A stretch of 20,000 bases of DNA, taken from the IMG/VR virus record IMGVR_UViG_3300027969_000078; one strand, 5' to 3'. The position numbers were made by a program, and so were the translations under genes. Shown here piece by piece: positions 1-20,000 of this stretch. The DNA is from an uncultured virus (IMG/VR IMGVR_UViG_3300027969_000078) (taxonomy: Duplodnaviria; Heunggongvirae; Uroviricota; Caudoviricetes). A model generated the notes under the pieces. It searched no databases. It was not told the DNA's origin and saw only the letters and a list, made by a program, of their open reading frames with translations. Within the stretch, counting starts at the first letter, position 1, and each line of letters starts with the position of its first letter.

Positions 1-426
1 TTCTACGCGAATGCGAGGCATCTTTGCTTCTTCGTCCAATTCAATCATGAAAGGAACGAAACCGTATGTTAGATACCAATCAGCACCAGAGTACATCTGG
101 ATTGAAAGGTCTGAGTGTGAGAAATAGTTAGATGCAATACGGGTGCGCTTATCAGCAAAAGCACGTGCTTTATCGCTGACTGAGTTAGCCGCTGAGCAGT
201 TTACTGCTGGAAGCGGAGCCATGACTTCGGATAGGTCACGGGCTACAACATCAATGAAGTTAGCAACTACGTTGGCATCTACGCCATCTGGAAAAAAATC
301 AGGGTATACCTGTGAGATTTTACCCTTGCGGACAGCAAGAACATCCTGGTTGCGAGCATCGCGCTCGCTATTGCGATAGCGCAACGCTTCAACGCGTGCG
401 GCTACCTGCTCCATTGTTAATGCCAT
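1..426 (-). CDS. Portal protein, N-terminal part (runs off the window)
   Basis: Not in the ORF track. My translation from ATG at 426 (AGGA upstream) gives MALTMEQVAARVEALRYRNSERDARNQDVLAVRKGKISQVYPDFFPDGVDANVVANFIDVVARDLSEVMAPLP. It lies downstream of terminase; the portal call rests mainly on synteny. Confidence 0.75.
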   Translation of the reverse strand, partial: MALTMEQVAARVEALRYRNSERDARNQDVLAVRKGKISQVYPDFFPDGVDANVVANFIDVVARDLSEVMAPLPAVNCSAANSVSDKARAFADKRTRIASNYFSHSDLSIQMYSGADWYLTYGFVPFMIELDEEAKMPRIRVE

Positions 427-453
427 TGTTATCCTAACGATTAAAGGGGAGAA

Positions 454-759
454 TTATTTCTTTTTAGCAATTTCACGCATAATTGGATTAACCTCACGGC
501 GAATGATTGCTGCGCCACGAGCCAAAGTGCGTTGACGGTCTAAAATTCTTTTATCCTGAATTTGTTTTTTTTGTTCAGCAGATAACTTTTCTGCTCCCTT
601 TGGCAAAGTAAAGAGAGTGTCTTTTGGTAGTTTATTGAATCGTCTCTGTTGGTCAAGCGTCATTGGAAATTCATATACATCATTTGGCTTGTAAACCTTT
701 GCCACAGCCTTACCGCCTTGGCCTGTAATGCCAGCAACTTTTCGAGGTTTCATTGTCAT
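454..759 (-). CDS. Small basic hypothetical protein (101 aa)
   Basis: K/R-rich ORF starting 1 nt after the stop of the upstream gene; contains GITGQGGKAVAKVYK. Confidence 0.75.
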   Translation of the reverse strand: MTMKPRKVAGITGQGGKAVAKVYKPNDVYEFPMTLDQQRRFNKLPKDTLFTLPKGAEKLSAEQKKQIQDKRILDRQRTLARGAAIIRREVNPIMREIAKKK

Positions 760-760
760 T

Positions 761-1063
761 TTACTTCTTCTTTTTCTTTAGGTTTTGTCTATCAATTTCT
801 AGTTGCTTCTGAAAAGAAATAGTTTCGGGAGACTCTACTGGAATAGTTCTAAATGCATACTTTAGTTTTTCCAAAAACGACTTTTGATTACCAGTTTCTT
901 TGTAATCTTTACCTACGTTTCTTCCTCCAGTGCCAGAAATACCACTTGTTGTTCTTGCGGTTAAGTCGGTGCTGTAACGTCTTGCTGTTGCCCTACCCAC
1001 GACTGCAGCCTTAACCTTAGCCTTTGGTGTCATAGGCTTTGGTGAATATGATGTTGATGCCAT
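761..1063 (-). CDS. Small basic hypothetical protein (100 aa), probable paralogue of 454-759
   Basis: Start moved to ATG at 1063 (MASTSYSPK), which follows AAAGAGGA just after the terminase stop; contains GISGTGGRNVGKDYK. Confidence 0.75.
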   Translation of the reverse strand: MASTSYSPKPMTPKAKVKAAVVGRATARRYSTDLTARTTSGISGTGGRNVGKDYKETGNQKSFLEKLKYAFRTIPVESPETISFQKQLEIDRQNLKKKKK

Positions 1064-1076
1064 TTTATTTTCCTCT

Positions 1077-2939
1077 TTAGTATTGGTTTGACCATTGTGT
1101 GGCAAATTCGTCGTCTAAGTTAATTGCCATTCTGCGTTGCGTCTGAGCGCGAGTAGCCCACCTGTTATTAGCATACTGTGATGCCTGGCTTGAGCGTTGC
1201 ATCATCTCTCTAATACGGATGATTGTAAACCACAGGGCCATTACAACGTCCGTAGGGTTCTTAGTATCTGGCTTCCAGGTAATAAGTTCCTGTACTAACG
1301 TCTTAAGGCCTTCTGAGCCTTCATTGCTAGGCAGTTCAATCAGGTTGTTATCCTGGAATCTACCATCACGGGTATTACCAAAGAGGGTAGCCATAGATGC
1401 CACACCGAAAGATGTGTCCCACTTGTTCTTGCCAGTAAAGTGTGAGTTTAACTGGGTTCCATATCCTGCCAAGAAGTTACGTAGATTGTCATCCAGGGCG
1501 TAAGCCTTCTGGTGAGCGTTAATTTCAATACGTAGTTCCTGTGGCCGATACTTGTCGACCCACTCTTCAATCAAACTTTGAATCTTAGCAGGTGTAGGCT
1601 CTGTCATATTGACAGCATCTAGGACGTAGATACGCCCATCTGCCCTGTTATAGGTACATACGACGGCTCCTGTGGCTCCTGCCATAGCAGGGTCAAGTCC
1701 GATAATGGTATAACCTTCAACGTGCTGTGGATGTCCTGGTGCTCCAGGCTTTAACGGTCCACGCTTTCGCATTCCGTTGACGCTTCCTGCAACGCAGGTT
1801 GGTGAGAAGATGGAATCTTCTTGTACGTCTTCTTGCTGGTAGACCATAGCCCATACCGACGGAGCGACCTCAGAGCGACGCTTAAAGAGAGAAGGTCCGT
1901 CCCACTTGGGATATAGCCCATCATCTAGCACCTCGTCCAGGTCGTTTTCCTGCTGGTCTGTAGCAGGCCATAAAGTTTGCCAGTTCTTTGGTTTTTCATC
2001 AAACTGCAATACTGCTGGCATAGCGCAATATGTGAAAGGGGTCTTGCCACCTGTCCACTGCGAGCCATCTCTAATCATCTTGTAGAGGTCTACAGATGCC
2101 ACACGGGTTCCTACAATGATAAGTTTACCGTGTCGTCCCAAACGGGTTATAACTTCCTTTTGCAACCACTCAATTTGTTTTTCCCACTCATGAGCATTAG
2201 AACCCATCACCACGTCATCTAGGATAATTAAGTCGGCGCGTGCTCCGTAAATCTGCGAACCAAAGCCCAGTGCTTGAACCGTAGGGTCCTTTTCACCTGA
2301 GTCACGTCCTGTGCCTAGATAAATCATGTCGGCAGACCATTGTGTAGCATCTGCCTTATACCCACCATTAGGGCCAAAGGCCGTCTGTAGTTTCATATAT
2401 CCTGGGTGGGATAGTCGGGTTTTAATTGCACCCAAAAATTTACGAGCCATACCCTGGGTCTTAGAGACAATGATTACTCGCGTATTAGGGTTGGTCACAA
2501 TCTTGTAAGTTACGTAGTTGGTTGTGATAGTAGTGGATTTGGCGTGCTCAGGTGGCACGTTAATCAACACACGGTTCGGGTCGCCTGGCTCGTAGGTCAT
2601 ACCAGAAGGTAGCCAACGAGGGGTCTTTCCCTCTATCAAATCAATCCAGTCTAGTTGATGGTCAAAAAGACGTGAATCGAGGAATTGCTCTGAAAACTCA
2701 TGGAAGGGCATTTCCTTCATATCGGCTAGGTCAGCCTTAATACCTTTGCCAGCAAGTCTGGCTTTATCAGCGGCAGCCTTAAAGTCGGCATTTTGCATTG
2801 ACCACTGACGGAAGGCGGTGTCCTGACGGTCTACGGCAGCCATAGCGGCTGTGACGGTCGCACCTTGCTCTAGAAGAGCCAGTACTTTAGCCTGGGCTTC
2901 TTCCTTGGTATAACTCTGTTTTCCTGCTTTGCGTCCCAT
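1077..2939 (-). CDS. terL: Terminase large subunit with an N-terminal HTH-like extension
   Basis: Walker A-like NVPPEHAKST, Walker B LIILDD, coupling motif VGT, nuclease motifs IGLDPA and DVVMALW. Confidence 0.92.
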   Translation of the reverse strand: MGRKAGKQSYTKEEAQAKVLALLEQGATVTAAMAAVDRQDTAFRQWSMQNADFKAAADKARLAGKGIKADLADMKEMPFHEFSEQFLDSRLFDHQLDWIDLIEGKTPRWLPSGMTYEPGDPNRVLINVPPEHAKSTTITTNYVTYKIVTNPNTRVIIVSKTQGMARKFLGAIKTRLSHPGYMKLQTAFGPNGGYKADATQWSADMIYLGTGRDSGEKDPTVQALGFGSQIYGARADLIILDDVVMGSNAHEWEKQIEWLQKEVITRLGRHGKLIIVGTRVASVDLYKMIRDGSQWTGGKTPFTYCAMPAVLQFDEKPKNWQTLWPATDQQENDLDEVLDDGLYPKWDGPSLFKRRSEVAPSVWAMVYQQEDVQEDSIFSPTCVAGSVNGMRKRGPLKPGAPGHPQHVEGYTIIGLDPAMAGATGAVVCTYNRADGRIYVLDAVNMTEPTPAKIQSLIEEWVDKYRPQELRIEINAHQKAYALDDNLRNFLAGYGTQLNSHFTGKNKWDTSFGVASMATLFGNTRDGRFQDNNLIELPSNEGSEGLKTLVQELITWKPDTKNPTDVVMALWFTIIRIREMMQRSSQASQYANNRWATRAQTQRRMAINLDDEFATQWSNQY

Positions 2940-2999
2940 GTTATTTCCTGTCCCTAAACGGTGATTTAACGCTTCTTAGAAACGGCATAACTTTCCCAC

Positions 3000-3410
3000 C
3001 TGTATTACAAAAAATTCAAAAATCTATATATATAGGAGCGGAGTCTTAAACGGAGCGACTCCGTATATATTTATCTATATACTATAGAAGACCCGTTCAA
3101 ACGGGTCTTTTCCGAGTGGGTTGGGAAAGTATTTTCCCGAACCCCTTTATCTTAAGCGTACGATGTGACGTACGTCACACATCCCGAGGAGTACTTAAAG
3201 TACTCTGAAGGGGGGCAATTAAATATAACAGAAAATTATTTAGGGAGTATATATATATAAAAGAACCTCGATTTAATAAATCTCGGGTCAAACATTGCGC
3301 TTGCGCGCATATTCTGCGCTCTTTATTGTTGTGGGAATTGTGAATGAGTGACTATCCCCCGAAGGGGTTTAGATAATAGATATTCCCCCCGATAAAATAA
3401 AATATAATCG
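3000..3410. other. AT-rich non-coding region with clustered inverted repeats (candidate genome end, pac site or origin)
   Basis: Inverted repeats at 3039-3063, 3088-3109, 3118-3144 (imperfect), 3164-3179 and 3189-3205, plus TATA runs. Lies between the divergent late and early arms. Confidence 0.55.
3164..3179. promoter_or_regulatory. Perfect CRP/GlxR-type box TGTGA-N6-TCACA
   Basis: Sequence TGTGACGTACGTCACA, intergenic. Confidence 0.55.
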
Positions 3411-3535
3411 GTGAAGGTGTCGGCATCTCTCGCGCCCGACTTATACCACGCCCGCGCCTATGCTCCCCGCCATATTCCCCCGCGTGTCGGCTCACGCTCC
3501 CGCGCTCACGCTCAACCCGCCCGCGCTCCCGCCCG

Positions 3536-3549
3536 TTCGGTTAACCGAA
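3536..3549. repeat. Palindrome A copy 1 (TTCGGTTAACCGAA)
   Basis: Exact copy, upstream of the promoter of gene 3678. Confidence 0.9.
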
Positions 3550-3617
3550 TGACCCCCGACCCGCCAAAGAAATCACCCCCCCGACCCTTGCGCTTGGTGT
3601 TGCGATATTGGAAATCG

Positions 3618-3626
3618 TGGTATCGT
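3618..3626 (+). promoter_or_regulatory. Possible extended -10 promoter (TGgTATCGT) for gene 3678
   Basis: TGn-TAnnnT about 50 nt before the ATG; no well-spaced -35 (TTGCGA is 15 nt away). Confidence 0.4.
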
Positions 3627-3677
3627 TCTCTTATGCCAAACGGCATTCAGTACCCAACCAGAAATGAGAAATAAAAA

Positions 3678-4274
3678 ATGGCTACAAAGTCAAAGGCTCC
3701 AAAGTCAGTAGAAATCAAGGCTCCAAAGATTGCAACCGCTTGGAATGGTGTCTGCACCACTTCTGCAAAGTCGGAGAATGAAATCGTGAAAGCGATTGAG
3801 AACCTTAGCGCGACCCTAATTCTTGAGTCCCGCCTATCAGTTGCCGACCAGAAGAAGTTCATCAAAGGCTTGGAAGATAGTGGCAAGGTGTCCTCATTCG
3901 TGAAGTCATCTCACGCGCCAGCGCTCCCAACTTGGTCAAAGTTGCGCGCCCTACACGCGGACTTCCGCGCCCTACCTATCGCCAAGCAACTCTCAACCGC
4001 CGCCGCATCATACGACCTTCTTGGCGCTGGCAAGGGTGAGCAATATAAGACCCTAGAAATCTTGACCAAAGAAATCGCGGGTGTTCGCAAGAATAAGGCT
4101 GAGAAGGCTAAAGCGGGAGCATCAACACCCGCAAAGGCTAAGGCTCCAAAGGATACGCTGAAAGACATCCTCGCATTCTTCACCGCGTTGGATACTTCTA
4201 CCCTAGAAGATGCTCAACTGGACACCCTAGTAGAAATCCAGTTCATCTTAGAAGGTAAGATGGCAAGCGCATAA
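3678..4274 (+). CDS. Hypothetical K/A-rich protein, first gene of the early arm (198 aa)
   Basis: Long ORF with its own putative promoter and a strong terminator; repeated KAPK motifs; no family recognised. Confidence 0.85.
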   Translation: MATKSKAPKSVEIKAPKIATAWNGVCTTSAKSENEIVKAIENLSATLILESRLSVADQKKFIKGLEDSGKVSSFVKSSHAPALPTWSKLRALHADFRALPIAKQLSTAAASYDLLGAGKGEQYKTLEILTKEIAGVRKNKAEKAKAGASTPAKAKAPKDTLKDILAFFTALDTSTLEDAQLDTLVEIQFILEGKMASA

Positions 4275-4285
4275 GCAAGAAGAAG

Positions 4286-4317
4286 ATAGCCCCCGCGAAA
4301 GCGGGGGTTATTTTTTT
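4286..4317 (+). terminator. Intrinsic terminator
   Basis: TAGCCCCCGC-GAAA-GCGGGGGTTA followed by T7, about 12 nt after the stop. Confidence 0.92.
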
Positions 4318-4331
4318 GCCCAAAAATTCGG

Positions 4332-4352
4332 CCGACACAAACCAACACAAAC
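4332..4352 (+). repeat. Motif B copy 1 (CCGACACAAAC) plus a tandem variant CCAACACAAAC
   Basis: Read directly; intergenic. Confidence 0.8.
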
Positions 4353-4393
4353 CGAATACTGGCAAGGAACGACCAGCGACAAGAAACTTTTTT

Positions 4394-4404
4394 CCGACAC
4401 AAAC
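4394..4404 (+). repeat. Motif B copy 2
   Basis: CCGACACAAAC followed by AAATCAC. Confidence 0.8.
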
Positions 4405-4440
4405 AAATCACAGGGCAGGGCAGGCAAGAGATTAGCGGCG

Positions 4441-4454
4441 TTCGGTTAACCGAA
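4441..4454. repeat. Palindrome A copy 2
   Basis: Exact copy, ends 6 bp upstream of the -35 at 4461. Confidence 0.9.
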
Positions 4455-4460
4455 TGGTAC

Positions 4461-4489
4461 TTGACGGATATTTAGCCATAGGGTAGACT
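4461..4489 (+). promoter_or_regulatory. SigA/sigma70-type promoter
   Basis: TTGACG-N17-TAGACT. Confidence 0.8.
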
Positions 4490-4535
4490 AGTGTCTATCA
4501 GCGAGGCTCCTGCCTAGTTGGTATCCAACCTAGTG

Positions 4536-4549
4536 TTCGGTTAACCGAA
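4536..4549. repeat. Palindrome A copy 3
   Basis: Exact copy, extends to the 18-bp TGTTCGGTTAACCGAACA; 17 nt upstream of ATG 4567. Confidence 0.9.
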
Positions 4550-4566
4550 CAGAGAGTGAGAACGAA

Positions 4567-4701
4567 ATGTTAGACCTGAATGAGTTAAGCGCTCACTTAG
4601 AAGTACAGACCAACATTCTAAATGAGAAGCGAGCAGAGCAAGAAAAGTACGAGCAAGGCGTTCGTGCTATCAAAGAAGCAACCAACAAGGAGATGATGTA
4701 A
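4567..4701 (+). CDS. Hypothetical microprotein (44 aa)
   Basis: MLDLNELSAHLEVQTNILNEKRAEQEKYEQGVRAIKEATNKEMM; TAATG-coupled to the next ORF. Confidence 0.75.
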   Translation: MLDLNELSAHLEVQTNILNEKRAEQEKYEQGVRAIKEATNKEMM

Positions 4702-4877
4702 TGAGCCAGCCAACAGGAGTAGCACTACGCGTTACCAACAAAGACGGCAAGGAGTCGTTTCCATCATATGAGGCTTGGGGTTGGGATAAGGTCAATGATA
4801 TTATTCAGGGAACCTTAGCCATTGACCACGTTGCAAAGGTTGAAATCGTAGACGTTAATATCAGAGAGGGTATGTAA
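4701..4877 (+). CDS. Hypothetical microprotein (58 aa)
   Basis: MSQPTGVALRVTNKDGKESFPSYEAWGWDKVNDIIQGTLAIDHVAKVEIVDVNIREGM; AAGGAG RBS; TAATG overlaps on both sides. Confidence 0.8.
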   Translation: MSQPTGVALRVTNKDGKESFPSYEAWGWDKVNDIIQGTLAIDHVAKVEIVDVNIREGM

Positions 4878-4990
4878 TGATTACTTGGAGCATTGACGAC
4901 CCGAATGGTCTTAATGATGATGAACTAGAAGTATTTAGAGCAGATATACAAGATGCTATTGACGGCGTTGTAGAAGATTGGGGCATTTGA
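4877..4990 (+). CDS. Acidic microprotein (37 aa)
   Basis: MITWSIDDPNGLNDDELEVFRADIQDAIDGVVEDWGI; GAGG RBS; TAATG coupling. Confidence 0.75.
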   Translation: MITWSIDDPNGLNDDELEVFRADIQDAIDGVVEDWGI

Positions 4991-5015
4991 CCAAAACTTA
5001 TGCAGGTGGTAGACT
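4987..5015 (+). promoter_or_regulatory. SigA/sigma70-type promoter
   Basis: TTGACC-N17-TAGACT with a TGn extension; shares the TAGACTAGT context with the 4461 promoter. Confidence 0.8.
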
Positions 5016-5021
5016 AGTCTT

Positions 5022-5126
5022 ATTGGCGAGCCTACCTTTCGTTGGGTAGGGTAGGCTGGTGGCTCACGATAGGCATTTACGCAGGTGCGAGTCCTGCGGT
5101 GAGCGCGTGATAACAAATCGTTATCA
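5022..5126 (+). ncRNA. Putative structured RNA or leader containing a tRNA-like acceptor + T-arm domain
   Basis: Hairpin AGCCTACC/GGTAGGCT (5029-5057); GCTCAC/GTGAGC stem stacked on CGCAGG-TGCGAGT-CCTGCG (5062-5104); hairpin TGATAAC/GTTATCA (5108-5126). Confidence 0.55.
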
Positions 5127-5130
5127 TCTG

Positions 5131-5144
5131 TTCGGTTAACCGAA
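5131..5144. repeat. Palindrome A copy 4
   Basis: Exact copy, 20 nt upstream of ATG 5165. Confidence 0.9.
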
Positions 5145-5164
5145 TGGTGTTCTAAGGATATGAT

Positions 5165-5317
5165 ATGGAACTGATTAACTTAGATGTAAGCGAGTACGGC
5201 ATTAGCCTTACTTCTTACTTCGGTGATGTGTACGTTTTCTGGCGCACACTTCTTCTCGTTGCTGGTGTAGTTGTGGTACTTCGTATCGCTAAGTCTATCC
5301 GTAAGAAGGTACGCTAA
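5165..5317 (+). CDS. Small single-pass membrane protein (50 aa)
   Basis: MELINLDVSEYGISLTSYFGDVYVFWRTLLLVAGVVVVLRIAKSIRKKVR; AAGGA RBS; TAATG coupling. Confidence 0.8.
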   Translation: MELINLDVSEYGISLTSYFGDVYVFWRTLLLVAGVVVVLRIAKSIRKKVR

Positions 5318-5511
5318 TGACCTACAAATCAGCAGACCAACTGGTGGCGGAAATTTCCGACACAAACAATTCGTGGGAAGCACGCCTTGACTACGACCTC
5401 GTACAAGAAATCTTGGGGCGTTCTATGAGCCTCAAGGAATGGGGACAACTCGTTGATACCCTTGACGATATCGTATTTGAGACAGTTATGAGTTTCTCCA
5501 ATGACCAGTAA
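5317..5511 (+). CDS. Hypothetical acidic protein (64 aa)
   Basis: Coupled ORF with AAGGT RBS. Confidence 0.75.
   Translation: MTYKSADQLVAEISDTNNSWEARLDYDLVQEILGRSMSLKEWGQLVDTLDDIVFETVMSFSNDQ
5357..5367 (+). repeat. Motif B copy 3 (inside a CDS)
   Basis: TTTCCGACACAAACAA, the same 16-mer as at 4391-4406. Confidence 0.75.
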
Positions 5512-5716
5512 TGTATCTATAGAGTTGACCCCTGCCGAGGTAAATATCGTCAGGCAATCTCTACGCGCTGAACACGATAGAATGGTGAAGCAGGGCTATG
5601 CCCAACTTGCCAAACTTGCAATAGAAACATCTAGTAAAATCGCTGATGCCGTAATTGACAATAGTTTAGGCAAGGTGTATGATAGTACCACTCAACCACA
5701 AAGCGTGGTTGGTTAA
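5501..5716 (+). CDS. Hypothetical protein (71 aa)
   Basis: Overlaps the end of the upstream gene and stops just before palindrome copy 5. Confidence 0.7.
   Translation: MTSNVSIELTPAEVNIVRQSLRAEHDRMVKQGYAQLAKLAIETSSKIADAVIDNSLGKVYDSTTQPQSVVG
5655..5683 (+). promoter_or_regulatory. Near-consensus SigA/sigma70 promoter for the amidoligase operon
   Basis: TTGACA-N17-TATGAT. Confidence 0.8.
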
Positions 5717-5719
5717 GCG

Positions 5720-5733
5720 TTCGGTTAAACGAA
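5720..5733. repeat. Palindrome A copy 5 (TTCGGTTAAACGAA, 1 mismatch)
   Basis: Intergenic, 16 nt before ATG 5750. Confidence 0.85.
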
Positions 5734-5749
5734 CAGACAAGGTAAGGTT

Positions 5750-6964
5750 ATGGAAGAAAACAAAGAAGGTATAGAATGCGCGGTCTGCGATACCGCCATT
5801 GCACCTGATGATGTATTCCAAGTACAGCCAGACCAGCAAGTATGCTCTGACTGCGTGCGAATATGTGAAAGGTGTGATGAGTCAGGCACATCTGACGATA
5901 ACTACTGCGAAGTAGATGGCAACGCTATGTGGTGCGAGAACTGTATCAGTCGCGCTGCGAGTTTCTGCGCCTACTGTGAGGAGTACAACTCAGAAGGCAC
6001 TAACTACATACAAGATAGAGGCGATTACTGGTGCAGTTATTGCACACAGGACAACGCTTCTTATTGCGACGATTGCGATAATTACTATCAAGATGGTTGC
6101 GAAGACTGTTATCGTGAGCCAGAGATGATTCACGATTACAGTTACAGACCTGACCTTATATTCCACACCACCAACAAGGATGAACGCTTGTACTTTGGTA
6201 TGGAGATAGAGTTGGAATGTCGTAATGGTCGGACTGACCCTTCCGATTACGCTGGCAATATGCTAGAACGATATGACCTAGCATATCTCAAGAGTGATGG
6301 CTCTCTCAATGATGGCTTCGAGATAGTTACCCACCCTATGACTCACGACTTCTTCAAGAACGAGGCGACCGAGTTCTGGGAAACCATTGCAACACTACGA
6401 GATAGATATAGAGTTATGACTTGGGGTGCTAGTACAACTGGTATCCACATTCATATCTCACGTACTGGGTTTAATGGTGGTGCTCATATGCACCGCTTCC
6501 TGAACCTTGTGTATAGCAATGAGGGATTGTATTCCACTATTGCTGGTCGTGAGTCTACTCGTTGGGCTAAGTTCGATGATGTCTTGGAGAACACCCTTAC
6601 CCGAGATGAGTTCGGTAACCGCGAATGGAAAACCCATCGTGGTTTCAGCAAGAAGATAACTGATGGTCGCAATACCGATAGGTATTCTGCCGTCAATACC
6701 CAAAATCGTGATACACTTGAGTTACGTATCTTCAAGAGTACCACCAAGCCAGAAAGAATTAAGGCTTATATGGACTTAGCGCACGCCAGCGTTGAGTACA
6801 CTAGAGGGCTTACCCTACAACAAGTTAAAGATGGAGCGCTATCCGATAGTGCTTTCATTGCATATGTAAGAGAGAATGGTTCTCTCTACGAACATCTAGT
6901 CGGACTCCTTGACCAACTAGGTATCAGTAGCGTTCGGTTAGCCGAACAGAATGTGAGTGAATAG
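5750..6964 (+). CDS. Putative amidoligase (COOH-NH2 ligase, Amidoligase_2-like) with a Cys-rich N-terminal region
   Basis: Motifs FGMEIELE, KSDGSL..GFEIVTHP, TGIHIHIS, RYSAVN, TLELRIF; about 8 CxxC pairs in the first 120 aa. Confidence 0.85.
   Translation: MEENKEGIECAVCDTAIAPDDVFQVQPDQQVCSDCVRICERCDESGTSDDNYCEVDGNAMWCENCISRAASFCAYCEEYNSEGTNYIQDRGDYWCSYCTQDNASYCDDCDNYYQDGCEDCYREPEMIHDYSYRPDLIFHTTNKDERLYFGMEIELECRNGRTDPSDYAGNMLERYDLAYLKSDGSLNDGFEIVTHPMTHDFFKNEATEFWETIATLRDRYRVMTWGASTTGIHIHISRTGFNGGAHMHRFLNLVYSNEGLYSTIAGRESTRWAKFDDVLENTLTRDEFGNREWKTHRGFSKKITDGRNTDRYSAVNTQNRDTLELRIFKSTTKPERIKAYMDLAHASVEYTRGLTLQQVKDGALSDSAFIAYVRENGSLYEHLVGLLDQLGISSVRLAEQNVSE
6933..6946. repeat. Palindrome A copy 6 (TTCGGTTAGCCGAA, 1 mismatch)
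   Basis: In the amidoligase 3' end, 21 nt before ATG 6968. Confidence 0.85.
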
Positions 6965-6967
6965 CCT

Positions 6968-7798
6968 ATGTGTCTCCTCGTCGTTGCGTCGCCTAATAGC
7001 ACGCCAAAGAAGAAGGACTTAGAGTGTGCTTCTTGTAACAATCCGCACGGCTTCGGCTTTGCTGTAATAACCCCGAATGGTATCGTTACTGGTAAGGGTA
7101 TGTCTGCTAAGAAAGTAATCAAGCAGTTCCTAGAAGTACGCAAGGAATATCCAAACAGTTATGCTATGTTCCACGCACGCTATGCAACGCACGGCGTGAA
7201 GAATGATGATAACTGCCACCCGTTCAAGGTTCCTAGTAACCCAGATACATATCTGGCACACAATGGTATCCTTGACATCGACATCAAGGCTGGCGACCGC
7301 CGTAGCGATACGCGTATCTTTGCAGAAGATACCTTACCTGCTATGGGTGGTGTGTCTGCACTAGATGATGAGCACGTATGGAATATGGTTAGCAAGTGGT
7401 CGCTAGGTAGTAAGATAGTTATCTTCACCCTAGACCCTGCTGCTAAGGATAACTGCTACATCATCAACGAGTCTGCTGGTCATTGGGATAACGAGGGAAT
7501 GTGGTGGTCTAACACTACCTACTTGCCCTCCACTTGGTCATCATCATATCTTACCAAGCCCAGTAATAGCGGACACCCTACGGCAGTTGAGATAGAGAGC
7601 GAGTGCGGTGCGTGTGGTGCTGTACCATTTGAAGATGGCAACCCGTACTACTGCGAGATGTGCTATGCTTGCTTTGACTGCACTGGTGTGTACGGGGATA
7701 ACTGCCTATGCTATACACCAGAACGTACCAAGTCTGCATACACACTAGGAGAAAGGGATTGGTGGAATAATGGAAAATCCTACAGTTGGAATCGGTAG
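6968..7798 (+). CDS. Class II (Ntn) glutamine amidotransferase with a Cys-rich C-terminus
   Basis: N-terminal Met-Cys, NPHGFG, HARYATHG, NCHPF, AHNG, SDT. Confidence 0.9.
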   Translation: MCLLVVASPNSTPKKKDLECASCNNPHGFGFAVITPNGIVTGKGMSAKKVIKQFLEVRKEYPNSYAMFHARYATHGVKNDDNCHPFKVPSNPDTYLAHNGILDIDIKAGDRRSDTRIFAEDTLPAMGGVSALDDEHVWNMVSKWSLGSKIVIFTLDPAAKDNCYIINESAGHWDNEGMWWSNTTYLPSTWSSSYLTKPSNSGHPTAVEIESECGACGAVPFEDGNPYYCEMCYACFDCTGVYGDNCLCYTPERTKSAYTLGERDWWNNGKSYSWNR

Positions 7799-7801
7799 TC
7801 G

Positions 7802-7815
7802 TTCGGTTAACCGAA
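7802..7815. repeat. Palindrome A copy 7
   Basis: Exact copy, 3 nt after the GATase stop; its last A is the A of ATG 7815. Confidence 0.9.
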
Positions 7816-8018
7816 TGGCCGACACAAACAAAATCACAATCGTCGACCCCATCTGGGGGCAGAAGGTTGCGCATTGGATTACAATCACAGACTGTGGTAA
7901 AGAAGGCTCGGTAATGTATGGGCCATTCGATACTATGGAGAAGGCTGTAGAGTGGGGTAGACAACTAATCAACGCGAGCATAGAACCAGTCTATGTTCCA
8001 GCATACAATAGGGGGTAA
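7815..8018 (+). CDS. Hypothetical protein (start at 7815 or 7770)
   Basis: MADTNKITIVDPIWGQKVAHW...; the next ORF starts at 8020. Confidence 0.7.
   Translation: MADTNKITIVDPIWGQKVAHWITITDCGKEGSVMYGPFDTMEKAVEWGRQLINASIEPVYVPAYNRG
7819..7829 (+). repeat. Motif B copy 4
   Basis: CCGACACAAAC followed by AAAATCAC, 3 nt after palindrome copy 7. Confidence 0.8.
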
Positions 8019-8019
8019 T

Positions 8020-8172
8020 ATGACAACCGAGCAGAGGGAGCAGTTACGTGAAGTACTTATCGACTATCTCGAGGTTCTTACATCTAGTAGCGGTATCACG
8101 ACATCAAAGTACGAGTACCAGCACGACCAAAAGATAGCGCAAGTCCGATTACTACTAAGAGAGGTGGCGTAA
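8020..8172 (+). CDS. Hypothetical microprotein (50 aa)
   Basis: MTTEQREQLREVLIDYLEVLTSSSGITTSKYEYQHDQKIAQVRLLLREVA; GGGGGT RBS. Confidence 0.75.
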   Translation: MTTEQREQLREVLIDYLEVLTSSSGITTSKYEYQHDQKIAQVRLLLREVA

Positions 8173-8303
8173 TGGGTAACTATACCTTATGGGTGGGTGG
8201 TAGTGAGATGAACTCTAACTATCTTACCAGACGAGATGCAGAGTACTGGGCGCAAGAAATGATTGAAATGGGATATGATGATGTAATAGTGGAGGGAATA
8301 TAA
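8172..8303 (+). CDS. Hypothetical microprotein (43 aa)
   Basis: MGNYTLWVGGSEMNSNYLTRRDAEYWAQEMIEMGYDDVIVEGI; GAGGTG RBS; TAATG coupling. Confidence 0.75.
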   Translation: MGNYTLWVGGSEMNSNYLTRRDAEYWAQEMIEMGYDDVIVEGI

Positions 8304-8506
8304 TGGGTACATACATTGTAAGCGTGTATCATACCGAGAAGTACGAGTTAGATGCAGATACGGCAGAGGAAGCGTTAAAGGTGGCGCGAGATTGCGTTAC
8401 TGACAACTATGGCTACCTCTACTTAGATAATGCTGCGTTTAATCCAGTCAGAGTAGATATCCCCCAAGCGGGGGACTTAACGGATGCGGGGTTAGCAGGT
8501 GAGTGA
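8303..8506 (+). CDS. Hypothetical protein (67 aa)
   Basis: GGAGG RBS; TAATG coupling. Confidence 0.75.
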   Translation: MGTYIVSVYHTEKYELDADTAEEALKVARDCVTDNYGYLYLDNAAFNPVRVDIPQAGDLTDAGLAGE

Positions 8507-8612
8507 GCCAAGGTGGTTAGAAGGAGACGACATAGCCCTAGGACTAGACGAAGATGAGGAGGAATACGAAGATGACCCAGATAGACTCCACGATGAATTC
8601 TATGAAGATTGA
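8499..8612 (+). CDS. Very acidic microprotein (37 aa)
   Basis: GTG start; MSEPRWLEGDDIALGLDEDEEEYEDDPDRLHDEFYED (18 D/E); fills the gap before whiB. Confidence 0.65.
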   Translation: MSEPRWLEGDDIALGLDEDEEEYEDDPDRLHDEFYED

Positions 8613-8931
8613 GGAGAATCTAGGCAACTGCCACGGAGATGACAATCCAGATGCGTGGTTTCCTGACGTACCGCAAGGTGCTTTCTCTGTTAAGAAGCAA
8701 GCCATTCTAGGGGTTGAGACACGTAGGGCTATCGCCCTATGTAACTCTTGCCCTAAGAAACAAGCCTGTCTACAAGAAGGTATGAAGACTGAAAACTTGG
8801 GTTATGGCATTTGGGGTGGTATGCTTGCAGGTGAGCGCGTCATTGCAAGTGGCAAGACCTTTACTAAGTTAAGCGACCAAGGCAGAGCGCTGATAAGTTA
8901 TAGGGTGTTAAAACCCTTGATTGGTAGGTAG
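8602..8931 (+). CDS. whiB: WhiB-family Fe-S transcription regulator
   Basis: C..DNPDAWFP, C-x2-C-x5-C (CNSCPKKQAC), GIWGG turn; start at 8602 is inferred. Confidence 0.9.
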   Translation: MKIEENLGNCHGDDNPDAWFPDVPQGAFSVKKQAILGVETRRAIALCNSCPKKQACLQEGMKTENLGYGIWGGMLAGERVIASGKTFTKLSDQGRALISYRVLKPLIGR

Positions 8932-8933
8932 AT

Positions 8934-9323
8934 ATGCTAAAGAAAGTTGCACTACTGCTAGTTATACTGATTGCAGTATCATTCTTTCCTCATTCGGTTA
9001 ACCGAACAGAGCCAAAGATAACAGCAAGGGAGTGGCAAGTAGCAGACAGCAAGGCTTATGCTCAAGATGTAGTACTTGCTTGGGCAGATAATCAGTACCT
9101 ATGCTTGGAGAAACTGTGGACTAAGGAGTCCAACTGGAGACCCGAGGCGTACAACAAGGTAAAGGTAATGGGTAAGAACGCTGGCGGTATACCACAGATA
9201 TTGGGAATGTCGACACAAACACCTGCACCAAAGCAGATAGACAGGGGATTTGCCTACATTATGCATAGATATGGCACACCCTGCATGGCTTGGAAGCATC
9301 ACAAAAGGAGAGGGTGGTACTAG
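8934..9323 (+). CDS. Secreted or membrane-anchored lytic transglycosylase (SLT/lysozyme-like, actinobacterial type)
   Basis: Signal-like N-terminus; catalytic KESNW, AGGIPQ, QIDRGFAYI..RYGTPC.AW, C-terminal GWY. Confidence 0.85.
   Translation: MLKKVALLLVILIAVSFFPHSVNRTEPKITAREWQVADSKAYAQDVVLAWADNQYLCLEKLWTKESNWRPEAYNKVKVMGKNAGGIPQILGMSTQTPAPKQIDRGFAYIMHRYGTPCMAWKHHKRRGWY
8993..9006. repeat. Palindrome A copy 8 (inside the SLT gene)
   Basis: Exact copy. Confidence 0.9.
9211..9220 (+). repeat. Motif B copy 5 (CGACACAAAC, inside the SLT gene)
   Basis: 10 of 11 positions match; same orientation as the other copies. Confidence 0.6.
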
Positions 9324-9499
9324 TGGCTAGTTATGAGTACAAGTGCAATGCCGACAATGAGTCGGTTACTGTCAGCAGGGGTATGACAGAAGATGAGATT
9401 ATCCCATATTGTGATACGTGCAATGAACCTATGAGCAGGGTGTATAGCGCACCACCAGTCAAGTTCAATGGGACTGGCTTCTACAGTACGGGAGGGTAA
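9323..9499 (+). CDS. FmdB-family zinc-ribbon protein
   Basis: GTG start; YEYKC...CDTC...RVYSAPPVKFNGTGFYST. Confidence 0.8.
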   Translation: MASYEYKCNADNESVTVSRGMTEDEIIPYCDTCNEPMSRVYSAPPVKFNGTGFYSTGG

Positions 9500-9613
9500 A
9501 TGACAGATGATGAGATGCAAGAACTACAGGAAGGTATCGTAGATGGTATACAAGACTACTTCGATAACTATGATTGGGATAAAGCATTCGCTAAATACTT
9601 GGAGGGCAAATGA
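9500..9613 (+). CDS. Acidic microprotein (37 aa)
   Basis: MTDDEMQELQEGIVDGIQDYFDNYDWDKAFAKYLEGK; GGAGG RBS; ATGA overlap with the next gene. Confidence 0.8.
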   Translation: MTDDEMQELQEGIVDGIQDYFDNYDWDKAFAKYLEGK

Positions 9614-10035
9614 AAGATAGTAATTGGGACTTAGACTATAGGGCTGGGCTACTTGGTGAAAGCAAGATAGCCGACTTGCTACATATGGATACTGTTGAGG
9701 TTAAGACAGATAGGCGTTGGCGCGAGACTGGCAACATCTATATCGAGACTGAGTGTTTCTATCAAAGCGACAACGAGTGGAAGCCATCTGGAATACGAGT
9801 AAGTCAGGCTAGCCATTGGGGTTTTGTATTAGAAGATACGATACTCATCGTTCCTATGTATCGACTCAAGGAGATTATCTGGGAGCACGGCAAGCCTATC
9901 ACTTGCAACATTCCACCTAATCCTACGAGAGGTTATCTGATTAAGCCCGGGGCTTTAATCGAGTGCGTACGCGTTGCAAGGAACTTTGAGATTGAGGCAC
10001 ACGACGAATACGAAACCGACAGAATATATGGATGA
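9610..10035 (+). CDS. PD-(D/E)XK-like nuclease-fold protein
   Basis: GE...EVKTD...TGNIYIE pattern; GGAGG RBS. Confidence 0.6.
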   Translation: MKDSNWDLDYRAGLLGESKIADLLHMDTVEVKTDRRWRETGNIYIETECFYQSDNEWKPSGIRVSQASHWGFVLEDTILIVPMYRLKEIIWEHGKPITCNIPPNPTRGYLIKPGALIECVRVARNFEIEAHDEYETDRIYG

Positions 10036-10039
10036 TGCT

Positions 10040-10732
10040 TTAGTCATCGCTGCTGGTATCATCACTATCGGAAGCGCCTTGTTCATTGCTTCCGTTGTCT
10101 TTCCCATCATCATTCGTCTCATCCTTGTCTAGGAAGGGGCGGTATCCACCAAGTCGATTGATAATCTTCTTGATGGCACGCTTGTGGCGCATACGCGCTG
10201 CATCGTCACTAGAAAGTTGAAGTTCAGTAGCAATCGAGGAATAGTCCAGGGAGTTAGCGTGCTTGAGGAACAGGATAGACTTATCTTCCTTACTCAAGGT
10301 ATCGTATGCAACCTTAATCTCGGCCATCATCGCCATCATATTACCACCTTCCGATGGTGCTGATGGTCGTCCTGGCATTCCAAGATTTAATTTAGGTGCT
10401 TCTGCGGTTTCACCGCGCAGGATTGCTGGTAGCAAGGCTTCGATAACATCTGCCTCGTAATAGAACAGGTCAGATAGTTCATACCCAATAGACTTAGACT
10501 TCCATAGTTGGCAGTAGTCCAATGCTTGATTACGTAGAGAACGATACAATAAGTTCTGCGCTGAGCGATTACCCAACTTCTCCCACTCAGTTAACTTACG
10601 TGGATGCGACACAAACCATTCGTAGAGCGACTGCTTAATGTCTTCGCGCTCGACCATTGTGTACTTCTTATGGTATTCATCTGCAACGTGAGCGGCAATG
10701 TATTCCCACTTCTCAATACGCTCCCAGTTCAT
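10040..10732 (-). CDS. Phage RNA polymerase sigma factor (sigma70/ECF-like)
   Basis: Region 2-like EREDIKQSLYEWF...LRNQALDY; region 4-like LSKEDKSILFLK...YSSIA.EL....AARMRHKRAIKKI; start at the ATGA overlap. Confidence 0.8.
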   Translation of the reverse strand: MNWERIEKWEYIAAHVADEYHKKYTMVEREDIKQSLYEWFVSHPRKLTEWEKLGNRSAQNLLYRSLRNQALDYCQLWKSKSIGYELSDLFYYEADVIEALLPAILRGETAEAPKLNLGMPGRPSAPSEGGNMMAMMAEIKVAYDTLSKEDKSILFLKHANSLDYSSIATELQLSSDDAARMRHKRAIKKIINRLGGYRPFLDKDETNDDGKDNGSNEQGASDSDDTSSDD

Positions 10733-11472
10733 CGACCCCACACCTTGCCTTCCACAATGAACGACCCATCCTTTGCAATTGGAATAGTTACTGGAACTAC
10801 TGTGCGACCATCAACGTAGAGCATACCAAAGCCTTGCTGCCAAGTGAACAGTCCGCCCTTAATATATTTTGCTTCCTTGTACTTCATAAGGTTTCCAACT
10901 TCCATACCCCATACAGTCTGAGGAGAAGATGAACCATAAGATTGAGTGTTGTGTGCTAATCCCATACGATGAGTATGACCGCAGACGACAGACTTACCTG
11001 TACGCATAGCCAAACCTAGGGCCGTAAGCCCTCCAGTTGACTTCATAGCGCCTTCATCGCCGTGCATAAGCAACCAGTTAGGAGCCAATTCATAAGGCTT
11101 CTCGTGGTATGTAGCGCCGATATCTGGTAAGCGCAGGAACTGTGGCAAGTCCAACTCGGGTAGCCCGAGCAACCCAGGAGCACGCATCATAACCGTGTTA
11201 TACAATCGGTCCGTGTGGTTTGACCGAATGATATGCTTGACCTTGAGTGACTCGAGTACCCGAGTGGTCTCGTCTCTATCCCGTCCGATAGAACGCTCAT
11301 ACTCTAGGGGAGTACCCTTTGACCATTTTGAAATAGTCTGCATATCCATTTCATCACCAACGCTTACTACTTCTGTTGGCTTGTAAGCCTTGATGAATTT
11401 AGCAAGGTTAGCAACTGCACGCTTATCGTGATAAGGTATTTGTAAATCGGAAACACAGACTATAGTTTTCAT
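10729..11472 (-). CDS. Calcineurin-like metallophosphoesterase
   Basis: SDLQ, GDEMD, SNH, HGD, GHTH motifs. Confidence 0.88.
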   Translation of the reverse strand: MKTIVCVSDLQIPYHDKRAVANLAKFIKAYKPTEVVSVGDEMDMQTISKWSKGTPLEYERSIGRDRDETTRVLESLKVKHIIRSNHTDRLYNTVMMRAPGLLGLPELDLPQFLRLPDIGATYHEKPYELAPNWLLMHGDEGAMKSTGGLTALGLAMRTGKSVVCGHTHRMGLAHNTQSYGSSSPQTVWGMEVGNLMKYKEAKYIKGGLFTWQQGFGMLYVDGRTVVPVTIPIAKDGSFIVEGKVWGR

Positions 11473-11807
11473 GGCTTCTTTTTAACCGCTTTCTTGGTAG
11501 CCTTCTTGGCGACTTTCTTTACCGTCTTCTTTGCGGTAGCACGACGCTTGTTCTCTTTGGCTACGTTATCTGAGTGACTCATCGCTTGTAGATTGCTATG
11601 GCCATCACGACCAGCCCTGCCACCATTATCTTTATGGTCCACGTCAGTGGTTTTAGGTAACGTCTTGCCTGTAGTCTTTTCGTAATCAACGCGAGCCTTA
11701 TTGCTAGAAGTCGTAACCGTAGTGCCGTCCTTCTTTTTACGTTTGAAAACATAGATTGGTCGTCCGCCATTTTGCTTACTTCCCTTGTATGGTCCAAAGA
11801 TTTTCAT
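11469..11807 (-). CDS. HNH-motif protein with a histone-like K/A tail
   Basis: VDHKDN...NLQAMSHSDN; C-terminus AKKTVKKVAKKATKKAVKKKP. Confidence 0.7.
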   Translation of the reverse strand: MKIFGPYKGSKQNGGRPIYVFKRKKKDGTTVTTSSNKARVDYEKTTGKTLPKTTDVDHKDNGGRAGRDGHSNLQAMSHSDNVAKENKRRATAKKTVKKVAKKATKKAVKKKP

Positions 11808-12115
11808 TAGTTATCCCACTTTCCTCTGAGCACTAGCAACCCAATGATTGCATAGTTAGCCATGTCCTTGAATGAATCCTCTAGCGACTCATGCTCTGGG
11901 GCTACACCGCTATCGGTTAGGTTGTTGATACGTGCTAACTTGTCGTGCATTCGTACACGCAGGCCATTGATAGCACCGCCAGGAGCATCAGAAATATTCT
12001 TTGGGCCGTAGTCACGGTGCTTGCTAAGTAGCAGGTCTCCTAGTTCCTGGGTAACCTTAGTCAGTTCATTGTCTAGTGTAAATGTTCTGTCTATGTAGCG
12101 GTCGGGATGGTTCAT
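11807..12115 (-). CDS. DUF1599 / nucleotide-modification-associated all-alpha pyrophosphatase-like protein
   Basis: KHRDYG..NI, RMHDKLARINNL, ESLEDSFKDMANYAII. Confidence 0.75.
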   Translation of the reverse strand: MNHPDRYIDRTFTLDNELTKVTQELGDLLLSKHRDYGPKNISDAPGGAINGLRVRMHDKLARINNLTDSGVAPEHESLEDSFKDMANYAIIGLLVLRGKWDN

Positions 12116-12453
12116 TTGTTCTCCTCTAGTAGTTTCTTTAATTCGCGGTCTATCTCAAACATATGTTCGTGGATGATTGCATCCTCAACCAACTTCTTCA
12201 TCAATGGTATGTTAGATTCAGATGCATACAGCGTAGCGTAAGTCAACTCAACAATAGTCTTGACTTCTTCTGGGTCATCTGCCTTCTCGTACAGTTGGCG
12301 TAGTAGGCTACCGAATAGCAGTTGATAGCCACTAGGTAGGGATATTACGGGATTGAATTCTTCTTCATCATTATCATCAACCATATGGTCTACTGCTTCG
12401 AATATGTTATCAAACTGTTGCCCACATACGGAGCAAGGAGGTATATCAGTCAA
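12112..12453 (-). CDS. Hypothetical protein with an N-terminal C2H-type Zn finger
   Basis: CSVCGQQF.......H. Confidence 0.7.
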   Translation of the reverse strand: MTDIPPCSVCGQQFDNIFEAVDHMVDDNDEEEFNPVISLPSGYQLLFGSLLRQLYEKADDPEEVKTIVELTYATLYASESNIPLMKKLVEDAIIHEHMFEIDRELKKLLEENK

Positions 12454-13072
12454 CGTTTAATCCTATCTTATCTCGGATGTAGTCTGCGCCGTACTTGACG
12501 AAAGATGAGTTAACGTCCTCTCCGTCTTCCATTGTAACCACTGTTGTGGGTAATTCTTTTGCAAGTCCTCGCGCAAACTCGCGTCCAGGTTCATCGCCAT
12601 CGGCAAAGATAAAGACACGTTCGAAATCAGCGAGTAGTCTGGTGTAGTGTTTCTTCCACGAATTAGACCCAGGAACCCCGATACACGGGATACCAACGAG
12701 TGCAGATAGCGTAAGCGTATCGAGTTCGCCTTCACACACACCAATCCAATCGCCTGCTTTCTCAATGTCTAACACGTTGTACATCTTCGTCTCTGCCCCT
12801 GTCATACCCATATACTTGGGTTCAACTGCTGGGTCTAGCGACCTAAATCTTAAATCAACTACGCCTGTCTTGGTAATGTACGGGATAGATAGCCTGCCTT
12901 TGTACTGCTCGTGGCCAGGTTCAGGCTCCGCGACTACGCCTAATTGCGCCAGACGTGCTGCTTCCCTTGTGATTCCCCGACTTGCTAGGTAATCTGCGGC
13001 CAGATGAATACTTTCCGCGTACTTCTTGCTGGCTCTGCCCAGTAATTCCTTCTGCGATTGACTTTGCTTCAC
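12446..13072 (-). CDS. DNA primase, catalytic/Toprim part
   Basis: YLASRGI, IPY, PKY, CEGELD, ADGDEPG, EDVNS; GTG at 13072 preceded by GAAAGGTG. Confidence 0.88.
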   Translation of the reverse strand: MKQSQSQKELLGRASKKYAESIHLAADYLASRGITREAARLAQLGVVAEPEPGHEQYKGRLSIPYITKTGVVDLRFRSLDPAVEPKYMGMTGAETKMYNVLDIEKAGDWIGVCEGELDTLTLSALVGIPCIGVPGSNSWKKHYTRLLADFERVFIFADGDEPGREFARGLAKELPTTVVTMEDGEDVNSSFVKYGADYIRDKIGLNVD

Positions 13073-13295
13073 GTATATCGCACCTTTCTTGTTTAGCAAT
13101 TATTTGAATGCTATTGCCTTGCATACCACACGCGAAGCAATTGAATATGTTGTTCTTAGTATTGAAACTTGCACTAGCATGAGAGTCGTTGTGGAATGGA
13201 CACTTGACGTTAACCTGACCGCTAGAGCGAGTAATGTTTGCACCGTAGTGCTTGAGTACTGCTACTATGTCTGGTAAGTCATCAACCAAATACAT
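12921..13295 (-). CDS. DNA primase CHC2 zinc-binding domain protein
   Basis: CPFHND...S.S......FNCFACG. Confidence 0.88.
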   Translation of the reverse strand: MYLVDDLPDIVAVLKHYGANITRSSGQVNVKCPFHNDSHASASFNTKNNIFNCFACGMQGNSIQIIAKQERCDIREAKSIAEGITGQSQQEVRGKYSSGRRLPSKSGNHKGSSTSGAIRRSRGA

Positions 13296-13647
13296 CGCCC
13301 AACCTTAACACTAGATACGAATCGGCTATCGCTTTTCCTCTGGCTTTGATAACAACCGCTGGAAGGACATCATCGTGAGCAATGTTCCTTGCTTCTGCGT
13401 AGTTTCTCGCTTCCACTTGGGATTCTTTCTGCCACCCAGAGAGGTTGATTGCGTTCCCTGCCCCTGGGGCTTTGGCTTCGAGGATTCCAATTGAACCAAA
13501 GAAGTCCGAACGGACGACAATATCGCCCTCATCTTTACTACCTCGTCGAGCAAGGCGTTCAGCGTCGTATCCAAGTTTTCTAAAGTAGTCTTTGAGGTCT
13601 GTTTCATAGGTTGCACCTCTAGCCTTGTGGCTTTTCCGTGTTGTCAT
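13282..13647 (-). CDS. Holliday junction resolvase (Hjc-like PD-(D/E)XK)
   Basis: KARGATYE...GD....EAK; start at MTTRKS is inferred. Confidence 0.75.
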   Translation of the reverse strand: MTTRKSHKARGATYETDLKDYFRKLGYDAERLARRGSKDEGDIVVRSDFFGSIGILEAKAPGAGNAINLSGWQKESQVEARNYAEARNIAHDDVLPAVVIKARGKAIADSYLVLRLGDVFG

Positions 13648-13774
13648 CTTCATCCCCAAAGTTAGGTACTTCTACAGATTCAATTGCCGTACGTAGTGCG
13701 TTTTCAAAGTTGCTGGTTACTGCATCTGCTGCATCTTGCCAACCCTGTAGGTAGGCTTCTTCTAGTGACTTCAT
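13619..13774 (-). CDS. Hypothetical acidic microprotein (51 aa)
   Basis: MKSLEEAYLQGWQDAADAVTSNFENALRTAIESVEVPNFGDEDDNTEKPQG; AGGAG RBS; not in the ORF track. Confidence 0.7.
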   Translation of the reverse strand: MKSLEEAYLQGWQDAADAVTSNFENALRTAIESVEVPNFGDEDDNTEKPQG

Positions 13775-13781
13775 GTTTCTC

Positions 13782-14564
13782 CTAAGCATTCTCTGGTATA
13801 TCGTCGATGTACATATATTCTGGATTGAACGCCAACCAAGTCATTAGCGTTCCGTTTGCATCTGCTCTTCCATAGCGATTCTTGACTGCTGCAACGCCCA
13901 TTGATGTGCCAACAGTCCCGAGTGTGCATATGAGCGCAGGGAGTTGAGAGACTTTTCCTTGAATGGCGCTTCTTGGCTGACAAGGATTGCCTGGAACTGC
14001 CTCCGAAGTATGGTGTAGTACAACAATCGCTGCATTAGTTGCTCTCGCAAGGTACTTCAACTCCTTCATAATTGCTCTCATAGATGCGAATTCTTCTCCA
14101 CCATCGGTGGCAACATCCATGAGGTTGTCCAAGACGATGAGTGATGGGCTACATCCCCACAACTCCTCAAACGCTTGGACTTCCTCATCAATGTCTTCAA
14201 GTGTTGGTGACGATTCGAACGACCAGACTATATGACTTCCTTTTTGGAGGACTGCTTTCGTCCAACCAACATCAGTATTAAGTTTCTGCTCTACATCCGA
14301 TTGACTCTTCCCCGAAATCATGGATGCTAATCTCATAGCCATTGTGTGTGCATTGGTATCTGCTGATATGTACAATGTTGGCACGTTGGTCTTGAGTGCG
14401 AGCGCTAGGGCTAGTGTTGATTTACCAGCCCCAGGTGCGCCTGCAAACATTGAAACTTCTGAACGACGTATAATAATCTTGTTCTGTTCAAACGCCCTAA
14501 AAGAACTAGGGAGAGGTTCCCCTCCAATAGAGGCACGTCCGACCGAACGAACTAATGTTCTCAT
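13782..14564 (-). CDS. DnaB/RecA-fold replicative helicase
   Basis: Walker A GAPGAGKS, Walker B IVLDN, LHH, KNRYG arginine finger. Confidence 0.85.
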   Translation of the reverse strand: MRTLVRSVGRASIGGEPLPSSFRAFEQNKIIIRRSEVSMFAGAPGAGKSTLALALALKTNVPTLYISADTNAHTMAMRLASMISGKSQSDVEQKLNTDVGWTKAVLQKGSHIVWSFESSPTLEDIDEEVQAFEELWGCSPSLIVLDNLMDVATDGGEEFASMRAIMKELKYLARATNAAIVVLHHTSEAVPGNPCQPRSAIQGKVSQLPALICTLGTVGTSMGVAAVKNRYGRADANGTLMTWLAFNPEYMYIDDIPENA

Positions 14565-14608
14565 ATGGCACTCTCCCTAGTTAGTTTAGAATGGAAACTG
14601 TTCTTGTT

Positions 14609-15022
14609 CTAGTTGACTGGCTTGCATTGGTCCGCGCCCTGAGGCATCGGACAGACCCACATTGCGTAAGGATTTCCCGTCTTGCTGGAGATTCCCGACT
14701 TGTACTTGCGTGGGCCGTGTTGGCACGTCGGTCCGCCCTGTACTGGCGCTGCTGCTGCTGGAGCCATAGCGGATGGAGCCTGAGCCTGGGGTGGAGCGGA
14801 GGAGATGGATGGCGTTGTGCCTTGAGTTGAAGGCGATGTCGCTAAAGGGAGCGCTCCGTAAGCACCTACAATCAGACGTTGCACTGAGGCAACTTGATGA
14901 GAGTAGTCACCAATTCCCTCGAGTAATACGCTGAGTTCATCTGCTGATTGAGCACGCACGTTAATCATATCACCTGATGGTGTCTTATACGATACTTGTA
15001 ACTTCCAGTCTTCTGGCATCAT
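14609..15022 (-). CDS. Hypothetical protein with an A/P-rich linker and C-terminal Zn ribbon
   Basis: CQHG...WVCP...C; lies between the exonuclease and helicase genes. Confidence 0.75.
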   Translation of the reverse strand: MMPEDWKLQVSYKTPSGDMINVRAQSADELSVLLEGIGDYSHQVASVQRLIVGAYGALPLATSPSTQGTTPSISSAPPQAQAPSAMAPAAAAPVQGGPTCQHGPRKYKSGISSKTGNPYAMWVCPMPQGADQCKPVN

Positions 15023-15633
15023 TTATCCTTCTTGATAGAGAATTGGCAGTACTCGGTTAACCCGCACATGTACTGACAACTGTTTGTGTTGGGTAAGAAT
15101 AACCCAGCCTTTAGTGATTTGTCAAATGTTTCGATTAGATACTCCATCTTCTCATCGGTATACTCGGATAGGTCTACCATTTCAGAGACGTTGTTTCCAC
15201 GAGACATATAGTACGTACCCCACTTAACTTCGACACCGAAAGTCTTTTCGATACCTAGTTTGTAGAAGCCCAACTGCAGGCTACTGGTAGGGGTGTTCTG
15301 TGATGTCTTGAGGTCGACGATAACAAGTTCACCGTTGACTTCAAAGACACGGTCGATAATCATCTTGACCTTAACGTCCTTGACTACAGGGGTTAGGGCA
15401 AGTTCGATTCCTGGGTTGCCATCTGGTGCTGTCCAGATTTTCCAGTTAGGATTAGTTTTGCGCCATTGGATGTAACCATCTACCCAACGAGGGCCAGCAG
15501 TTTGCCAGAAGGTAACATCTTCTTTATTTGGGTTAGCCTTAGTGGCACGACCGCCAACACGTGCATTGGTTAAGTCGGTATCGCCCTTACACTTGTCCCA
15601 CGCTTCGAGCCATAGTTGCTGTACGTCGCTCAC
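15019..15633 (-). CDS. Cas4/RecB-like PD-(D/E)XK exonuclease, C-terminal part
   Basis: E...IDRV...IVDLKT, QLGFY, CQYMCGLTEYC; GTG start with AAGGAG RBS. Confidence 0.85.
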   Translation of the reverse strand: MSDVQQLWLEAWDKCKGDTDLTNARVGGRATKANPNKEDVTFWQTAGPRWVDGYIQWRKTNPNWKIWTAPDGNPGIELALTPVVKDVKVKMIIDRVFEVNGELVIVDLKTSQNTPTSSLQLGFYKLGIEKTFGVEVKWGTYYMSRGNNVSEMVDLSEYTDEKMEYLIETFDKSLKAGLFLPNTNSCQYMCGLTEYCQFSIKKDK

Positions 15634-15821
15634 ATTGTCTCCTTGTCGTAGTTTTCACACGCTAAGTGAAATGCTGAACCTCCGACAGACCATACTGAGG
15701 GAGACTCCTCCTTGTTGAGGAGGCGACCGAGGTAGTATTGGTAGCCACAGGTGAGATAGGTTGTAAACGCAGAGTAGGATATATGCTCTGGTAGGTTATA
15801 TTCTTCTAGTTTAATTGACAT
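15630..15821 (-). CDS. Cas4/RecB-like exonuclease, N-terminal part (63 aa)
   Basis: HISYSAFTTYLTCGYQYYL...GSAFH. Confidence 0.8.
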   Translation of the reverse strand: MSIKLEEYNLPEHISYSAFTTYLTCGYQYYLGRLLNKEESPSVWSVGGSAFHLACENYDKETM

Positions 15822-15827
15822 ATCGGT

Positions 15828-15857
15828 AGTATAAGCCTACAGTTGGTGATTTGTCAA
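15828..15857 (-). promoter_or_regulatory. SigA-type promoter of the replication operon (probably leaderless)
   Basis: TTGACA-N18-TATACT; the ATG starts 7 nt after the -10. Confidence 0.75.
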
Positions 15858-15869
15858 TTGTTTAAAGAT

Positions 15870-15897
15870 TTGACATTTGGTAATTGTCGTGTATACT
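15870..15897 (+). promoter_or_regulatory. Divergent SigA-type promoter
   Basis: TTGACA-N16-TATACT. Confidence 0.65.
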
Positions 15898-15912
15898 TAG
15901 TTATGTAAGTAA

Positions 15913-15954
15913 TTATATATAATATAAAGGCCTTCGGCCTTATATATAATATAA
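15913..15954. repeat. 15-bp AT-only direct repeats flanking a GC hairpin
   Basis: TTATATATAATATAA at 15913-15927 and 15940-15954, around AAGGCC-TTC-GGCCTT. Confidence 0.7.
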
Positions 15955-15986
15955 TAATATATTCATTATACATACGAAGGAGTACC

Positions 15987-16142
15987 ATGTCAAATTTCTT
16001 TGAGACGTTTGTAGCATCACTAGCAGGTATCACAGTATTCTACCTACTGGAATCGTTGTACTACGAAGTAAAGGCTCGCATCAATGGTCGCAACTTCATC
16101 AACTTCGTCGAAGACCTAGAGGATGAAACCTGGGATAAATAA
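15987..16142 (+). CDS. Small membrane-anchored protein (51 aa) on the opposite strand to its neighbours
   Basis: MSNFFETFVASLAGITVFYLLESLYYEVKARINGRNFINFVEDLEDETWDK; GAAGGAG RBS; own promoter; terminator follows. Confidence 0.8.
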   Translation: MSNFFETFVASLAGITVFYLLESLYYEVKARINGRNFINFVEDLEDETWDK

Positions 16143-16153
16143 CCCCCAGAAAC

Positions 16154-16207
16154 GACAAAAGAACCCCTCGCCATAGCAGAGATGCTAGGGTAAGGGGTTT
16201 TCTTGTC
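16154..16207. terminator. Probable bidirectional terminator between convergent genes
   Basis: Long imperfect hairpin GACAAAAGAACCCCT...TAGCA-GAGA-TGCTA...AGGGGTTTTCTTGTC. Confidence 0.7.
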
Positions 16208-16236
16208 TTAAAAGGGCCTTAGAAGGCTTATTTGGG

Positions 16237-16440
16237 CTACTTCTGGGAGCCTAGTCCAAATGAGTCGTCATTCTTATCTGCCCATTTGAGGGCTGGAGCG
16301 ACCAGAGCAGCGATTAGGGCTGAATACTGTGGTGCTAGGTCTGTTAGTAGTTGGACTCCTGAGAATACTGCAACTGCAGCAACACCAGTAGCCCAAGCCT
16401 TGATAGCCTTGACACGCTTAGGGGTGAGGAACTTCTTCAT
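16237..16440 (-). CDS. Putative holin
   Basis: Two hydrophobic segments, basic N-terminus, coupled to the endolysin gene. Confidence 0.7.
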   Translation of the reverse strand: MKKFLTPKRVKAIKAWATGVAAVAVFSGVQLLTDLAPQYSALIAALVAPALKWADKNDDSFGLGSQK

Positions 16441-16889
16441 ATGCTCTCCTTCTTCTTTGGTAGAGGCTTAACTGCTGCCTTAACCTTGTTGATGGTTTTG
16501 GGTTTTCCTAACCAAGGGAACCAAGGTGATGTATCATCGCCACAGTTGTCCTTGATTGATATATGTAAATGCTTGTTGTGCGGATTGCTACCAGTATAAG
16601 GCTTATCCCCTCGCAGAGGAATCCATATCTGACCCTTGAAGATTAAGTACTTAACTCGCTTATCGTTCTTGAGTTTTTCGTAGATGCTGGCGCAATCAAT
16701 GCCATGTGCAGGGTCATGCGTAAGGTCTACACCGAAGCCAGTATTGTGGTCACTATCAGGATTCTGATTTATATGAGCAGCAGAAGGCAGAAGCCCATCG
16801 CTGGCTTTGACCCGATTCGGTGATATAGCCGTTGCTTGACGCAGAACAGCAATTGCAGCAGGTGTGGCTTTCTTGGCTACAGGTTTCAT
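16437..16889 (-). CDS. Putative endolysin (Zn peptidase, M15-like)
   Basis: SDHNTGFGVD and HNKHLHIS metal-binding motifs; lysis-cassette position. Confidence 0.7.
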   Translation of the reverse strand: MKPVAKKATPAAIAVLRQATAISPNRVKASDGLLPSAAHINQNPDSDHNTGFGVDLTHDPAHGIDCASIYEKLKNDKRVKYLIFKGQIWIPLRGDKPYTGSNPHNKHLHISIKDNCGDDTSPWFPWLGKPKTINKVKAAVKPLPKKKESI

Positions 16890-16895
16890 TTGAAC

Positions 16896-17093
16896 TCATT
16901 TCTTTTGAATCAGTATTTGATAAAGAATTTCTACTTTTTCTTCGAGCCTAATGACCGAATCCTTTAGGCTTGAGCCTGAGTTGGGCTTTAATTCGTATAG
17001 GTAATGTTTAACCAACCATCTTACAGAAGCAGCGAATGCTGATATTACTGCGATGACAGATACGATTAGACTGGCCCAATTTGCTGCGGACAT
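16896..17093 (-). CDS. Small membrane protein of the lysis cassette
   Basis: N-terminal TM segment, PNSGSSLKD motif, coiled-coil-like C-terminus. Confidence 0.75.
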   Translation of the reverse strand: MSAANWASLIVSVIAVISAFAASVRWLVKHYLYELKPNSGSSLKDSVIRLEEKVEILYQILIQKK

Positions 17094-17111
17094 TAGTTGC
17101 GCTCCTAGGAG

Positions 17112-19376
17112 TTATACGGTACGGACGGTGATTTGAATTGCTCCACCAAAGCCATCAAAGCGCTTATCTGGTGGGGTTAGACGGGTAAATGTTACTTGCT
17201 CTATGACTGCCTGACGTGATTCACCAGTAGTCAAATCTTGCCATGTTACTACGTCTCCATTTGCTTCGATGTTTTCGAGTGCTCGAATCTTATCGAAGGC
17301 TCTGCCCTCGTATCCTAGCAACACGTTGTATCTATCTGTCTCAATGTCGAAACAGTAAACAGGGAACTGGATTATACGTTGACGCGGTGTAGCAATAGTA
17401 GCCTTTGCTTGGTAGCCCTTAAACTGTGGCCCCTTGGTAGGGTCTGTTGCATCTCGGTACATAATAAACTTGTAGGCTATGTACTCTTGAGCAGATGATG
17501 GAGATGACGTGGTAACCTCTGGTGCGCCAACTGATGCATCGTATGAGATAATGTCATATATAGTACCATTTTGGTCTACTGTATTAAGAGTCATTGAACC
17601 GTAAGTGAAATCGCCACGACCAAGAAGACGCTTGAAGTTCTTCTTTTCGAGTGTGTTGTAGCGGATATTGCCTGTAGTTAGGTAACCATTGTTGATTAGT
17701 GTAGATGGAGATTCGACATATGTTGAACCAGGACTTTGAACTCTGGCAAGTGCTGATGATACGGCGGTGGATGCTACATTTGCGCCAGTTAGAGCGTACG
17801 TAAATGTAGTCGTTGTTGGTGTTGCTGTAACCGTAAATGGGCCAGGTGTAGGTGCTTCGCCACTATTAAAAACAGAGCCGCTTGCTGCGGCAACTCCTTC
17901 AATCCAGACAGAATCGCCAACGGCTAAGCCATGAGCAGTAGATGTAGTAAGAGTTACGACACCACTTGTCTTAGCCTTATTGGTAATCAAAGTTCCCTTT
18001 GTTATACCTTGAACAGTAAATGCTATCTGGTCGGTTCCATCTATGAAAGCACAAGATGTTGTATTACGTCCAGTTGCCCCTGGATAGTATACATCGTTAG
18101 CGTAAGCAAAGATTAGGGTATCAATCTCGGTTCCGAGGTCAATACGAATTAATCCTGGCTCACCATCTACAGATGTGGCACACCATACAAAGCGGTCACG
18201 TGCAGCAAAGTCATAGCATGGCTGGTCTGTCTTTACGAACAATGGGCCGTATGTAAGAGAACCATCTTGGTCATTTACTTGCGCCACTCGGATACCCTTG
18301 TTGGTTCCGATAAGCATAAATCCTAGGTAGTAGAAAATCTTATAACAGATTTCACCAACTGGGAGTTCTGCTGCTACTACGGCAGCATTAAGCGTAGGCA
18401 TTACACCATTGCTTCCAAGGGTAAACTTCTGAATTGTAGACTGAATACCATTGTATCCTGAAATATAAATTGCTGGTCCAGATGCTGTAACAGACGTATA
18501 AACGTGAGTAGTTGTAGGGTGAGTATACACTGCAGTTGGATGCGCAGAAGCAGATGTAGAGAACTCATAAACTTTATTATCTGCACACATTACGATACGG
18601 TCTTTAACATATTCCATTGTAACATTAGTTACAGCGCCAACTTCATCAAACATTTTTGTTTCAGCGTCAGATGATGTTAGAGTTAGCGCTTTTTTGTAGA
18701 CGGTCTTTTTTGTCGCTTTATTGGTAACCCAATAGGCAAAAGTTCCATCATCACAGATTGCGTATACTGGAGTATCTGTTCCAGTATTGTAGTCAATAAA
18801 GTGAGTCTCTGCACCACTAGCGTCAATTTTATCTACATCATAACCATCGTGCATTAGCACGCCCTTGCTGCCATTGTATTCAATAGAACGAACGAACTGC
18901 CAAGGGCGACCGTTAGGTTGTAGAGATTCCGTTGTGATGTGTCCTGGTGTTACCGCTTTAAGAAGCGTTGCCTGTCCGTCGGTCCAGACATCTACACCCT
19001 TGCTATCGGCAAAGCGATAGTGTCCGAACTCATCAGATGTTTGAGGGTCGAAGTAAGTAATGCCTGTGCCACCGTGAAAGGATGACTGCGAACGAATCCA
19101 CCAACCAGTTAGAGATTGCTCTCCTGGTTCTGTTTGGTTATCGAACTGCTCCTTACGGAAAGGTGCTGTCTGTCTAACATATGGTCGTGCATCATTAATA
19201 GCGTAGATAAATGGAAGTCCACCGATGGCTACATCGTAGTTTACATCCGTGTTCTGCCAGATTGCACCGTCGGAGACGATACCAATATCTGTTGCAATCG
19301 CTCTTCCGAGCGAGGGATTATCGGGCGTTGGTCCTGCTTTATCGCCACGACCTTCGGTAATATCTCTACCTGCCAA
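17112..19376 (-). CDS. Virion structural/tail protein (754 aa)
   Basis: Large beta-rich T/S/G-rich protein upstream of the lysis genes; GGAGG RBS; TTG start. Confidence 0.65.
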   Translation of the reverse strand: MAGRDITEGRGDKAGPTPDNPSLGRAIATDIGIVSDGAIWQNTDVNYDVAIGGLPFIYAINDARPYVRQTAPFRKEQFDNQTEPGEQSLTGWWIRSQSSFHGGTGITYFDPQTSDEFGHYRFADSKGVDVWTDGQATLLKAVTPGHITTESLQPNGRPWQFVRSIEYNGSKGVLMHDGYDVDKIDASGAETHFIDYNTGTDTPVYAICDDGTFAYWVTNKATKKTVYKKALTLTSSDAETKMFDEVGAVTNVTMEYVKDRIVMCADNKVYEFSTSASAHPTAVYTHPTTTHVYTSVTASGPAIYISGYNGIQSTIQKFTLGSNGVMPTLNAAVVAAELPVGEICYKIFYYLGFMLIGTNKGIRVAQVNDQDGSLTYGPLFVKTDQPCYDFAARDRFVWCATSVDGEPGLIRIDLGTEIDTLIFAYANDVYYPGATGRNTTSCAFIDGTDQIAFTVQGITKGTLITNKAKTSGVVTLTTSTAHGLAVGDSVWIEGVAAASGSVFNSGEAPTPGPFTVTATPTTTTFTYALTGANVASTAVSSALARVQSPGSTYVESPSTLINNGYLTTGNIRYNTLEKKNFKRLLGRGDFTYGSMTLNTVDQNGTIYDIISYDASVGAPEVTTSSPSSAQEYIAYKFIMYRDATDPTKGPQFKGYQAKATIATPRQRIIQFPVYCFDIETDRYNVLLGYEGRAFDKIRALENIEANGDVVTWQDLTTGESRQAVIEQVTFTRLTPPDKRFDGFGGAIQITVRTV

Positions 19377-19406
19377 GGTATACCTCCACTACTAGAAAGA
19401 ATTAGT

Positions 19407-19434
19407 TGAGCAGTTTTAATCCATACTCAGGGAT
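19407..19434 (-). ncRNA. Compact H-type pseudoknot in the intergenic leader
   Basis: Minus strand AUCC-C-UGAGUA-U-GGAU-UAAAAC-UGCUCA. Confidence 0.5.
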
Positions 19435-19448
19435 AAACATTGTTTGAA

Positions 19449-20000
19449 CTACGAAGTTACTACTGCTTTTGTTAGAACAATAGACCCAGGACCAGTTACT
19501 GGTGTAACTGGAGTAAGTTTGCTTGTGCGAGGATATGTGCTGCTTATGTCAAAGTAACCCAACAGTACGCTACCGCTTCCGTTATTAGTGAGAACTGGTT
19601 TACCAAAAACGGGGCTTTGAGGCCCAGTGTATGAGTTCCAAGTAACTCCACCGTCTGTGGATGTTTTATACGCACCGCTTGCGCCATCATCACCGCCGCC
19701 TGCGATTGCAATAGTGCTACCAACCTGAGTGGCTAAGCCAAAATCTCCAGAAAGACCTACGCTGCTTGTATTTATCCAAGTACCATTTAAGGTTGCGCAC
19801 CTAAAAACAGTACCATCGCTAGCAATGTAAACATATGAACTAGCAAGATATGTAAAGAAAAACGAACCAGGGAAACTAAACGGAGGAAATAGCCCGCTAG
19901 AAACATACTGTGTCCAAGTGCCACTGGTTGGGTTTGCGTTAGAGTTGGTCCAGAATGTGATTGTTCCAAATGCAGGCCTGTCGGTAATTATCCATACCAT
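19449..20000 (-). CDS. Tail fibre/receptor-binding protein, C-terminal part
   Basis: G/S/T-rich; BNR/Asp-box-like STDGGVTW; the ORF is open at the window edge. Confidence 0.6.
   Translation of the reverse strand: MVWIITDRPAFGTITFWTNSNANPTSGTWTQYVSSGLFPPFSFPGSFFFTYLASSYVYIASDGTVFRCATLNGTWINTSSVGLSGDFGLATQVGSTIAIAGGGDDGASGAYKTSTDGGVTWNSYTGPQSPVFGKPVLTNNGSGSVLLGYFDISSTYPRTSKLTPVTPVTGPGSIVLTKAVVTS

Follow-up and report, generated by a model that had tools for sequence, protein, structure and literature searches.

A covariation-supported tRNA top-half mimic in the leader of a small-gene block of freshwater actinophage-like genomes

Examples of RNAs that have the shape of tRNA but do not decode have been described in plant organelles, among the long non-coding RNAs of eukaryotes, in RNA viruses and in tmRNA. 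The shape of the top half of tRNA is what RNase P, RNase Z and the CCA-adding enzyme recognise, and synthetic minihelices built from an acceptor stem and a T-arm are minimal substrates of RNase P and the CCA-adding enzyme. In signals of the MALAT1 mascRNA type, which are eukaryotic and cloverleaf-like, a tRNA-like fold within a longer transcript marks the sites of RNase P and RNase Z cutting. The t-elements of plant mitochondria were found by the T-arm motif GGTTCRANYCC and, in the part of Forner et al. (2007, PMC1920247) drawn on here, are proposed, and partly shown, to direct the RNase P and RNase Z cuts that make mRNA 5′ and 3′ ends. Mycobacteriophage DS6A encodes little more than the tRNA-like domain of a tmRNA, and a similar molecule inhibits tmRNA, perhaps by titrating SmpB, according to the part of Hudson et al. 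(2014, PMC4131195) that deals with it. The DS6A element was located here with the Rfam model RF00023 at 43.2 bits, below the cut-off of 47 bits, and contained a G-T third pair, an unpaired 14-nt D-analogue loop with TGGTG after the acceptor strand, a P2-like helix and a canonical T-arm.

The element described here occupies positions 5062–5105 (44 nt) of a phage sequence and is best explained as a + strand RNA element in the leader of a block of small phage genes, transcribed from a promoter at 4987–5015. Like the t-elements, as far as they are characterised in the source cited above, it would be a non-decoding tRNA-like fold inside an mRNA precursor, upstream of a coding region, and two of its four types (B and C) contain GGTTCRANYCC exactly. 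The t-elements are organellar, whereas the present element belongs to a bacterial virus, so that the relation would be one of analogy rather than homology, and cutting is a proposal in the present case. The phage element also has no D-stem or anticodon arm at all, carries G at the second position of the loop in the sequence studied, and forms a covarying, conserved family. The tRNA-like domain of DS6A is likewise actinophage-borne and resembles it in architecture, with an acceptor helix, a D-analogue loop that is unpaired and a T-arm, but no anticodon arm; TGGTG directly after the acceptor strand is common to DS6A and types B and C, whereas the type A linker is without it. Unlike tmRNA, the phage element lacks the G3-U70 pair that confers alanine identity, which is replaced by T-A or, in types C and D, by C-G, and it has neither a P2 helix nor an ACCA, the acceptor 3′ strand continuing with GCG or ACT. 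The Rfam tmRNA models gave no match to it at E-values up to 10. Membership of the tmRNA family is not supported; a similar mode of action is possible.

The 12-bp coaxial stack and the cap formed by a 7-nt T-loop are shared with the synthetic minihelices, from which the natural element differs by a bulged linker of 12–18 nt in the 5′ strand, by flanking hairpins and by the lack of an RCCA end. The MALAT1 mascRNA differs in being eukaryotic and in having a full cloverleaf-like fold; cuts analogous to those at MALAT1 would also free an upstream RNA here, a piece carrying the hairpin HP1. No description of the leader was found in literature listings and abstracts, and it had no match in Rfam 15. 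On comparative sequence evidence it represents a new, covariation-supported RNA family of the tRNA-mimic class, with a putative function.

Genome context and layout of the leader

The window, which is the whole stretch of 20,000 nt that was analysed, forms part of the 38.7 kb genome record of a virus that is 98% complete. Domain annotation placed the large terminase and the portal on one side of the genome. A block of small genes on the + strand includes WhiB and an amidoligase/amidotransferase pair, and a block on the − strand contains a sigma factor, primase, DnaB-like helicase and exonuclease. Downstream of the leader and in the same direction, adjacent genes (5750–7798) have as products a putative amidoligase (PF12224) and a protein resembling class-II glutamine amidotransferases. 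Among cultured phages, the terminase had its nearest relatives in Streptomyces, Mycobacterium and Gordonia phages at ~45% identity, and the public runs containing DNA of this phage were mostly labelled freshwater. A search for tyrosine integrases found none in the 98%-complete genome, and no tRNA gene was found in the 38.7 kb. Comparison of 4600–5600 with named phage records by blastn gave a single partial match only. We infer that the phage is a lytic actinophage of freshwater hosts and that the + strand small-gene block is early.

Between the terminase and the small-gene block the window contains a non-coding stretch in two parts (3000–3680). The first part is A/T-rich, with TATATATA runs and several hairpins, and the second is very G+C-rich, with CGCGCTCACGCTC-like repeats (3400–3560), and ends at a copy of the palindrome described below. 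Possible roles for this stretch are as a site of packaging or of replication, or as an end of the genome.

The promoter on the + strand at 4987–5015 is of the sigma-70/SigA type, with the −35 hexamer TTGACC (4987–4992), a 17-nt spacer, TGG as an extended −10 (5007–5009) and the −10 hexamer TAGACT (5010–5015), and a transcription start is predicted near 5021–5023. An ORF of 37 aa (4877–4990) ends inside this promoter-like site. TTGAC, the spacing and TGnTAnnnT were conserved upstream of the leaders of all aligned relatives. The interval 5016–5164 is non-coding and constitutes a 149-nt untranslated leader, the next ATG being at 5165. An initial annotation of the sequence had reported this promoter, as TTGACC-N17-TAGACT, and a non-coding gap of about 150 nt after it, both of which were borne out; the stems, loop, linker and flanking hairpins that it placed in the gap match the sequence at every coordinate.

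Read on the + strand, the leader opens with the initial transcribed stretch AGTCTTATTGGCG (5016–5028), of a type conserved among relatives, and continues with the hairpin HP1 (5029–5057), which has a covarying stem of ~10–12 bp, contains a conserved TTGGG in its loop, and folded independently in each relative. A spacer of GGTG (5058–5061), invariant in types A and B, separates HP1 from the acceptor-like helix. The 5′ strand of this helix, GCTCAC (5062–5067), pairs with 5099–5104 and is followed by a 12-nt linker, GATAGGCATTTA (5068–5079), which replaces the D-arm, anticodon arm and variable region of a tRNA and in which AGG is invariant. The T-stem-like strands CGCAGG (5080–5085) and CCTGCG (5093–5098) pair with one another and close the 7-nt T-loop-like loop TGCGAGT (5086–5092), of which every version retains T1, C3, R4 and A5 as well as the closing G-C. 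The acceptor-like 3′ strand GTGAGC ends with the discriminator-like G5105 (5099–5105), after which the next bases are CG. The 7-bp hairpin HP3 (5108–5126; TGATAAC/GTTATCA, loop AAATC) begins 2 nt after the discriminator-like base, and HP4 (5128–5147) is formed by the palindrome TTCGGTTAACCGAA (5131–5144) extended by G-U-tolerant pairs. A kissing contact between the loops of HP1 and HP3, both of which are A/U-rich, was weighed by eye only. A Shine-Dalgarno-like AAGGA (5154–5158) and the first post-leader gene, which starts at the ATG at 5165 and encodes 50 aa without a family match, complete the arrangement on the + strand (5154–5317).

A second promoter (TTGACG-N17-TAGACT) lies at 4461–4489; it shares the GGTAGACTAGT context and its transcript start is similar to that of the 4987–5015 promoter. 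One copy of the palindrome is located just upstream of it and another in its leader (4490–4566). The tRNA-like element is absent from this leader (4490–4566).

Conservation and covariation of the fold

Taken alone, the sequence of the window gave modest evidence for the fold. Folding of the 143-nt leader gave z = −3.65, with 1 of 200 shuffles as good, and the isolated 47-nt piece gave z = −1.81, with 10 of 200 as good. The fold proposed in the initial annotation had an energy of −16.0 kcal/mol, 0.8 kcal/mol higher than the minimum free energy of −16.8 kcal/mol. When the 38.7-kb genome was scanned generically for the architecture, a single instance was returned, and 7 of 200 shuffled genomes contained one or more.

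Relatives of the leader were collected in two ways. With a 19-mer taken from the inner hairpin, matches were obtained in 28 viral contigs, which by eye comprised 23 homologous leaders and 5 unrelated sequences, and a 16-mer from the 5′ side matched 85 contigs, roughly half of them leaders. Together with the window these sets gave 39 distinct leader versions, in which the 5′ acceptor strand and the first linker bases are partly fixed by the DNA search words. Because searches with DNA words bias what can vary, a second collection was anchored on the terminase. Matches to the terminase numbered at least 599 stretches in IMG/VR, of which 80 loci were retained and searched with a covariance model made from 38 sequences, which matched 30 of the 80. 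Upstream of the terminase, 30 loci had more than 2643 nt of sequence; the covariance model matched 26 of these, and a 27th element (L155) was found with the filters off and by a motif scan, so that the element was present in 27 of 30. Searches with the filters off and a generic fold scan did not find it in L136, L138 or L140; the region after the homologous upstream gene is coding in L136.

Near-complete genomes contained exactly one copy of the element each (5 of 5). The leader was conserved across a large group of ~39-kb freshwater actinophage-like genomes, and the element was kept across phages whose flanks had diverged. Related contigs in the metatranscriptomic libraries X22 and X23 reach or cover the core, and in X22 the core is where the depth, added up for several related phages, reaches its peak, these being assembled contigs, which cannot show transcription, ends or processing. 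A 36-nt degenerate pattern matched, among 185,579 bacterial and archaeal species genomes, only L124 and L125 in one metagenome bin labelled Candidatus Saccharimonadales. Both carry the promoter, leader and small first gene as in the phages; they are probably phage contigs binned with Candidatus Saccharimonadales, and the bin label was not taken as a host assignment. In L024 and L043 another conserved stretch, of ~100 nt, takes the place of HP3 and the palindrome after the tRNA-like element, and the element is therefore modular relative to the downstream sequence.

Covariation across relatives, which the initial annotation had named as a check on the fold, was found in the 38 distinct homologues: for the 12 pairs of the bulged helix, every one of the 456 cells was a standard pair, and 4 of the 12 pairs showed compensatory changes (25 cells), a level reached by 0 of 500 shuffles, while slid controls were 33–49% paired. 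Both helices were also 100% paired in the terminase-anchored set, for which no DNA word had been used (29 distinct rows), and there 5 of 12 pairs were compensatory. RNAalifold was applied to 35 leaders, leaving out L024, L043, L049 and L076 of the 39 versions, whose 3′ part was different or cut off. Both helices, HP3 and HP4 were recovered, with compensatory changes in 14 of the 26 predicted pairs and in 5 of the 6 pairs predicted for HP3. For HP1, 10 of 12 pairs were compensatory in the alignment fitted to the covariance model (A3). A census of 51 distinct versions contained 12 T-stem versions and 6 acceptor versions; the scan behind this census demands pairing, and its result is a catalogue of variety rather than a pairing test. 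An acceptor C-G pair is replaced by T-A in 4 distinct versions, and other acceptor sequences are found in types C and D. G-U pairs were present only in the + strand reading, which fixes the strand of the element. On this comparative evidence, which is strong, the fold is judged to be real and under selection.

Two further pairings were considered and rejected. RNAalifold extended the acceptor helix by three pairs with one bulged G, an extension that is not kept in type C. The HP1 loop resembles the left half of the palindrome in the window, and pairing of this loop with the right half was therefore considered; the loop stays TTGGG where the palindromes differ, and no covariation was seen.

These comparisons also bear on whether the element might be the remnant of a decaying tRNA gene, or a phage attachment site in which a host tRNA is copied at its 3′ end, and have no RNA function. 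Integrases that target tRNA genes copy the T-arm and the 3′ strand of the acceptor, and relatives of the phage carry real tRNA genes, both of which would be in keeping with such an origin. However, covariation affects the two strands of each helix, the acceptor is represented by its 5′ strand too, and the element is conserved across phages with diverged flanks; moreover the search of the 98%-complete genome, which covered tyrosine but not serine integrases, found no tyrosine integrase. An origin of this kind, without RNA function, is very improbable.

tRNA likeness and types of the element

The two helices of the element form a coaxial stack of 6 + 6 bp (12 bp), with no base between the two 3′ strands, and are followed by a discriminator-like base. 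The D-stem and anticodon arm are absent and, as the initial annotation had noted, no CCA is encoded. The loops of the 51 distinct versions were TGCGAGT in 38, TGCAAGT in 3, TGCAATT in 2, TTCGATT in 5 and TTCAATT in 3. The definition of the T-loop, as set out in the portion of the source used here (PMC4810234), comprises a reverse-Hoogsteen pair formed by residues 1 and 5, pairing of residue 3 with G19, and a gap between residues 4 and 5 that accommodates G18. U1, C3, R4, A5 and the closing G-C were kept in all 51 versions. Position 2 of the loop is G in 43 versions, including that of the window, and T in 8, while tRNA has U (pseudouridine 55). Every linker in the census contained GG, with linker lengths of 12–18 nt, and GA[T/A]AGG was present in the linker of 23 of 23 homologues found with an anchor outside the linker. 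The element is a mimic of the top half of tRNA, rather than a tRNA, and the GG of the linker presumably takes the part of the D-loop guanines in completing the elbow with the T-loop.

Four types were distinguished. Type A, the dominant type and that of the window, combines TGCGAGT, or a loop very close to it, with a linker of 12 nt in the form GA[T/A]AGG... Type B (L177, L181, L205, L147, L213 and L216) has the same acceptor, a linker of 15–18 nt starting with TCTGGTGA, and the loop TTCGATT or TTCAATT. Type C (L154, L155, L250 and L308) has the acceptors GCCTAC/GTGGGC or GCCCGC/GCGGGT, the linker GCTGGTGCGTGGTT and the loops TTCGATT or TTCAATT, and type D (GenBank OX376640.1) has the acceptor GCCCCC/GGGGGC, a 15-nt linker and the loop TTCAAGA. 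Types B–D are rarer, were found only through the covariance model or by eye, and are more canonical than type A. A search for further copies of type C with a 14-mer matched at least 119 stretches, mostly by chance, and only L250 and L308 had the fold. In 8 versions, of types B and C, TTCGATT or TTCAATT lies within GGTTCGATTCC or GGTTCAATTCC, an exact match to GGTTCRANYCC, and the T-arm of the window, GGTGCGAGTCC, has one mismatch to this motif. The claim of the initial annotation, that the element mimics an acceptor stem and T-arm without an anticodon arm, is thus upheld by the covariation, the T-loop positions and the canonical TTCGATT and TTCAATT loops of relatives.

The acceptor changes between types (GCTCAC, GCCTAC, GCCCGC and GCCCCC) while the geometry is constant, which argues for recognition of shape rather than of sequence. 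Types A, B and C all have a hairpin 2 nt past the discriminator-like base. Within type A the linker, T-loop and acceptor are almost invariant and the T-stem drifts; for the acceptor and linker this near-invariance is best judged from the terminase-anchored and 19-mer sets. This pattern suggests a partner that reads sequence, beyond RNase P and RNase Z.

Rfam and ARAGORN, which had been proposed as checks along with the annotation, were both run and neither recognised the element. The number of genes that ARAGORN reported was 0 for the window, and in five relatives it made no call at the site of the element; the tRNA model RF00005 had no match in the genome at E-values up to 10. At gathering thresholds Rfam gave nothing, and at E-values up to 10 it gave only weak antisense matches to RF04354. 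The Y-RNA-like model presumably included in Rfam (bacterial YrlA) had no match, and none of the Pfam or PHROG matches in the window was annotated as Ro or Rsr. The RF04354 matches (Plastid-ycf2 5′UTR RNA) lay on the minus strand at 5062–5106 and in L212, L213, L250 and L308, covering every type; by our own reading, the consensus of RF04354 appears to be the antisense of a tRNA acceptor/T-arm top half. Just upstream of the terminase L205 contains three tRNA genes (3653–3991; anticodons Leu-TAG, Trp-CCA and Met-CAT), with an encoded CCA in 0 of 3. Since these tRNAs also lack it, the lack of an encoded CCA is, in this group, not an objection to maturation of the tRNA type.

Possible functions of the element

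The initial annotation had offered three putative roles, as a processing signal, as an mRNA stabiliser and as a decoy. The reading preferred here, with a probability of roughly 0.4, is that the element is a signal like the t-elements, which would be cut by RNase P and an RNase Z-type enzyme to release a mini-RNA and an mRNA starting at HP3. Host enzymes that read the shape of tRNA would treat 5062–5105 as a pre-tRNA. RNase P would cut at 5061/5062, removing the triphosphate end together with HP1, and an RNase Z-type activity would cut after G5105, so that a mini-RNA of ~44 nt would be released. The new 5′ end of the mRNA would lie 2 nt before HP3, which could shield it against 5′-end-dependent decay; stem-loops close to the 5′ end are known to protect mRNA from such decay. 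The element would then be the counterpart, in function, of the plant mitochondrial t-elements in a bacterial virus. The absence of CCA after the acceptor is permissive for RNase Z, and a t-element model would fit both the free variation of the acceptor between types and the position of the hairpin that types A, B and C have 2 nt beyond the discriminator-like base.

Several features count against processing. Bacterial RNase P would find neither the G at −1 ideal nor the stable hairpin whose end lies only 4 nt upstream. The loop of the window type has G rather than U at position 2, the linker, loop and acceptor of type A are near-invariant, and the conserved TTGGG of the HP1 loop is left unexplained; on the sequences compared, each of these would weigh against the model. 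Because the leader of the 4461–4489 promoter and 3 of 30 relatives are without the element, it is not a general requirement for expressing these genes.

The near-invariance of the type A linker, loop and acceptor would fit a specific protein partner and a decoy acting in trans. Whether cut out or left in the leader, the mini-RNA would titrate a host factor that reads the acceptor and T-arm half of tRNA-like molecules. SmpB, with trans-translation being blocked, is the most concrete candidate, and defence toxins that modify or cut the acceptor ends of tRNA are the others. DS6A has a tmRNA reduced to little more than the tRNA-like domain, a similar molecule inhibits tmRNA, perhaps by titrating SmpB (PMC4131195, in the part used here), and the linkers of types B and C carry TGGTG directly after the acceptor strand as in DS6A. 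TGGTG is, however, missing from type A, and a shared 5-mer could be chance; the G3-U70 pair, P2 helix and ACCA are all lacking, no tmRNA-family Rfam model matched at E-values up to 10, and the element sits in an mRNA leader rather than in a stand-alone gene. A decoy role is possible, if somewhat doubtful.

Processing and titration could also be combined. The leader would then be a production line for an anti-host RNA, in which RNase P and RNase Z excise a 44-nt top-half tRNA that the CCA-adding enzyme might complete, and which would act as a decoy for SmpB, shutting down ribosome rescue, or for acceptor-end toxins; the HP1 piece, with its TTGGG, would be a second small RNA. This scheme is put forward tentatively, and we regard it as unlikely.

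The palindrome of HP4 belongs to a family spread over the small-gene block. Copies of TTCGGTTAACCGAA, all within the + strand block, are located at 3536–3549, 4441–4454, 4536–4549, 5131–5144, 5720–5733, 6933–6946, 7802–7815 and 8993–9006. Six of these 8 copies are exact and two have one mismatch, against a chance expectation of ~0.05, and four copies lie 16–21 nt before start codons. Their G-U-tolerant extensions suggest that the palindromes are RNA hairpins. Each related phage contained 8–9 copies of its own palindrome variant in the same region (TCCGTTTAAACGGA in G002 and G004, GCCGTATAATACGGC in G003), a pattern that indicates concerted change and a phage-specific partner. The palindromes are reminiscent of the start-associated sequences of cluster K mycobacteriophages.

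Since the phage-specific hairpin, present in the unit in 8 copies, could serve for pausing, for termination or as an operator, the unit might be regulated through its transcript, and the leader itself might act in cis. HP1, the bulged helix and HP3 would in that case bind a phage or host protein or RNA polymerase and control elongation, termination or translation, the tRNA-like fold being a scaffold inherited from a tRNA gene. The element lies 40–90 nt past a conserved promoter, the HP1 loop is conserved, and the leader of the 4987–5015 promoter is the only one that has the element. Structured RNAs that lie close to a promoter and modify RNA polymerase are known, an example being the put RNA of HK022. 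Nothing, however, ties a T-loop elbow to the binding of polymerase or a repressor, the canonical T-loops of relatives and the exact 12-bp stack would be left unexplained, and no candidate for the binding protein emerged among the Pfam and PHROG matches of the window. Regulation in cis is accordingly considered unlikely as the role of the element.

What is new in the present case is a natural, top-half-only tRNA that an abundant group of freshwater actinophages conserves in the leader of its presumed early genes and that is not in Rfam. The family provides a compact model for how small a portion of a tRNA would suffice in vivo for engagement by RNase P, RNase Z, the CCA-adding enzyme or SmpB. 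It also offers a natural experiment, in which type A, with G2 in the T-loop and a co-changed linker, can be set against the rarer types that keep the canonical loop. For the phages, the element may represent a new route to setting the 5′ ends of mRNA or to disarming tRNA-directed functions of the host.
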